From Burkholderiales bacterium (GTDB lineage: Bacteria; Pseudomonadota; Gammaproteobacteria; Burkholderiales; JABEVD01): 64,000 nt of DNA. The notes below the pieces were generated by a model that worked only from the letters and a program-made list of their open reading frames with translations, ran no database searches and had not been told where the DNA came from. The DNA lies in the NCBI GenBank assembly GCA_019753155.1, contig JAIELG010000009.1, positions 47,744-111,743 of the forward strand, written 5' to 3'. This document shows, in pieces, positions 1-64,000 of the stretch. The translations under genes were made by a program, and so were the position numbers. How positions within the stretch are numbered: position 1 is the first letter of the stretch; each line of letters starts with the position of its first letter.

Positions 1-281
1 TCGGCGGCAATTTGGACGACATCCTCTGCGAGCAGTTCGAGCGCACCGTGGGGCATGACAACTGCGTACATTTCGACGGAATGGCCCTGCAAATCCCATC
101 AGATCGCCATCGCTGCCATTATGTGAAAGCCAAAGTTCGGGTGACCCGTTACACGAACGGCAGTCTGGCCATATTTCACGGCCCCAGAAAACTCGCTCTC
201 TATGACGATAAGGGCAAGGAAATGAAACAGGATATACAAGCCGTCGCGCCGGTCCGCCGCGCGGCAAGCGCCGGGAATTGA
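1..281 (+). CDS. DDE (rve-type) transposase, C-terminal part; the 5' end is outside the window
   Basis: The reading frame is open to the window edge. The tail ...RTVGHDNCVHFDGMALQIP...KAKVRVTRYTNGSLAIFHG.RKLA.YD looks like the C-terminal beta-rich region of integrase-core transposases (ISNCY/IS481-like). The family call is tentative. Confidence 0.55.
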   Translation, partial: GGNLDDILCEQFERTVGHDNCVHFDGMALQIPSDRHRCHYVKAKVRVTRYTNGSLAIFHGPRKLALYDDKGKEMKQDIQAVAPVRRAASAGN

Positions 282-306
282 AACCACAATTCCAGACGCT
301 TAAAAG

Positions 307-350
307 CGGACAATTCATTTGCTACAAAACCGGACAGTTCTATTTGTTGC
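307..350 (+). repeat. Two roughly 20-nt direct sub-repeats just after the transposase stop; putative IS subterminal binding sites or right end
   Basis: CGGACAATTCATTTGCTAC (307-325) and CGGACAGTTCTATTTGTTGC (331-350) are about 80 percent identical with one indel. Confidence 0.35.
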
Positions 351-355
351 TAACA

Positions 356-416
356 CCCAGCTTCTTCGCCAAATCCTCGGCCCTCAAGTGTGTGTATCGT
401 TTCAGCATCTGCAAGG
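356..416 (-). pseudogene. Remnant of a tyrosine-integrase 3' end (last ~20 codons only)
   Basis: About 60 nt are roughly 85 percent identical to the 3' end of the intact integrase gene at 1751-1812. The remnant encodes ...LQMLKRYTHLRAEDLAKKLG. Similarity stops abruptly at 416. Confidence 0.6.
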
Positions 417-459
417 AAGCACGCGCCGCTGAACTCGACGCTCGCCCAATAAAAATCAT

Positions 460-934
460 GATTGACCCTCGACTTGCTACTTATACTTCGGCGCTTGAAC
501 TTCATCTCGTCGAGGTGGGGGACAAAGCCGCGACCGCAGAAATACCCGGAGAGCGGTTTGGAAAGGCCAGTAATGCGCTCTATAGCCTCGGGGTAGGTGC
601 TGAGCGCGAGCGGCTCATTTGCCTCGATCTGCGGCCTGGACTGAAGAAGGACGACTGCGATCTGGTACTGATTCTGGATAACCAGGCACTCGAAGCGAGG
701 GAAAGGACCGGTATCGACCTGTATACCACCAGCCAGGATCGCGTTGCGCGCGATGCCGAGCGCAAGCGACAGGTCGAGATGTTACGTAATAATGAAGCTC
801 CGCCCGGCCAGGCAATCGAGGCCGAACAGGAGCAGGCCGTAGCGGTCAAGGCTACACCAGAAGTGTCAAAAGAAGGGGTGTATTGGGAGGAATCGGAACC
901 CGAGATCGACGATGAAATGGATTTCGGGCTATAG
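460..934 (+). CDS. Hypothetical protein with an acidic C-terminus; start uncertain
   Basis: The ORF 278-934 overlaps the integrase remnant at its 5' end, so the only in-frame ATG (460) is used. There is no convincing RBS and no recognisable family. Confidence 0.35.
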
Positions 935-941
935 ACGGCGA

Positions 942-960
942 GCGAACCGCCTGGGTTCGC
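942..960. terminator. Stem-loop between convergent genes
   Basis: GCGAACC-gcctg-GGTTCGC, a 7-bp perfect stem between the 934 and 987 gene ends. Confidence 0.4.
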
Positions 961-986
961 CTTCTGCAACCGCTATCGCCGCGTCC

Positions 987-1340
987 TCATTGTCGGGGAC
1001 TTCCCAGCTCTCGATCGCCTATCATGGTCCATGCGTGCGAATGTTCAATAGGTTCGATTGCCAGGCGCATCCCCATGGCGCGTAAAATTGCGGACAGTGT
1101 GTTCAGCTCCGGGTTGCCTTTTTCGGACAGAGTGCGATACAGGGTATGTGCATTGACATCGGCTTGGCGTGCCACTTCGGCAACACCGCCGAATGTTTTG
1201 CTCAAGCTTCGCAACGCAATCATCAAGTCGGCTTCGTCGCCATCATGAAGCACAGAGTTCAGATATTCGGCGGCGAGATTTGGATCACGCCGAAACATTT
1301 CTGTCGTTGCTTCTTCATGAGTTCGATCAGTTCTTGCCAT
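987..1340 (-). CDS. Addiction-module antidote protein (HigA-like HTH antitoxin)
   Basis: FRRDPNLAAEYLN..L.DGD...ALRSL...GGVAEVARQADVNAHTLYRTLSEKGNPELNTLSAILRAMGMRL matches the 'probable addiction module antidote' family. A GGAG lies 8 nt upstream of the ATG. Confidence 0.8.
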   Translation of the reverse strand: MARTDRTHEEATTEMFRRDPNLAAEYLNSVLHDGDEADLMIALRSLSKTFGGVAEVARQADVNAHTLYRTLSEKGNPELNTLSAILRAMGMRLAIEPIEHSHAWTMIGDRELGSPRQ

Positions 1341-1348
1341 TTCGTGTT

Positions 1349-1408
1349 CTCCAATCTTTCAGTAGCCCGGTCCCGAAGAGAATCAAGCCAATCCTGATGA
1401 ACCGCATG
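1349..1408 (-). pseudogene. Possible N-terminal remnant of the cognate killer toxin
   Basis: The off-frame translation HAVHQDWLDSLRDRATERLE resembles the F..WL..L.D..A motif at the N-terminus of the toxins normally encoded just upstream of this antitoxin family. It has no start codon and spans about 20 codons. Confidence 0.3.
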
Positions 1409-1418
1409 GGGACGTTCC

Positions 1419-1658
1419 TCAACCGAGTTCCAGGCGCCGCTCGATGCGCTCGATGCGTTCGTTCAGCCGGTCCATGCGGACACCCATGGACGCAGCGATT
1501 TCCTCTGAATGTCCGAAGTCGCGCCGCAGACTGGCGACTGACACTTCCAGGTTTCCAATACGGGTGATGACCTCTTCGAGCTTGCGCTCGATGCGGTCTT
1601 GTCCCGCCTGAAAGCGCTTGAGGTGTTCGAGGATAATGTTCTCGGTGTTCTCAGTCAT
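1419..1658 (-). CDS. Small coiled-coil hypothetical protein (79 aa)
   Basis: A clean ORF with AGGTGA 9 nt upstream of the ATG. The sequence has heptad-like, E/R/L-rich character and no family is recognised. Confidence 0.5.
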   Translation of the reverse strand: MTENTENIILEHLKRFQAGQDRIERKLEEVITRIGNLEVSVASLRRDFGHSEEIAASMGVRMDRLNERIERIERRLELG

Positions 1659-1750
1659 TTGGTCCGGTCACCTGTTATGGGTTAATCGGTAATGGATAAT
1701 CTGGTACATTTTTATTTTAGCTTATAAGCGAATATATGCAAGAGCGATTT

Positions 1751-2806
1751 TTATCCCAGCTTCTTCGCCAGATCCCTTGCCTTCAAGTGCGTATACCGCT
1801 TCAGCATCTGCAAGGTTTTGTGACCAGTGATCGAGGCCACTTCCATCATGTCAAATTTGCCTGACTCGAACAGGCGGGAAGCGGCTTCGTGACGAAGATC
1901 ATGGAAGCGGACGCCTGAAAGAAACCCATCTAAAGCAGCCCGCTCTTCTTTCTCGCAATCTGCTTTATAGTTCCTTTGTGCACGCTCGATCGCATGCCCC
2001 CAGGATTGCACAACAGCACTTTGAGTGGTCGGAAACACTCTCCCGTTTATGGATCGGGGCAAACCCTGCAAAAGCGCTATGGCACGAGAGGAAAGCGGTA
2101 CGCCACGGTTTTCATCATTTTTTGCATCACGGACAAGTAAAATCTTGTCCTGCAAATCAACGTCCCTCCATTCCAGTTTTAGCAGCTCACCTTGCCGCAT
2201 TGCGGTTTCCAGGGCAATTACAGCTATAGGAAGGATCCACGCGTTGGATAAATCCCCCTTGCCTGAATCAGCCAAGGCAGCCATCAAGTACATTTCCTCA
2301 TCACCTTCCAGCCGACGATCGCGCGCATTATCAACCTTGGGTTTACGGACCATCATGACAGGGTTCATAACGCCCATCCCCCATTCTCTTGTTGCCGTGG
2401 TGTATAAATGGGAGAGTATGGCCAGATATTTCTGAACAGTCGATGCAGCGGCTCCTGCTGAAAGCATCTCATCCCGGTATGCCGCTATATCCGCAGGGCG
2501 GATGCTGGCAATGAATCGGGAGGATAAGGGATGCCGCATCAACTTGCCTATTTTGAGCGTTTCCTCCTTTGCTCCCTTTTTCGTGACAGTCACTTCGTTG
2601 AGGTACCGCTCAAGAGCCTCCTTGATGGTCGTTGACTCCGCTTCCGATCTGTCGATAAAAACGCCGCGATCCATTTCATGCTCAACCATCCTTGCCCAGG
2701 CTTCTGCATCCACCCTGGTTTCGAGCGTCTTGGTTTGATACGGGTAGCCCTTGCGCCTGATTTCGACTTGCCACTGATAATCGCCGCGCTTCCTGAAAGT
2801 CGCCAT
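1751..2806 (-). CDS. int: Tyrosine-type site-specific integrase (phage integrase family)
   Basis: The C-terminal catalytic motifs HDLRHEAASRL and ITGHKTLQMLKRYTH are present. The gene is adjacent to a tRNA fragment. Confidence 0.9.
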   Translation of the reverse strand: MATFRKRGDYQWQVEIRRKGYPYQTKTLETRVDAEAWARMVEHEMDRGVFIDRSEAESTTIKEALERYLNEVTVTKKGAKEETLKIGKLMRHPLSSRFIASIRPADIAAYRDEMLSAGAAASTVQKYLAILSHLYTTATREWGMGVMNPVMMVRKPKVDNARDRRLEGDEEMYLMAALADSGKGDLSNAWILPIAVIALETAMRQGELLKLEWRDVDLQDKILLVRDAKNDENRGVPLSSRAIALLQGLPRSINGRVFPTTQSAVVQSWGHAIERAQRNYKADCEKEERAALDGFLSGVRFHDLRHEAASRLFESGKFDMMEVASITGHKTLQMLKRYTHLKARDLAKKLG

Positions 2807-2817
2807 TATCGCCCCTC

Positions 2818-2838
2818 ATTACGACAAATTTACGACAA
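2818..2838 (+). repeat. Tandem direct repeat TTACGACAAA x2 between the int start and the att site; candidate arm-type or autoregulatory site
   Basis: TTACGACAAA at 2818-2827 and again at 2829-2838, beginning 12 nt from the integrase start codon. Confidence 0.4.
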
Positions 2839-2906
2839 AAACCCATAATTGAAATGTATATCACGCTGTAAGCCGCGTCAATACTAGCTTTATAGAAATC
2901 GAAGAG

Positions 2907-2956
2907 AGGGACTCATAATCCCTTGGTCCACGGTTCAAGTCCGTGCGGACCCACCA
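2907..2956 (+). tRNA. tRNA-Met (anticodon CAT), 3' fragment only (anticodon arm to CCA); att repeat, not a functional gene
   Basis: The fragment reads: anticodon stem AGGGA/TCCCT with loop CTCATAA, variable loop TGGTC, T-arm CACGG-TTCAAGT-CCGTG, acceptor 3' strand CGGACCC, discriminator A, then CCA. No complementary GGGTCCG 5' strand or D-arm lies upstream. Confidence 0.75.
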
Positions 2957-2962
2957 ACAAAA

Positions 2963-2994
2963 CCCCTGTAAATCATAAGTTTGCAGGGGTTTTT
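2963..2994 (+). terminator. Intrinsic terminator following the tRNA fragment
   Basis: CCCCTGTAAA...TTTGCAGGGG forms a stem with one mismatch and is followed by TTTTT. Confidence 0.6.
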
Positions 2995-3069
2995 CATTTC
3001 TACTGACCTACCCCTGGCTAAACTTGCAGACGAGGCCCTCGCCGAGCATGTGGCCGGGAAGACTCAGTC

Positions 3070-3348
3070 ATTCTGAGTATTTTTCGGTCGAAAACTACGG
3101 CTCAATTCCGCCAGATTTTAGCAGATGCTCCGCCTGACATACATGTGAGGGCGCGGACTGTGTACCGTCTTTGGGCCGAGAACCCATCTCATCCATCGCT
3201 TCGCTTCAAGAAGGTACATAATCAGTTGCCGATTTACTCAGTCCGCATTGACTTGGACTGGCGAGCAGTTGGAACATTGCATGACGGAACGGTGGTATGA
3301 TTCTGGATCGGCCCACATAGCGAATATGAAAAACTTCTTAGACATTGA
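3070..3348 (+). pseudogene. ParE-like (RelE/ParE superfamily) toxin pseudogene with an in-frame TGA at a conserved Trp position
   Basis: The translation is ...RTVYRLWAENPSHPSLRFKKVHNQLPIYSVRIDLDWRAVGTLHDGTVV*FWIGPHSEYEKLL. The stop at 3298-3300 sits where family members have W (WFWIG). There is no clear start codon. Confidence 0.6.
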
Positions 3349-3509
3349 TCCTCAGCTGCCTAACCCGGCAGTCGAGTCGGACGCGGCGAAGAAGCCGCCG
3401 CGCCGCTCACCCGGAAAAACCGGGCCGAGTTACCGTTGCCGGGAAACCGAGCGATGATCTTGCCCCCGGCACATTGAACAGCATCCTGAAACAAGCACGC
3501 CTCAAATAG
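3345..3509 (+). pseudogene. hicA: HicA-family toxin, N-terminally truncated or degenerate
   Basis: The C-terminal 33 aa HPEKPGRVTVAGKPSDDLAPGTLNSILKQARLK are a strong HicA match. The upstream 20 codons are R/S-rich, lack the GSH motif and the N-terminal helix, and only a TTG start is available. Confidence 0.5.
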
Positions 3510-3516
3510 GAGCCAT

Positions 3517-3729
3517 ATGCGATACGCCATTGTCATCGAAAATGCCGGAAACAACTTCTCTGCTTATGCGCCTGACCTCCCTGGTTGTGTAGCTACCGGA
3601 GCAACCCTGGAAGAAGCCGAGCGCGAAATTCGTGAAGCCATCGCATTCCATATCGTTGGTCTTCGGGAAGATGGCCTGCCTGTTCCATTACCTACAAGCC
3701 AGGTCGAGTACATTGAAGTCGCGGCATAA
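3517..3729 (+). CDS. hicB: HicB-family antitoxin (UPF0150)
   Basis: MRYAIVIENAGNNFSAYAPDLPGCVATGATLEEAEREIREAIAFH... is the typical HicB N-terminal domain. AGGAG lies upstream of the ATG. Confidence 0.85.
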   Translation: MRYAIVIENAGNNFSAYAPDLPGCVATGATLEEAEREIREAIAFHIVGLREDGLPVPLPTSQVEYIEVAA

Positions 3730-3823
3730 TCGGGTAAGGACCGGCTGAGAGCCGCATCCCCACGCCATTCGGGGTCTAGAAAGGTGGCATATGCAATAAC
3801 GGGGGCAGGAAATCACGCGCCGC

Positions 3824-3949
3824 ATGCCGGACCGGAACGCTGCGATTGTTGCCGCCCATGCAACGGGCGGGTATTCTTATCCAGAAATCGCCGACCATTT
3901 CGGCATCCACCTCACTACGGTGGGCAGGATCGTGAGAAAAGAGAAATGA
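3824..3949 (+). pseudogene. Isolated helix-turn-helix fragment (42 codons), probably the C-terminal remnant of a transposase or regulator
   Basis: ...NAAIVAAHATGGYSYPEIADHFGIHLTTVGRIVRKEK is an HTH of the kind found at the C-terminus of some Y1/REP-associated transposases. It is flanked by a 10-bp inverted repeat (3774-3783 and 3957-3966). Confidence 0.3.
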
Positions 3950-4001
3950 CTTGCTACTTTCTAGACCTGACCCAGAATGCGGTGACCCCGAAGGCCCGAC
4001 T

Positions 4002-4346
4002 TTAGAACGCCACCAAAACAGGCTCGTCGGCGATTTCGTACTGGCAGGCAAGACGCCACCTGGGCGGGATGTCCTTCAATACATGCGATTCGCTTTCCTC
4101 GCGGCTCATCTTTCCGGCGCGAAGCAATTCACGCCGCTCGATATCGTTCAGGCTGACCACCCTGGCGCTCCTGCGCATGGGCGCAACTTTTACGGCACAG
4201 GAACCGCACTTCCCCTCCCCGCAAATGCAGGTCTTGGGGAGATTGTAGCGCTCCATCAGCTTGAGCAGGGTGACATGGCTATTCTCCGGCACCTCGACTA
4301 CCAGCCGCTCCCGCATGGGAGGCGTAAGAAAAGTGACCGTAACCAT
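4002..4346 (-). CDS. [2Fe-2S] ferredoxin, Shethna protein II (FeSII)-like, copy 2
   Basis: The Cys cluster is C.CGEGKCGSC...RLACQ and the C-terminus is DIPPRWRLACQYEIADEPVLVAF. GGGGTGA lies 5 nt before the ATG. It is the last gene of the nifHDK string. Confidence 0.8.
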   Translation of the reverse strand: MVTVTFLTPPMRERLVVEVPENSHVTLLKLMERYNLPKTCICGEGKCGSCAVKVAPMRRSARVVSLNDIERRELLRAGKMSREESESHVLKDIPPRWRLACQYEIADEPVLVAF

Positions 4347-4370
4347 GATTCACCCCATCGACTTAAGTGA

Positions 4371-4718
4371 TCAGAACTTCACCAGGATGTCCTCGTTGCG
4401 CACGATATACTGGCAAGCCAGGCGCCACGGCGGTGGAATATCCTTGAGTTCGGCATCTTCGATCTGCTGCTTGCTGATTTTTCCGGCAAGCTTCAAGACC
4501 GTCTTTTCCTTTTCGGTCAGGTGCATGCCCATGGGCTGCCTGTCCGACAGGACACTGACTTCCAGCGCGCAGGAACCGCATTCACCGTTTTCGCACTCGA
4601 AATCGACCGGAATCTTGTTCGCCCTGGCGGTCGCCAGCAGGGTGCTGCAGTCTCCTGCGGTGGCGTAAACCGTGACATCCTTTTTCATCTTGGGTGAACT
4701 GAATGTTACATTAGCCAT
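4371..4718 (-). CDS. [2Fe-2S] ferredoxin, Shethna protein II (FeSII)-like, copy 1
   Basis: MANVTFSSPKM...FECENGECGSCALEV...LTEKEKTVLK..GK...DIPPPWRLACQYIVRNEDILVKF is colinear, from my recollection, with Azotobacter FeSII. I chose the internal ATG at 4718, which has an AAGGAA RBS, over the longer ORF. Confidence 0.85.
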   Translation of the reverse strand: MANVTFSSPKMKKDVTVYATAGDCSTLLATARANKIPVDFECENGECGSCALEVSVLSDRQPMGMHLTEKEKTVLKLAGKISKQQIEDAELKDIPPPWRLACQYIVRNEDILVKF

Positions 4719-4738
4719 GATGTTCCTTCTATAAAAAG

Positions 4739-4766
4739 AGAGGCGGGGGCAAAGCCCCCAACCTCT
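4739..4766 (-). terminator. Stem-loop plus U-rich tract just after the nifK stop; partial terminator or mRNA-stabilising hairpin
   Basis: The RNA sense reads GAGGUUGGGGGC-UUU-GCCCCCGCCUCUC followed by UUUUUA. The downstream ferredoxin genes imply read-through. Confidence 0.45.
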
Positions 4767-4768
4767 TG

Positions 4769-6307
4769 TCAACGGATGATGTCGAAGCTGTAATCGCTCT
4801 TCGCCGGGATGTTGGTGGTGTTGTCCATCACGTCAAAAATCTTGTCGAGGATCGTGATCAGAACGTTCATTCCACCCTGATAGCCCCATACCGGACGACG
4901 GTGGTGATGGTGGCGATCGAAAACAGGGAAACCGATGCGGATGAGCGGCGTTCCGGTATCACGATCGAGGTACTTCCCGTAGGTGTTGCCGATCAGGAAA
5001 TCGACCGGTTCGGTGAAGAGCAGGGAACGCATGTGCCAGAGATCCTTCCCTGCATAGGCATGGCAACCCTTGCCGAAAGGCGAGCTTTCGAACAGTTCGT
5101 TCATTTTTGCTTCCCATTCCTTGCCGCCGTTGGTGGAAAGAACATGGACAGGCTCCGCGCCGAGTTCCATGAGAAATGCGGCAAGTCCGAGCGTGAGATC
5201 CGGGTCGCCGTAGATCGCAAATTTCTTGCCGTGGATATGTGCGCTCGAATCCGCAATCGCATCCACCAGACGTCCGCGCTCCTTGGTCAACTCCGTGGGA
5301 ATAGTCTTGCCCGTGATCCTGGAAACTTCCATCAGGAACTTGTCCGTGGCGGCGACGCCCACGGGATGATTGAAGGCGGCGACTTCCTGCCCTTTTTCCG
5401 CGGCATAGGCGAGCGTCTTCTCGCTGCAGAACTGCTGCATCGCAATCGTGGCCTTGGCGTTCAGCGCTGCCGCCGTATCTTCGAGCGTGGTGCCGCCGTC
5501 GTACATGCGGAACTCGCCGTCAGCCGGGGTATCGAACACTTCGCTGTTGTCGGCGAGTATCGTATGTTCGACGCCCATGAGGTCGAACATGCGCTTCACT
5601 TCGCGCAGGTTGCCCACGGTATAGCCGTCGAAACCGCCGATGAAGTTGATCTTGTCGTTGGGGGTGCGTTCCTTGCCTTCCCAGAAGTTGGAAAGGATGC
5701 CCCTGAGCGCATTGTCGTAACCCGTGATATGGCTGCCGACGAATGCAGGCGTATGGGCGTAGGGGACGGGATAGTCCTCGGGAACGCTGCCCTTGTTTTT
5801 CGCGTTGGTGATGAAGCCGTTCAGGTCGTCCCCGATCACTTCGGCCATGCAGGTCGTGGAAACGGCAATCATCTTCGGCTTGTACATGGCATAGGTGTTG
5901 GCCAACCCGTCGATCATGTTGTTGAGTCCGCCGAACACCGCAGCATCTTCCGTCATCGAGGAGGACACGCAGGAAGAAGGTTCCTTGAAATGACGGGAAA
6001 GATGGCTGCGATAATAGGCCACGCAGCCTTGCGAACCATGCACGAAAGGCATCGTCTTTTCGAAGCCGACTGCGACGAAAACAGCGCCCAAAGGCTGGCA
6101 TGCCTTGGCCGGGTTGACGGTCAGCGCTTCGCGGCTGAAATTCTTCTCCCGGTATTCCCAGGATTTCGTCCATTCGCGGGTCTCTTCGACCTTGTCCATG
6201 GGATGGGGAAATTCGAAATTCTTTTTCTTGCTTTCGAACATCTCGATGTATTCCGGCTCGCGGAACAGGTTGAAATGGTCGAGTACGTTGTTCGAACTCT
6301 GAGTCAT
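4769..6307 (-). CDS. nifK: Nitrogenase MoFe protein beta chain
   Basis: 512 aa. It has the N-terminal ...[38 protein letters not shown] motif and follows nifD. Confidence 0.97.
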
Positions 6308-6337
6308 GATAATCTCCTAAATGTCAGTCAAGCGTAA

Positions 6338-7795
6338 TCAGGCTTTTGCCCAGGGCGCGCGGGTCAGGCCCCATACGGGGTTGTTGATCGCCATGTCCAT
6401 GTCCCGTGCGAAAATGGCAAAGCCGTCGTAGCCGTGGTAAGGACCGGAATAATCCCAGGAATGCATCTGGCGGAAAGGCACGCCCATTTTCTGGAACACG
6501 TATTTCTCCTTGATCCCGGAACCGACGAGATCGGGCTGAACCTTCTCGACGAATTTCTCGAATTCGTAGCCGGTCACGTCGTCATAAATCAGGGTGCCAT
6601 CCTTCACGTAATGGGTGGTGCGCTGATAGTCGTCGTTGTGTCCGAACTCGTACCCGGTTCCGACCACTTCCATGCCCAGATCCTCATAGGCGCCGATCAC
6701 ATGGCGCGGCCTCAAGCCTCCCACGAACAGCATGACGGTCTTGCCTTCGAGACGCGGCTTGTACTTGTCGATGACGGCCTGCATCATCGGCTTATACTTG
6801 GCGATCACTTTCTCGGCGCCTTCCTTGATCTTGTCGTCGAAATGGCTTGCGATTTCGCGCAGGGAAGCCTCGATCTTGGACGGTCCGAAGAAATTGTACT
6901 CGACCCATGGAATCCCGTATTTCTCTTCCATGTGGCGAGAAATGTAGTTCATCGAGCGATAGCAGTGCAGCACGTTGAGCTTGGCTTTCGGCGTATTCTC
7001 GAGCTCGGCGATACTGCCGTCGCCCGACCACTGGGCGATCACCCTCAGACCCATTTCCTCGAGCAGGATGCGGGAAGCCCATGCGTCCCCGCCGATGTTG
7101 TAGTCGCCGATAATCGCGACATCATAGGGGGTGCCCACGAACTCCGGGTGCTTGTTGTCGGACTTGTCGAAAACCCAGTCGCGCACCGCGTCGTTTGCGA
7201 TATGGTGGCCAAGCGACTGGGAGACGCCGCGAAAACCCTCGCAGCGCACCGGGACAATGGTCTTGCCGCCGAATTCCTTGGATTTCTTCTTGGAAACAGC
7301 CTCGATGTCGTCGCCGATGAGTCCGATCGGGCACTCGGACTGGACCGTGATCCCCTTGTTGAGGGGAAAAAGATCCTCGATTTCGTCCATGATCTTCTCG
7401 AGCTTCTTGTCCCCGCCGAAGACGATGTCCTTTTCCTGGAAGTCGGAAGTGAACTGCATGGTAACGAAGCTGTCGATCCCGGTCGTGCCGATGTAATAGT
7501 TGCGCCTCGCAGCCCAGGAATACTGGCCGCATCCAACGGGACCATGGCTGATGTGGATCATATCCTTGATGGGACCCCATACCACGCCCTTGGATCCCGC
7601 ATAGGCGCAGCCGCGTATGGTCATGACACCGGGAATGGATTTGATGTTGGACTTGACGTTGCAATCGGTCTTGCCTTCCTCATAGACATTGAGGTGCTTG
7701 GCGCGCCGCTTCGCAGTTTTATCCGGATAGACTTCGAGAACTTCCTTGATCAGATCCTGGTTTCTGGCTTTGACTTGCTCTACTGTCAGGCTCAT
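6338..7795 (-). CDS. nifD: Nitrogenase MoFe protein alpha chain
   Basis: 485 aa. Motifs include ...[33 protein letters not shown]... and ...HCYRSMNY..., and the gene sits in nifH-D-K order. Confidence 0.97.
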
Positions 7796-7829
7796 TTTGC
7801 CCTCCTAAAAAATGATGAAAAATGATTTC

Positions 7830-7916
7830 GAGATCCGGGAGATCTCTGTAAATGGCGCGGCCATGCAGCGCCATTTGCAGAGCCCTCCCAGGAACGCCCG
7901 CGGCATGCCGCGGGCG
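7830..7916 (-). promoter_or_regulatory. Three consecutive stem-loops in the nifH-nifD intergenic region
   Basis: The stems are GAGATC-N5-GATCTC (7830-7846), AAATGGCGC-N9-GCGCCATTT (7850-7876) and CGCCCGCGG-catg-CCGCGGGCG (7895-7916). Confidence 0.55.
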
Positions 7917-7923
7917 CATTCCT

Positions 7924-8838
<915 letters not shown>

Positions 8839-8856
8839 TTACCGTTAAAAAGAAAA

Positions 8857-8872
8857 CATGCCCTTGCCGTTC
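8857..8872 (-). promoter_or_regulatory. Weaker second sigma-54-like element (TGGAAC-N5-GGGCA) about 35 nt upstream of the nifH ATG
   Basis: GG-N10-GC spacing is correct but the -12 region is non-consensus. Confidence 0.25.
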
Positions 8873-8970
8873 CACAAACAATGAATCCGCCGGCACAAAA
8901 CCTGGAACACTTAGATCTTCTTCTTATCGGTCACCAATCCGGCAAAACATTCATGATGCACTTTCCATAA

Positions 8971-8985
8971 AGCAACGAGCGTGCC
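8971..8985 (-). promoter_or_regulatory. Sigma-54 (-24/-12) promoter of nifH
   Basis: The reverse complement reads TGGCAC-GCTCG-TTGC, an exact consensus, about 148 nt upstream of the nifH ATG. Confidence 0.8.
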
Positions 8986-9055
8986 ATGCATCAATTAAAT
9001 ATACATATCCATGTATTCATTGAATATTTTGTCTATATGGCGGAATGCCAGCAGT

Positions 9056-9071
9056 TGTCACAAACGCAACA
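9056..9071. promoter_or_regulatory. NifA-type upstream activator sequence TGT-N10-ACA
   Basis: TGTCACAAACGCAACA. It is the only perfect TGT-N10-ACA between the two divergent sigma-54 promoters. An imperfect TGT-N10-GCA follows at 9085. Confidence 0.6.
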
Positions 9072-9143
9072 ACACTGTAGGGAACCTTGCAAACAAATCC
9101 GGACTAAATTAGTCATAGATACACAAAACGCGATAAAAACCCA

Positions 9144-9159
9144 TGGAACGGATTTTGCA
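9144..9159 (+). promoter_or_regulatory. Sigma-54 (-24/-12) promoter of the divergent four-gene operon
   Basis: TGGAAC-GGATT-TTGCA lies 37 nt upstream of the ATG at 9196. Confidence 0.65.
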
Positions 9160-9195
9160 TAGTCTTCAAGAATCATTCAATTCGCGGGAGCAAGC

Positions 9196-9591
9196 ATGCA
9201 AATCGGTGTAGACAGTGTCAGGGCGGTGGAAAACAAGCGCATATTCGTCGTGGACGGCGACGAGATTACCCGCGCGGTGCTTCAATTCATGCTGCACGAC
9301 GAAAACGAAACACACGATCTTCCCAGTCTCGACGCGGCACTCGCCAAGAGCGTCGACTGGAAACCCGATCTTCTGATTCTCGGAATCGGGATCGTCAGCG
9401 AGAACGGGGTGGGCATACTCGAATCGCTCAAATCCATGATTCAGGGGCTTTCCATACTGCTCGTGACGGATACGGAGCGACTCCCATTTGCCGCCGCCTG
9501 CCTGAAGTCCGGCGCAGACGATATCGTTGCGAAACCCCTCACCATCGAAATCGTGAGAGGAAAAGTGGATGCGCTCCTGCGCGGGAATTGA
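9196..9591 (+). CDS. Receiver-domain protein lacking the phospho-acceptor Asp (pseudo-receiver)
   Basis: The CheY-like layout is present: VVDGDE acidic pocket, LLVT (Thr) and AKP (Lys). The beta3 end reads PDLLILGIG where DLLILD is expected. Confidence 0.8.
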   Translation: MQIGVDSVRAVENKRIFVVDGDEITRAVLQFMLHDENETHDLPSLDAALAKSVDWKPDLLILGIGIVSENGVGILESLKSMIQGLSILLVTDTERLPFAAACLKSGADDIVAKPLTIEIVRGKVDALLRGN

Positions 9592-9596
9592 AGACG

Positions 9597-9995
9597 ATGG
9601 CCACGATTTATTTCTTTGAAAAACCCGGGTGCGCCAACAATGCCCGGCAGAAAAAGCTGCTCGCAGGTTCCGGGCATACCGTGATCGCAAAAAACATCCT
9701 GACCCACCATTGGACGGGCGAAACGCTCGCGGCTTTCTTCGGCTCCCGCCCGGTCCACTCCTGGTTCAACCGCGCTTCCCCCAGGATCAAGTCCGGGGAA
9801 ATCGTCCCGGAAAAAATTTCCTCCGAAGAAGCCCTTGCGTTCATGCTGAAAGATCCCCTGCTCATCCGTCGCCCGCTCATGCAGGTCGAAGACCGCTGCG
9901 AAGCCGGGTTCGACCCGGATCTGGTTCATGCCTGGATAGGCCTCTCCGAGAAGCTGACCGATCCTGAAACCTGCCTGCGCATCGAGGATAAATGA
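9597..9995 (+). CDS. ArsC/Spx-fold 'nitrogenase-associated protein' (possibly NifO-like)
   Basis: YFFEKPGCANNARQKKLL..SGH......L....W....L..FF...PV..WFN..SPRIKSGEI.P......AL..ML.DPLLIRRPLM matches the ArsC-like nitrogenase-associated family. An alternative TTG start is at 9588. Confidence 0.8.
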   Translation: MATIYFFEKPGCANNARQKKLLAGSGHTVIAKNILTHHWTGETLAAFFGSRPVHSWFNRASPRIKSGEIVPEKISSEEALAFMLKDPLLIRRPLMQVEDRCEAGFDPDLVHAWIGLSEKLTDPETCLRIEDK

Positions 9996-11449
9996 CCGTA
10001 TTCTCCTACCACGAACGCACCAAGCACCGGCTCGAACGCTATGCAGCAGGCCCGGAGACGCTCGACTGGTCCATGCAGCCCAATCCTTTCAGGGAATTCA
10101 TCGGTGCGAAAAAAACCGCCCTTCCCCTTTCGGCGCACAGGATTTCAGCGGGCGAGCGGCCCGCCCTGGAATCGGTCGGGGCGCTGCTTCAGCTTTCCAT
10201 GGGGCTTTCCGCCTGGAAGGAATACGGGCCGGACAGGTGGGCTTTGCGCTGCAATCCTTCCAGCGGCAACCTGCATCCGACGGAATGCTACATCCTCGCC
10301 CTGAATGTTCCGGGAATCGAAAACGGCCTTCACCACTATGCGAGCCTGGATCACAGTCTGGAACTGCGCTGCGGCGTCGAATGGACGCGGGAGACCAGGC
10401 TTTTCGTGGGACTTTCCTCCATCCACTGGCGGGAAGCCTGGAAATACGGCGAGCGCGCTTTCCGCTACTGCCAGCTCGATATCGGGCATGCATTGGGCGC
10501 GCTGCGACACGCCGCTCTGGCGCTCGGTTGGGGACTGAAAATGCTGGATACCCCGGAAACCGTCCTGGGGACTGAGCGGCTCGAAGATTTTGCCGGAGCG
10601 GAGAAGGAGGAATTCGATATTCTGCTCGAGGCCGGTTCCGGATGCGCAACCGATTTCCCCGAACTCGAAATGACGAACTGGACGGGGCAAGCCAACTGCC
10701 TCGATCCTCACCCCATGTACAAGTGGCCGGTTATCGATGAAGTGGCAGCTGCAACCCGTCATCCTCTTCCCCACGAAAACCCTCCCTCCGCCGGATATTC
10801 GGGCGCGATTTACCCCGTGGATCTGCTGCTCGGACGGCGCAGCGCGCAGCAATTCGATCCCGCCTTCACGATGAAAAAAGAGCATTTTTTTCGCATGCTG
10901 GAGCAGTTGGTCCGCCTCTGGGACATATGGGATTTCGAGTCCAGAGTGCATCCCGTTTTCTTTTTGCACCGCGTGGAAGCGATGGCGCCCGGCCTCTATG
11001 TTCTGCCGAGAAGCGATACCGCCCTATCGAAGCTCAAGGCTCACTTCAGGTCCGACTTCCTCTGGGAACAGGCTGGGCACGATCTGTACCTGCTCGCCAG
11101 GGGGGATTTCAGGGCTGTCGCCAAAACCGTCAGCTGCCGCCAGGCGATCGCCTCCGACAGTTGTTTTGCGATGGGCATGCTCGCCGAATTCGAGGAAACG
11201 ATAGGACCCGACCCCTGGCGCTATCGCCAGTTGCACTGGGAAGCCGGGCTCATGGGTCATGCGCTCTACCTGGAAGCCGAAGCCGCCGGGCTGCGCGGAA
11301 CCGGCATAGGCTGTTTTTTCGACGACGCCTTTCACGACCTTCTCGGACTCTCGGGAAAAACTTTCCAGTCCCTTTACCATTTCACCGTGGGCATGCCGCT
11401 GGTGGATTCCAGGATACTCACCCTCCCGCCCTATCCAAAAGGAGAATAA
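9992..11449 (+). CDS. SagB/ThcOx-like two-lobed nitroreductase-family dehydrogenase
   Basis: 485 aa. The N-terminal Y.ERTKH...YA.GP..LDW..QPNPFR signature is present, with a second nitroreductase-like half ending GIGCFFDD..H..LGL. Its ATG overlaps the upstream TGA. Confidence 0.75.
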   Translation: MTVFSYHERTKHRLERYAAGPETLDWSMQPNPFREFIGAKKTALPLSAHRISAGERPALESVGALLQLSMGLSAWKEYGPDRWALRCNPSSGNLHPTECYILALNVPGIENGLHHYASLDHSLELRCGVEWTRETRLFVGLSSIHWREAWKYGERAFRYCQLDIGHALGALRHAALALGWGLKMLDTPETVLGTERLEDFAGAEKEEFDILLEAGSGCATDFPELEMTNWTGQANCLDPHPMYKWPVIDEVAAATRHPLPHENPPSAGYSGAIYPVDLLLGRRSAQQFDPAFTMKKEHFFRMLEQLVRLWDIWDFESRVHPVFFLHRVEAMAPGLYVLPRSDTALSKLKAHFRSDFLWEQAGHDLYLLARGDFRAVAKTVSCRQAIASDSCFAMGMLAEFEETIGPDPWRYRQLHWEAGLMGHALYLEAEAAGLRGTGIGCFFDDAFHDLLGLSGKTFQSLYHFTVGMPLVDSRILTLPPYPKGE

Positions 11450-11451
11450 AC

Positions 11452-12198
11452 ATGACAGTTCAAAGACTATGCGCAGACGAAGTACAGGGCCTCATGCAGA
11501 AGGAAAACCTGCTGCTTCTGGATACCCGTGACAGGGCATCCTTCGACAAGGGACATATCCCGTCCGCGATGCATGCATCGACCGCGGAAATCGAAAACCT
11601 GCTCATGCGGATTCCGAAAGGCACCCCCATCCTCATTTACTGTTATCACGGCAACGCCAGCCTCGTTCACGGGCAGATGTTCGTCGATTTCGGCTTCATG
11701 GAGGTCTACAGCCTCAACGGAGGCTACGAAGGCTGGATGCTCGCCCGGAAGGAAGCCGGGAAAAGCCGCCTGCAATCCTGGCTGGACGAACAGGGCTTTT
11801 CAGGCATCGATTCGCTCATCGATGGGGGCATCACTCCGCTGATGCATGCCGCGCGCCATGGGGACGCATCGATCACGGCCGAACTCCTGATGTCGGGGGC
11901 GAATGCCGCGCCCAGGAACAGCGACGGCAATCAGGCACTCTGGTTCGCCTGCTACAGCGGCAATCTCGCCATCATGGATCTGCTGCTTTCGGCGGGCTGC
12001 GCTGTTGACAACATGAACGACAACGGCTCGACCTGCCTCATGTATGCCGCCTCCAGCGGGAAAGACAGTGTGGTGGAAAAGCTCCTAGAAGCCGGGGCGG
12101 ATATCGGCCTTGCGAATCTCGACGATTACACCGCCCTGGACATGGCATCGAGCCTGGGCGCGCTCGAGCTTCTCCGCGGCAGGAAAGTATTTTCCTGA
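11452..12198 (+). CDS. Rhodanese domain fused to ankyrin repeats
   Basis: The rhodanese part has LLLLDTRD...F..GHIP.A and the active-site loop IYCYHGNAS. At least three ANK repeats follow (TPLMHAARHGD..., NQALWFACYSGN..., STCLMYAASSGK...). AAGGAGA lies 5 nt before the ATG. The ORF-track N-terminal extension is the alternate frame of the previous gene. Confidence 0.85.
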   Translation: MTVQRLCADEVQGLMQKENLLLLDTRDRASFDKGHIPSAMHASTAEIENLLMRIPKGTPILIYCYHGNASLVHGQMFVDFGFMEVYSLNGGYEGWMLARKEAGKSRLQSWLDEQGFSGIDSLIDGGITPLMHAARHGDASITAELLMSGANAAPRNSDGNQALWFACYSGNLAIMDLLLSAGCAVDNMNDNGSTCLMYAASSGKDSVVEKLLEAGADIGLANLDDYTALDMASSLGALELLRGRKVFS

Positions 12199-12224
12199 TT
12201 CGCGTGAAATCTTGCGCGATATCG

Positions 12225-12365
12225 GTCGCATCCATCAGCGAACTTGTCCCGAGTCCTTCGATAAGCTCGGAATAAATTCCATCAAGGGTATGTCATCCCG
12301 AACGACAGCCGAGGGATCTGGATTCCTCCACTTCAACTTCGCTTTCGGTCGGAATGACAGTAAAG
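12225..12365. repeat. REP/MITE-like palindromic element(s), related to the one at 39330-39495
   Basis: The core is TGTCATCCCGA...CGAGGGATCTGGATTCCTC...TCGGAATGACAG with inverted termini. A diverged half-copy, GTCCCGAG..TTCGATAAGCTCGGAATAA, precedes it. Confidence 0.5.
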
Positions 12366-12422
12366 GTCTGCCCCGAGGAACCCGGTGAGGAATTGACCCC
12401 GCTTTCAACTTGCGCTAGCATT

Positions 12423-12436
12423 ATTGACAAGTCAAT
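12423..12436. promoter_or_regulatory. Perfect palindrome ATTGAC-AA-GTCAAT containing TTGACA; candidate MarR operator overlapping a -35 box
   Basis: It lies 18 nt upstream of the MFS ATG. A MarR gene is co-transcribed downstream. Confidence 0.4.
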
Positions 12437-12453
12437 CATTGTGCAGGCAAAAG

Positions 12454-13974
12454 ATGGAGGATTTCCGCCAGAAGCTCTTCGCCATGCTGGGCCTATGTTT
12501 CGTCCTCGTCATGGTGGCCCTCGATCAGACCGTGATCGGCACGGCGCTTCCGACCGTGGTGGCCGAGCTCAAGGGCTTCGACCTTTACGCATGGGTGGGA
12601 ACGGCCTATCTCCTGACTTCCGTGATCACCGTTCCGGTTTTCGGCAAGCTCGGCGACGAACACGGTCGTAAATCCTTCGTGCTCGTCGCAATCGTGCTGT
12701 TCACCCTCGCCTCCATGCTGTGCGGGATGGCGCAGAGCATGCTGCAACTCGTATTCGCACGGGCGCTGCAGGGGTTTGGCGGCGGGATGCTGATCATCAC
12801 CTCTTTCGCCAGCGTGCCCGACCTCTTCCCCGAAGCCAGGGAGCGCCTGCGCTGGCAGGTTCTTTTCAGCACCGCATTCGGCCTTGCCAATGCGGTCGGC
12901 CCATCCCTGGGCGGATACCTGACCCAATACTGGGGATGGCGCTGGGTATTCTTCGTCAACCTCCCGGTCGGGATGTTGAGCCTCTTTTTCGTCTGGAAAT
13001 ACCTGCCGAAAATCCGCCACCTGGAACGCCCGCCCACGCCGCTCGACTGGCCTGGGGCAATGCTGGTCGCGCTGACCCTGGGTTTCCTGCAACTCTTCGT
13101 GGAATGGCTGCCGCAGAACAGGCCGGTTATCGAGATGCTCCTGCCGGGCGCCATCGGGACCATTTCCCTGATCGCGCTCATCAAATGGGAGTTGCGCTGC
13201 CCGAATCCCATACTGCCCCTTGCCATGATCACGAATCGGAGCCTGCTGCCGCTTTTCATTCTGTCCCTGATGATGGGGTTCTGTATGTTCGCGGTCATGT
13301 ATTACGCGCCCCTCATGTTCCAGGGCGGATTCGGATTGAAGCCCGATCAGGCAGGCCTGCTCGTCACCCCGCTCGCGGTTTCCATCACGGTGGGCAGCAT
13401 CATCAACGGACGCATCGTCACCCGCCTCGCCGTTCCGAACAGCATGCTTTACGCGGGACTCGTCCTTTTCTGCGCGTCCAGCCTCGCGCTCGCCCAGGCG
13501 CAATCCGTCACGCCGCATGCTCTTGTCGCCCTGTACATGATGCTGGGCGGACTGGGGCTGGGGCTGCTTATGCCCAACCTGACCCTTTTCGTTCAGGCGA
13601 GCAGCCCGAGGGCGCAACTCGGGGTTTCCACGGCCATGCTCCAGTCCATGCGCATGATAGGCGGCATGCTGGGAACGGCAATCATCGGGGCCATGGTTTC
13701 CAATACCTATGCCGATGGAATAAGGAACATGGCGGATAGCCGGGCGGGCAGACTCCTGGATCCGCAGATCCTCGTCAATCACAGCCTTGCCGCGAAATTC
13801 ACACTGGATGCGGGGCAGCATGGCGCCATGCTGCTTGTTCATGCGCGCATGGCAATGGTGGGGGCCATCCACGGCAGCTTCTGGATCGTCTCGGCCTTGC
13901 TCATCCTCGCGCTCTGGGTAGTTCGCTTTGTGCCTCCAATCAACCTTCACCACAAGGAATCGACCCGTGAATAG
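12454..13974 (+). CDS. MFS transporter, DHA2 (EmrB/QacA-like, 14-TMS) family
   Basis: Motifs ...LDQTVIGTALPTV...GKLGDEHGRK...ARALQGFGGG... are present with many hydrophobic segments. I prefer the ATG at 12454 over the TTG at 12424. Confidence 0.9.
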   Translation: MEDFRQKLFAMLGLCFVLVMVALDQTVIGTALPTVVAELKGFDLYAWVGTAYLLTSVITVPVFGKLGDEHGRKSFVLVAIVLFTLASMLCGMAQSMLQLVFARALQGFGGGMLIITSFASVPDLFPEARERLRWQVLFSTAFGLANAVGPSLGGYLTQYWGWRWVFFVNLPVGMLSLFFVWKYLPKIRHLERPPTPLDWPGAMLVALTLGFLQLFVEWLPQNRPVIEMLLPGAIGTISLIALIKWELRCPNPILPLAMITNRSLLPLFILSLMMGFCMFAVMYYAPLMFQGGFGLKPDQAGLLVTPLAVSITVGSIINGRIVTRLAVPNSMLYAGLVLFCASSLALAQAQSVTPHALVALYMMLGGLGLGLLMPNLTLFVQASSPRAQLGVSTAMLQSMRMIGGMLGTAIIGAMVSNTYADGIRNMADSRAGRLLDPQILVNHSLAAKFTLDAGQHGAMLLVHARMAMVGAIHGSFWIVSALLILALWVVRFVPPINLHHKESTRE

Positions 13975-14392
13975 CAGCCTTTTGCAGCAGATCGGACGCA
14001 CTTCCCGCGCCATGTATTGCGCTTTCGAGGCCGAGGTCGGGCAGGCATTACCGCGATGGCGCATTCTCCAGGCGCTCCATGAGCATAAATGCGCGACCCA
14101 GAAGCAGCTCGCCACGCAGCTATCGATGGACCCCGGCGCACTGACCAGACAGATGAAGGCGCTCGAAAAAGACTTCCTGGTGGAAAGAAGAAGCGCCCCC
14201 GAAGACAACCGCCTGACGACCGTCACGCTGACGAAAAAAGGATCGGATATGTTCGTAGCCTTGCAGGGACAAAGGCAGGCCTTCCTGGAGAAATCGCTGG
14301 AAGGATTGCCGCAGGATCACCTAAAAACAACGATGGAGACGCTCAAATTGCTGGAAGCGCGCTTTCGGAAAATGATGGATGGATGGACATGA
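13967..14392 (+). CDS. MarR-family transcriptional regulator
   Basis: The winged-helix region reads ...WRILQALHEHKCATQKQLATQLSMDPGALTRQMKALEKDFLVERRSAPEDNRLTTVTLTKKG. The GTG start overlaps the MFS stop. Confidence 0.85.
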   Translation: MNSSLLQQIGRTSRAMYCAFEAEVGQALPRWRILQALHEHKCATQKQLATQLSMDPGALTRQMKALEKDFLVERRSAPEDNRLTTVTLTKKGSDMFVALQGQRQAFLEKSLEGLPQDHLKTTMETLKLLEARFRKMMDGWT

Positions 14393-14769
14393 ACACTTTA
14401 GTCGACACGGAATCAGCCCGTTTGCTGAACGCCCCAGAAAGCGTTTTGATCCGCTGGATTTTTTTCCTGTTCCTTGCCGAGTTACCCACAGAAACTGTGA
14501 ATAAGGTTTCGGACTTCGAAATGACGGCAACCAGGCCGCTGATCGCGCCCAATAATTAAGACATCGCTGCCGGTTTTCAAAGTCTCCCCCTTTCAAATTG
14601 TATAAAATAGCCTTAACCGGCTCTTAATCCATCAGGTTTAGTATGACCCCGGTGTATGAGAGTGCTTGATCGCACCATGGCGGTGCATGATACATAAGAA
14701 ACCGCTGATTTACTCCGAAGTGGAGGTTCCATAAGTTACGGGGAGGCTGAAATTACAGAAAGCCGCATA

Positions 14770-15852
14770 ATGATTTCGAAATCGCTGGTTCTCCTTGCAC
14801 TCGCCTCTCTTTGCGCCGGACAAGCGCAAGCTGCGGAAGAAGTGCGCATCTCCCCCGCCCAGGAGCAGGCGCTCGGCGTGCAAACCGCGCGACTCTCTCC
14901 GGCAAAATCGGCACAGACCATGGGCCTTCCCGCCAGAGTTGTCCTGCCCAACAACCAGCTTTATATCGTAAGCGCTCCGCTCGCAGGATTTCTGGAAAAA
15001 ATGGAAGCGAGCGTCAATCAGCATGTCAAAAAAGGCCAGATTCTCGCCCTGTTGCAAAGCCCGCCCCTAGCAGAAGCCGAGCGCGCCTATCTGCAGGCGC
15101 AAACCCAGTTCCAGCTCTCGAAGGAGGTCATGCTCCGCGACAGGCAACTGTTCGATGAAGGCATCATCGCGCAAAGCCGCTTTTCCGCGTCGAAAAGCCG
15201 CTACGTCGAATCCGAGGCCGCGCTTTCCGGCCAGAAACAGGTACTGAAGCTGTCGGGACTCTCGGAAGGCGCAATCAAAAACCTGCTGGAAAAAGGCAAC
15301 ATCGGCAGCACGCTCGAAATCCGTTCCCCCATCGATGGCGTCGTGCTCGAACAGGCCGGAATCGCGGGCCAGCGCGTCGATGCCGCAGCGCCAATCTACC
15401 AGGTTGCGAAACTATCCCCGCTCTGGCTCGATATAGAGGTTCCCACCGCACTGCTGCCCGGACTGAAGGAGGGAAGCAGCGTCAGCGTGCCGGCCAGCCA
15501 TTCCGAAGGCACGGTCGCCTCGATTGGAAAAAGCATCAATCCGACCAGCCAGACCGCCATGGTCAGGGCGCTCATGACCGGAAACATCGACTCGCTTCGC
15601 CCCGGACTCAAAGTGGAAGTCAGGATATCCGGCGCTTCGGAGAACGTCTGGCAGCTCCCGAATTCCGCCTTGACCCGCATCGACGGCAAGCCGGCTGTGT
15701 TCGTGAAAACACGGGGCGGCTTTCGCGTCAAGTCGATAGAGCTCGTGAACGAGGGCGAGAAAAACAGCCTAGTGGGCGGACTCGACGGGGGGGATGCGGT
15801 AGCGGTCCACGGCGTCGCCGCCCTCAAGGCAGCCATTTCCGGAAACGAGTGA
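14770..15852 (+). CDS. Efflux RND periplasmic adaptor (membrane fusion protein, CzcB/CusB-like)
   Basis: It has a signal peptide and lipoyl/hairpin/beta-barrel segments (...RSPIDGVVLEQ...). It overlaps the RND pump gene start. Confidence 0.9.
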   Translation: MISKSLVLLALASLCAGQAQAAEEVRISPAQEQALGVQTARLSPAKSAQTMGLPARVVLPNNQLYIVSAPLAGFLEKMEASVNQHVKKGQILALLQSPPLAEAERAYLQAQTQFQLSKEVMLRDRQLFDEGIIAQSRFSASKSRYVESEAALSGQKQVLKLSGLSEGAIKNLLEKGNIGSTLEIRSPIDGVVLEQAGIAGQRVDAAAPIYQVAKLSPLWLDIEVPTALLPGLKEGSSVSVPASHSEGTVASIGKSINPTSQTAMVRALMTGNIDSLRPGLKVEVRISGASENVWQLPNSALTRIDGKPAVFVKTRGGFRVKSIELVNEGEKNSLVGGLDGGDAVAVHGVAALKAAISGNE

Positions 15853-18800
15853 TGCTCACGCGCATTGTCGAGTTTTCGCTCACCCAGCGCCTCCTCGTTC
15901 TAGTCATGACGGCGCTGTTGATAGGCGCGGGCATCTACGCTTTCGAGGAACTGCCCATAGACGCATTTCCGGACGTTTCGACCACCCAGGTCAAAGTCAT
16001 CATGAAAGCGCCCGGAATGACTCCCGAAGAAGTCGAAGCGCGCATCGCCTCCCCGATCGAACTCGAAATGCTCGGCATCCCGAAAAAGAGGATCGTGCGA
16101 TCGAAATCGAAGTATGCGCTCGCCGACATCACCATCGACTTCGACGAAGGCACGGATATTTATTGGGCACGCAATCAGGTCGCGGAACGGCTCAATTCGG
16201 TCGCGCTCCCTCCCGGCGTCATGGGGGGACTCGCTCCCATCACGACTCCGCTCGGGGAAATGTTCATGTTCACGATCGAAGGCGGCAACCTCTCCCTAAT
16301 GGAAAGGAGGAGCCTGCTGGACTGGGTAATCCGCCCGGCGCTCAGAACGCTCCCCGGCGTGGCCGACGTGAATTCACTGGGCGGCCTGGTCAGGACTTTC
16401 GAAGTCTCGCCCGTCACTTCGAACATGCATGCCAGAAACATATCCGGCGAGATGCTGCAGCGCGCGCTGGAGGAGAACAACAGGAACGACGGCGCGGGAA
16501 GGCTGACCGAAGGGGAAGAAACCCTCCTCGTGCGCGCGGCGGGCAGCATCAAATCGCTCGAAGACGTGAGAAACATCGTGGTCACGACCAACCAGGAAGG
16601 CATCCCGATCCGCGTCGGGGATGTTGCGGATGTCCGCATCGGCAGCCTCACCCGCTACGGCGCCGTCACGAAAGACGGCAAAGGCGAAGTGGTCGAAGGA
16701 CTGGTCCTTGGATTGATGGGTTCGAATGCGCAGAAAGTCGTGAGGGAAGTCCAGGCGAAGCTCGACCAGATGGCGCCTTCCTTTCCCAGGGGAGTCAGGG
16801 CGACCGTGTTCTACAACAGGGGGAACCTCGTCGAACGCGCGATCGAAACGGTATCGAGATCGCTGATCGAAGCGATCGTGCTCGTCATCGTGCTGCTTCT
16901 CCTGTTTCTCGGCAACATCCGGGCCGCGCTTTCCGTGGCTTTCGCGCTTCCCCTTGCCGCATTGATCACGTTCATGCTGATGAAATCCGCCGGCATGTCC
17001 GCCAACCTGATGAGCCTGGGCGGGCTTTCCATCGCGATAGGCATCCTGATCGACGGGGCAGTCGTCGTCGTGGAAAACATCGTGACTCACCTTTCCCACC
17101 AGAACTCGAAGCTGCCTGGCCTGCATCTCGTCTACCGCGCAACGAAGGAAGTCACCCTGCCCGTAGCGTCTGGCGTCATGATCATCATCATCGTCTTTCT
17201 CCCGCTACTCACCCTGCAGGGGCTGGAGGGCAAGCTCTTCATCCCGGTCGCGCTCTCCATCGTTTTCGCCCTCTCTGGCTCCCTCCTGCTCGCGATGACC
17301 ATCATTCCCGTGCTCTCATCCATGCTGATGCGGGAAGCCTCCCATGAAGAACCATGGCTCGTGAGAAATGCCACGCGCATCTACGAGCCGGTCCTTTCCT
17401 GGGCGCTGCTGCATTCGAAAATCGTGATTGCGCTTGCGGTGTTTTTCCTGATGTTGACGATAGGGGCCTACACCCTGATCGGAAAAACCTTCATGCCGGT
17501 CATGGACGAAGGGGACATCATCATGCAGATCGAAAAACTGCCTTCGATCAGCCTCGAAACAAGCGCCGCACTCGATGAACGCATCCAGAAAAAAATCCTG
17601 GCCTCGGTGCCGGAAGTGAGGCATATCATCGCAAGGACCGGATCGGACGAACTCGGGCTCGACCCCATGGGACTCAACCAGACCGACACCTTCATGGTGC
17701 TCGCCCCCAAGTCATCCTGGCGCAGGCCGGACAAGGAATGGGTGATCGGTGAAATCAGGCAGGTCATGCAGGACTTTCCCGGAGTCACCTACAGCTTCAC
17801 CCAGCCCATAGAAATGCGGGTGGCGGAAATGCTGACAGGGGTAAGGGGAGACATCGCCATCAAGATATTCGGCCCCGACCTTGGCGAACTAGACAGGCTT
17901 GCAGCGCAGATGGTCTCGACACTGAAAAAAATCCACGGCGCGGAAGACGTGTTCACGCCCAGGAATACCGGCGTCCAGTATTACCAGGTGGAGATAGACC
18001 GCCTTGCCGCAGGCAGGATGGGGCTTTCCGTGGACGGTATCGAAAATACGCTGCGCGGGAAAATAGAAGGCAGGCAGATCGGCGTCATCCTGGAGAACGT
18101 CAGGCGCACGCCGCTCGTGTTGCGCGGAAGCGAAGAACTGAGGAATTCCCCCGCTCTTTTCGCAAATCTGCGCCTTGCTCTCCCCAACGGGCAGAGCGTG
18201 CCGATCTCGACGGTCGCCAAACTGGAGCGGACTTCCGGACCCGTCACCATCGAGCATGAGAATGCCGGCAGGATGATCGTGGTGCAGTCCAATGTTTCCG
18301 GGCGCGACCTGGTCGGATTCGTGGAGGAAGCCAAAAGGGACGCCGCTTCGAAAATCAGTTTCCCGGCAGGCTACACCACGGAATGGGGCGGGCAATTCGA
18401 GAACCAGCAAAGGGCCGCGGCAAGACTCGCCCTGGTCGTCCCCGTCGCGCTCCTTCTGATTTTCCTGATCCTTTTCGCAACATTCGGTTCGGTCAGGCAA
18501 TCCATCCTCGTTTTCGCAAACATCCCCTTCGCATTGATAGGCGGCGTATTCGCGCTCCTCGTATCCGGCCAGTATCTCTCCGTTCCCGCTTCCGTCGGAT
18601 TCATCGCCCTGCTCGGCATCGCAGTCCTCAACGGGGTGATGCTGGTGAGCTATTTCAACCAGCTTCGCGCTCAGGGCATGGCCGTCGACAGGCTCGTGGT
18701 CGAGGGGGCCAAACGCAGGTTAAGGCCGGTGCTCATGACCGCGAGCATCACAGCATTCGGACTCGTTCCGCAGCTTTTCGCAAGCGGACCGGGTTCCGAG

Positions 18801-18920
18801 ATCCAGAAGCCGCTTGCCGTTGTCGTGATCGGCGGACTCATCACATCCACCCTTCTGACATTGATCATCCTGCCCATACTCTACCGCCGCTTCGGCATGG
18901 AACCCGGGAGTCCGAAATGA
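15849..18920 (+). CDS. Heavy-metal-efflux (HME) RND transporter, CzcA/CusA family
   Basis: 1023 aa. The N-terminus is MLTRIVEFSL.QR.LV...LIGAGIYAFEELPIDAFPDVS..QV.V, with DEGTDIYWARNQV. Confidence 0.95.
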   Translation: MMLTRIVEFSLTQRLLVLVMTALLIGAGIYAFEELPIDAFPDVSTTQVKVIMKAPGMTPEEVEARIASPIELEMLGIPKKRIVRSKSKYALADITIDFDEGTDIYWARNQVAERLNSVALPPGVMGGLAPITTPLGEMFMFTIEGGNLSLMERRSLLDWVIRPALRTLPGVADVNSLGGLVRTFEVSPVTSNMHARNISGEMLQRALEENNRNDGAGRLTEGEETLLVRAAGSIKSLEDVRNIVVTTNQEGIPIRVGDVADVRIGSLTRYGAVTKDGKGEVVEGLVLGLMGSNAQKVVREVQAKLDQMAPSFPRGVRATVFYNRGNLVERAIETVSRSLIEAIVLVIVLLLLFLGNIRAALSVAFALPLAALITFMLMKSAGMSANLMSLGGLSIAIGILIDGAVVVVENIVTHLSHQNSKLPGLHLVYRATKEVTLPVASGVMIIIIVFLPLLTLQGLEGKLFIPVALSIVFALSGSLLLAMTIIPVLSSMLMREASHEEPWLVRNATRIYEPVLSWALLHSKIVIALAVFFLMLTIGAYTLIGKTFMPVMDEGDIIMQIEKLPSISLETSAALDERIQKKILASVPEVRHIIARTGSDELGLDPMGLNQTDTFMVLAPKSSWRRPDKEWVIGEIRQVMQDFPGVTYSFTQPIEMRVAEMLTGVRGDIAIKIFGPDLGELDRLAAQMVSTLKKIHGAEDVFTPRNTGVQYYQVEIDRLAAGRMGLSVDGIENTLRGKIEGRQIGVILENVRRTPLVLRGSEELRNSPALFANLRLALPNGQSVPISTVAKLERTSGPVTIEHENAGRMIVVQSNVSGRDLVGFVEEAKRDAASKISFPAGYTTEWGGQFENQQRAAARLALVVPVALLLIFLILFATFGSVRQSILVFANIPFALIGGVFALLVSGQYLSVPASVGFIALLGIAVLNGVMLVSYFNQLRAQGMAVDRLVVEGAKRRLRPVLMTASITAFGLVPQLFASGPGSEIQKPLAVVVIGGLITSTLLTLIILPILYRRFGMEPGSPK

Positions 18921-19222
18921 ACCTGTGCTGCCTCACGATGATCTTCCAGAATGCGCTCGAAGAGGAAATCACCGATTTCATGCTTGCGCACGAAACTGCG
19001 AAAAAGGGATTCCATTCCTCCAGGATCGACGGCCACAGCCACGACGTGCGGCTCGCCACCATGAAGGAAAAAGTGCGCGGTCGCGCGCAAAAAACCAGGA
19101 TGGACATCATTCTCGGAGAAGAGGAAGCGCAATCGCTTCTGCTTGATGTCAAGGCCGCATTTCCGGACATCAGGCTCACTTTCTGGATCAGTCCGGTCAA
19201 CGCTTTCGGCAGGCTGTCATGA
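18917..19222 (+). CDS. Small DUF3240-like protein embedded in the RND operon
   Basis: 101 aa, with ATGA overlap on both neighbours. The assignment rests on recollection of this family in czc-like operons. The ORF-track extension (18383) is an alternate frame of the pump gene. Confidence 0.55.
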   Translation: MNLCCLTMIFQNALEEEITDFMLAHETAKKGFHSSRIDGHSHDVRLATMKEKVRGRAQKTRMDIILGEEEAQSLLLDVKAAFPDIRLTFWISPVNAFGRLS

Positions 19223-20460
19223 AAGGATGCGTCTTTCTTGTCTTCTGCTTCTGGGCGCTCCTCTCGCGTGCAACTGATTTGCCGCCGCCCGACGAAGTGA
19301 AAAACGCGCTGAAGAATTCCCCGCTCGTGAAGGAATCGCTTGCCGGCATCGATCTGGAAAAGACCAACGATTCCCGCCTGAAGAGCGGCCCCTACGAATA
19401 CACCGTGCAGATGACAGGCGGCAAACGCGACGACAAGGGCATTCGCGAGAGCCTGAATGAATGGAGCCTCCAGGTTTCCCGCCCGATCCGCTTTCCCGGA
19501 AAAGGCAGTATCGACGGCGAAATCGGCAAGCAGGGCATGGTCAGCGCCGCCCTTGCGCACGGGGATGCCATGCACGAATCCGCGAAAAGCCTGCTCAAGC
19601 TCTGGTTTGCATGGCTGAGGGAAAAGGCGCAGGAAAACGAGTGGCAGAATCAGGCAAGGCTGCTCCAGGAAGAAACCGCCATGGTCGAAAAGCGCGTCAA
19701 GGCAGGGGATGCGCCCAAGCTCGAATTGACGCTCGCCAGGGCAGCATCGGATCAGGCCCGTTTCTCCGAGCTTCAGGCAGGGATGCGCGAAGCCGTGGCA
19801 GCGAAAATGCTGACCGTCAGTTTTCCCGAGATATCCCTGCCCGAAAACCCCGTTCCCGACGAACCGCAACCCCTGGAAAAATCGCTGGATTACTGGAAAG
19901 ACGCCATACTTTCGCAAAACCATGCCGTTCTCCTGGCAAAGAGCGAAGCGAAGAAAGCGCAACTCCTCGCTTCCAGAAGCCGCGCGGAGGAAACGCCGGA
20001 TCCCACGCTCGGAATCAGCTATTCTTCCGAATATGGCGGAAGCCAGCAGGTCGTGATGGGCATGCTGAGTTTCCCCTTGCCCGGGAAATACAGGCAGGCG
20101 GCAACTCAAGGCGCGACGGCCTCGGCTGAAATGGCGGGCATGAGGGAACTCGACATATCGAGAAGGGCCGAAGCCGAAGTCTCTTCCAATTACATCATGG
20201 CCAAGGCAAGCTATAATGGATGGGAAAAATCGCGCGAAGCGGCGAAAGGAATGATTAAAAATGCCGAACTCGTTTCCAGCGCCTATGCACTCGGGGAGGC
20301 CAGTCTTGGCGAGTTGCTGGCGGCAAGGCGCCTGTCGATCGAGTCCATCCTGGCATCGAAGCTGGCCCGGATCGACGCGCTGGAAACACGTTACCGCCTG
20401 ATGGTCGACGCGCATCTGCTGTGGGATTTCGACGAAGGGGACAATACCCGACAGCAATGA
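19219..20460 (+). CDS. TolC/CzcC-family outer-membrane efflux protein
   Basis: 413 aa with a signal peptide, two coiled-coil/OEP-type repeats, and the last position in the RND operon. Confidence 0.85.
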   Translation: MKGCVFLVFCFWALLSRATDLPPPDEVKNALKNSPLVKESLAGIDLEKTNDSRLKSGPYEYTVQMTGGKRDDKGIRESLNEWSLQVSRPIRFPGKGSIDGEIGKQGMVSAALAHGDAMHESAKSLLKLWFAWLREKAQENEWQNQARLLQEETAMVEKRVKAGDAPKLELTLARAASDQARFSELQAGMREAVAAKMLTVSFPEISLPENPVPDEPQPLEKSLDYWKDAILSQNHAVLLAKSEAKKAQLLASRSRAEETPDPTLGISYSSEYGGSQQVVMGMLSFPLPGKYRQAATQGATASAEMAGMRELDISRRAEAEVSSNYIMAKASYNGWEKSREAAKGMIKNAELVSSAYALGEASLGELLAARRLSIESILASKLARIDALETRYRLMVDAHLLWDFDEGDNTRQQ

Positions 20461-20520
20461 TGCACTTTTCTCCGCTTCGCGGCATAATAACGCTTTTCAA
20501 CAATGAAAAAGAGGTGCTCC

Positions 20521-21021
20521 ATGTCGAGGAGAAATGCGGAAACGGACCAGATCAAACTGTCCCAGTTGCTCAGTCACCAGTATCTTTGCGAATCCCTGAC
20601 TGTCAGCGAAGTCCAGACATTGCTCGACTACCTGACCCTGCTGAACTTCGACAAGGGCGACATCCTTTCCGATATCGGCGACATCGGGGACGCGCTCTAT
20701 TTCGTGGTCCAGGGTGAAATCGCGCTCACTTTCGACGATCATGGGCAGGAAAACGAGATCGTGCGCGCAGGCCCGGGCGAGATGCTCGGCGAAATGTCGT
20801 TCTTCGACAAACAGCCCCGCTCGGTAAGGCTGGTCGCCAAAGCGGCCGAAACCCAGGTGCTCAAGCTCTCCAGAATCAAGTACAAACGCCTGAAGGTGGA
20901 ACACCCCTATATCGCGCTCAACATCGTGGAACATGCCATCATCAGCCTCGACAGACTTTTCCGCAGAGTGAGCACCAGCTACGCACAGTTCTCGCATTAC
21001 CTGTACGGAACAGGAAAATAA
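20521..21021 (+). CDS. Stand-alone cyclic-nucleotide-binding domain protein
   Basis: The phosphate-binding cassette GEMLGEMSFFDKQPRSVRLVA is present. AGAGG lies upstream of the ATG at 20521; an alternative ATG is at 20503. Confidence 0.8.
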   Translation: MSRRNAETDQIKLSQLLSHQYLCESLTVSEVQTLLDYLTLLNFDKGDILSDIGDIGDALYFVVQGEIALTFDDHGQENEIVRAGPGEMLGEMSFFDKQPRSVRLVAKAAETQVLKLSRIKYKRLKVEHPYIALNIVEHAIISLDRLFRRVSTSYAQFSHYLYGTGK

Positions 21022-21048
21022 ATTCAAACCAACCCAAAGGAGCAAAAA

Positions 21049-21651
21049 ATGTCAGTACTCGTAGGAAAACCGGCCCCGGACTTCACGGCTTGCGCGGTGA
21101 TGGGCAACAACCAGATCGAAGAAGGCTTCAATCTTTCTTCCTACATCAAGGACAAGTACGCGGTGGTCTTCTTTTACCCGCTCGACTTCACCTTCGTCTG
21201 CCCTTCCGAATTGATCGCTTTCGATCATCGCCTGAAGGATTTCACGGTACGCAACGTCGCGGTCATCGGCGTCTCCATCGATTCGCAGTTCACCCATCTC
21301 GCATGGAAGAACACCCCCCTCGGCAATGGCGGGATCGGGCAGGTGGGCTATCCCCTCGTTGCCGACATCAAGCATGAAATCTGCAAGGCCTACGATGTCG
21401 AAGCCGGAGCCGGAGTCGCTTTCCGCGGCTCGTTCTTGATCGACAAGAGCGGCACGGTGCGCCATCAGGTGGTGAACGACCTGCCCCTGGGACGCAATAT
21501 CGACGAAATGCTGCGCATGGTCGATGCGCTGCAATTCACCGAACAGCACGGCGAAGTCTGCCCTGCCGGATGGTCCAAGGGCCGTGCCGGGATGAAGCCG
21601 ACGGGAGACGGCGTGGCAAGTTATCTTGCCGAACACGCGCAGGAACTTTGA
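21049..21651 (+). CDS. Typical 2-Cys peroxiredoxin (AhpC/Prx1 subfamily)
   Basis: FYPLDFTFVCPSE (peroxidatic Cys) and HGEVCPAGW (resolving Cys) are both present. Confidence 0.95.
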   Translation: MSVLVGKPAPDFTACAVMGNNQIEEGFNLSSYIKDKYAVVFFYPLDFTFVCPSELIAFDHRLKDFTVRNVAVIGVSIDSQFTHLAWKNTPLGNGGIGQVGYPLVADIKHEICKAYDVEAGAGVAFRGSFLIDKSGTVRHQVVNDLPLGRNIDEMLRMVDALQFTEQHGEVCPAGWSKGRAGMKPTGDGVASYLAEHAQEL

Positions 21652-21656
21652 TCTGA

Positions 21657-21682
21657 TTCGGGGCCGCTTAAGCGGCCCCGAA
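21657..21682. terminator. Perfect 11-bp stem hairpin after the peroxiredoxin gene
   Basis: TTCGGGGCCGC-ttaa-GCGGCCCCGAA. No clear T-tract follows. Confidence 0.5.
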
Positions 21683-21693
21683 CGTTAGGGGAC

Positions 21694-21738
21694 CGCTGAT
21701 TTAATCCTGCGTGGAGCATATGCCGGATTAAATCAGCG
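21694..21738. promoter_or_regulatory. Perfect 14-bp inverted repeat with a 17-nt spacer, 20 nt upstream of the DUF302 gene
   Basis: CGCTGATTTAATCC (21694-21707) and GGATTAAATCAGCG (21725-21738). Confidence 0.5.
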
Positions 21739-21758
21739 ATTCCTTTGGGAGAAGCATC

Positions 21759-22145
21759 ATGTACGGATTTTCGACGGTACTCCGCATTCCTTTCGACGAT
21801 GTCATAGGGAAAGTGACCGCAGCACTCAAAGATGAAGGATTCGGCGTACTCACCGACATCGACGTCAAATCCACCCTCAAGGCAAAACTGGATCTCGACA
21901 TGCGCCCCTATCGCATTCTGGGCGCATGCAACCCCCCATTCGCACACCGCGCCATCGAAGCCGAACCCGATATCGGTCTCCTTCTGCCCTGCAACGTGGT
22001 GGTGAGGGAGGAAGTGAACGGCGAAATCACCGTCGCTTTCATGGACCCCGAAGCCGTCCTCGAACTCGTCGACAAGCCTGAAATGAAGGCTATCGCAATG
22101 GAAGTCAAGGCGAAGCTCGAACGGGTGCGGGACGCGCTCCGATGA
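21759..22145 (+). CDS. DUF302 domain protein
   Basis: ...V..AL...GFGVLT.IDV..TLK.KL......Y.ILGACNP..A..A......[11 protein letters not shown] is typical of DUF302. Confidence 0.8.
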
Positions 22146-23188
22146 GCGCCATTTCCGGCATCAATGCGCTGGGGCAGCGCATCTGGCTCGACAATCTGTC
22201 GAGGAAAATGCTCGCGGAAGGCGAACTTGCGCAACACATATGGAACGGCGTCACAGGCCTCACATCCAACCCATCCATTCTTCTGAAAGGCTTCAAAGGA
22301 AGTCCTTACTATCGGGAAGATCTCGATGCAGCCAGAAAATCCGGCCTCTCTCCGGAAAAAAGGCTGGAAGCGCTCATCCTTCCCGACATCCGGGGTGCAT
22401 GCGACCTGTTCCTGCCCGTCTTCGAAAACAGCGGACACGAAGACGGCTATGTCAGCCTGGAAGTCTCCCCAAGGCTTGCCTTCGACATGGAAGGCACAGT
22501 GGAAGCCGCGATCAGGCTGGTGAGCGAAGTCGAAAGGCCGAACCTCATGATCAAGGTTCCGGCGACCCCGGAAGGCATAGCCGCGTTCGAAAAGCTGACG
22601 AGCCTCGGCATCAGCATCAACGTGACGCTGATTTTTTCCCTGCACCAGGTTTTTCATGTTCAGGAAGCGTATGTCCGGGGCCTCAGACGATACGCCGAAT
22701 CGGGGGAAAATATCGGCAACGTGAGATCCGTCGCAAGCATTTTCCTGAGCCGCATCGATACCCTGGTCGACAACCTGCCCGGATGCGACGCACAGCTCAA
22801 GGGCAAAGCAGGCGTTACGCTCGCGAAAATCGCCTACCAGCGTTATCTCGACCGCTTTCATGGGCCGGCTCAGGGAATCGGCCATCCGCAGAAACTGCTC
22901 TGGGCCAGCACAGGAACCAAGAACCCCGCATACAGCGATCTCCTTTACGTCGAGCCCCTGATCGGGAAGGAAACCGTCAACACGCTCCCGGACGCGACGC
23001 TTGCCGCTTTCATCGATCACGGCAAGGCTGAAAACACGCTTGAATCCGGCATTGAGGAAGCAAAGGCGCATTTCGTCGCGCTGGAAAAAGCGGGGATAAA
23101 CATGGAAAAAGTCGCCTCGCAGCTTTTCGAAGAAGGCATGAAGGCCTTCGATACGGCCTACTCGGATCTCCTCGCACTGGTTGCCTGA
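22142..23188 (+). CDS. tal: Transaldolase
   Basis: [16 protein letters not shown] and MIKVPAT (Schiff-base Lys region) are present. Confidence 0.9.
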
Positions 23189-23189
23189 C

Positions 23190-24869
23190 ATGCACAACGA
23201 ATTCATCCATCAGCAGCGCATCGCCTATTTCACGATGGAAATCGCATTGAAGAGCGACATCCCGACCTACAGCGGCGGCCTCGGCGTGCTTGCGGGAGAC
23301 GTGATGCGAACAGGCGCGGACATACAACTCCCGCTTGTCGCGGTAAGTCTGGTGAGCCGGGCGGGTTATTTCAGGCAGGAAATAGCCGAAGGCCGCCAGA
23401 TCGAGCATCCCGACACCTGGGATCCGGCAAAATGGGCCGTCCCGCTGGACGCGAAAATCGCCGTCAACATAGAAGGTCGGGAAGTCTGGGTGAGAGGCTG
23501 GCTTTACGTGCTCGAAGGGCATGCGGGCGGCAATGAGCCCATCATCCTGCTCGACACCGACCTGGACGAGAACAGGCAGGACGACAGGGAAATTACCCAT
23601 TACCTTTACGGCGGGGATTCGACCTACCGCCTCAAGCAGGAAATCGTGCTCGGCATAGGGGGATTGCGCATGCTGCATGCGCTCGGCTTCCAGATCCGCC
23701 AGTATCATATGAACGAGGGCCATTCCGCCCTGCTTGCGCTCGAACTGCTGCGACGTTTCGCAAGGTCCGCAAACGGGGATGAAAGCGAACTCTCCTACGA
23801 CATACCCATGGTGAGGGAAGTCTGCAATTTCACGACCCATACCCCTGTCGAATCAGGCCACGACCAGTTCCCCTATGAACTTGTGCAGGATCTTCTGAGG
23901 GATTTCATCGATTTTTCCGAACTCAGGACGGTCGCAGGGGAAGAGCGTCTCAACATGACCCGGCTCGCGCTGAACCTCTCCGAATATGTCAACGGGGTGG
24001 CGATGAGTCATGCCGAAGTTTCGAGGAAAATGTATCCCGGCTATCATGTCCATGCCATCACCAACGGGGTTCATCCCCACACCTGGACTTCAAGCAGTTT
24101 TGCCAGTCTTTACGACCGTCACCTTCCCGGCTGGTGCCACGAAGCCCAGCTCCTGGTGCGGGTAGACCAGATTCCGGATGAAGCGATATGGGAAGCCCAC
24201 AGACAATCCAAAGCCAAGCTGATCGAGCGCATCAACTCCCTGTGCGGCAGGGAATTCGATCCCGAAATGCCGATCATCGGCTTCGCGAGAAGAATGACCG
24301 CCTACAAGCGCCCCGATCTCATATTCTCCGACATGGAAAGGCTCAGGGCCATCGCAAACGCGCGCCCTTTCCAGTTCGTCATGGCGGGAAAAGCGCACCC
24401 CAAAGACGAAGACGGCAAGCATCTGATCGAAATCCTCCATGCCCATCTCGAAGACATGTCTGATGTCGTCAACACCGCATTCCTGCCGAATTACGACATG
24501 GATCTCGCGCTTTACATGGTCTCCGGGGTCGATATCTGGCTCAATACGCCGCTTCGCCCGCTGGAGGCATCCGGAACCAGCGGAATGAAGGCGGCGCTCA
24601 ACGGCGTACCGAGCCTGAGCGTCCTCGACGGATGGTGGCTGGAAGGCTGCATCGAAGGCGTCACCGGATGGGCTGTTGGAGACCATGCCGATAACGACGG
24701 CGACTCGGAATTCCTGTATAAAAAACTCGAAAAAACCGTCCTTCCGCTTTATCATGACGACAGACGCGCCTGGATTTCGGTGATGAAAAACGCCATAGGC
24801 AAAAACGCTTCCTATTTCAACAGCCATCGCATGATGCGTCGCTATGCGACAGAGGCCTACATCCGCTAA
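23190..24869 (+). CDS. Alpha-glucan phosphorylase, short (about 560 aa) GT35 type
   Basis: IAYFTMEIAL....PTYSGGLGVLAGD...SA....P and ...EASGTSGMKAALNG (PLP-Lys motif) are present. Confidence 0.85.
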   Translation: MHNEFIHQQRIAYFTMEIALKSDIPTYSGGLGVLAGDVMRTGADIQLPLVAVSLVSRAGYFRQEIAEGRQIEHPDTWDPAKWAVPLDAKIAVNIEGREVWVRGWLYVLEGHAGGNEPIILLDTDLDENRQDDREITHYLYGGDSTYRLKQEIVLGIGGLRMLHALGFQIRQYHMNEGHSALLALELLRRFARSANGDESELSYDIPMVREVCNFTTHTPVESGHDQFPYELVQDLLRDFIDFSELRTVAGEERLNMTRLALNLSEYVNGVAMSHAEVSRKMYPGYHVHAITNGVHPHTWTSSSFASLYDRHLPGWCHEAQLLVRVDQIPDEAIWEAHRQSKAKLIERINSLCGREFDPEMPIIGFARRMTAYKRPDLIFSDMERLRAIANARPFQFVMAGKAHPKDEDGKHLIEILHAHLEDMSDVVNTAFLPNYDMDLALYMVSGVDIWLNTPLRPLEASGTSGMKAALNGVPSLSVLDGWWLEGCIEGVTGWAVGDHADNDGDSEFLYKKLEKTVLPLYHDDRRAWISVMKNAIGKNASYFNSHRMMRRYATEAYIR

Positions 24870-24872
24870 GAC

Positions 24873-25736
24873 ATGAACATAACCGACCTTTCCCACCTCG
24901 GATTTCTCCGCATATCGGGTGGAGATGCCAAAGACTTCCTGCAAAACCTGACGAGCAACGACGTGAGGCATTTGGACGAACACACCGCCCAGCACAACAG
25001 CATCTGTTCCCCGAAAGGCAGGATGCTGGCAAACTTCCTCCTCTTCATGATGGACGGCGATTATATCCTCCAGATGCCGAAAGAAATGGTCGAGCGCGTC
25101 AGGAGCCGCCTCTCCATGTACATCATGCGCTCCAGGGTCTCCGTCACGGAAGCCGATCTGGCGGCGGTGGGCCTGTCCGGAAATGCATTCCCGGAGTCGA
25201 TTCCATCATCCGCCATGGGGGTGAGCAGGACCGATTCCGGCACGGCGATCCGCTTGTCCGATTCGCGTTACGAAATCGTGACCGATCCCGAGAATGCCGA
25301 GCGCATCATGGCAGCACACGAAGCCGTAGGCAGAACCCATTGGGAGCATCTGGAAATCCTGGAAGGCATCCCCGTCATCCTTCCCGAAACCGAGGGGCTT
25401 TTCGTGCCCCAGATGGCGAACTTCGAATTGATAGGCGGAGTGAGCTTCCAGAAAGGCTGTTACCCTGGACAGGAAATCGTGACCCGGACCCATTTTCTCG
25501 GCAAGGTCAAGCGCAGGATGATGCTCGCCCATGTCGACTCAGGAGTCGCGCCCTCTCCGGGAGAGGAAGTCTATTGCGGGACCGATGCGGCGGGAACCGT
25601 TGCAAGGGCGGCGCCTTCACCGGAAGGCGGGTTCGACATCCTCGCCGTCATACAGATCGAACACGAGGAAAGCGAACTTCGCCTCGAATCGGGGCAAATC
25701 CTGCGCATGATGCAACTGCCCTATCCCCTGCCGTGA
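24873..25736 (+). CDS. ygfZ: Folate-binding YgfZ/GcvT-like protein
   Basis: ...L.HLG.LRISG.DA..FLQ...SNDV... and the KGCYPGQEIV motif are present. Confidence 0.8.
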   Translation: MNITDLSHLGFLRISGGDAKDFLQNLTSNDVRHLDEHTAQHNSICSPKGRMLANFLLFMMDGDYILQMPKEMVERVRSRLSMYIMRSRVSVTEADLAAVGLSGNAFPESIPSSAMGVSRTDSGTAIRLSDSRYEIVTDPENAERIMAAHEAVGRTHWEHLEILEGIPVILPETEGLFVPQMANFELIGGVSFQKGCYPGQEIVTRTHFLGKVKRRMMLAHVDSGVAPSPGEEVYCGTDAAGTVARAAPSPEGGFDILAVIQIEHEESELRLESGQILRMMQLPYPLP

Positions 25737-25748
25737 GATTCGAATCCG

Positions 25749-26546
25749 TCAACGCCTTGTTGTTCTCCTGACCTTCGGCCTGGGACGGGACTCGACAGGA
25801 GCGGGAGCGGCATCCAGCCCGGCCCATTTCATGAGGCTGGACACTTCTTCGTCGGAGAGCTCGAGCAACATGCCGCGCTTGACTCGGGAAGGCAGGATGA
25901 TGGGGCCGAACCTCGTCCTGATGAGGCGGCTGACCGTGAGTCCAACTGATTCGAACAGGCGGCGCACCACCCTGTTCCTGCCCTCTTTCAGTATCACCCT
26001 GTACCAGTGATTCGTCCCCTCGCCGCCCTCGTCGGAAAATGCATCGAATTTGGCTATGCCGTCATCGAGCTCGATTCCTGAAGTGAACTGCTTTTCCTGC
26101 TCGGGACTCACGCGCCCCAAAATCCTGACGGAATACTCGCGCTCAACCTCGAAACCCGGATGAGTGAGCCTGTTCGCAAGCTCGCCTGAAGTCGTGAATA
26201 TCAGCAACCCGCTCGTGTTGAAATCGAGCCTGCCTATCGATATCCATTTGGCCGAGCGCATCTTCGGGAGCTTTTCGAACACGGTCGTGCGCTTTTCGGG
26301 GTCGTCATGACTCACGATCTCCCCTTCCGGCTTGTGATAGAGCATGATCCGCGGAAGCCGACTCGTGAACTTGAGCTTGACGATGCGCCCATCGAAGCGA
26401 ATCATGTCTTCCGGCCCGACCCGCATCCCGACTTCAGCCTGGCTTCCGTTCACCATGACGCGCCCGGACAACACCGCTTCCTCCATGGCGCGGCGGGAGC
26501 CGAGTCCGGAATGAGCCAGCATCTTGTGCAGTTTCTGCTTCTCCAT
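25749..26546 (-). CDS. rluB: 23S rRNA pseudouridine synthase, RsuA/RluB family
   Basis: It has an S4 domain (KMLAHSGLGSRRAME..V..GRV.VNG), the catalytic GRLD.NTSGLL, and a basic C-terminal tail. Confidence 0.85.
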   Translation of the reverse strand: MEKQKLHKMLAHSGLGSRRAMEEAVLSGRVMVNGSQAEVGMRVGPEDMIRFDGRIVKLKFTSRLPRIMLYHKPEGEIVSHDDPEKRTTVFEKLPKMRSAKWISIGRLDFNTSGLLIFTTSGELANRLTHPGFEVEREYSVRILGRVSPEQEKQFTSGIELDDGIAKFDAFSDEGGEGTNHWYRVILKEGRNRVVRRLFESVGLTVSRLIRTRFGPIILPSRVKRGMLLELSDEEVSSLMKWAGLDAAPAPVESRPRPKVRRTTRR

Positions 26547-27136
26547 TAAAGCCCCCTGCGCTCGAAGACAGCCTGGGCGAGCGTCCCGCTGTCCACATGT
26601 TCGAGTTCCCCTCCGACCGGAACGCCTCTGGCGATGCGCGAAACGGTGATGCCTTCGCCTCCGAGGAGTTCCCCGATGTAATGCGCAGTCGCCTCACCTT
26701 CGACCGTGAAATTGGTCGCCAGAATCACTTCCTTCACCATTCCGTCGCGCACCCGCTTCAGGAGCCTGTCGAGATGGATTTCCCTGGGCCCTATCCCGTC
26801 GAGCGGCGAAATCCGCCCCATCAGGACGAAGTAAAGCCCCTTGTAACATTGCGCATGCTCCATCATCAGCAGATCCTGGGGCATCTCGACGACGCACAGC
26901 AGAGCCGGGTCGCGGTAGTCGGAACGGCAAAGCCTGCAAAGATCCTCTTCGGTGAAACTGTTACATTTCTCACAATGCTTGAGCCGCTCGATCGAATGGT
27001 TGAGGGCATCGGCAAGCTTCAAAGCCCCTGCATGGTCGTGCTGCAACAGATGGTAAGCCATGCGTTGCGCCGATTTCGGCCCGACTCCGGGAAGGCAGCG
27101 CAGCGAGTCGATCAGTTCTTCCAGGGGTGATTTCAT
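26546..27136 (-). CDS. recR: Recombination protein RecR
   Basis: [13 protein letters not shown], the C4 zinc finger C..C....E...C..C, and a Toprim domain are present. Confidence 0.95.
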
Positions 27137-27139
27137 CGA

Positions 27140-27454
27140 TCAGAAGGGCAGCTTGAAGCCGGGCGGCATGCCCAACCCGCCCATTTTCTCCTGGATCGCC
27201 ACATCCACCCGCCTGTTCGCATCGTTGATCGCAGCCGCGACCAGATCTTCGAGCATGTCCCTGTCGTCCGTCATGAGCGAAGGATCGATGGACACGCGCT
27301 TCACGGCATGGTGACAGGTCATGACCACCTTGACGAGTCCGGCCCCTGACTGCCCTTCCACTTCGACATTGCCAAGCTCCTCCTGCATGGCCTTCATCTT
27401 CTCCTGCATCTGTTGAGCCTGCTTCATCATGTTGGCCAAGCCGCCTTTCATCAT
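27140..27454 (-). CDS. ybaB: Nucleoid-associated protein YbaB/EbfC
   Basis: [24 protein letters not shown]...G.SGAGLVKV... is present, and the gene lies between dnaX and recR. Confidence 0.95.
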
Positions 27455-27465
27455 AGCTGTTCTCC

Positions 27466-29022
27466 TTAAATCGGTTTAATCGAAGATTCAATCAGTTTCG
27501 CGTCGAAATTGTCCACCAGATTGCGCACCACGGGATCCTGCTCGATCGAAGCAACGGCTTCCAGTTGTCGCTCCTGCTTCTGGTCGCGCTCGATCCTGGC
27601 CGGCGTCACCCCTTCCCCGATGGAGAAATCGATCTGCACGGAACGCCCGAAAAATTCGCAGACAGCGGCCCTCAGCCTGTCCTGGTAGCTCTTTTCCATC
27701 AGGTGCTTGTGCTCGGGGGGAACGGAGAACCGGATTGTCTCCCCGTCGAAATGCTTCAATGCGCAATGCTGGGCGAGCATCTTCGTCATGCCCGAGAGAC
27801 CGAGCTCCCCCGCCATGGCGACCCAGTCGAAGACGGACGCATCCTTGCCCGCAGGCGCGGTTTTTTCAGGCAGGGGCGCGGAATTCGCTGCCACAGGCAC
27901 TGTTTCAACCGCCTGTTTCACCGCCTCGCGCCGCGCGCCTGCCGGCATGAACGCCAGCATCCTGATAAGGGTCATGGAAAAGCCGGAAAATTCATCAGGG
28001 GCAAGTCCGATTTCCTCCCTGCCATGCACCGATATCTGGTAAAGGAGTTGCACGTCCTCGGGATCGAATTTCCCCGCAAGATCGAAAATACGTTCGCGCT
28101 CGAGCATATCCTCGCCGATCGCATCGGGCACGATCTGGGCAAGCGCGATCCGGTGAAGCAGCGCGCCCAGATCCTGGAGCGCAACTTCGAATTCGAGACT
28201 GCGCGCTTCCATGCTTTCCGCGACCGCCATGAGCCTCACGCCGTCTTTTGCAGCCAGCGCATCCAGTATGGCGTACAGGTAATCCTGATCGATCGCGCCG
28301 AGCATGTTCCTGACCATTTCATCTTCCACGCGCCCGCCCGAATAGGCGATCGCCTGGTCCAGGAGACTCAGGGCGTCGCGCATGCTCCCCCTGGCAGCGC
28401 GGGCTATCCTTTGCAGGGCGTGGACTTCGCCGGCAATGCCCTCGTCATGGAGAACCCTGGCAAGGTGCGCCTGAATCAGGGGTTCGGGGATCTGCTTGAG
28501 ATTGAACTGGAGGCAGCGCGAAAGCACCGTGACCGGGATCTTCTGGGGATCGGTAGTCGCCAGGATGAATTTCACATGTTCGGGCGGCTCTTCGAGTGTT
28601 TTCAGCATCGAATTGAAAGCCTTGGTGGAGAGCATGTGGACTTCGTCGATGATGTACACCTTGAAGCGCCCGGAAGTCGGCAAGTATTGCGCGTTGTCCA
28701 GCACTTCGCGCATGTTGTCTATGCCGGTATTCGAAGCCGCATCGAGTTCGAGCAGGTCGACGAAGCGCCCGCTGTCGATTTCAAGGCATGCAGCGCATTT
28801 GCCGCATGGGGTCGAGGTGATCCCCTGTTCGCAATTGAGCGCCTTGGCGAGTATGCGCGCGACGGTGGTTTTCCCTACGCCTCTCGTTCCGGTAAACAGA
28901 TAGGCATGGTGCAGGCGCTGCTGATCGAGGGCATTGGTGAGCGCCTTGACCACATGCTCCTGCCCGGTCAGTTCGGAAAAACTTTTGGGCCGCCACTTTC
29001 GGGCCAGTACCTGGGTAGTCAC
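27466..29022 (-). CDS. dnaX: DNA polymerase III subunits gamma/tau
   Basis: LARKWRP..F.EL.GQEHV...L..AL...[16 protein letters not shown] and the zinc module CG.C..C are present. Confidence 0.95.
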
Positions 29023-29550
29023 TTAAAAATGATATTCGAAACGGATCTCGTTGAAATTGATGCCCTGGTTCGGTTTCCTGATGCCGCCGTTGGAGAGGTG
29101 CTGGAAACGGTAACCGAGATCGTATTCGCCCTTATCCCCGAAACGGACTCCGGCGCCGACATGATCCCCGAACTGGAATGACGAACCGAACTTCCTGTTC
29201 GCATAAATATGGGTCGGCGAAATCAGGTGGAAGCCGACCGCGGCTTCGACATAGGGGGAAATGCCTGAAGCGCTGTCGCGCTCGTACCTGAACACGGGGG
29301 TAATGCCGAAATCGGTGATGCGCTGGTTGTCGCCTATGGCGGACTTGCCGCGCCAGCTTCCGACGGAAGCTTCCCAGTAGCCGCCGAGATGCCAGGCGCC
29401 GGCCTCGAACCATCTGCTCTGCCAGTCCCACTGCAGAGCTGCGAGCATCATGTCCGCGGAATTACCGTTTCCCGCCTCGACGGATACGCCGTCCACGGCA
29501 AAGGCCGACATCGGAAAAAGCAGGGAAAACAGTGTAAGCAATTTTTTCAT
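29023..29550 (-). CDS. PagL-like lipid A 3-O-deacylase / acyloxyacyl hydrolase outer-membrane barrel
   Basis: It has a signal peptide (MKKLLTLFSLLFPMSAFA), the FQHLSNGG (H.SNG) motif and a terminal ...RFEYHF. I chose the internal start at 29550 rather than the ORF-track 29805. Confidence 0.7.
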   Translation of the reverse strand: MKKLLTLFSLLFPMSAFAVDGVSVEAGNGNSADMMLAALQWDWQSRWFEAGAWHLGGYWEASVGSWRGKSAIGDNQRITDFGITPVFRYERDSASGISPYVEAAVGFHLISPTHIYANRKFGSSFQFGDHVGAGVRFGDKGEYDLGYRFQHLSNGGIRKPNQGINFNEIRFEYHF

Positions 29551-29566
29551 AAGCGTTCCGGAATGA

Positions 29567-29668
29567 GGGCGGCGAGCCCGACCCCCGGCACTTGCATAGA
29601 GTGGCTGTGGCTGCTTCCTTCCGGACCTGACCAGGTTCACCACCGTACAATGCGGGGAGACCCGCCAT
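29567..29668 (-). ncRNA. ffs: Signal recognition particle RNA (4.5S, ffs)
   Basis: The reverse complement contains the conserved domain IV core CCTGGTCAGGTCCGGAAGGAAGCAGCC. It is flanked by complementary GGCGGGTCTCCCCG... and ...CGGGGGTCGGGCTCGCC ends. An extended -10 (TGGTATAAT, 29678-29686 on the minus strand) sits just upstream. The ends are approximate. Confidence 0.8.
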
Positions 29669-29820
29669 AACGATCGGATTATACCAAATTTTCGCCGCTG
29701 CGCCGGGCCTTCTCGATGCTCCGGTTTTCCGGCCAGCCCTTGCCCGAAATCACCATTCCCGTCATCAGGCGGCATTATCAAACAATCGGTTCGCAAGCGA
29801 ATCAATCGAAAGGCTGATTT

Positions 29821-31302
29821 TCAGAAGGGCTTCCTGCGCCAGAGAAGCGGGCCTGTCCTGTGTATGGATTCCCCTGCCGCATCGACCGCGACCGTGACCG
29901 GCATGTCTTCTATCTCGAATTCGTAAATCGCTTCCATCCCCAGATCCCCAAAGGCCGCGACCTTCGCCTTTTTGATCGCGCGCGAAACGAGATAGGCGGC
30001 CCCTCCCACTGCGACGAGATAAACGGCGCTGTGTTTTTTTATCGAGGCTATCGCGTCAGGGCCGCGCTCCGCCTTCCCTATCATGCCGACAAGTCCCGCA
30101 TCCAGCATCATGTCGGTATAGGCGTCCATCCTGGTCGAGGTAGTGGGGCCTGCAGGCCCCACTACCTCCCCTTTCACGGGATCGACAGGCCCGACGTAAT
30201 AGATGAAGCGCCCTTCGAAATCGACGGGGAGCGCTTCCCCTCTCGACTTCATCTCGGCGATACGCCTGTGCGCGGCATCGCGTCCGGTGAGGAGTTTTCC
30301 AGAAAGAAGCAGCTTTTCCCCCGGTTTCCATGACGCGATTTCGGCTTTCGTGATGGCATCGAGATTCACCCGCCTGGAGGAAAAGTCCGCGCGCCATTCG
30401 ATATCCGGCCAGTCCTTCGGAACCGGAAGATGCACGGGACCGCTGCCGTCGAGAAAAAAATGAGCATGCCTGGTCGCCGCGCAGTTCGGAATCACCGCAA
30501 CCGGGAGGGAGGCGGCATGGGTGGGATAATCCCGTATCCTGACATCCAGCACCGTGGCAAGCCCGCCCAGGCCCTGAGCGCCGATCCCCAGGACGTTGAC
30601 CGCATCGAAGATCTCGATGCGCATTTCCTCGAGCCTGTTTTTCGGACCTCTCGCCTTCAGTTCGGTCATGTCCACGGACTCGAAGAGCGCTTCCTTGGCA
30701 AGCAGCACCGCTTTTTCCGCAGTGCCGCCTATGCCTATGCCCAGCATTCCCGGCGGGCACCACCCAGCGCCCATTTCCTCCACCGCACCCACCACCCATT
30801 GCACGATATCACCGCCGGGGTTGAGCATGGCCAGCTTCGCCTTGTTCTCCGATCCGCCTCCCTTTGCCGCGATTCTCACTTCGACCCCGTTTCCGGGCAC
30901 GACTTCCATATGAATCACGGCTGGCGTATTGTCTCCCGTATTTTTTCTCGCTCCGGCGGGATCGGAAACCATGGAAGCGCGCAATGTATTTTCAGGGTCA
31001 AGATAGGCTCGCCTCACCGCCTCGTTCACCATGTCCGCGACGCTGTTTCTCGCATCCCATGCGACATCCATGCCTATTTTCAGGAAAACCACGACGATGC
31101 CGGTATCCTGGCAGATGGGCCTGTGATGCTCGGCGCAGAGTCTGGAGTTGGTGAGAATCTGGGCTATCGCGTCCTTCGCAGCCGGGGATTCCTCCAGGAA
31201 AAAGGCTTTCCCCATGGCATCGATGAAGTCAGGGGTATGGTAATAGGAGATATGCTGGAGCGCGAAAGAGATGCTTTCGACGAAATCTGCTTCCCTGATC
31301 AT
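29821..31302 (-). CDS. Class I (Fe-S) fumarate hydratase
   Basis: 493 aa. ...[15 protein letters not shown]... is present, with fused alpha and beta domains of the tartrate/fumarate hydratase family. Confidence 0.9.
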
Positions 31303-31405
31303 GTTCCGTCCTGAAATGGATTATGCCTTGCATTATAATCTCATGAAGACTCCGGACAAGACGCACCTGCTCCTGGGCTTGTCGACCAACAAGATGGAGA
31401 AAAGA

Positions 31406-33370
31406 ATGGCCACGATCGAATCCGTAATGCATGAAACCCGCGTTTTCCCGCCCAGCGCAGCGTTTTCCGAAAACGCGAACATTCCCGGAATGGATGCCTA
31501 TCTCGATCTCTGCGCGCAGGCCGAAGCCGATTACGAGGGGTTCTGGGGAAAACTCGCACGGGAGACGATCCTGTGGAAAAAGCCTTTCACCCATGTGCTG
31601 GATGAATCGAATGCCCCGTTCTACAAGTGGTTCGAAGACGGGGAACTCAACGTTTCCTACAACTGCCTCGACCGCCATCTCGAAAGCCGGGCGGAGAAAA
31701 CCGCCATCATTTTCGAAGCCGACGATGGGACAGTCACCGAAATTTCATACCGGGAACTCCATGTCGATGTATGCAAAATGGCAAACGGCCTGAAATCCAT
31801 AGGCATCGAAAAAGGGGACCGGGTCGTCGTCTACATGCCGATGAGCATCGAAGCTGTGGTCGCAATGCAGGCCTGCGCCAGGATAGGGGCAATCCATTCG
31901 GTCGTTTTCGGGGGGTTCTCGGCAAAAAGCCTGCATGAACGCATCGTGGATGCGGGAGCGAGCGCAGTGATCACTGCGGATGCCGGAATGAGGGGAGGGC
32001 GCGCCGTTCATCTCAAGGATGCCGTGGACGAAGCATTGGCAATCGGCTGCGATACGGTTCGAAAGGTGGTCGTCTACAGACGCGCCGGAACCGAAGTTTT
32101 CTGGACGAATGGGCGCGACATCTGGTGGGAGGATCTCGTCTCGAGCCAGGGCGAATATTGCGAGCCGGAATGGGTCGGCGCGGAGCATCCCCTCTTCATC
32201 CTCTACACCTCGGGTTCGACCGGGAAACCCAAAGGAGTGCAGCATTCCACGGGCGGCTACCTGCTCGGTGCGATGCTTTCCATGAAATGGGTATTCGATC
32301 ACAGGGATACCGACGTGTTCTGGTGCACGGCGGACGTGGGCTGGATCACGGGGCACTCCTATGTCGCTTACGGGCCGCTCGCAGTCGGCTCGACCCAGCT
32401 CATTTTCGAGGGCGTGCCGACCTATCCCGATGCGGGCCGCTTCTGGAAGATCATCCAGGATCACAAGGTCACGATCTTCTACACCGCGCCCACCGCGATA
32501 AGATCCCTCATCAAGCTGGGAGCGGACCTGCCCAAATCCTACGACCTGTCCTCCCTCAGGCTCCTGGGTTCGGTCGGGGAACCCATCAATCCCGAAGCCT
32601 GGATGTGGTATTACGAAACCGTGGGGCAAAGCCGCTGCCCGCTCGTCGACACCTGGTGGCAGACCGAGACGGGCAGCCATATGATCGCCCCCTTGCCCGG
32701 AGCCGCGATCCTGAAGCCCGGCTCCTGCACTTATCCCCTTCCCGGCATACGGGCCGCCATCGTGGATGAGGCGGGGCACGATGTGGATGCCGGCAAGGGC
32801 GGATTTCTCGTCATCAAGCGCCCCTTCCCTTCTCAACTCAGAACGCTCTGGAACGATCCGGAAAGATACAGGCACGCCTATTTCCCGGAAGAGATGGGCG
32901 GGAAATATTACCTCTCGGGAGACTCGGCCAACTGCGACGCGAACGGCTATTTCTGGATCATGGGCAGGATAGACGACGTGCTCAACGTCTCGGGACATCG
33001 TTTGGGGACCATGGAAATCGAATCCGCACTGGTTGCCAACCCGCTCGTCGCCGAAGCCGCCGTGGTCGGAAAACCGCATGAAATCAAGGGTGAGGCCATA
33101 GTCGCCTTTGTCGTGCTCAAAGGCATGCGTCCGGAAGGAGAAAAGGCGAAGGAAATCGCGGCATCATTGCGCGAATGGGTGGGAAGCGAAATCGGCCCCA
33201 TAGCGAAACCCGAGGATATCCGCTTCGGCGAAAACCTGCCCAAGACCCGCTCGGGAAAGATCATGAGGCGGCTCTTGCGCACGCTCGCCCGCGGCGAGGA
33301 AATCACCCAGGATGTCTCCACTTTGGAAAATCCAGCCATCCTTGAACAACTCAAGGAAGCCATCCGATAA
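31406..33370 (+). CDS. acs: Acetyl-CoA synthetase
   Basis: [19 protein letters not shown] and ...[12 protein letters not shown] are present. The ATG at 31406 has GGAG upstream; an alternative ATG is at 31394. Confidence 0.95.
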
Positions 33371-33388
33371 CCGTCACGGCAATTGCAG

Positions 33389-33664
33389 ATGCCCGAAAAG
33401 ACATTCCTTATCCTCCTCGGTTTGATCGTCTCGGCCTGTTCCTTCGACAAAGGCAGCGTCGAGGAAACGCAAAAGGCGATCGCCTATTTGCGCAATGACC
33501 CGACCGCTTCGAGCACGGATGGCATGACATTCGGCGATCCAGGCTACTGGCATGCGCAATGCAAAGCCGGAACAGATCTCTGGAAGGCGGCGATTGCAGC
33601 CTGCGATGAAGACGGGCGACACCCTCCTGTGTGCGAAATCATCAGAAGTCCAGGCTGCCCCTGA
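33389..33664 (+). CDS. Small putative lipoprotein
   Basis: It has a signal peptide with lipobox LIVSAC and four further Cys. No family is recognised. Confidence 0.5.
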   Translation: MPEKTFLILLGLIVSACSFDKGSVEETQKAIAYLRNDPTASSTDGMTFGDPGYWHAQCKAGTDLWKAAIAACDEDGRHPPVCEIIRSPGCP

Positions 33665-34052
33665 CGCAAAAAACGAGCCTGGCTTCGAGATTCGCTTCCC
33701 CGACCACGATCGCGTTCTGCCCGAATTCGCGCCCGACGAGGATCGCGTCCGCCTCCGTCATTCCCGAAACGAGCACGCTCTCCTCGGCTATCCATCCTTC
33801 TTCGTCCGGCACTCCGATTCCCGGATGAAATGCGTACCCCATGCACCCAAGTTTTTCGATCAATGCCTGGTGCCGCTCGGGGTTATCATCGGAGCGCCGG
33901 GATGCCGGATTGCATGCCGAAACGAACGCCCAGGGCGCGATGGCGTCCAGCCTCGCATGCTTCATCCCTATCCTGATGTCCACCATTTCCCCACGGATGA
34001 AAGCGCGGTAAGTCGTGTTGTGGTATGCACGTAGAAGATCCTTTTTTATCAA
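33642..34052 (-). CDS. DUF3293-like protein
   Basis: ...AY..T.Y........I..G.........WAFVSACNP.S.....N..R...L...L....G....G.......W.EES.LV.G.....A...GREFGQNAIV. The assignment is from memory of the family. Confidence 0.65.
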   Translation of the reverse strand: MIKKDLLRAYHNTTYRAFIRGEMVDIRIGMKHARLDAIAPWAFVSACNPASRRSDDNPERHQALIEKLGCMGYAFHPGIGVPDEEGWIAEESVLVSGMTEADAILVGREFGQNAIVVGEANLEARLVFCVRGSLDF

Positions 34053-34645
34053 CGCTTTCTCGCAACGAGATCGATGAGCGCGGAGCGTCCGCTGTGCCCC
34101 GCCCCCTCTTCCACGACGGAATCAAACGCTTCCAGATGCAGGATATCGAAATCCGAAAAAGCTTCCCTCAGGAGTTCCTCTGTATAGAGATTCTCGATCT
34201 GGGAAGGCCCCCCGGTTTTGTATTCGAGCTGTCTGGGCGTATAGCCTTCCAGGATCAGCAAACCTCCGGATTTGAGCGCAGCTTTCATGTCCCCGAACAT
34301 TTTTTTACGCGCCAGCGGTCCCGTGAACTGGATAAAAATCGCCACGATCGCATCGAAGCGCTCGACGCCCCAATCCCACGCGGTGAGATCCGCGATCTCG
34401 AACCTGACAGGAAGCCCGCCGGCGAGCTTTCTTGCCTTTTCCTGCGCCACCCCGGAAAAATCGACCGAAAGCACATCCAACCCCTGCGAAGCGAGCCAGA
34501 CGCCGTTCCTGCCCTCTCCGTCCGCAACTGCGAGTACATGCTGCCCCGGCTCGAACAGCGCCTTTTGCGATGCCAGAAAAGCATTGGGCTCGGTTCCGAA
34601 CAGGTAAAGATCGCCGTTATATCGTGTATCCCAGAATTCGCGCAT
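34049..34645 (-). CDS. Class I SAM-dependent methyltransferase
   Basis: FWD.RY... and the VLAVADGEGRNGVWLA..G (motif I) are present. I chose the internal ATG at 34645, which has GGAGGAA upstream. Confidence 0.8.
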   Translation of the reverse strand: MREFWDTRYNGDLYLFGTEPNAFLASQKALFEPGQHVLAVADGEGRNGVWLASQGLDVLSVDFSGVAQEKARKLAGGLPVRFEIADLTAWDWGVERFDAIVAIFIQFTGPLARKKMFGDMKAALKSGGLLILEGYTPRQLEYKTGGPSQIENLYTEELLREAFSDFDILHLEAFDSVVEEGAGHSGRSALIDLVARKR

Positions 34646-34694
34646 ATTTCCTCCAGTTTTCAATATTATGCCAATTCCCATGTAAAATTCGCTC

Positions 34695-36392
34695 ATGGGA
34701 TCCATAAAAATATTGCCCGACCTCCTCGTGAGCCAGATCGCCGCAGGCGAAGTGGTCGAGCGCCCCGCATCCGCGCTCAAGGAATTGCTCGAAAACAGCA
34801 TCGATTCCGGGGCGACCGAAATCTCCGTCCATTTGCACGAGGGGGGGACGAAGCTGATACGCGTAGTCGACAACGGCTCGGGCATCGACAGGAACGAATT
34901 GAATCTCGCCCTGACGCGGCATGCCACGAGCAAAATCGCAACGCTGGAAGAACTCCATAAAGTCGGGAGCCTGGGCTTCAGGGGAGAAGCGCTCGCCAGC
35001 ATTGCGGCCGTTTCCAGGCTCGAACTCGTCAGCCGGAAAAAAGACCAGGATCACGGCTGGAAAATCGACTCGGAGAGCGGGAAGACGCTGCCCAGCGCAG
35101 GCGGTTTCGGGACATCCGTCGAGGTTGCGGATATTTATTTCAATACGCCGGCCCGGCGCAAATTCCTGAAATCCGCCTCCACCGAATACGCCCATTGCGC
35201 GGAAGTGTTCAAGCGCATCGCGCTTTCCTCTCCGCAGGTCGCATTCACCCTCCAGCACAACGGAAAGGCGCAATGGCAATTGAAGGCATCCAGCCTGGAA
35301 GGGCGCATTTCGGACATCCTGGGGGAGGAATTCGGCAAGGCAGCCTTTCTTCTCGAAGAGGATTCGTCCGGGCTGGCCATCAGGGGCGCGGCGGCGAAAC
35401 CCGCTTATGCGGCATCCACCAGGGAAGACCAGTATTTTTTCGTCAACGGGCGCTTCGTCAGGGACAAACTTCTGAGTCATGCCGTCAGACAGGCTTACCA
35501 GGATGTGCTGCACCACCAGATGCATCCCGCATTCGCCCTTTTCCTCGCGATCGAACCGGGCGAAATCGATGTCAATGTTCATCCCGCAAAAACTGAAATC
35601 CGTTTCAGGGAATCGCGCGCAATCCACCAGTTCGTGTTCCATGCGCTCGAAAAAGGGCTCTCTCCGCCTGCGGCCAGGCCGTCCTTTTCTCCTGCCCGCG
35701 CGGAGCATGCCTATAACCCGGTCCAGCATAAAATAGACTGGGGCGTGGCGCAGCCCAGCGATTTTTACGAAAAATTCATGGAAAAGCCCGAAGCTTCCCA
35801 CGAACCCGCAGAAGAATTTCCGCTCGGCTTCGCAATCGGGCAGCTTTCCGGAATTTACATCCTGGCGCAAAACGGCGAAGGATTGGTGGTCGTCGACATG
35901 CATGCCGCGCACGAGCGCATCGTGTATGAAAAGCTGAAATCGGGCAATCGCCAGTTCGCCATGCAGCCGCTCCTGATCCCTGCCACATTCATTCCCACGC
36001 CGCTCGAAGCCGAAACGGCGCTGGGCAACCAGGCATTGCTCTCCGAGATGGGCTTCGACATTTCATCCCTGTCTCCGACAACGCTCGTTGTTCGCGCCAT
36101 TCCCGCACTCCTGAAAGGAGCCGATGCGGCAGCGCTTGCCCGCGCCGTTCTGCGCGACATGGGGGAATTCGGAGGAAGCCGCTCCGTCACCGAAAGGCGC
36201 AACGAATTGCTCGCAACAATGGCCTGTCATGGAGCAGTGCGCGCGAAGCGCATGCTCACTCTCGCGGAAATGAATGCATTGCTGAGGGAGATGGAAGCGA
36301 CAGAGCGATCCGGCCAATGCAACCATGGTCGCCCGACCTGGTTCCAGCTTCCACTTTCCGATCTCGACAAGATGTTCATGCGGGGAAAATGA
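34695..36392 (+). CDS. mutL: DNA mismatch repair protein MutL
   Basis: I..LP..L..QIAAGEVVERPAS..KEL.ENS.D.GA..I.V and the C-terminal ...CNHGRPTW are present. Confidence 0.95.
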   Translation: MGSIKILPDLLVSQIAAGEVVERPASALKELLENSIDSGATEISVHLHEGGTKLIRVVDNGSGIDRNELNLALTRHATSKIATLEELHKVGSLGFRGEALASIAAVSRLELVSRKKDQDHGWKIDSESGKTLPSAGGFGTSVEVADIYFNTPARRKFLKSASTEYAHCAEVFKRIALSSPQVAFTLQHNGKAQWQLKASSLEGRISDILGEEFGKAAFLLEEDSSGLAIRGAAAKPAYAASTREDQYFFVNGRFVRDKLLSHAVRQAYQDVLHHQMHPAFALFLAIEPGEIDVNVHPAKTEIRFRESRAIHQFVFHALEKGLSPPAARPSFSPARAEHAYNPVQHKIDWGVAQPSDFYEKFMEKPEASHEPAEEFPLGFAIGQLSGIYILAQNGEGLVVVDMHAAHERIVYEKLKSGNRQFAMQPLLIPATFIPTPLEAETALGNQALLSEMGFDISSLSPTTLVVRAIPALLKGADAAALARAVLRDMGEFGGSRSVTERRNELLATMACHGAVRAKRMLTLAEMNALLREMEATERSGQCNHGRPTWFQLPLSDLDKMFMRGK

Positions 36393-37312
36393 AGCCGATT
36401 TTACTGATGGGGCCGACCGCGAGCGGCAAAACGGCCGTCGCAACGGAACTCGCGCAACATTTCCCTTTCGAGATCGTCAGCGTGGATTCCGCCATGGTGT
36501 TTCGCCACATGGACATCGGCACTGCGAAGCCCGACAGGGGAACCCTCTCCGTGGCGCCTCATCATCTGATCGACATCATCGATCCGACAGAGCGCTATTC
36601 TGCCGGACGGTTCCAGAGCGATGCGGCAAAAATCATGTCCGAAATCATCGAACGGGGAAAAATCCCGCTCCTTGTCGGCGGCACGATGCTCTATTTCAAG
36701 GCGCTCGCCGAAGGGCTGAATGCGCTTCCCAAGGCCGACATGGTTATCCGGGCGCAGCTCGACGGGAAAGCGAAGCGCCTGGGCTGGCCCGAACTCCATC
36801 GCGAACTTGCAATGATAGACCCGTCCACGGCAAGCCGCCTGGAGCCGACAGATTCACAGAGAATCCAGCGCGCACTCGAAATCTGGCTGATCTCGGGAAA
36901 ACCCATGTCCGAACTTTTGATGCACGAAAAGGAAGTCCCGCGCTACGACTATATTCGCATCGCCCTGATCCCGTCCGAAAGATCCGTGTTGCACCAGCGC
37001 ATAGCCATGCGTTTCGAATCGATGCTGCAGGCGGGCCTCATCGATGAAACGGAAGCGCTCAGGAAAAAATTCGAACTCGACCTGTCCATGCCGTCCATGC
37101 GGACAGTGGGATACCGCCAGGCATGGCAATATCTCGACGGCGAATTCGGAAGAGGGGAACTGATCGAGAAAGGCGTGGCCGCGACCAGGCAACTCGCGAA
37201 AAGGCAGTTGACCTGGTTGAGGAGCATGGAAAACGTAAAACACTTCGATTGCATCGATCCTCATATGGGTCGCAATGTGAAGATTTTTTTACGCGAGGCT
37301 TTTGATCGATAA
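36389..37312 (+). CDS. miaA: tRNA dimethylallyltransferase
   Basis: LMGPTASGKT..A..LA......EI.S.DSA.V...MDIGTAKP is present. The start shares an ATGA overlap with the mutL stop. Confidence 0.95.
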   Translation: MKPILLMGPTASGKTAVATELAQHFPFEIVSVDSAMVFRHMDIGTAKPDRGTLSVAPHHLIDIIDPTERYSAGRFQSDAAKIMSEIIERGKIPLLVGGTMLYFKALAEGLNALPKADMVIRAQLDGKAKRLGWPELHRELAMIDPSTASRLEPTDSQRIQRALEIWLISGKPMSELLMHEKEVPRYDYIRIALIPSERSVLHQRIAMRFESMLQAGLIDETEALRKKFELDLSMPSMRTVGYRQAWQYLDGEFGRGELIEKGVAATRQLAKRQLTWLRSMENVKHFDCIDPHMGRNVKIFLREAFDR

Positions 37313-37425
37313 AAGTATTGCCTTTTCAACGAGCAGCCATTAGTATTCAGGGTGGGCGGTAACGAATGCAGCTATATGAACTGCTCGTTCGAAAGCAGTG
37401 GTTAATTAAGGGGGGTCAATTGGAC

Positions 37426-37728
37426 ATGCAAGTAACGGAAAGAAGGAAGAATCCTCGTTCGCCCTTGCACTCGCGGGGGTTCGCGATGATGGACGGCATT
37501 CGGGTCAATTTGAAAACACATGATGTCTCGCTGGGCGGCTCTCTGGTCGAGCTCGAAGATCCGCCTGAACTCGAGGAAGGCAGCACTATCGATGTACGCC
37601 TCGAAATCGGTTTCGACGTCAAAGCCAGGGTCTGCAGGGTGTCGAAAACCGCAAACGGAAATTTGATGATCGGGTTGATTTTCGACAAGCTCGACTTTTC
37701 CGCGAACTCCGCATACCAACTGCATTAA
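37426..37728 (+). CDS. PilZ-domain (c-di-GMP-binding) protein
   Basis: The RRKNPR (RxxxR) and DVSLGGS (D.S..G) motifs are present. Confidence 0.75.
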   Translation: MQVTERRKNPRSPLHSRGFAMMDGIRVNLKTHDVSLGGSLVELEDPPELEEGSTIDVRLEIGFDVKARVCRVSKTANGNLMIGLIFDKLDFSANSAYQLH

Positions 37729-39047
37729 TCTTTGGACAGGACGCGGGCTTCGGCCGCCCCCTCTCCGAAAGTGATGGCTATTTTTTCCCCGATTTCAATC
37801 TGCGAACTGCCGCAAATTATCTCTCCAGACGCGTTTTGCACCATGCTGTAGCCCCTGGCCAGAACGGACTGTGGGTTGAGGTGGGAAAGATTCGCTTCCA
37901 GCCTTTGCAGCAGCATGCCGGTATCCTGAAACAGCCTCAGCATCGAATTGTTCAGCCTCGCCCCGATAGCGTCCATCCGCTTGACGCTGGAAGCATGATC
38001 GGGCCTGGAAGCGCAAAGTCTCTGGTGCATGTGCCGAATCCCCCATGCTCTCTCGTCCAATTGTCTCTCCCATGCCGCATCGAGCCTGAGGGACAGGTGA
38101 CGAAGATGCAGAAGCTGATTCCTTATCCTTTCCCTGGGGTGCGAGATGCGCCTCCCCAGGTGATCGACATGCTGCATCCTGGATTCGATTGCATGAGCGA
38201 CCATCCTGCGCAAGCGCCCGTGCAGCATGTCAAGCCTGTGAATCAGGTCTTCGCGGTCAGGGCTTGCCAATTCTGCAGCGCCGGTCGGGGTCGGCGCGCG
38301 CACATCCGCGACAAAATCGGCAATGGTGAAATCCGTTTCATGCCCCACACCGCACACTATGGGAATGGGGCAAGCCGCAATCGCGTAAGCGACGATTTCG
38401 GCATTGAATGCCGAAATGTCCTCGATACTGCCCCCGCCTCTTGCCAGGATGAGCGTATCGCAAACATCATGCCGCGCCGCATGGCCTATGGCCGATGCGA
38501 TCTGATCCGCAGCCCCGTCCCCCTGAACTGCGGCGGGGTAGATCACGATGGAAATGGAAGGCATGCGCCGCTCCAGCGTCCTGAGAATGTCATGCAAGGC
38601 AGCCGCATGGCTTGACGTGACGATGCCTATTTTTTTCGGAAAACGGGGGATGCTCTTCTTGCGCTCAGGCGCGAAAAGACCTTCCTTTGCAAGTTTTTCC
38701 CTGAGCCTGACAAAAGCCTCGAAAGTCGCGCCCTGCCCCGATTTGCGAAGCGACTCCACCCCGAGTTGAAAATCGCCCCTGGCCTCATAAAGCGTCACCA
38801 GCACCATCGCCTCAACCTGCATGCCCTCACGAGGCATCCAGTCCAGGACCAGATTTTTCTGACGAAACATGACACAGCGGACAGAAGCCGACGCGTCCTT
38901 CAGTGAAAAATACCAGTGTCCGGAAGAGGCTCTCGTAAAATTCGAAACCTCCCCGGCAACCCACAACAGAGGGAAACTTTGTTCGAGCAATTGGCGGACC
39001 GATCTGTTCAGCTCGCTGACGGTTACTATCATGTTCATCTTCAACAT
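37725..39047 (-). CDS. xseA: Exodeoxyribonuclease VII large subunit
   Basis: VSELN...R.LLE..F...WV.GE.SNF.R..SGHWYFSLKD and ...ARGGGS.EDL..FN are present. Confidence 0.95.
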   Translation of the reverse strand: MLKMNMIVTVSELNRSVRQLLEQSFPLLWVAGEVSNFTRASSGHWYFSLKDASASVRCVMFRQKNLVLDWMPREGMQVEAMVLVTLYEARGDFQLGVESLRKSGQGATFEAFVRLREKLAKEGLFAPERKKSIPRFPKKIGIVTSSHAAALHDILRTLERRMPSISIVIYPAAVQGDGAADQIASAIGHAARHDVCDTLILARGGGSIEDISAFNAEIVAYAIAACPIPIVCGVGHETDFTIADFVADVRAPTPTGAAELASPDREDLIHRLDMLHGRLRRMVAHAIESRMQHVDHLGRRISHPRERIRNQLLHLRHLSLRLDAAWERQLDERAWGIRHMHQRLCASRPDHASSVKRMDAIGARLNNSMLRLFQDTGMLLQRLEANLSHLNPQSVLARGYSMVQNASGEIICGSSQIEIGEKIAITFGEGAAEARVLSKD

Positions 39048-39329
39048 TTTATCTCAACATGATTAACAAAATTGCATTGGAGCATTCAATGCAATATACA
39101 AACCACAACAATATCCGTAACACGTTGTTTATAATTAATAATTTAAATGCTCAAAATTTGATCCGCACTGATAAAAACCTTACAGGAGGCTTACTTAAGC
39201 ATCGAAAATGCAAGTTACGAACAAAGTTATGCACAGAAAATGTGGATAGATGAAAATCTCTTTAAGTATTCAAAGCTTATACGCAGGCAGGCAGACGAAG
39301 TGTAAAGTTTACCGACGCCTTTTGCGAGT

Positions 39330-39495
39330 TGACGCCCACCCCACCTGCGAGCTGACATTCACCGGATGTCATCCAGGCTTACCCCGCTTGCGCTACATCG
39401 AGCCCCGCACCGTCGCCCCGAACGGAGCGATGTTGCCATCCCGAGGAATTCGAGGGATCCCTGGATTTCTCGACAAGCTCGAAATGACAGTGGAA
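39330..39495. repeat. REP/MITE-like palindromic element, second locus of the 12225-12365 family
   Basis: ...ACCCCGCTTGCGCTA...GCCATCCCGAGGAATTCGAGGGATCCCTGGATTTCTCGACAAGCTCGAAATGACAGTGG shares its termini and the CGAGGGATC..TGGATT.CTC core with the first locus. Confidence 0.5.
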
Positions 39496-39673
39496 CCTGC
39501 ATTGGGGTAATCACAAAAATTCCCTAGTCACAGCTCGAACGGACCATCATGGGGAAAAACATGATGGGCGTCTCCTTATCCACGCTGCAAGCGCATCATC
39601 ACTACAGGAAAACGCCGGCTTGCCGAAATCCGCTTTGCAGGCTAAAGTATCGGACTACTTTGGGGAGGAATTC

Positions 39674-40288
39674 TTGTTTACCATCATTGAAGCCGCCGGC
39701 TGGCCGATCTGGCCGATTCTCATAGCATCGCTCGTATCGGTGATGATCATCGTCTATTGCCTGATTTCGTTGAGGCAGAGCGTGGTAGCCCCAAAAACGC
39801 TGCTTCCCAGAATCATTCAGGAATTCAAAAGAAACGGGGTCACGCAGGAACTGATCTCCAAGCTCTCCGCGAAGGATGCGCCTTTGCTTGCCCATATCCT
39901 GGCGACAGGACTCAGGAATTCAAAAAACTCGCGGGAAGTCATGAAGGAATCCATAGAAGAGGCCGGGAGGATCGCCGTTCACGATATGGAGCGCTTTCTG
40001 ACCACGCTGGGAACCATCGCATCCATCAGTCCGCTTCTGGGATTGTTCGGCACAATGATCGGCATGATCGAACTTTTCGGCTCGCAATCGGCAAGCGGAG
40101 CCAATCCGACCATGCTTGCCCACGGCATTTCGGTCGCGCTCTACAATACCGCCCTCGGTCTTGCAGTGGCCATCCCAAGCATGATTTTCTACCGGCATTT
40201 CAGGGGCAAAATCGAAGCGCTCGTCGTCGAAATGGAGCAGGAAGCGATCAAGCTGATCGAAATCGTACACGGCGAACGCCAGGACTGA
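39674..40288 (+). CDS. exbB: MotA/TolQ/ExbB proton-channel protein
   Basis: (M)FTIIEAAGWPIWPILI.S... is the typical N-terminus. The TTG at 39674 is preceded by GGGGAGG. The ORF-track TTG at 39620 is an alternative. Confidence 0.85.
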   Translation: MFTIIEAAGWPIWPILIASLVSVMIIVYCLISLRQSVVAPKTLLPRIIQEFKRNGVTQELISKLSAKDAPLLAHILATGLRNSKNSREVMKESIEEAGRIAVHDMERFLTTLGTIASISPLLGLFGTMIGMIELFGSQSASGANPTMLAHGISVALYNTALGLAVAIPSMIFYRHFRGKIEALVVEMEQEAIKLIEIVHGERQD

Positions 40289-40289
40289 C

Positions 40290-40703
40290 ATGGATTTCAG
40301 GCGAGGCAAACACAGGGAAGAGCCGGAAATCAATCTGGTGCCGTTGATCGACGTTCTGCTCGTCATCCTGATTTTCTTGATGGTCACAACCACTTATTCG
40401 AAGTTCGGCGAACTCAAGATCACCCTGCCCGAAGCGTCCACGGAGAAACCGCCCCAGCACCCGAACCCCATCATTGTCACCATCGATGCTCAGGGGCATT
40501 ACATGGTAAACAGCAGCGCCGTCCCGTCGAATACGGTCGATGCGCTGAGCCTTGCGCTGCGCAGGGCGGCGGCGGATCAGAAGGATCCCGTCATCGTCAT
40601 CAATGCCGATGCGAAATCGACGCACCAGTCCGTCGTCAACGTCATGGAGGCCGCAAGAGTTTCGGGCTATACCCATATCACGTTCACCACGCAGTCGCAG
40701 TGA
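40290..40703 (+). CDS. exbD: ExbD/TolR biopolymer transport protein
   Basis: ...EINLVPLIDVLLVILIFLMVT... and ...V.I.AD....H..VV.VM.A are present. Confidence 0.9.
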   Translation: MDFRRGKHREEPEINLVPLIDVLLVILIFLMVTTTYSKFGELKITLPEASTEKPPQHPNPIIVTIDAQGHYMVNSSAVPSNTVDALSLALRRAAADQKDPVIVINADAKSTHQSVVNVMEAARVSGYTHITFTTQSQ

Positions 40704-41680
40704 TGCGCCGGCTCGAAAGCTGCTGGCAATCCCCAGCGCGCTTTCTTCTTTTGCCTTTCGGCCTGATTTTCGGGCTGCTCGCCCATGTACGGCGCATGCT
40801 CTACAGATATGGCCTGCTCGAATCGATCCGTCCGCCGGTTCCCGTCCTGATCGTCGGCAACATCACGGCAGGGGGCAGCGGCAAAACCCCGCTGGTTGCA
40901 GCGCTTGCCGAAGCACTGGCTGTCCGCGGACTGCATCCCGGCATCGTCAGCCGCGGGTACGGCGGCAGCGCGGCAGCGCCGCTCAAAGTGGATAAAACCG
41001 GCGACCCTGGAATTTTCGGCGACGAGCCCCTGCTGCTGGCAAGCAAGGGATTTCCGGTCTGGGTGGGCAGAAAAAGAGGGGACGCTGCATTGGGACTCCT
41101 TGCTTCCGATCCGCAATGCGACATCCTGATTGGGGACGACGGATTACAGCATTATGCGCTTTGCCGCGATTTCGAAATCGCCGTGATCGATGGCGAGAGC
41201 GTTTTCGGCAACGGGCTTCTCCTTCCTGCAGGCCCCTTGCGCGAATTGCCAAGCCGACTGGACAGCGTGAATGCCATCGTCGTCAATTGTGCAGGAAAAC
41301 CCCCGCAACTGCACACATCGGCTCCGGTATTTTCCATGCATCTTACAGGAAATGTTTTCATCAGCGTCGATCATCCGGGAATTTCGGCATCGGAATTTCC
41401 AGGAAAAAAACTCCACGCCATTGCGGGCATCGGCAATCCGCAGCGTTTTTTCGATCACCTTGCCGCGCTCGGACTGCGATTCACACCGCATCCATTTCCG
41501 GACCACCATCCCTACCGCAGCGAAGATCTCGAATTCGAAGATTGCGACATCATTATCATGACGGAGAAAGATGCTATAAAATGCAGGGGACTCGCTCCGG
41601 GAAAAAGCTGGTTTTTGCCGGTGAAGGCGGAAATCGATTCTGCCCTCGTCGAACTGATTCTGAAAACCCTGGGAAAATAA
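40700..41680 (+). CDS. lpxK: Tetraacyldisaccharide 4'-kinase
   Basis: PV.VVGNIT.GG.GKTP....L......G..PGI.SRGYG is present. Confidence 0.9.
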   Translation: MMRRLESCWQSPARFLLLPFGLIFGLLAHVRRMLYRYGLLESIRPPVPVLIVGNITAGGSGKTPLVAALAEALAVRGLHPGIVSRGYGGSAAAPLKVDKTGDPGIFGDEPLLLASKGFPVWVGRKRGDAALGLLASDPQCDILIGDDGLQHYALCRDFEIAVIDGESVFGNGLLLPAGPLRELPSRLDSVNAIVVNCAGKPPQLHTSAPVFSMHLTGNVFISVDHPGISASEFPGKKLHAIAGIGNPQRFFDHLAALGLRFTPHPFPDHHPYRSEDLEFEDCDIIIMTEKDAIKCRGLAPGKSWFLPVKAEIDSALVELILKTLGK

Positions 41681-41854
41681 ATGGACCCCAAACTGCTCGA
41701 TATTCTCGTCTGCCCCCTGTGCAAGGGACCGCTCGTATGCAAAGGTCAGGAACTCTTCTGCAAGCCGGACAGGATGGCTTTTCCCATCCGGGACGGCATC
41801 CCCGTGATGCTGGAAGAGGAAGCGCGAAAACTCCCGCCGGAGGAAGAAGTCTGA
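41681..41854 (+). CDS. ycaR: Trm112/YcaR-family small protein (57 aa; too short for the ORF track)
   Basis: Translated by hand as [57 protein letters not shown]. It lies between lpxK and kdsB, as in many proteobacteria. Confidence 0.8.
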
Positions 41855-43263
<1,409 letters not shown>

Positions 43264-43308
43264 TGCATCTTTGTTATAGAATTCATTCATGATCTGGAAG
43301 GAAAAATC

Positions 43309-44571
43309 ATGGCCGTCAAAAATGCTTTCTATGCCCAATCCGGGGGCGTCACTTCAGTCATCAACGCTTCCGCCTGCGGCGTAATCGAAACAGCGCGCCG
43401 CCACCCTGAAAGCATAGGCAAGGTCTACGCTGGAAGGAATGGCATCATCGGCGCGCTTCAGGAGGATCTGATCGACACTTCCCTCGAAGCCGCGGATTCG
43501 ATCTCCGCACTCAGATACACCCCGTCGGGCGCATTCGGCTCCTGCCGCTACAAGCTGAAAGGACTCGATACCCACAGGGCCCAGTACGAGCGCCTGATCG
43601 AAGTATTCAAGGCTCATGATATCGGCTATTTCTTCTACAACGGCGGCGGGGACTCCGCCGACACCTGCCTCAAGGTTTCGCAGCTCTCCAGTGCGCTCGG
43701 CTATTCCCTCTGTGCCATCCATATCCCGAAAACGGTGGACAATGACCTTCCGATCACCGACTGCTGCCCTGGATTCGGGTCGGTCGCGAAATATATCGCC
43801 ACTTCCGTGAGGGAAGCAAGCTTCGATGTGGCCTCGATGGCGAAAACCTCGACCAAAATTTTCGTCATCGAGGTCATGGGGCGGCATGCCGGCTGGATCG
43901 CTGCAGCGGGGGGCCTTGCGAGCGCTCCGGGGTGCGAATTGCCCATCGTGATCCTGTTCCCGGAAGTGCCGTTCGATGAAGCGCAGTTTCTCGCCCGCGT
44001 GGACGAAATGGTGAAGCAGCATGGCTACTGCTCCATAGTCGTGTCGGAAGGCGTCCAGGACCGGGACGGGAAATTTCTTTCCGACCAGGGATTGAGGGAT
44101 GCTTTCGGGCACGCCCAACTGGGCGGCGTCGCCCCCCTCATCGCCAATCTTTGCCGGGAAAAGCTGGGCTACAAATACCATTGGGCGGTTGCGGATTACC
44201 TGCAGCGGGCTGCCCGCCATATCGCATCGAAAACCGATGTAGAACAGGCTTACGCGGTGGGTCGTGCCGCCGTGGAACTCGCGCTTGCCGGAAAGAATGC
44301 CGTCATGCCGGCCATAGTCAGGACATCAAGCAATCCCTATCTCTGGGAAATCGGCACGGCGGAACTCAAGGATGTCGCGAATGTCGAGAAGATGATGCCG
44401 CCGGATTTCATTTCGGAAGACGGGTTCGGCATCACCGAAGCATGCAGAAGTTATCTTCTGCCGCTGATCGAGGGGGAAGACTATCCGCCTTACAGAAACG
44501 GGCTTCCAGACTATGTCAGACTCGCAAATATCGCCGTCCGGAAAAAACTTGCAGGAGAATTCCAGATCTGA
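43309..44571 (+). CDS. pfp: Phosphofructokinase, probably PPi-dependent (420-aa type)
   Basis: The PFK fold motifs SGG.TSVINAS, F.YNGGGDS and IPKTVDNDL are present. PPi-dependence is inferred from the family size class and the adjacent H+-PPase, not from sequence alone. Confidence 0.75.
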   Translation: MAVKNAFYAQSGGVTSVINASACGVIETARRHPESIGKVYAGRNGIIGALQEDLIDTSLEAADSISALRYTPSGAFGSCRYKLKGLDTHRAQYERLIEVFKAHDIGYFFYNGGGDSADTCLKVSQLSSALGYSLCAIHIPKTVDNDLPITDCCPGFGSVAKYIATSVREASFDVASMAKTSTKIFVIEVMGRHAGWIAAAGGLASAPGCELPIVILFPEVPFDEAQFLARVDEMVKQHGYCSIVVSEGVQDRDGKFLSDQGLRDAFGHAQLGGVAPLIANLCREKLGYKYHWAVADYLQRAARHIASKTDVEQAYAVGRAAVELALAGKNAVMPAIVRTSSNPYLWEIGTAELKDVANVEKMMPPDFISEDGFGITEACRSYLLPLIEGEDYPPYRNGLPDYVRLANIAVRKKLAGEFQI

Positions 44572-44598
44572 ATTTCAATCGCTTCGGGGGGAAACAAC

Positions 44599-46647
44599 AT
44601 GTCCACAGGTCTGATTTTCGCTCTCGCATGCTCCGCTGCCGCAATGCTTTACGGCGCCATATCCGGCAGATGGATCATGGCCCAGCCCGCAGGGTCCGAA
44701 CGGATGAAATCGATCGCCGCAGCGATCGAAGAAGGCGCCTCCGCTTACCTGAAGCGCCAGTATGCCACCATATCTCTCGTCGGAGCCGTCCTTTTCCTGG
44801 TGATAGGCGCCGCAATCGGCTGGAAAACCGCGATCGGCTTCGCGATCGGCGCATTGCTCTCCGCTGCCGCCGGCTTCATCGGCATGAACGTTTCGGTCAG
44901 GGCCAATGTCCGCACCGCGGAAGCCGCCAGGCACGGCCTCAACGCCGCGCTCGATGTCGCATTCAAGGGCGGGAGCGTCACGGGCCTGCTGGTGGTGGGA
45001 ATGGGACTCCTGGGTGTGGCGGGTTATTACGCATGGCTCTCGAACGGGGGCGCACTCACGGGTCGGGCGGTGCTCGACCCCCTGATCGGACTCGGATTCG
45101 GCGGATCCCTGATTTCCATCTTCGCAAGGCTGGGAGGCGGCATTTTCACAAAGGGAGCGGATGTAGGAGCGGATCTCGTGGGCAAGGTGGAAGCCGGCAT
45201 CCCCGAGGATGACCCAAGGAACCCCGCAGTGATCGCGGACAATGTGGGCGACAATGTGGGCGACTGCGCCGGAATGGCGGCCGATCTTTTCGAAACCTAT
45301 GCCGTGACCCTCATCGCCACCATGCTCCTTGGCGGAATGATCATGCAGGGCGCGAGCAGCGAAACGCAAGGCAAGGCCGTGCTCTATCCCCTGGCGCTCG
45401 GCGGATTTTCAATTCTGGCTTCCATTGCCGGCACGTTCTTCGTCAAGGCGAGGGCGGGCGGCAAAATCATGAATGCGCTCTACCGGGGACTCATCGCTTC
45501 CGGCGTCCTGTCGCTGATCGCATTCTATCCCATCACCCTATGGCTGATGGGGGACGGGATCACGTCCGGCGACAGACTCATCGGTCCGCTTGATCTTTAC
45601 CTGAGTTCGCTCATCGGACTTTTTCTCACGGGCGCAATGGTTCTCATCACCGAATATTACACTGCAACGGAATACCCTCCCGTGCGCCATATCGCCCAGG
45701 CGTCCACCACGGGTCACGGCACCAACGTGATCGCCGGTCTCGGCGTTTCCATGAGGGCGACAGCGCTTCCCGTTCTTGCAGTTTGCGCTTCCATCGGGGC
45801 CGCCTACTGGCTTGCAGGCCTCTACGGCATCGCGGTTGCCGCGACCGCCATGCTTTCAATGACAGGCATCATCGTGGCCATCGACGCCTACGGGCCCATC
45901 ACGGATAATGCCGGTGGGATCGCCGAAATGGCGGAATTGCCCAAGGAAATCCGCGACATCACCGATCCTCTGGATGCGGTGGGCAACACCACGAAGGCCG
46001 TGACAAAAGGCTATGCCATAGGCTCTGCGGGCCTTGCCGCACTCGTGCTCTTCGCCGACTATACCCACGCCCTCTCGGGCAATGGCCGGATCATCTCTTT
46101 CGATCTTTCCGACCACATGGTGATTATCGGCCTCTTCCTGGGCGGCATGGTGCCCTACCTGTTCGGCGCGATGGGAATGGAAGCGGTGGGGCGGGCGGCG
46201 GGATCGGTCGTGATCGAAGTGCGCAGGCAGTTCAGGGAAATTCCCGGAATCATGGACGGCACGGCAAAGCCCGACTATTCCAGGGCGGTCGACATGCTGA
46301 CCAAGGCTGCGATCCGCGAAATGATCGCCCCGTCCCTGCTGCCGGTATTCGTTCCCGTAATCGTGGGCCTTCTGCTGGGTCCGAAAGCCCTGGGCGGCGT
46401 GCTGGTCGGGTCCATCATCACGGGCATTTTCGTCGCGATCTCGATGACGGTGGGCGGCGGCGCATGGGATAACGCCAAGAAATACATCGAACAAGGCAAT
46501 TTCGGCGGAAAAGGATCGGATGCGCACAAGGCTGCGGTCACCGGCGATACGGTGGGCGACCCCTACAAGGATACCGCGGGTCCCGCGATCAACCCGCTCA
46601 TCAAGATCATCAACATCGTGGCGCTTTTGATCGTGCCGTTGCTATGA
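44599..46647 (+). CDS. hppA: Membrane-bound proton-translocating pyrophosphatase
   Basis: 682 aa, polytopic. [28 protein letters not shown] and ...[15 protein letters not shown] are present. Confidence 0.95.
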
Positions 46648-46693
46648 CGAAAAATGACGTAACGCTTATCACCGCCACGATGGAGGCCAAATC

Positions 46694-47212
46694 ATGATCC
46701 ATTCCGTTGACGGCATGGTTCCCGAATTGCCGGAAGAGTATTTCGTCGCCGAAAACGCAACCGTTGTCGGGCGGGTCAGGCTCGGAAACAATGTCAGCGT
46801 CTGGTTCGGCGCAGTCATCAGGGGCGACGTGGACGACATCTCCATCGGGGATGAGACCAACATCCAGGATTGCTCGGTGCTGCATGTGGACAGAGGCAGC
46901 CCGCTGGCAATCGGGAGCGGCGTGACAATCGGACATGCCTGCGTCCTGCACGGCTGCACCATAGGGGACAACACCCTGATCGGAATCAAGAGCGTCGTCC
47001 TGAACGGCGCGAAGATCGGGAAGAACTGCCTGATCGGGGCCAACACCCTGATCACGGAAGGCAAAGTCATCCCGGACGGCTCCCTCGTGGTGGGCTCCCC
47101 AGGAAGGGTCATCCGGGAACTCACCCACGATGAAATCGAAGCCATCAGGAACAATGCGCGGCATTATGTCGACAATGCGCGGCAATACAGGCGCACACTG
47201 GAACCCCTCTGA
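46694..47212 (+). CDS. Gamma-class carbonic anhydrase / left-handed beta-helix (YrdA/PaaY-like) protein
   Basis: It has hexapeptide repeats and ...VWFGAVIRGD...I.IG..TNIQD.SVLH. Confidence 0.85.
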   Translation: MIHSVDGMVPELPEEYFVAENATVVGRVRLGNNVSVWFGAVIRGDVDDISIGDETNIQDCSVLHVDRGSPLAIGSGVTIGHACVLHGCTIGDNTLIGIKSVVLNGAKIGKNCLIGANTLITEGKVIPDGSLVVGSPGRVIRELTHDEIEAIRNNARHYVDNARQYRRTLEPL

Positions 47213-47219
47213 CCCCATC

Positions 47220-49995
<2,776 letters not shown>

Positions 49996-50030
49996 TTAGA
50001 ATCCTGTCATCATCATTACAATTCTCAGCC

Positions 50031-52535
50031 ATGCCAAACAAACCCCTGGTCAGAAGCAATCCCGTTCCGAACATCACCGAGCTTCCGCCTCTGGGCATGA
50101 ACAGGGCCGACCTCGTCGAAGATTTCAGACGCCATTTCACCCATACCCTGGGACGCGACAGGTACAGCCAGTCCGTCCACTATGTCTACAACGCGCTCGC
50201 CATCACATTGCGCGACAGGTTGATGGAAAGATGGAGAAAAACCAAATACGCCTACCTGGAGCAGGATTGCAAGCATACCTATTACCTCTCCCTCGAATTC
50301 CTGATGGGACGGGCGCTCGGCAACGCCATGCTGAACCTGGGCGTCACTGACGAGACTGAACGCGCCATGCTGGATCTTGGGCTCGTTCTGGAGGAACTGA
50401 CCGAGAAGGAAAAGGATGCGGGACTCGGAAACGGTGGACTCGGGCGCCTTGCGGCCTGCTTTCTCGACAGTTGCGCCACCTTGCAGCTTCCCGTGATGGG
50501 CTACGGCATACGCTACGAATACGGCATGTTCAGGCAGATCATCCAGAACGGCCGCCAGATCGAGGAGCCCGACCATTGGTTGAGGGACGGAAATCCCTGG
50601 GAAATCGAACGTCCCGAACACACTCTGCGCATTCATTACGGTGGACGCAGCGAAGCCTACAGGAGCGACAGCGGAGCCTATAGAGTGCGCTGGGTGGACA
50701 CCCAGGATGTGCTGGCGGTGCCCTACGACGTTCCCATTCCGGGTTACAGGAACGGAACGGTCAACACGCTCAGACTGTGGAAGGCCGCAGCCACCGACGA
50801 ATTCGATCTGGCGGAATTCAATGCCGGGGGTTACGCAGAATCCGTTTCGGCAAAAAACGAAGCGGAAAATATCACGATGGTGCTCTACCCCAACGATGCG
50901 AGCGAGAATGGAAAGGAGTTGCGTCTCAGACAACAGTATTTCCTCGCCTCCGCCAGCCTTCAGGACGTTCTGCGCCGCTGGGTCGATGTGCATGGAAACA
51001 ATTTCTCGAATTTCTCGGAAAAAAACTGCTTCCAGTTGAACGACACCCATCCGACATGCGCCATCGCCGAACTGATGCGCCTGTTCATGGACGAGCATGG
51101 CCTCGGGTGGGATGAAGCATGGGCCATCACGACCAGGACCATGGCCTATACCAATCACACCCTCCTTCCCGAAGCACTCGAGAAATGGCCCGTCAGGGTG
51201 TTCGAGAAACTTCTGCCGAGACTGCTCGAAATCATTTATGAAATCAATGCGCGCTTTCTCACCAAAGTGGCGAGCCGCTGGCCCTGGGAAGCCGACAGGC
51301 AGGTCAGGATGTCGCTCATCGAGGAAGGAAGCTCCCCGCATGTCAGGATGGCCTATCTTGCGATAGTAGGCTCGTTTTCAGTAAACGGCGTGGCGGCGCT
51401 TCATTCCGATCTCCTGAAAAAGGGGCTGTTCAGGGATTTTTACGAACTCTGGCCGAAGAAATTCAACAACAAGACCAACGGCGTCACCCCCCGCCGCTGG
51501 CTCGCATGGTGCAATCCGCAGCTTGCGAAACTGATCAAGGAAAAAATCGGCGAAAGCTGGATCACGGACTTGTCCGAACTCGGCAAGCTCGCCCAGTATG
51601 CAGAGGACGCAGCCTTTCGCAAGGCATGGCGCGAAGTGAAGCGCGCAAACAAATTGAAGCTCATCGAATCGGTCGCGAAGCATTGCGACGGCGTGAAGTT
51701 CGATCCTGACTCGATGTTCGATGTCCAGGTCAAGCGCATGCATGAATACAAGCGCCAGCTCCTCAACATCCTGCATGTCATCCATCTTTACAACAGGATC
51801 AAGCGCGGCGACACGGCAAACTGGACGCCCCGTTCCGTGCTGATCGGCGGCAAGGCGGCTCCCGGATACATCATGGCAAAGAGCATCATCAAGCTCATCT
51901 CGAACGTAGCCGGCATCGTCAATGGGGACGAATCCGTGAAGGATCTGCTGCAGGTCGTCTTCATGCCGAATTACAAGGTGTCCCTGATGGAGATCATCTG
52001 CCCCGCAACCGACCTTTCCGAGCAGATTTCCACCGCAGGCAAGGAAGCATCGGGCACGGGGAACATGAAATTCATGATGAACGGTGCGCTCACGATAGGC
52101 ACGCTGGACGGGGCCAACATCGAAATCCGGGAAGAAGTCGGGGAGGATAATTTCTTCCTGTTCGGACTCGATGCACAGGAGGTCGAGACCATCAGGCAAC
52201 ACTACAACCCCCGCGAAATCGTCGAAAATGACGAGGATCTCAAGCGGGTGATGCATCTGCTGGAGTCCGGACACTTCAACAAGTTCGAACACCATATTTT
52301 CGACGACATCATCCGCTCAATATACAGTCCGGGAGATCCCTGGGTGGTCGCAGCCGACTTCAGGAGCTATGTGGACGCTCAGGAGCGCGCGGCAAGGGCT
52401 TATGCGGACCGCGAAAACTGGACGAAGATGAGCATCCTCAACACGGCTTCCAGCGGCAAGTTCTCCACCGACAGGACCATGCTCGAATACAGCAGGGATA
52501 TCTGGAAGCTCGAGCGGGTCAGTCCTGCCATCTGA
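50031..52535 (+). CDS. glgP: Glycogen/maltodextrin phosphorylase (long GT35 type)
   Basis: 834 aa. YYLS.EFLMGR, GLGNGGLGRLAAC and EASGTGNMKFMMNGA are present. Confidence 0.95.
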   Translation: MPNKPLVRSNPVPNITELPPLGMNRADLVEDFRRHFTHTLGRDRYSQSVHYVYNALAITLRDRLMERWRKTKYAYLEQDCKHTYYLSLEFLMGRALGNAMLNLGVTDETERAMLDLGLVLEELTEKEKDAGLGNGGLGRLAACFLDSCATLQLPVMGYGIRYEYGMFRQIIQNGRQIEEPDHWLRDGNPWEIERPEHTLRIHYGGRSEAYRSDSGAYRVRWVDTQDVLAVPYDVPIPGYRNGTVNTLRLWKAAATDEFDLAEFNAGGYAESVSAKNEAENITMVLYPNDASENGKELRLRQQYFLASASLQDVLRRWVDVHGNNFSNFSEKNCFQLNDTHPTCAIAELMRLFMDEHGLGWDEAWAITTRTMAYTNHTLLPEALEKWPVRVFEKLLPRLLEIIYEINARFLTKVASRWPWEADRQVRMSLIEEGSSPHVRMAYLAIVGSFSVNGVAALHSDLLKKGLFRDFYELWPKKFNNKTNGVTPRRWLAWCNPQLAKLIKEKIGESWITDLSELGKLAQYAEDAAFRKAWREVKRANKLKLIESVAKHCDGVKFDPDSMFDVQVKRMHEYKRQLLNILHVIHLYNRIKRGDTANWTPRSVLIGGKAAPGYIMAKSIIKLISNVAGIVNGDESVKDLLQVVFMPNYKVSLMEIICPATDLSEQISTAGKEASGTGNMKFMMNGALTIGTLDGANIEIREEVGEDNFFLFGLDAQEVETIRQHYNPREIVENDEDLKRVMHLLESGHFNKFEHHIFDDIIRSIYSPGDPWVVAADFRSYVDAQERAARAYADRENWTKMSILNTASSGKFSTDRTMLEYSRDIWKLERVSPAI

Positions 52536-53816
52536 TTAACGTGCAAGGCGCTGGCAGAGCGACTGGATGATACGCCGCGACAGTTTCGTGCTGTCGTTCA
52601 CGAGCGTATCGAACGTTTCGGGCGAAAAAACGAAGAGAAAACAATCCGTTTCCGCAATGGCGGAGGCCGTTCTGCGCTCGTTCAGCAAATACGCCATTTC
52701 CCCGAAAATTTCCCCCTGGGGCAGCGTCCTGATCCTGAATCTATTTCCGTTCTCCTCGCGGTAGAATCCGACCTCGCCCTTGTACAGGTAGTACACCGAT
52801 TTGGAGTCTTCGTTCTGACTGATGATCGCTTCGCCCTTCGGATAACGAAAACCGTATTTCTCGAAAATCCGGGTTGAGCGATTGAACAGGAAATCCTCGA
52901 TTTTCGCAGCCAAGGCCCCTCTGTCTCGGCTGTCCAGAAAAATCTTCTCGAGCGCTATCACGTCTATCTTTCCCGCGGCATAGAGAAATTCCGCCCATAG
53001 AAAGAAAATGACGCAGGCGGAATACACCCAGATCAGGGCGAAGATGATCGCGCCCACGGAACCGTAAATCATGTTGTACTTGTCCACGCTCAGGGCATGC
53101 CCCAGAACGGCTTTCGCAGCCAGTACGGACAGGGTGCAGAGGATGCTGCTGACCAGCGTGGGCAGGAAAGCGGGCTTCTGCGAAGGCAGGCGGTAATAGG
53201 CGAGGAAGATGACCAGCCAGAGCAGGAGGATGGGAATGACGGCTTGCGCAAAACCGAAGACCGCGCTCAACACCATGTCCGGCACCGGGCTGCCGGACAG
53301 GTAAAAATCCGGATGATCGGAGAGGTAACTGCCGAAAATAGCGAGGACCACGATCAGGCAGGCAAGGGGTATGACCAGAAGCGATATCGCCCATACCGAA
53401 ATCAAACTCCTCTTTTCGAAATCGGCGAAGATCACATCGAATGTGCTCTGTACCGATTGCATCAAACCCGCAGAACTCCACAGCAGGGTCAGAATGCTCA
53501 CGCCCCCGGTCAATTTGCCCGTATTCGAAGAAAGGTTGATGTTTTTCAGGGGATCGATATTCAGGGCCATATCCAGCGTGGAAATCAGGGAAAGAAATCT
53601 CGCGTGCAGTTCCGGGTAAGCGCCGAGGAGAGAATTGAAAATGAAGATGATCAGCAAAATGAGGGGAACGATCGCCAGAAGGAAATAATAGGCTACGGCA
53701 GCGGCATGATTTTGCATCTCCGTCTTGAGGAACAGGTTCAGGGTGACATAGCCGACCTGGGAGAACCAGTTCACCTTATCCTGGATACGACGCAAAACCG
53801 GAACTTTCCTGTGCAT
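52536..53816 (-). CDS. YihY/BrkB-family membrane protein fused to a C-terminal cyclic-nucleotide-binding domain
   Basis: The N-terminal part reads ...NHAAAVAYYFLLAIVPL... and has about six hydrophobic segments. The C-terminal part has GEIFGEMAYLLNERRTASAIA. The start is uncertain between 53816, which has a G-rich RBS, and 53957. Confidence 0.75.
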   Translation of the reverse strand: MHRKVPVLRRIQDKVNWFSQVGYVTLNLFLKTEMQNHAAAVAYYFLLAIVPLILLIIFIFNSLLGAYPELHARFLSLISTLDMALNIDPLKNINLSSNTGKLTGGVSILTLLWSSAGLMQSVQSTFDVIFADFEKRSLISVWAISLLVIPLACLIVVLAIFGSYLSDHPDFYLSGSPVPDMVLSAVFGFAQAVIPILLLWLVIFLAYYRLPSQKPAFLPTLVSSILCTLSVLAAKAVLGHALSVDKYNMIYGSVGAIIFALIWVYSACVIFFLWAEFLYAAGKIDVIALEKIFLDSRDRGALAAKIEDFLFNRSTRIFEKYGFRYPKGEAIISQNEDSKSVYYLYKGEVGFYREENGNRFRIRTLPQGEIFGEMAYLLNERRTASAIAETDCFLFVFSPETFDTLVNDSTKLSRRIIQSLCQRLAR

Positions 53817-53978
53817 GACTTCCCCCCCGTTATGAATGTCCGAAGTAAAACGCATCCCGGCTCCTGCCGTCAAGCTTTCCGGAATCCCAATACAGTGCCT
53901 TGAATAATTGAATCTTCTTCCCATACGCGGTATATTCACGAATATTTCAGACATCAAAAAATAGGCGGAACCTTAAAT

Positions 53979-54344
53979 ATGCTTCGAATTCTCCTGGTCG
54001 AGGACAACGAAATGAATCGCGACATGCTTTCAAGGCGACTGGAGCGGAAAAATTTTCAGGTAATCATCGCCGTCGACGGCGCGGAAGGCGTGGCAAAAGC
54101 CGAAGAGGAACATCCCGACCTGATCCTGATGGACATGAGCCTGCCGGTCATGGATGGATGGGAAGCCACGAGGCAAGTCAAGTCTTCGCCAAAAACCGCC
54201 CATATCCCCATCATCGGCCTGACCGCTCACGCCATGGCGTCGGACCGTGAAAAATGCCTCAACGCGGGCTGCGACGATTACGATACCAAGCCTGTCGATA
54301 TCGTCCGCCTCATGTCGAAGATTCAGGCACAGTTGGACAAATAA
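53979..54344 (+). CDS. Single-domain response regulator (CheY-like)
   Basis: ILLVEDNEMNR..., DLILMDMSLPVMDG, ...LTAHA and ...DDYDTKP are all canonical. Confidence 0.9.
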   Translation: MLRILLVEDNEMNRDMLSRRLERKNFQVIIAVDGAEGVAKAEEEHPDLILMDMSLPVMDGWEATRQVKSSPKTAHIPIIGLTAHAMASDREKCLNAGCDDYDTKPVDIVRLMSKIQAQLDK

Positions 54345-54345
54345 G

Positions 54346-57099
54346 CTACGCTTGAGGCGTCGCTGACAGGGCATCCACCCGGCAGTATCTGGGATCCAGC
54401 GTTACGCGGCCGGCTTTAAGCGCGATCGCCTCAGGATGTCCGAGCAGTTGCCGCAGTCGTTTCAGCGTGGTTGTAAAGGACTGATGGGCGTGGTCGCCTT
54501 CCGCATCCGGCCACAACTCGTCACATATTCTCTCCTCGGCCCCCCCCGTCGCGCCATGCCCGATGATCGCCGTCAGCATTTCCAGAGGCTTCTTCTGAAC
54601 CTTGCCGGAAAACTCCAGGGGCTTGCCGTCCACCACGATCCTGAATGTTTCGCCGGTATAAATCCTGACCGGATAGGGCCAGTTCGCCATGGGCGCTTCC
54701 GGAACCAGGTTGAACCTCATGACTATGTCTTGCACAAATTCCGTTTCGATCCCCGATTCCAGGGCCTTGCCGCAAACGAAAGCGATGTCCTGCCGCCGCC
54801 ATCTGTCGAAATTCATGATGCCGTATTTTTTACCGATGCAAAGCGCCCGTTTCAGCGACTCCGCCCCCGGAATTTCGTTTTCATGCCGAAAATGAATCAA
54901 TGCATCCAGCAAATGACAGGAAAATTCCAGATACAGGCTTTTCATTCTGGACGCGATTTCGAATGCGGCTTCGACATGAGGTTTGACTTCCTCCGGGGAG
55001 ACGCCGTTCAAAAACAGGGCATATGCCAGAATCAGGTGCGAAACTGCAGCGGGAAACATGAAGCCGATTTTTTCCGAGAGATCCAGCGTAATCCTCGCAT
55101 GTTCCGCAGCAAGACGAAAATCGCCTTTGCAAAGGACATGAAACGAAGCCGCATAATGATAATGCGCAACATCGCCCGTATTCGCCTGATTGGTGGCAGC
55201 CTCCATTTTCCCCAGGTACTGCGATGCCGCTTCCATATCGCCGCAGAGCAGGGCACCGTAGACGCCCTGGGCATAAAGCTTTGAATCGAAAATGCGGACG
55301 CCGGAATCTTCCGCCATCTGCAGTCCGCTCTCGACGGCTTTCCCATAGGTCTCGAATCTTGCCGATGTCCAGTCGACCACGGCTGCGAACAAATGCACCG
55401 TGATCCGGTATATCGGAGCGATATCGGGCCGGCGCGCAATCGATTCGAGTTCCTGCATCATCATGGATATGATGCCGCCATTCCCGATCCAGATGTAATA
55501 CATCGTGAGGGACAGGCCGCATTTCATTTTCGAATTCCCGTCAGGAACGCTCCTCCTGATCATGCCTTCCATCCTGTCCGCCCATGGCTCGATACGGGAA
55601 TGATCCGGACAACAATAGGCCAGTGCTTCGGTCATGCTGCGGGTCACATGGATTTCCATCTCGCCGGGAATGTCGCCGTAACGATCGATCAGCCGCTCCA
55701 TCCGGGCCACCCACGGCATCGCCTGGCCGATGTCGTTCCATCCGTATAAGTGGGAGTCGATCACGGCCGCGCAGGACAGCATCGAACCTTCCCTGCTGCC
55801 CGCCAGATCGAACATGGCGAATGCTTTTTCCAGGAAATCGCGGCTTTCGAGGGGATTGAAAAGCATCCTGCATATCCCGCGCCAGTAAAGAATCCATGGA
55901 TTGCTCCCCGCAATTTCGACGGGAAGCGCTTCAAGCCAGCGCCCCAATGTCTGGCTCCAGCCCCGAGCCATGACCAAAGGCGCATGGGTGAGAATCGATG
56001 AAACGGCCCCGTCCCAGTCCCCACTCTCCGCATAAAGCCGGACAGCCTCTTCGATGCGCCCATATTCCAGCATCAGCTCGGCTGCCGTTTTCCTTATGGC
56101 CCCGGTTTCTTCAGGCGAGAACAGATCTCTTGCAGCCGAAAGCAAAAAGCCCCTGAACAGGGCATGATAGCGGTAAACGGGATCGCTCTGCCCCTGCCTT
56201 TCGGTGAAAAAATTATTCCTGTTCAATCTCGATAGAATTTCCCCGGGATTGGAAACGCCGCCGAGCATTCCGGCGATTTTCAGCGTCATATCTGGGACAA
56301 AAGCGGTTTTGAGCAGAAAAGTCCTGGTTTCCGCATCGAGGCCATCGAATATTTCGGCCGCAAAATAATCGAATACGACCCTCGGCCTGAAGCTCTCCAG
56401 AATCTGCCCGCAATCGAATGCATCCGACCTGCAGGCTTCGCCCACAAGCACGAGTCCGGCCGCCCATCCCTCGGTTTTTTCGCAAAGCTGCTCCAGAGCC
56501 TGATCGCTGCCTTCTATCCCTGCAAGCAAGCCGCATTCCTGCGGGTTGAAGCGTATATCCTCCCAACCGAAGAGGGTCAATTTATTCGATGCGCGCAAAC
56601 GCGCGAATTCGGGCGGAGGCTCGCCCCTGCTGATCAGGATCGCATCGATCCCCTCGGGCATAACCGAAAACCCCTGGCAAATGATCTTGTGAAATTCGGC
56701 GCTCGCCGCCTCCTGAAAGTTGTCGAATACCAGCGTAAAAGGCGTTTTCAGCCTGAGAAAAAATTTCTCGAAATATCTCAATGCAAATACCTGGCTACCC
56801 GGCAGATATTCAGGCGTCAACAAAGGAAGTCCGGTCCGGTATCCCGGTGCGGCCTTTTTTGCGGCGAGTCCGAAATAGTAAAAGAAATTGGCGATATCCG
56901 CATCGCCTTCATCCACCTGATACCACAAAGAGCGCAGCCCCCTGGAATCGAGGAAACTTGCCGCCAGCGAAGTTTTCCCCGAACCGGCAGGCGCCGAAAG
57001 CCAGGTGATGCTTCGCCTTTCGTCCAGACGCAAAAACACTCTTTCCCGTGAAAAAATTTCCGCCAAATTAGGCTTCCTGATTTTGGCATTCCCAGTCAT
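54346..57099 (-). CDS. STAND-type NTPase regulator (MalT-like P-loop, long helical/TPR-like middle) with a C-terminal OmpR/SARP-like winged helix
   Basis: The N-terminus reads ...RERVFLRLDER.....LSAPAGSGKTSLAASFL......LWYQVDEGDAD..NFF.Y. The C-terminus reads ...KKPLEMLTAIIG......ERICDELWPD...DHAHQSFTTTLKRLRQLLG. The start could be 57099 or 57144. Confidence 0.7.
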   Translation of the reverse strand: MTGNAKIRKPNLAEIFSRERVFLRLDERRSITWLSAPAGSGKTSLAASFLDSRGLRSLWYQVDEGDADIANFFYYFGLAAKKAAPGYRTGLPLLTPEYLPGSQVFALRYFEKFFLRLKTPFTLVFDNFQEAASAEFHKIICQGFSVMPEGIDAILISRGEPPPEFARLRASNKLTLFGWEDIRFNPQECGLLAGIEGSDQALEQLCEKTEGWAAGLVLVGEACRSDAFDCGQILESFRPRVVFDYFAAEIFDGLDAETRTFLLKTAFVPDMTLKIAGMLGGVSNPGEILSRLNRNNFFTERQGQSDPVYRYHALFRGFLLSAARDLFSPEETGAIRKTAAELMLEYGRIEEAVRLYAESGDWDGAVSSILTHAPLVMARGWSQTLGRWLEALPVEIAGSNPWILYWRGICRMLFNPLESRDFLEKAFAMFDLAGSREGSMLSCAAVIDSHLYGWNDIGQAMPWVARMERLIDRYGDIPGEMEIHVTRSMTEALAYCCPDHSRIEPWADRMEGMIRRSVPDGNSKMKCGLSLTMYYIWIGNGGIISMMMQELESIARRPDIAPIYRITVHLFAAVVDWTSARFETYGKAVESGLQMAEDSGVRIFDSKLYAQGVYGALLCGDMEAASQYLGKMEAATNQANTGDVAHYHYAASFHVLCKGDFRLAAEHARITLDLSEKIGFMFPAAVSHLILAYALFLNGVSPEEVKPHVEAAFEIASRMKSLYLEFSCHLLDALIHFRHENEIPGAESLKRALCIGKKYGIMNFDRWRRQDIAFVCGKALESGIETEFVQDIVMRFNLVPEAPMANWPYPVRIYTGETFRIVVDGKPLEFSGKVQKKPLEMLTAIIGHGATGGAEERICDELWPDAEGDHAHQSFTTTLKRLRQLLGHPEAIALKAGRVTLDPRYCRVDALSATPQA

Positions 57100-57210
57100 T
57101 TTCCCATCCCCCCCATTTGCAAAAATCATGCATCTCGCTTGCAATATGTATCCAATCCGTCACTTTTCTTCCCGCATACTGCCGGTATTTCAAATTCGAT
57201 AGAGACATGC

Positions 57211-57825
57211 ATGAAAACATTGCCGAAGTTCCTGCTCTGCATGGCGCTGGCCTTCTCCGGCAACGCGCAGGCCAACCTCATCGTCAACGGAAGTTTCGAA
57301 AATCCAGTGATAGCGGCAGGCACATTCGTTCCATACGCAAACGGATCGACCGCCATCACCGGCTGGACGGTTGCCTCCGGATACTATACCGACATCATCA
57401 GCAACGGCTTCTGGACCACGACGACGCCCTACGGCAGCCAGTATCTTTACCTGAACGATTCGGGGCGCGCGGATGCCGCCATATGGCAGGATGTTGCCCT
57501 GGCTTCCGGAGCGAATTACAGCCTGAGTTTCGCATTGAACGGCCTCGGCAATTCCGGGTCATCGGTCTCGGTCAGCCTGACGGGCGCAGCCAGCAGCGGC
57601 TTCGCGACGAGGACTGCGTCGAGCATAAGCAACTGGACGCAGTTCTCCTACAATTTCACCCCCGCAGCTTCCGGCAGTTATCGCCTCACTTTCTCCTCTC
57701 CTGCAGGAGGATACGTCATGCTCGACAACGTTCAGATCAACAGCGCAGTTCCGGAACCGGAAACGCTCGCCCTGCTTTTCGCCGGATTCATGGCTATCGG
57801 TTTCAAGCGAAAAATTGTAACATGA
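57211..57825 (+). CDS. PEP-CTERM-anchored secreted protein with a DUF642-like N-terminal domain
   Basis: It has a signal peptide, NLIVNGSFE.P...........I.GW, and the C-terminal VPEPETLALLFAGFMAIGFKRK sorting signal. Confidence 0.85.
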   Translation: MKTLPKFLLCMALAFSGNAQANLIVNGSFENPVIAAGTFVPYANGSTAITGWTVASGYYTDIISNGFWTTTTPYGSQYLYLNDSGRADAAIWQDVALASGANYSLSFALNGLGNSGSSVSVSLTGAASSGFATRTASSISNWTQFSYNFTPAASGSYRLTFSSPAGGYVMLDNVQINSAVPEPETLALLFAGFMAIGFKRKIVT

Positions 57826-57930
57826 TGCGATAATAGTAATATATTGCGCATCCCTTTTCTTTTAAGACTGGGCATGGCAGAATTAGCTCGACTATAAAGT
57901 CGACACATACTATAAACTCAAGGGGAAGTC

Positions 57931-59214
57931 ATGAAATTTATCAGGTCTGCAAGGTCCGCGATGACCTTGTGCATATCGCTTCTTTCCGCAATGCCGATTC
58001 ACGCCATGGCCGGCCTGAACAGCCTTCTACCCAGCCTCTATGGCGGCAATGGCGTTTACCTGTGGCTGGTCCCCGGCAGCGCATTCCCGCACTATGGACA
58101 TTTCGCCGCCGATGCCCTGATGCACTTCAACATGCTCAACGACAGCATATCGAGCCAGATGGGCGCATACCCCACGAGTTCGGGCGCGGGAGGCTTCGCC
58201 TTCGAGTACGACGAGGAACTCGGCACTTATACGAAAAAGACTCAAAGCCTCGGCCCTATTTTCGCTGAACGCGCGAACACGCTGGGCAAAGGCAAGTTCA
58301 ATTTCAACGTTTCCTACTCCTTCTTCGACTTCAACAGCTACAATGGAACCGACCTGGGCAGCCAGCAGATCGTGGCGGACCATATGCCGATGTTCAACGC
58401 CAACGGCACCCCCCTCATCAATACCAACCCGGCTTTCGGACCGGTGGGGCAGCCTTATGTGTTCACCCTCGACAAGGTTCTCGTCAATCTCAACCTCAGG
58501 ATTCACACCCAGATCCTCAATCTGGGCGGCACCTATGGCATAACGGACAAACTCGATGTCGGCGCGCTTGTGCCTTACGTCCGCATTCAGGAATCCATAT
58601 ACGCCCACGGCATAATCCAGATTTCCCCACTGAACAACGGCAGATTCAGAACAGTCCACCAGTGGCAACCGGGGGCGACATTCAACAACGGCATAAACGG
58701 CCCCTACGGCCCCGATTCCACTGCCAGCGGGAGCGCTGCAGGACTCGGCGACATCATGCTGCACGCCAAGTATCAGTGGCTGCAAAGCGACACCCACAAT
58801 CTCGCCGGAGCGCTTTATGTCGTGCTGCCTACGGGCGATAAAAGCAACTTCCTCGGCACCGGGGAGGCAAAAGTCAAACCGACCGTGATTTATTCCCGCA
58901 CCTACTTCGAAACACTCACCCCGCATCTGAACCTCGGTTACAATTTCGATCTCTCCAACGCAACCAGGAATGCCGTCGAGTATGCCGCAGGCTTCGACTT
59001 TGGAGCGAGCAAAACCCTGACGGCAAGCGCAGACATCATAGGGCGCACCGAACCGAGAGGCGATGGCACAGGCGAAAAAATAGACGGCTCGGTCGGCTTC
59101 AAATGGATTTCTCCGGCGGAATACGTATACACTGTGAACACGTTGCTGCCCCTCAATCACGCCGGATTGCGATCGAATCTGATAACAATGTTCAATGTGG
59201 AACATGCACTCTGA
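57931..59214 (+). CDS. Putative outer-membrane beta-barrel transporter (MetA-pathway/phenol-degradation-like)
   Basis: It has a signal peptide, alternating beta-strand pattern and a GLGDIML motif. The family call is tentative. Confidence 0.5.
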   Translation: MKFIRSARSAMTLCISLLSAMPIHAMAGLNSLLPSLYGGNGVYLWLVPGSAFPHYGHFAADALMHFNMLNDSISSQMGAYPTSSGAGGFAFEYDEELGTYTKKTQSLGPIFAERANTLGKGKFNFNVSYSFFDFNSYNGTDLGSQQIVADHMPMFNANGTPLINTNPAFGPVGQPYVFTLDKVLVNLNLRIHTQILNLGGTYGITDKLDVGALVPYVRIQESIYAHGIIQISPLNNGRFRTVHQWQPGATFNNGINGPYGPDSTASGSAAGLGDIMLHAKYQWLQSDTHNLAGALYVVLPTGDKSNFLGTGEAKVKPTVIYSRTYFETLTPHLNLGYNFDLSNATRNAVEYAAGFDFGASKTLTASADIIGRTEPRGDGTGEKIDGSVGFKWISPAEYVYTVNTLLPLNHAGLRSNLITMFNVEHAL

Positions 59215-60163
59215 TTTTCCCGAACATATCCGCCGCGTCGCAACTTCAGGCAAGACGGCATTGCGCCTTCTTGCCTTTGCGGCCGCTTTTGCCTGTCTGT
59301 CCATTGCCCATGCCGACAATGGCCTGGTTGTCATCAAAAGCCATGACATCGACCCCTACAATCAGGCTCTGGCAGGATTCAAGGAAATGTGCACGAAGGA
59401 TGTCACCCAATACAACCTCGGGGGCAGCAGGGACAACATCCCCAAGTACTCCCAGGAAATCGCAGCGGCAAAACCGAAGCTCGTTCTCGCCATCGGCCTT
59501 CTCGCCGCAAAAATGGCAAAGGACAATCTGAAGGATTTTCAGATCCTTTACATCATGATTTCGAATCCCAGGAAATACGGCCTCATCGGGAACAATATCG
59601 CCGGAATCACGCTGGACATACCGCTCGAAATCCAGTTCAGGACTTACAGAAAGATCATGCCGAAAATGAAAACGGTAGGGATGATTTACGACCCGGCGAA
59701 ATCGGAAGAAAGGATACGCGAAGCGCGTGCTGCGGCAGAAAAACTCGGACTGGAACTGACAACGAAATCGGTGTCCTCGCAGAAGGACGTGCCCGAGGCT
59801 GTGCGGCAGTTGCTCGGCAAGATCGACGCGCTCCTGATCATTCCGGATGAAACCGTCGTGACGGCGGAATCGTTCAAGTATTTTCTGGTGACCACGCTCG
59901 AAAACAAGATCCCTTTCCTTTCCCCATCGGAAATCTTCGTCGAAGGCGGAGCGCTCGCATCCCTCACTCCGAATTTTACCGATGTCGGCAGACAAAGCTG
60001 CGAACTCGCAACTTCGCTCATGTCCGGAAAACTGAATTCATCCGAAGCAGGGGCCTCCCCTCCGAGGAAAGTGGATCTGTTCCTCAACGGCAAGACCGCA
60101 AACACGATCGGCCTGCCCATTCCGAAAACCATTCTGGAATCGGCAAAAACCGTATATCAATAG
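59195..60163 (+). CDS. Periplasmic binding protein of the 'ABC transporter substrate-binding' (ABC_sub_bind-like) type, with no transporter genes nearby
   Basis: It has a signal peptide (...LLAFAAAFACLSIAHA) and a type I PBP-like alternating pattern (...VGMIYDP..SE......A..LGLEL......S..DV..A...L..KIDAL...PD). It lies upstream of a sensor kinase. Confidence 0.7.
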   Translation: MWNMHSDFPEHIRRVATSGKTALRLLAFAAAFACLSIAHADNGLVVIKSHDIDPYNQALAGFKEMCTKDVTQYNLGGSRDNIPKYSQEIAAAKPKLVLAIGLLAAKMAKDNLKDFQILYIMISNPRKYGLIGNNIAGITLDIPLEIQFRTYRKIMPKMKTVGMIYDPAKSEERIREARAAAEKLGLELTTKSVSSQKDVPEAVRQLLGKIDALLIIPDETVVTAESFKYFLVTTLENKIPFLSPSEIFVEGGALASLTPNFTDVGRQSCELATSLMSGKLNSSEAGASPPRKVDLFLNGKTANTIGLPIPKTILESAKTVYQ

Positions 60164-60189
60164 CATGTTCACGAAAGCATGATCGGGCG

Positions 60190-63138
60190 ATGAGATCCCA
60201 GGACAGAAACAGCGTCAGATTCTCCTTGAAAGTCAAGGCGATCGCTTTCGTCACCATTGTCACCCTGGCCGTAGGCGGGTTCCTGAGCTGGCGCTTCCTG
60301 TCGCAGAGCAAGGAAATCCTGAACGAAGACCTGATGGAACGGGCGCTCTCCATCACGAAGAATCTGGCATACAACAGCAAGTACGCCGTCCTTACAGAAG
60401 ACCCGGAAATCCTCAAATCGGTCGCTGAAGGAGCATTGCAGAACGACAGCGTGGTGTATGTCCGGATCTGCAACGCACAAGGCAGGATACTCATGGAGAT
60501 GCCGAGCCGGCAAAGCATGTCGGCCTCGCTGAACCCTGTATTCAGCCATGCCGACCAACTCGGCAGGTATGAAGGAAAAGCCTTCGGGCAATACCATCTC
60601 ATCAACGGCACCCCTTTCTACCATACATACAGCCCGGTTGTCGGAAAAACGGCGAACACTTCCCGCGAGAAAAAACTCTCGGCCGACATCATGATGATGG
60701 GCGCGGAAGACATCCCCGACAAGCCTGCCGCACCGAAAATCGTAAGGGAAGGCAGCGTGCAGCTCGTTCTGTCTTCGGAGCACATGCTGGCCCAGGTCCA
60801 CCATACCCTGCTGGACGGCGCGATTCTCACTTTGAGCATCATCCTTGCGGCAGTTGTCGTCTCCTTCGTGGTTATCGGTTATGTCATACGCCCGGTGACT
60901 GCCATCGCACAAGCCGCCCGCAGGATAGGAGAAGGCGACCTGACGCAGCGCATCGGCGTCACCTCGAAAGACGAAATAGGGGTGCTTGCCGCGACTTTCA
61001 ATCACATGAGCGAGTCGCTGGAGAACATGACGGCATCCCAGCAGCGGCAGCTTGCCGAACTCTCGGCCCTGCACGACATCGGCCTTGCCATGATTTCTAC
61101 CCAGGATCTCGGGCATCTGATCGGCCTGACCCTGGAAGCGGTGGTTCGCGATCTCGGCTACGACCGCGCCATCTATTTCGAAAAAAACGATAAAACGGGC
61201 ATGCTTTGCAATGGACGGGCCTCAGGCATATCCGCCACAGACGAAAACCGGCTGAGAAATATTTCGATCCCGCTGAACGATGGCGCCACGCCCTGCACGA
61301 ATGTGGCAATAACCGGGAAACCCATGCTGATCGAGGATATGGCGAGCCAGAATTTCGGCCCCTGCAACATCACGGCGCAGATCCCCGGAGCCAAATCCCT
61401 GGTCGTCGTCCCCGTCAAGTTCGAAACCGAAATCCTCGGAATCATGGTGGTCGCCCGCACGAACAGGCGAGCGCCGCTTGCGCTTGCCGACATGCAGATG
61501 ATCACCACCCTGTGCAACCAGCTGGCCATGGCGATGAAGAACATCCTGTCGTACCAGCAGATCGAAGCGCTCAACCAGGGTCTCGAAGCGGAAGTCGAGA
61601 AACGCACGGCCGAACTCGTTCAATCCAGGGACGAGGCGGAAGCCGCATCGCGCGCCAAGTCCGTGTTCCTCGCCAACATGAGCCATGAGTTGCGCACGCC
61701 TCTGAACGCCATCATAGGCTACGGCGAAATGCTCGAGGAAGAAGCCCAGGATCTCGGACAGGAAGGCTTCATCCCGGATCTCAAGAAAATTCAGTCTGCG
61801 GGCAAACACCTGCTCGGGCTGATCAGCGACATTCTCGACCTGTCCAAAATCGAAGCGGGAAAAATGGACCTGTTCCTGGAAACGTTCGCGATCCCGGAAA
61901 TGATCGAAGACGTGAGTACGACGATCAGACCCCTTATCGAAAAAAATGCCAATACCCTGACCTGCCATATCGGCGAAAACGTGGAAACGATGCATGCCGA
62001 CATGATCAAGGTGCGCCAGATTCTGTTCAACCTGCTCTCCAATGCCAGCAAATTCACCGAACACGGCACGATCGATTTGTCGGTCGATGCCTGCAGGGAC
62101 GAGGCGGGAGAACAATGGGTCACATTTTCGGTGAAGGACTCCGGAATCGGCATGTCCCCCGAACAACTGGAAAAACTGTTCCAGGCCTTCACTCAGGCGG
62201 ATGCCTCCACCACGCGCAAATTCGGCGGAACCGGACTCGGACTCACCATCATCAAGCATTTCTGTGAAATGATGAAAGGGCGCATCGAGGTCAGAAGCGA
62301 AATCGGCAAAGGCTCGACATTCACCGCCTGCATTCCGGCCCGCGTCGGCATCGACGAACCTGCCGAGGCCGCCCCGTTCCAACCCAATGCAGGTGGGGAG
62401 AGCATCCTGGTCATAGACGACGATCCGGTCGCAAGGGATCTGCTCGAACGCTATCTGCTCAAGCAGGGCTACACGGTCACTCTGGCTGAAAGCGGCGAGG
62501 AAGGATTGCGTCTTGCGGAAAAGATACAGCCTGACGTGATCACGCTGGACGTGATGATGAAAGGCATGGACGGATGGACCGTTCTTTCCGCAATCAAGAA
62601 CAACCCGAATCTTGCGAACATTCCCGTCATCATGCTCACGATGGTCGACGACAGAAACCTGGGCTATGCCCTGGGCGCATCGGACTACCTGACGAAACCG
62701 ATCAACCGCGCCATGCTTTCGCTCATACTCAAACGGCATCATAAGCATTTCCCGGAAAAATGCAGGATCCTTGTCGTGGAAGACGATGCGTCGACGCGCG
62801 ACATCATCTGCCGCACACTGGAAAAATCCGGTTTTTCCATCATCGAAGCCGAGAACGGCCTCATGGCCCTCAACAAGCTCACCGAAAACCCATCCATAAT
62901 TCTGCTCGATCTCATGATGCCCGAAATGGACGGCTTCGAATTCATCGCTAAATTGCGGGAAATCCCGGACCATCAGATGACCCCCGTGATCGTGGTGACC
63001 GCCAAGGAGCTGACCGAAGAAGACCGGATGCTGCTCAACGGCAAGGTTTCGAACATCCTGCAAAAAGGCGCACATTCCCGCGATGAACTGCTGAGCGAGC
63101 TTGGGGGCCTGATTCGCTCCAGCCTCATTCCGAACTGA
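60190..63138 (+). CDS. Hybrid sensor histidine kinase (periplasmic sensor, HAMP, GAF, HisKA, HATPase, two receivers)
   Basis: The H-box is FLANMSHELRTPLNAIIGY, followed by ...KFTE.G, DSGIGM and GGTGLGL. Two receiver domains follow, with DVITLDVMMKGMDG and ILLDLMMPEMDG. Confidence 0.9.
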   Translation: MRSQDRNSVRFSLKVKAIAFVTIVTLAVGGFLSWRFLSQSKEILNEDLMERALSITKNLAYNSKYAVLTEDPEILKSVAEGALQNDSVVYVRICNAQGRILMEMPSRQSMSASLNPVFSHADQLGRYEGKAFGQYHLINGTPFYHTYSPVVGKTANTSREKKLSADIMMMGAEDIPDKPAAPKIVREGSVQLVLSSEHMLAQVHHTLLDGAILTLSIILAAVVVSFVVIGYVIRPVTAIAQAARRIGEGDLTQRIGVTSKDEIGVLAATFNHMSESLENMTASQQRQLAELSALHDIGLAMISTQDLGHLIGLTLEAVVRDLGYDRAIYFEKNDKTGMLCNGRASGISATDENRLRNISIPLNDGATPCTNVAITGKPMLIEDMASQNFGPCNITAQIPGAKSLVVVPVKFETEILGIMVVARTNRRAPLALADMQMITTLCNQLAMAMKNILSYQQIEALNQGLEAEVEKRTAELVQSRDEAEAASRAKSVFLANMSHELRTPLNAIIGYGEMLEEEAQDLGQEGFIPDLKKIQSAGKHLLGLISDILDLSKIEAGKMDLFLETFAIPEMIEDVSTTIRPLIEKNANTLTCHIGENVETMHADMIKVRQILFNLLSNASKFTEHGTIDLSVDACRDEAGEQWVTFSVKDSGIGMSPEQLEKLFQAFTQADASTTRKFGGTGLGLTIIKHFCEMMKGRIEVRSEIGKGSTFTACIPARVGIDEPAEAAPFQPNAGGESILVIDDDPVARDLLERYLLKQGYTVTLAESGEEGLRLAEKIQPDVITLDVMMKGMDGWTVLSAIKNNPNLANIPVIMLTMVDDRNLGYALGASDYLTKPINRAMLSLILKRHHKHFPEKCRILVVEDDASTRDIICRTLEKSGFSIIEAENGLMALNKLTENPSIILLDLMMPEMDGFEFIAKLREIPDHQMTPVIVVTAKELTEEDRMLLNGKVSNILQKGAHSRDELLSELGGLIRSSLIPN

Positions 63139-63142
63139 TCTC

Positions 63143-64000
63143 ATGGACAAGAGCGAATTCGTGGAAAAAAAACGCCTCGCCAAAATGCGCCATGAGTTGC
63201 GCACCCCGATGAATCACATCATCGGCTACAGCGAAATGCTGATCGAGGATACGGCAGGCTCGGAACACGAGCACCTTGTTCCCGATTTGCAGGAAATCCG
63301 TACAGTCAGCGAACGCCTGCTCGCCATCATCAACGATTTGTGCGACCCCCTCAATGCGGGGAACGGTTTCAGGGAAAAGCTGGGAAACAAATGCGGGGAA
63401 ATGCATGCGTTCGTCTCCGGCATCGCCGGACAGGTCGATGCCCTGATCGAACGGGCAGGCAGCAGCCAGGGAGAGGCATTCATTCCGGATTTGACAAAAA
63501 TCAGGTCTGCCGCCAATCATCTGAGAAACCTGATCGACAATCCCGACAGCCATGTCGAAAACAGTCAGGCAACGATACCCGTCCACACGCATAAAACCGT
63601 GAACCAGGAGTCCCAGTTGGGCTGCCTGCTGCTCGTGGACGACAACGAAACCAACCGGGAAATGCTGTCCCGCAGACTGGAACAGATCGGTTACAAGGTG
63701 GCGGTCGCGGGAAACGGCCTCCAGGCGCTCGACATGCTGCAAGCCTCTCCTTTCGATCTCGTTTTGCTCGATGTCATGATGCCCGAACTGGACGGATATG
63801 AAACCCTCTACAGGATGAAGTCCGACGAAAACCTGAACGGAATTCCGGTGATCATGATTTCAGCGCTGGACGAAATGGACAGCGTCGTCCGCTGCATCGA
63901 AATGGGTGCGGAAGACTATCTTCCGAAACCCTTTAATCCCGTATTGCTCAAGGCGAGGATCAGCGCCAGCCTCGAAAAAAAATTCCACAGGGATCAGGAA
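63143..64000 (+). CDS. Protein with two DHp-like (HisKA-like) helical segments but no ATPase domain, followed by a receiver domain; the 3' end is outside the window
   Basis: Hand-translated, since it has no stop and is absent from the ORF track. It reads MDKSEFVEKKRLAKMRHELRTPMNHIIGYSEML...LVPDLQEIRT...FIPDLTKIRSAANHLRNLI...LLLVDDNETNREML...DLVLLDVMMPELDG...DYLPKPFNPVLLKARISASLEKKFHRDQE. Confidence 0.8.
   Translation, partial: MDKSEFVEKKRLAKMRHELRTPMNHIIGYSEMLIEDTAGSEHEHLVPDLQEIRTVSERLLAIINDLCDPLNAGNGFREKLGNKCGEMHAFVSGIAGQVDALIERAGSSQGEAFIPDLTKIRSAANHLRNLIDNPDSHVENSQATIPVHTHKTVNQESQLGCLLLVDDNETNREMLSRRLEQIGYKVAVAGNGLQALDMLQASPFDLVLLDVMMPELDGYETLYRMKSDENLNGIPVIMISALDEMDSVVRCIEMGAEDYLPKPFNPVLLKARISASLEKKFHRDQE

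Follow-up and report, generated by a model that had tools for sequence, protein, structure and literature searches.

The closest described relative of the proteins considered here is FeSII (Shethna protein II) of Azotobacter, known from Azotobacter vinelandii and A. beijerinckii (structures 5ffi, 8rho, 8rhp, 9cu1, and 9iey). The FeSII homodimer bridges two NifH2 and two NifDK units and polymerises into filaments on oxidation. FeSII is of interest as a simple add-on for shielding engineered nitrogenase from oxygen. Studies of it are confined to Azotobacter, the one genus in which the protective activity, a reversible switch-off of nitrogenase that depends on O2, has been demonstrated (PMC11301756). 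The cryo-EM complex described by Franke et al. in 2025 (PMC11754109) defines the contacts between A. vinelandii (Av) FeSII and nitrogenase. An FeSII-specific N-loop insertion (residues ~59-96), which other ferredoxins do not have, carries a lid helix, hN1 (69-78), and an extra helix, hN2 (84-91). A C-terminal arm (residues 116-122) places the carboxylate of A122 over the NifH [4Fe:4S] cluster, E118 bridges NifH R101, and in the resting state A122' is latched by R92 of the other protomer (PMC11754109). The Azotobacter gene is single and lies away from nif (PMC13474568), in agreement with the sequence-only reading of this locus, which had put it outside nifHDK.

An FeSII gene has also been recorded inside a planctomycete nif cluster (PMC12628686). 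Acidithiobacillus ferrooxidans has the gene order nifHDK-fdxD-fdx-nifEN, with draGT in reverse orientation, and Levican et al. (2008) noted that one of the nifK-linked ferredoxins is an FeSII homologue that is likely to be co-expressed with nif, proposing the same protective role for it in a remark made as annotation, with data not shown (PMC2607301). FdxD (FdV) of Rhodobacter capsulatus is also a nif-associated [2Fe-2S] ferredoxin, and we liken it to the present proteins by description, not by sequence. Hoffmann et al. are said to have placed its gene, in 2014, upstream of nifH and not behind nifK. FdD of R. capsulatus has been linked to the O2 protection of Mo-nitrogenase, an enzyme that it did not reduce in vitro (PMC10936413).

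The window, by which we mean the whole stretch of 64,000 nucleotides that was analysed, carries on its minus strand the gene order nifH-nifD-nifK-ORF1-ORF2, with all five genes co-oriented. The nifH gene (7924..8823) encodes the Fe protein of 299 amino acids (aa) and nifD (6338..7795) the MoFe alpha subunit of 485 aa; both were identified by phmmer searches of the PDB (E values of 1e-163 and 2e-269, respectively, with alignments). The MoFe beta subunit of 512 aa is encoded by nifK (4769..6307), read from its translation, and a protein identical to this product carries the Pfam domains Oxidored_nitro and DUF3364. ORF1 (4371..4718) encodes an acidic FeSII-family [2Fe-2S] protein (pI 5.8) and ORF2 (4002..4346) a basic, diverged paralogue (pI 8.7). 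Their minus-strand coordinates, 4718..4371 and 4346..4002, bear out the earlier statement that two co-oriented ORFs come straight after nifK. A mechanical ORF list runs ORF1 out to a TTG at 4772; we prefer the ATG at 4718, which has the ribosome-binding site GAAGGAA upstream, and the homologues all begin with MANVTF. The ORF1 product is 115 aa long, the previous figure of 116 having included the stop codon, and the length given for ORF2, 114 aa, was correct. Between the ORF1 stop codon and the start of ORF2 there are 24 nt, and ORF2 has its own ribosome-binding site, GGGGTGA.

Both proteins are genuine members of the small FeSII family. In searches of the PDB sequences, ORF1 aligned with A. 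vinelandii FeSII (5ffi) over residues 1-115 without gaps (E value of 3e-30), and ORF2 aligned over its full length with a single one-residue gap (3e-15); ORF2 matched A. beijerinckii FeSII (9iey) at 3e-16. For both ORFs the next-best solved ferredoxin scored about 1e-3 or worse, and plant-type ferredoxins, which run to about 95-100 aa and have no lid insertion, surfaced only at E values of at least 0.03. The motifs that the sequence-only reading had quoted as the FeSII layout are all present: an N-terminal segment (VTFSSPKM in ORF1, VTFLTPPM in ORF2), the cluster motif C42-x4-C47-x2-C50, which is completed by C102 in ORF1 and C101 in ORF2, the central K/E-rich motif of ORF1, LTEKEKTVLKLAGK, and the C-terminal DIPPxWRLACQ......LVxF common to both. 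The four ligands align between the two ORFs and are invariant across 82 ORF1-type and 29 ORF2-type sequences. The AF2 model of ORF1 (pLDDT 79) has predicted helices at 69-77 and 83-91, and that of ORF2 (pLDDT 74) has them at 68-76 and 82-86; these match hN1 and hN2 of FeSII, so both proteins retain the N-loop insertion with its lid. The 14 best PDB matches of each model in Foldseek were all FeSII chains, with identities of 46-47% for ORF1 and 29-35% for ORF2 in those alignments. The best fit of the ORF1 model was to 9cu1_N, which is FeSII in the nitrogenase filament complex (TM 0.89, rmsd 1.8 A).

That the two proteins might instead be generic plant-type or adrenodoxin-type ferredoxins that resemble FeSII by chance is highly improbable. 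The domain databases, taken by themselves, would allow it: Pfam gives only the general Fer2 domain (PF00111), above threshold in both ORFs with all four ligands present, NCBIfam gives only sub-threshold matches for both (the fdx_plant model, TIGR02008, has a cut-off of 81 bits and reaches 13.4), and public records name these proteins "2Fe-2S iron-sulfur cluster-binding protein." However, the gap between the FeSII E values and those of all other solved ferredoxins, the exclusively FeSII structural matches, and the presence of the lid insertion refute a generic identity. The family profile agrees, with only 245 clusters at E values of up to 1e-3 among 1.84 billion representative proteins, which marks the family as compact and distinct from ordinary ferredoxins. 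Thus, the sequence alignment and structure prediction agree with the earlier assignment of both ORFs to the FeSII type, and the lid segment that a generic ferredoxin would lack is there in each.

The sequence-only reading also implied that finding such genes at the end of a nifHDK operon is unusual, and this did not hold up. When one genome per species was scanned, 403 stretches encoding relatives were found, and in 73 of the best 80 loci nifK is directly followed by an ORF1-type gene. Such genes occur, among others, in Methylophilaceae, Gallionellaceae, Hydrogenophaga, Rhodoferax, Acidovorax, Methylocaldum, Thiobacillus, and Acidithiobacillus, and their position behind nifK is the usual one for this branch of the Beta- and Gammaproteobacteria. 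Across these loci the identity to the window protein is 70-91% for ORF1 and 65-93% for NifK, so that ORF1 is conserved at least as strongly as NifK. A tandem second FeSII-like copy directly follows the first in 9 of the same 80 loci (the best of the 403). Its carriers are the unclassified "Proteobacteria bacterium SKS" metagenome-assembled genomes (MAGs), which are the closest relatives of the window, a Sulfuricellaceae MAG, a Thiohalobacterales MAG, Acidithiobacillus ferrivorans, and three further MAGs. Paired ferredoxin genes in this position had also been reported before, for A. ferrooxidans (PMC2607301), which shares with the window two small ferredoxin genes right behind nifK. In A. ferrivorans an ORF1-type gene (72% identical) is followed by a second FeSII-like gene; the second copy of Acidithiobacillus is only 31% identical to ORF2 and lacks its C-x-C motif. 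The window differs from Azotobacter in having FeSII-type genes that are paired and joined to nifHDK.

This linkage suggests expression together with nitrogenase. A sigma-54 (-24/-12) promoter, TGGCACGCTCGTTGC, lies at 8972..8986 on the minus strand, with the nifH ATG about 150 nt downstream, and is the sole zero-mismatch match to TGGCAC-N5-TTGCW in the 64-kb window. About 85 nt farther upstream is a candidate NifA upstream activator site of the form TGT-N10-ACA, TGTTGCGTTTGTGACA (9056..9071, minus strand), recognized as a consensus match only. Between the nifK stop codon and the ribosome-binding site of ORF1, the terminator-like scan marked a GC-rich stem-loop, AGAGGUUGGGGGC UUU GCCCCCGCCUCU, followed by CUUUUUAU (4736..4765, minus strand). 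The sequence-only reading had placed a leaky-looking hairpin behind nifK, and it is indeed there: it occupies 4760..4744 on the minus strand, extends to an AGAGG/CCUCU pairing, and leads through CUUUUUAU to the GAAGGAA of ORF1. The region folds at -27.7 kcal/mol for 91 nt (z of -2.3) and resembles a partial terminator or a hairpin that stabilises the mRNA. The nifK-ORF1 spacer is 50 nt long in the window. In most related loci this spacer is filled by strong hairpins that are unrelated in sequence, with a U-tract in some, and in 10 related loci it is only 7-19 nt long, a distance too short for a terminator or promoter, so that separate transcription is unlikely there. A search for a separate promoter of ORF1 and ORF2 found no sigma-70-like site on the minus strand. 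A sigma-54-like match at 4427..4412 with two mismatches was rejected, as it is the coding sequence of WRLACQ and occurs at chance-level frequency. Behind ORF2 there is no conserved terminator, and the fold there is no better than that of shuffled sequences (z of -0.5). Given the hairpin-bearing spacers, the very short spacers in 10 loci, and the 24-nt gap between the two ORFs, it is reasonable to infer that nifHDK-ORF1-ORF2 would be co-transcribed and that the hairpin would attenuate transcription or stabilise the mRNA.

How far the two proteins could act like Azotobacter FeSII can be judged from the residues that touch nitrogenase in the Av complex. Both share with it the four Cys ligands, the N-loop with hN1 and hN2, the E71-R99 bridge, which is kept in both clades, and D93, and their length is equal up to residue 115. 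There they stop. ORF1 (..LVKF) and ORF2 (..LVAF) end at the equivalent of Av F115, so that, unlike Azotobacter FeSII, both are without the seven-residue arm 116-122 and thus without E118 and A122. The end point is the same in 82 of 82 relatives of ORF1 and in nearly all relatives of ORF2, and C-terminal tails of 6-9 residues are present in more distant family members. Two possibilities follow: the arm is not needed, or binding to nitrogenase takes a different form in these proteins.

In ORF1 the residues on the NifH side are largely those of Azotobacter. The window protein has E41, K70, K72, T73, and K76 where Av FeSII has E41, K70, R72, N73, and K76, and the positions are kept or conservatively replaced except for 73. 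The 82 ORF1-type sequences show little or no variation in the NifH-binding helix region LTEKEKTVLKLAGK or at E41, K70, E71, K72, K/R76, and R99 (E41, the latch residue K70, and K72, which corresponds to the Av residue facing NifH E69, are invariant; K76, facing NifH E112, is K or R), and the lid N-loop insertion is the most conserved part of the protein. ORF1 differs from Azotobacter FeSII in lacking K63, which contacts NifD D204 and is M, I, or L in the ORF1 clade (M63 in the window), and R24, on the P-cluster axis, which is T or C (C24 in the window); in addition, N44 replaces the latch partner D44, so the latch would be N44-K70. K53, which makes a dimer contact to D93', is mostly Q or E in this clade. 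ORF2 shows the opposite pattern. The window protein has I41, I69, R71, R72, and L75 at the NifH-contact positions, so most of these contacts are lost: in ORF2-clade members of the window type, position 41 is V or I, that of K70 is mostly hydrophobic, and that of K76 is F, L, or another hydrophobic residue, with only R72 kept as R or K. On the NifD side, however, the K63 position is R or K (R in the window), position 24 is R or H (H24 in the window, R in 16 of 23 close relatives), and K53 is nearly invariant; the latch partner is E. Judged from these alignments, the contact residues appear to be split, with ORF1 largely keeping the NifH side and ORF2 the NifD side. The nitrogenase of the window has the matching surfaces: NifH keeps the equivalents of Av E69, R101, N108, and E112, NifD keeps the segment with the equivalents of H196 and D204, and NifK keeps the TEDAAVFG contact loop with the F125 equivalent (contacts from PMC11754109). 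These partner residues are conserved in nitrogenases generally.

The main rival to a protective role is that ORF1 and ORF2 are electron-transfer ferredoxins, donating to NifH or serving the assembly of the FeMo-cofactor or P-cluster. We regard this as possible but rather doubtful. Intact PF00111 [2Fe-2S] domains with all four ligands in both ORFs would suit a carrier, the pair directly precedes nifEN in several relatives, and the missing tail and altered NifD contacts weaken the analogy with the Azotobacter clamp. Among the hosts of ORF1-type genes, many are probably microaerophilic or facultatively anaerobic, and some other ferredoxin role is possible there. On the other hand, the part of ORF1 that is most conserved is precisely the N-loop that ordinary carriers do not have, and its best structural match is the nitrogenase-bound state of FeSII. 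Av FeSII has a midpoint potential of -262 mV, which is too positive to reduce NifH at -420 mV (PMC11754109), and R. capsulatus FdD is no in vitro donor to Mo-nitrogenase and is dispensable for diazotrophic growth (PMC10936413).

The description of ORF1 and ORF2 as diverged paralogues agrees with our data: they are 39% identical (E value of 2e-26) and fall into separate clades. In a neighbor-joining tree the second copies form one group, apart from the ORF1-type proteins and Azotobacter FeSII, with bootstrap support of 98/100, a value to be read in the light of the 115 residues, the long branches, and the reduced sequence set used for the bootstrap. Azotobacter FeSII falls on the ORF1 side of the tree and not with ORF2. 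The separate clade indicates that ORF2 is an old paralogue found in scattered lineages and not a local duplication, and its distant hosts, Acidithiobacillus, Sulfuricellaceae, Thiohalobacterales, Ferrovum, and Sulfuriferula, indicate that it has been retained for a long time. A single-sequence search with only 18 clusters had made ORF2 appear very rare; this was overturned by a second-copy profile, which found more than 120 clusters at E values below 1e-33, including Sulfuricella, Sulfuriferula, Ferrovum, and Hydrogenophilales. The ORF2 type is a minority form and not a rarity. The extra Cys and the more basic character of the second copy, which had been noticed before, are both real. C40, in the motif TCICGEGKCGSC, lies two residues before ligand C42 (C-x-C) and is found in 23 of 23 close relatives and in most of the wider clade. 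The window ORF1 also has a fifth Cys, C24, which only 22 of its 82 relatives have.

One could argue that ORF1 is the sole functional protector and that ORF2 is a redundant, slowly decaying duplicate without a role of its own. The ORF2-type gene is missing in 71 of the 80 surveyed genomes with ORF1 (the best 80 of 403), and ORF2 has lost several of the Av NifH-contact residues. Against four relatives its pairwise dN is 0.12-0.20, compared with 0.04-0.09 for ORF1 and 0.03-0.07 for NifK, which is about 2-4 times the rate of either. ORF1 has the same residues whether or not ORF2 is present: genomes that carry ORF2 and genomes that do not showed no difference in ORF1 at positions 24, 53, and 63, so ORF1 does not visibly depend on ORF2; on this comparison, ORF1 evidently works alone in most hosts. 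Redundancy of ORF2 nevertheless seems unlikely to us. Its dN/dS of 0.05-0.19 (0.03-0.10 for ORF1) against the same four relatives indicates purifying selection on a protein that is functional though faster evolving, its reading frames are intact in every copy seen, and its membership in a single, long-retained clade of distant hosts and the features particular to that clade (C40 in most members, the nearly invariant K53, R or K at 63, and a basic pI) all speak against decay. The dN/dS values and the old separate clade rule out a pseudogene or a recent tandem duplicate. As far as the comparisons go, ORF2 is most likely an accessory paralogue of old origin, lost from most lineages.

Taken together, we favor the reading that ORF1 and ORF2 are co-expressed with nitrogenase and provide O2-triggered conformational protection, ORF1 being the common nifK-linked FeSII and ORF2 an accessory paralogue. 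We give it a probability of about 0.55, since the function is derived from homology and linkage and the mechanistically prominent tail is absent, which, with the changed NifD contacts, weakens the analogy with the Azotobacter clamp. A nifHDK-ORF1-ORF2 transcript would start at the NifA/sigma-54 promoter upstream of nifH and read through the hairpin behind nifK. By analogy with A. vinelandii, O2 would oxidise the cluster of ORF1, whose lid helix would then bind the Fe protein NifH, and the ORF1-bound NifH would recruit NifDK into an inactive, O2-tolerant complex; re-reduction would release ORF1 from nitrogenase. ORF2 would most likely modulate the process, by pairing with ORF1 in a heterodimer or by serving as a second sensor whose redox behaviour differs. 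Unlike Azotobacter FeSII, it lacks E41, K70, and K76 and has the extra Cys40, and this basic five-cysteine family member may alter the assembly of the protective complex.

A bolder form of this protective reading is that the pair makes up a tail-less two-component FeSII system, in which an ORF1-ORF2 heterodimer would act as an asymmetric clamp, binding NifH with one side and NifDK with the other. The complementary contact residues and the opposite charges of acidic ORF1 and basic ORF2 prompt this idea, which we think improbable. If it were true, the complex might be capped rather than built into filaments of the Azotobacter style. Alternatively, the pair might respond at two different O2 thresholds, and Cys40 might serve as a switch, either by ligand swapping or through a disulfide.

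The surroundings of the operon differ from those in related bacteria. Rfam and tRNA scans gave nothing relevant at the locus. Synteny with relatives breaks no more than 3 nt from the ORF2 stop codon, and window positions 1-4000 hold a tyrosine integrase gene and ParE-like, HicA/HicB, and HigA-type toxin-antitoxin genes. Unlike in Acidithiobacillus, the pair thus precedes an integrase/toxin-antitoxin island and not nifEN or draGT, and neither draTG nor nifEN was found anywhere within the 64-kb window. The absence of these genes and the presence of the island indicate that the structural operon with its ferredoxin pair has been parted from the remaining nif cluster; a mobile island or a rearrangement has split nifHDK-ORF1-ORF2 from the other nif genes. 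In metagenomic contigs of near relatives, nifHDK and both FeSII-type genes are followed by convergent draG-draT and then by nifENX.

Immediately next to ORF2, the second of the two tandem FeSII-family ferredoxin genes that follow nifK, the window carries an island with an integrase and toxin-antitoxin genes (positions 1-4001), which adjoins the ORF2 stop codon. On the minus strand it has a tyrosine integrase (1751-2806) and a HigA-type antidote (987-1340), and further genes encode a ParE-like toxin (3145-3300), HicA (3345-3509), and HicB (3517-3729). Homology between the window and its relatives ends no more than 3 nt from the ORF2 stop, and at the position of the island the relatives have a convergent draG-draT pair followed by nifENX. 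Neither draTG nor nifEN was found within the 64 kb of the window.

Inside ORF1, the codons for the conserved WRLACQ motif (TGGCGCCTGGCTTGCC; 4412-4427, minus strand) come within two mismatches of a sigma-54 -24/-12 element, and ORF2 starts about 65 nt downstream. This resemblance is probably a coincidence, as two-mismatch matches occur in the window at the frequency expected by chance. In the nifH-nifD spacer, directly 3' of the nifH stop codon, there is a palindromic hairpin, CGCCCGCGG CATG CCGCGGGCG (7895-7916, with the relevant fold on the minus strand), with a perfect 9-bp stem consisting entirely of GC pairs. It is a second strong stem-loop of the operon.

Opposite nifH lies a divergent gene set (9144-12198, plus strand) encoding a response-regulator receiver (9196-9591), an ArsC-like protein (9588-9995), a nitroreductase-family protein of 485 amino acids (9992-11449), and a rhodanese-ankyrin protein (11452-12198), all on the plus strand, with a sigma-54-like site containing one mismatch 5' of the set (9144-9159). 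This set looks nif associated, because locus L004 has the same set upstream of nifH, and locus L001 likewise carries the genes for the receiver and the ArsC-like protein.

Whereas the beta- and gammaproteobacterial copies of ORF1 occur with nifHDK, the alphaproteobacterial ORF1-type genes (loci L061, L063, L065, L075, and L079, from Rhodoplanes and Rhodovulum sp. PH10; 72 to 75% identity) have no nifHDK within the flanks available, at most 6 kb per side (L075 is a 3.8-kb contig). A third type in the family, outside the window, is ORF1-like, 123 amino acids long, and has a C-terminal tail (..LVKFSGEPGVTL; P0139 and P0292-P0299). Such tailed proteins occur in Sulfuriferula, Thiobacillus, Hydrogenophilales, and Acidithiobacillus ferriphilus, and therefore some lineages may have the tail-less and tailed forms together.

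A bacterial small SRP RNA lies at 29568-29666 (minus strand; Rfam RF00169, 78 bits). Otherwise the window consists of ordinary housekeeping genes of the chromosome, and those checked include an RND efflux pump and a peroxiredoxin.

Follow-up and report, generated by a model that had tools for sequence, protein, structure and literature searches.

An operon divergent from nifHDK that joins an aspartate-less receiver, a DraB/NifO-type protein, a SagB-like flavoprotein and a rhodanese-ankyrin fusion

Within the window (the whole stretch of DNA analysed, 64 kb), positions 9196-12198 of the plus strand carry four tightly packed genes, here called g1 to g4, which are transcribed divergently from nifHDK (Table 1). 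The g1 stop codon (9589-9591) is followed by the g2 ATG 5 nt further on, the g2 stop overlaps the g3 start in an ATGA (9992-9995), and the TAA of g3 (11447-11449) is separated from the g4 ATG at 11452 by a 2-nt spacer. On the opposite strand, NifH and NifD are 84-94% and NifK is 66-85% identical to the nifHDK products of the type-A loci (tblastn). The nifHDK operon probably ends with the two ferredoxin-like genes beyond nifK; the same gene family is found beside nifK in locus L071, and in L089 and L090 nifK is followed by Fer2-domain genes.

Table 1. Features of the operon and of its divergent neighbours in the window
Feature	Position	Strand	Description
nifK	4769-6307	-	Identified by translation; divergent partner operon
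nifD	6338-7795	-	Identified by translation; divergent partner operon
nifH	7924-8823	-	Identified by translation; divergent partner operon
Two tandem 2Fe-2S ferredoxin-like genes	4371-4772, 4002-4346	-	PF00111, 34.3 and 27.0 bits; 3' of nifK
nifH sigma-54 promoter TGGCACGCTCGTTGCT	8986-8971	-	Leader of ~138 nt
NifA-type UAS TGT-N10-ACA	9056-9071		Each divergent promoter has its -24 element ~80 bp away
Sigma-54-type -24/-12 element TGGAACGGATTTTGCA	9144-9159	+	37 nt 5' of the g1 ATG
GGGAG Shine-Dalgarno	9186-9190	+	Read directly from the sequence, before g1
g1	9196-9591	+	131 aa; Asp-less single-domain (pseudo-)receiver; first gene of the operon
g2	9597-9995	+	132 aa; DraB/NifO-type ArsC-like (thioredoxin-fold) "nitrogenase-associated protein"
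g3	9992-11449	+	485 aa; tandem nitroreductase-fold SagB/ThcOx-family flavoprotein
g4	11452-12198	+	248 aa; GlpE-type rhodanese fused to ~4 ankyrin repeats

The NifA-type upstream activator sequence (UAS) is the sole TGT-N10-ACA in the intergenic region (8824-9195). Loose promoter and UAS patterns show no excess over shuffled sequences across the window (8 versus 4.7 expected and 6 versus 5.5); since such motifs are not significant alone, they gain their meaning from where they lie and from their conservation. An nGGAAyG-N4-TTGCT element is found 5' of the receiver gene in the window and in 22 of 23 related loci from three proteobacterial classes, the exception being L056, where the best site upstream of the receiver is TGGCACGACCATCGCG. 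Per locus, shuffles equalled the observed score of this element in at most 8.5% of the trials, mostly in 3% or fewer. A nifH-type TGGCAyG-N4-TTGC promoter is present in 21 of the 23 loci (not in L016 and L017), and all 23 have one to four TGT-N10-ACA sites at the corresponding place. The packing of the genes, the sigma-54 element at the head of the operon and the UAS common to it and nifH, all of which had been described in the original prediction, were found again. With its own sigma-54 promoter and a UAS in common with nifH, the operon would yield its products together with nitrogenase, and g1 to g4 would be under the control of NifA.

The g1 product is a PF00072 receiver (46.8 bits) in which the beta-3 strand ends in LLILG in place of the usual aspartate. 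Among its best 120 homologues, which are 59-88% identical and single-domain without exception, the phospho-acceptor position is a glycine in 120/120 and Lys113 (CheY K109) is likewise retained in 120/120. The receiver fold, this lysine and one Asp of the acidic pocket are kept, and the family has an invariant MQIGV N-terminus and a LQFMLHDENETH helix. Judged from these residues, g1 cannot be phosphorylated. Asp-less receiver domains generally act by protein binding, not phosphorylation, and g1 would most likely bind proteins independently of phosphorylation, as a regulator or adaptor of the nifH-centred operon. Although it resembles other (pseudo-)receivers in having the fold and the lysine but no phospho-acceptor Asp, the g1 family is distinct in being single-domain, tightly conserved and adjacent to nifH in the loci examined, and a literature search found no study of any member. 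Wherever its locus was examined, the receiver gene and nifH point away from each other; in an independent sample of the receiver gene, the three loci that were inspected all had it divergent from nifHDK.

The second protein belongs to the nitrogenase-associated family TIGR01616 (167.4 bits versus a cut-off of 109) and also matches the Pfam family ArsC (PF03960); Cys12 of its PGC motif is conserved in 21/21 sequences and the C-terminal Cys126 in 95%. The Pfam match might suggest genes for the detoxification of arsenate or another oxyanion which lie beside nifH by chance, and rhodaneses are indeed present in some ars operons. This is very unlikely indeed, however, as the nif-specific TIGR01616 is matched at 167 bits, the synteny with nifH extends across three proteobacterial classes, the sigma-54 promoter ahead of the operon is conserved and there are no arsB, acr3 or arsR genes. 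DraB has been described as NifO-like, the NifO of A. vinelandii being homologous to DraB (PMC5249018).

In g3, a TIGR03605 SagB domain (residues 59-182; 97.7 bits versus a cut-off of 78.4) is followed by a PF00881 nitroreductase domain (residues 281-467). The AF2 model is confident (pLDDT 87.7, pTM 0.91) and has a nitroreductase fold, which presumably binds FMN. Invariant motifs are WKY (K151-Y152), RRSAQxFD (282-289), PSSGNLHP and GTGIGC, and three to four cysteines are conserved. The best full-length fold match of the model (Foldseek) is PDB 3EO7 (TM 0.69), followed by ThcOx, BmdC and McbC. 3EO7 (Ava_2154), a putative nitroreductase from Anabaena variabilis and a structural-genomics target, is also the sole relative of solved structure that a sequence search found (E 7e-24) and has the same tandem two-domain architecture. 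Unlike g3, however, it has Arg-Tyr at the Lys-Tyr motif in the alignment and no known nif linkage or fusion partners, and the identity is 20%; since it has no assigned function, it does not explain g3.

The azoline dehydrogenases SagB, ThcOx, McbC and BmdC (TOMM, cyanobactin and NRPS oxidases) share with g3 the nitroreductase fold and the invariant Lys-Tyr, as well as the TIGR03605 domain above its cut-off, and they are its nearest characterised folds (Foldseek E-values 1e-8 to 1e-5). It might hence be supposed that g3 takes part in a TOMM/RiPP-type peptide maturation and oxidises azolines in a ribosomal peptide or a nitrogenase-related protein. We consider this highly improbable, as g3 scores 60 with TIGR04511, far below the cut-off of 240, and its second nitroreductase domain in the chain gives it a tandem architecture like that of 3EO7 and unlike that of RRE-containing TOMM enzymes. 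The identity to the azoline dehydrogenases is just 14-19%, and g3 stands in a nif context. In addition, g3 has no cyclodehydratase, RRE or precursor partner: no YcaO/cyclodehydratase was found among the window genes annotated within ~10 kb either side or among the annotated recurrent neighbour families of 80 related loci, and neither of these sets holds a docking protein or precursor-like gene. It may be added that the Lys-Tyr motif belongs to the azoline dehydrogenases; since these enzymes oxidise their substrates and do not reduce persulfides, the motif counts against the persulfide chemistry considered below.

The window g3 groups in a clade of nifH-linked members. ArsC-SagB fusions account for 20 of the best 120 homologues of g3, and in one homologue SagB is fused to a rhodanese, with a separate ankyrin gene following; these natural fusions argue for a physical complex. 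The g4 protein is itself a fusion of a PF00581 rhodanese (residues 8-96, about nt 11473-11739; 69.8 bits), with the active-site loop CYHGNAS and its Cys64, and ankyrin repeats (residues ~120-241, about nt 11803-12186; Ank_2 74 bits). The score with the GlpE model, 76.3 bits, does not reach the equivalog cut-off of that model (102). The fused architecture is present in all of the best 120 of 628 homologues, and the rhodanese cysteine is conserved. An Asp-less receiver, an ArsC-like protein of a nitrogenase-associated family, a SagB-like double nitroreductase lacking a YcaO or cyclodehydratase partner and a rhodanese-ankyrin fusion had been proposed from the DNA alone, and the profile matches and homologues agree with each of these.

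Co-occurrence with nif in related genomes, by which the original prediction was to be judged, is what was observed. The full order receiver-ArsC-SagB-rhodanese-ankyrin is found in 23 of the 80 related loci, in Alpha-, Beta- and Gammaproteobacteria, with nifH divergently upstream wherever the contig extends that far; strict nif genes lie within 10 kb in 50 of the 80. The two closest relatives, P0002 and Ferrovum myxofaciens, have the same four-gene order, in Ferrovum beside nifA, nifB and nifZ. The unit is modular and not a fixed four-gene one, its constant nifH-divergent core being the receiver and the ArsC-like protein. In some loci these two occur without SagB or rhodanese-ankyrin, and M. 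capsulatus Bath has no rhodanese-ankyrin, so that the relay proposed below can be dispensed with or replaced. The SagB-like gene is also placed after nifZ or nifW (in A. ferrooxidans the order is nifUSV-cysE-nifW-SagB-RhdAnk), and in Methylobacter-type loci a second site of the nif region, ~4-7 kb away from the SagB-like gene, holds ArsC-like genes 59-61% identical to g2. Two glutaredoxin genes take the place of the ArsC-like gene directly 5' of the SagB-like gene in L036 and L045. Elsewhere the SagB-like gene has neighbourhoods without nif and without consistent partners (S. stutzeri L077, L043, L041, L065, L067), and therefore the chemistry of its product need not be nitrogenase-specific.

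The module of the window represents the known draTGB-type operon in extended form. Like draTGB of Azospirillum brasilense and Rhodospirillum rubrum, which is transcribed divergently from nifHDK, it lies beside nifHDK and encodes a TIGR01616/DraB-type protein; however, it has no draT or draG, is headed by the Asp-less receiver and a sigma-54 promoter, and continues into the SagB-like flavoprotein and the rhodanese-ankyrin protein. The commonest neighbour of nifO/draB genes is nifH (PMC5249018, Table 4), and neither a nitroreductase nor a rhodanese is mentioned in that paper. A second comparison is offered by nifB-fdxN-nifO-nifQ-rhdN-grx5 of Azotobacter vinelandii and PST1302-1306 of Pseudomonas stutzeri A1501, in which the genes for a NifO-type ArsC-like protein, a rhodanese of GlpE type and a thiol oxidoreductase are controlled by NifA/RpoN. 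In A1501 nifB, the ArsC-related gene, nifQ, glpE and grx are induced 17- to 54-fold under N2 fixation (PMC2820453, Table 1); together with the homology of NifO and DraB (PMC5249018), this bears out the nifO/rhodanese nifB operon as the precedent named beforehand. The operon of the window differs in being attached to nifH and not to nifB or nifQ, in having the 485-aa tandem flavoprotein where those operons have a glutaredoxin, in the fusion of the rhodanese to ankyrin repeats and in the added pseudo-receiver.

Insertions into the operon elsewhere consist of draT/draG or a globin. In L002, L004, L021, L084 and L088 the receiver and ArsC-like genes are separated by draT and draG, and in L012 and L013 draG is found at this place; several Beta- and Gammaproteobacteria have the order receiver-draT-draG-ArsC-SagB-RhdAnk. 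These insertions and the reported effect of DraB on DraG in R. rubrum fit a regulatory role equally well as the relay set out below. The operon might accordingly be a module for the post-translational control of nitrogenase activity in response to cellular redox or oxygen, the Asp-less receiver and the Spx/ArsC-fold protein acting with the flavoprotein as redox sensor and the ankyrin repeats as docking device, through the DraT/DraG switch, another NifH-directed mechanism or nif transcription. That the ArsC-like protein is DraB, that the core consists of it and the receiver, and that no other of the four proteins is as conserved as the receiver, whose gene adjoins nifH, as would fit the binding of a very conserved partner, speak for such a role, as do matches of g2 to the RNA-polymerase-binding regulators Spx and MgsR, although these are weak (27.9 bits) and far under the family cut-offs. 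However, draT/draG are absent from the whole 64-kb window and from the fetched flanks of the alphaproteobacterial type-A loci L003, L006-L010, L014 and L018-L020, a promoter with the nifH UAS points to products made in abundant and stoichiometric amounts, as regulators seldom are, and the rhodanese active-site Cys and neighbours such as glutaredoxin, BolA, NifQ, NifU and NifS point towards sulfur or cluster chemistry. Regulation is thus possible, if somewhat doubtful.

Every carrier encountered is a proteobacterium that respires oxygen or is microaerophilic (methanotrophs, Xanthobacter, Bradyrhizobium, Gallionella, Thiobacillus, Acidithiobacillus); as they were sampled by sequence similarity, it does not follow that anaerobes lack the genes. 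Recurrent neighbours also include the genes for truncated globin, Rieske protein, glutathione S-transferase and NifW, and the electron acceptor of ThcOx-type relatives, which g3 matches in fold, is O2. A defence against oxygen, oxidants or toxins could be envisaged, in which the flavoprotein as an NAD(P)H oxidase or reductase uses up O2 or detoxifies an inhibitor while the rhodanese detoxifies cyanide or handles oxidative-stress persulfides, protecting nitrogenase in aerobes. It appears rather unlikely, as the fusion of the flavoprotein to an ArsC-like thiol protein and its association with an ankyrin docking domain suggest a protein client and not a small-molecule oxidant, and the operon offers an H2O2-producing oxidase no partner of the catalase or peroxidase type.

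A literature search covering any organism found no expression, biochemical or genetic data for g1 to g4, in agreement with the earlier view that the combination has no described function. We tentatively favour a nif accessory operon encoding a NifA-co-regulated thiol/persulfide-flavin relay that would service nitrogenase; a possible part in sulfur, Mo or redox servicing had been put forward in the original prediction. Translational coupling through the ATGA overlap and the 2-nt spacer would provide matched amounts of g2, g3 and g4, which may work as one complex. Sulfane sulfur would be held as a persulfide on the rhodanese Cys, the ankyrin repeats docking the rhodanese to a partner; two electrons would then be moved by g3, a tandem nitroreductase-fold oxidoreductase possibly with one composite active site; and g2, a thioredoxin-fold protein with a reactive N-terminal and a C-terminal Cys, might be the redox partner or carrier. 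Such a relay could supply nitrogenase or cofactor-maturation proteins (NifH, NifQ, NifZ, NifW clients) of oxygen-respiring diazotrophs with sulfur, reduce sulfur for them, or return oxidised cysteines or clusters to the reduced state. The divergent sigma-54 elements ~80 bp either side of one TGT-N10-ACA point to co-regulation, and the conserved Cys12/Cys126 of g2, the rhodanese Cys of g4 and the RRS, PSSG, GIGC and Lys-Tyr motifs of g3 to thiol and flavin chemistry. Several genes that recur as neighbours in the 80 loci, those for monothiol glutaredoxin, BolA, 2Fe-2S ferredoxin, a SufT-like protein, NifQ, NifZ, NifU, NifS and IscA, point in the same direction.

The four plus-strand genes lying divergent to nifHDK, referred to here as g1 (a receiver lacking the phospho-acceptor aspartate), g2 (an ArsC-like protein of the DraB/NifO type), g3 (a SagB-like protein with two nitroreductase-fold halves) and g4 (a rhodanese-ankyrin protein), can with high confidence be regarded as a genuine nif accessory operon that has been maintained in evolution. 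Their reading frames touch or almost touch across 9196-12198: the stop codon of g2 overlaps the start codon of g3 in an ATGA at 9992-9995, and the ATG of g4 begins at 11452, right after the TAA of g3 that ends at 11449. The original prediction had described a packed, uncharacterised module linked to nif; the coordinates agree with the packing, and all domains it had named were found by HMM searches. In the public annotation the identical proteins (MBY0577938-41) are a response regulator, a hypothetical protein, a SagB/ThcOx family dehydrogenase and an ankyrin repeat domain-containing protein.

Coordinates of the operon, the divergent nif genes, the regulatory motifs between them and the genes at the left boundary
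Feature	Position	Strand	Remark
g1	9196-9591	+	131 aa
g2	9597-9995	+	132 aa
g3	9992-11449	+	485 aa
g4	11452-12198	+	248 aa
Ribosome-binding site of g1, GGGAG	9186-9190	+	
Sigma-54 -24/-12 element of g1, TGGAACGGATTTTGCA	9144-9159	+	37 nt from the start codon of g1; transcript 5' end predicted near 9170
TGT-N10-ACA, single	9056-9071		both -24 elements lie about 80 bp away
Sigma-54 promoter of nifH, TGGCACGCTCGTTGCT	8986-8971	-	
nifH	7924-8823	-	
nifD	6338-7795	-	
nifK	4769-6307	-	
2Fe-2S ferredoxin-like gene pair (PF00111)	4371-4772 and 4002-4346	-	133 and 114 aa; directly downstream of nifK
HicB-like antitoxin	3517-3729		left of the nif segment
Tyrosine integrase	1751-2806		left of the nif segment
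Addiction-module antidote	987-1340		left of the nif segment

A pattern scan with one genome per GTDB species identified at least 597 species that encode a relative of g3, and the 80 best loci were fetched. The co-occurrence with nif in related genomes, on which the original prediction depended, is borne out by the HMM and neighbourhood census. Receiver, ArsC-like, SagB-like, rhodanese and ankyrin follow each other in the order of the window in 23 of the 80 loci (tblastn), with nifH or nifHDK divergently upstream wherever the contig reaches, and strict nif genes were found in the fetched flanks of 50 of the 80, several others being cut by contig ends. The 23 loci belong to Alphaproteobacteria (Xanthobacter, Methylocella, Methylocapsa, Hyphomicrobium, Rhizomicrobium and Beijerinckiaceae), Betaproteobacteria (Sulfuriferula and Thiobacillus) and Gammaproteobacteria (Methylocaldum and Methylococcaceae). 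The two nearest relatives of g3, from a soil metagenome (78% identity) and from Ferrovum myxofaciens (62%), share the four-gene operon, which in Ferrovum adjoins nifZ, iscA, nifB and nifA, and in a neighbour-joining tree g3 falls inside a clade of nifH-linked genes. A role in the defence against oxygen or toxins would fit the aerobic lifestyle of every carrier seen as well as the globin, Rieske, glutathione S-transferase (GST) and NifW neighbours; we consider this explanation improbable.

The spacer of 372 bp between nifH and g1 contains three motifs, i.e. a sigma-54 element for each side and one upstream activator sequence (UAS) between them. The GG-N10-GC of the -24/-12 elements together with a TGT-N10-ACA, expected about 80-150 bp upstream, is the arrangement of NifA/sigma-54-dependent nif promoters. 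Loose promoter and UAS patterns by themselves show no enrichment in the window (8 against 4.7 expected for one pattern and 6 against 5.5 for the other); the motifs owe their weight to conservation across the related loci. Ahead of the receiver gene, the highest-scoring sigma-54-like site is nGGAAyG-N4-TTGCT both in the window and in 22 of the 23 related loci, the exception being L056 with TGGCACGACCATCGCG; the observed score was attained in at most 8.5%, and usually at most 3%, of the shuffling trials per locus. The nifH-type promoter TGGCAyG-N4-TTGC is present in 21 of the 23 loci (it is missing in L016 and L017), and each of the 23 has between one and four TGT-N10-ACA sites. The proposal of a sigma-54 element heading the operon and of a UAS in common with nifH thus stands, the operon is probably NifA/sigma-54-dependent, and we infer on good grounds that a NifA-type activator co-regulates it with nifH.

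The promoter of nifH lies about 150 nt upstream of its start codon, so that the untranslated leader would measure about 138 nt (region 8824-8970); no Rfam family matched it. The related loci show a comparable spacing: 95-262 nt separate the nifH-type promoter from the start of nifH, or from the end of the contig if nifH is cut off. In several Betaproteobacteria a gene for an Rrf2-family regulator, which looks like an Fe-S or redox-sensing one, is located between nifH and the receiver gene (L012 7439-7867, L013 7395-7847, L084 798-1253 and L089 6229-6702); it has its own sigma-54 promoter in L012 and L013 and its own TGT-N10-ACA pair in L013.

For the comparison of gene neighbourhoods, neighbour families were obtained by conservation-guided ORF calling and clustering, followed by HMM annotation of the recurrent ones. 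The stretch between the receiver and the ArsC-like gene accommodates draT-draG in L002, L004, L021, L084 (a Hydrogenophilales MAG) and L088 (Methylomagnum), draG only in L012 and L013, and a truncated globin with DUF6156 in Methylococcaceae. L089 and L090 have the receiver and the ArsC-like gene without SagB-like or rhodanese-ankyrin genes. In Methylococcus capsulatus Bath the order is receiver, IS element, three small genes, ArsC-like and SagB-like gene, and a rhodanese-ankyrin gene is missing. The SagB-like gene follows a NifZ-domain gene, divergent from iscA-nifU-nifS-nifV-cysE-nifW, in the Methylobacter type; in Gallionellaceae it comes after nifEN, nifX or other nifX-region genes and, in most, ferredoxins and nifZ, and is followed in some of these loci by an ankyrin-only protein. 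Acidithiobacillus ferrooxidans has the order nifQ, iscA, nifUSV, cysE, nifW, SagB-like, rhodanese-ankyrin. From these arrangements, the constant nifH-divergent core is the receiver with the ArsC-like protein, and the SagB-like protein with rhodanese and/or ankyrin is its frequent, mobile companion.

The pair of SagB-like and rhodanese-ankyrin genes in Stutzerimonas stutzeri 24a75 (L077, 9959-12453) had been a candidate for a nif island and was rejected: it sits between nudC and an SDR gene, with SohB and AcuI as further neighbours and no nif gene within 10 kb. This housekeeping setting shows that nif clusters are not the only place where the pair occurs. About 20 further loci have no nif gene within 10 kb and heterogeneous neighbours (TIR, CitMHS, cupin, TPR/FIST, methyltransferase), among which there is no common partner.

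The g1 product has a receiver domain (PF00072, 46.8 bits) whose beta-3 strand reads DLLILG, placing a glycine at the phospho-acceptor position, in keeping with the receiver described in the original prediction. The same glycine is present in 120 of 120 homologues, as confirmed on a 120-sequence alignment made without CheY. The conserved lysine (K113) and one aspartate of the acidic pocket are kept in the family, whose members are single-domain proteins of 130-174 aa (the best 120 matches are 59-88% identical) with an invariant MQIGV N-terminus and a nearly invariant LQFMLHDENETH helix. No output domain was found in g1 and no histidine kinase gene nearby. Canonical two-component signalling is ruled out because the invariant glycine replaces the phospho-acceptor aspartate, and the sequence conservation indicates that this pseudo-receiver family is being maintained rather than decaying.

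The g2 product matches the nitrogenase-associated protein family TIGR01616 with 167.4 bits (cut-off 109), its residues 2-126 covering model positions 1-126 of 126. Its Cys12 (in PGC) is kept in 21 of 21 sequences and the C-terminal cysteine in 95%; the RRP motif is conserved and the arginine of 'DRCE', a candidate for the third member of the arsenate-binding arginine triad of glutaredoxin-coupled (R773-type) ArsC, is not. The ars-specific models gave no score on g2, and a role in arsenic resistance is essentially excluded because of the nif-specific HMM match, the synteny and the sigma-54 promoter. The distance from g2 to the nifH start is 774 bp, with g2 inside the divergent operon, and this is likewise the case in the related loci; nifH is also the commonest neighbour of nifO/draB genes in general (PMC5249018).

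Precedents in nif clusters had been claimed for such genes, and they exist: besides the TIGR01616 family itself, an ArsC-related gene and glpE occur in Pseudomonas stutzeri A1501, where nifB, the ArsC-related gene, nifQ, glpE and grx are induced 17- to 54-fold under N2 fixation (PMC2820453). In the draTGB operon of Azospirillum brasilense, DraB has been reclassified as NifO-like with undefined function; the Rhodospirillum rubrum DraB homolog seems to regulate DraG, and NifO- mutants of Azotobacter vinelandii do not fix N2 with low nitrate (PMC5249018). The report on R. rubrum DraB, the draT/draG inserts in homologous operons and the constancy of the receiver-ArsC pair would all suit a purely regulatory, redox-sensing role in control at the NifH level, which is the main rival to the mechanism favoured below and which we regard as possible but doubtful. 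Operon g1-g4 is an extended form of the draTGB type that lacks the dra genes: tblastn with DraT and DraG of L084 gave no match in the 64-kb window.

The N-terminal half of g3 scores 97.7 bits with the SagB-type domain TIGR03605 (cut-off 78.4) and the C-terminal half (residues 281-467) 47.6 bits with the nitroreductase family PF00881. Across 58 sequences RRSAQxFD (an FMN-phosphate-type motif), PSSGNLHP (inside a nearly invariant NPSSGNLHPTE), GTGIGC (inside GTGIGCFFDD) and WREAWKYGERxFRY (inside the nearly invariant HWREAWKYGERAFRYCQLD) are invariant, as are C382, C441 and K151-Y152, a Lys-Tyr pair characteristic of azoline dehydrogenases; C87 and C160 are kept in at least 90%. The RRS, PSSG, Lys-Tyr and GIGC motifs were each noticed once and lie in different halves of the chain, which suggests that the two halves may share a single composite active site. 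A confident AlphaFold2 model (pLDDT 87.7, pTM 0.91) matched 121 PDB chains at E<=1e-3, the 50 matches listed being nitroreductases almost throughout; among them, the only full-length counterpart is 3EO7 (TM 0.69), an uncharacterised Anabaena protein with tandem nitroreductase domains, followed by ThcOx, BmdC, McbC and then ordinary nitroreductases. By its modelled fold, FMN-phosphate motif and Gly-rich loop, g3 belongs to the nitroreductase superfamily of flavoenzymes, and flavin binding is predicted for it.

With SagB-type TOMM dehydrogenases g3 has the domain score and the Lys-Tyr pair in common; it differs from them in having no YcaO or precursor partner. Neither YcaO/cyclodehydratase nor a precursor peptide was found among the genes annotated within about 10 kb on either side in the window or among those neighbour families of the 80 loci that recur and were annotated, as had been proposed for the missing YcaO/cyclodehydratase partner, and a RiPP/TOMM role is essentially excluded because these neighbourhoods lack YcaO or cyclodehydratase. 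In the literature we found no functional study of a SagB-like protein of nif clusters, only bare table annotations, nor one of the combination as a whole, which had been described as being without a known function. A table of the Dechloromonas aromatica nif cluster lists a 'nitroreductase, 558 aa' beside DraT and NifH (PMC2907700), and a second entry is probably the 1629-bp 'rhodanese domain protein' of an acid-mine-drainage fosmid, which adjoins a globin as well as a 'response regulator' described as sigma-N-dependent (PMC3912193).

Gene fusions provide evidence for a complex. Among the best 120 homologues of g3, 20 (about 655-715 aa) carry an N-terminal ArsC domain fused to the SagB-like part and one a C-terminal rhodanese, with a separate ankyrin gene next; the domains of the fusions follow one another as the genes do in the operon. 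In L036 (6417-8819) and L045 (2596-4981) the ArsC-like gene is replaced, immediately before the SagB-like gene, by two glutaredoxin-family genes in a row, suggesting that the flavoprotein may work with a thioredoxin-fold thiol partner. As read from these sequences, recurrent fusion shows a physical tie of DraB/NifO to a conserved predicted flavoprotein, itself tied to the rhodanese-ankyrin protein. A gene for an HdrD/CCG-type Fe-S protein precedes the glutaredoxin pair in both loci.

The g4 product consists of a rhodanese domain (PF00581, residues 8-96, 69.8 bits), with a six-residue active-site loop starting at the catalytic cysteine (C64-YHGNAS, read from the translation), and of ankyrin repeats fused after it (about residues 120-241). 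It scores 76.3 with the GlpE equivalog model, below the cut-off of 102, and was therefore classified as GlpE-like instead of GlpE. The family has 628 matches, with rhodanese-ankyrin architecture in 120 of the 120 listed; the rhodanese cysteine is kept in 77% of a family that includes ankyrin-only members without a rhodanese domain.

As far as sequence goes, the original finding is real and its interpretation supported. The most likely mechanism, which we put forward tentatively, is that g2, g3 and g4 form a thiol/persulfide-flavin relay that would serve nitrogenase, or the factors that mature it, by supplying or reducing sulfur or by re-reducing thiols or clusters that have become oxidised; the ankyrin repeats of g4 would select the client and the pseudo-receiver g1 would be a phosphorylation-independent regulator or adaptor. 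We consider it rather unlikely that g2, g3 and g4 are an unrecognised nif-dedicated flavin-dependent sulfane-sulfur/thiol reductase complex servicing the nitrogenase metalloclusters, in which the nitroreductase-fold enzyme would substitute for glutaredoxin or ferredoxin, sulfur or cysteine ligands of the metalloclusters would be supplied or repaired, and the invariant-Gly pseudo-receiver would be the phosphorylation-independent partner of control at the NifH level. Possible clients of such a complex would be the Fe-protein cluster, NifQ Mo-S, NifZ/NifW P-cluster maturation or the extra sulfur of the cofactor, and if it exists it would at last give DraB/NifO a biochemical function.

The module is not categorically new, since it extends two known types of nif accessory operon and its genes have gone without comment in well-known genomes, including those of the culturable and long-studied M. 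capsulatus Bath, Xanthobacter, A. ferrooxidans and Dechloromonas. We found no paper that describes how DraB/NifO is conservedly coupled with a tandem nitroreductase-fold flavoprotein and with a rhodanese-ankyrin protein, nor one on the invariant-Gly pseudo-receiver adjoining nifH. The outcome is a proposed three-protein complex, concrete and testable, together with this new nifH-linked family, bearing on the decades-old questions of the roles of NifO/DraB and of the nif-linked rhodanese and of how sulfur and thiols of nitrogenase clusters are delivered, reduced or repaired in aerobic diazotrophs. If the activity of nitrogenase in air-respiring hosts depends on the module, this would have a bearing on the transfer of nitrogen fixation into aerobic hosts; if deletions are silent, it would be another dispensable passenger of nif islands.

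Some further observations concern other genes of these loci. In Alphaproteobacteria (L020, L018, L015, L024 and L069) a recurrent set of small nif-island passenger genes that accompanies the module, consisting of a truncated globin, DUF6156, a Rieske protein, a glutathione S-transferase, BolA, a SufT-like protein and two unannotated families, F17 (about 80 aa) and F29 (about 115 aa), lies several kb downstream of the SagB-like gene. The IS element of M. capsulatus Bath (L081 5090-6190) is of the DDE-transposase type; it splits the pseudo-receiver from the remaining operon, and the sigma-54 promoter may no longer act on the ArsC-like and SagB-like genes downstream. The ferredoxin-like genes downstream of nifK may encode nitrogenase-specific electron carriers or Shethna-type protective proteins; members of their family also adjoin nifK in L071, and in L089 and L090 nifK is followed by Fer2-domain genes.

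The nif segment of the window is short (about 4002-12198), and none of nifE, nifN, nifB, nifU, nifS, nifV, nifQ, nifW, nifZ or nifX was found across the 64 kb. As it stands apart from all other nif genes tested, the small block of nifHDK and accessory genes may have been relocated. Its left boundary (987-3729) carries mobile-element-type genes and no tRNA gene, and the GC content at 1001-3000 falls to 0.50-0.52. Rfam and tRNA scans gave no match within or near the operon, and no convincing terminator was seen downstream of g4; the sole Rfam match in the window is an ordinary housekeeping RNA, the bacterial small SRP RNA (RF00169, 29568-29666, minus strand, 78.3 bits). On the right, the segment is flanked by an MFS transporter, a MarR regulator, an RND efflux system and housekeeping genes, and the MFS-MarR flank is common to the window and its closest relative, L085.
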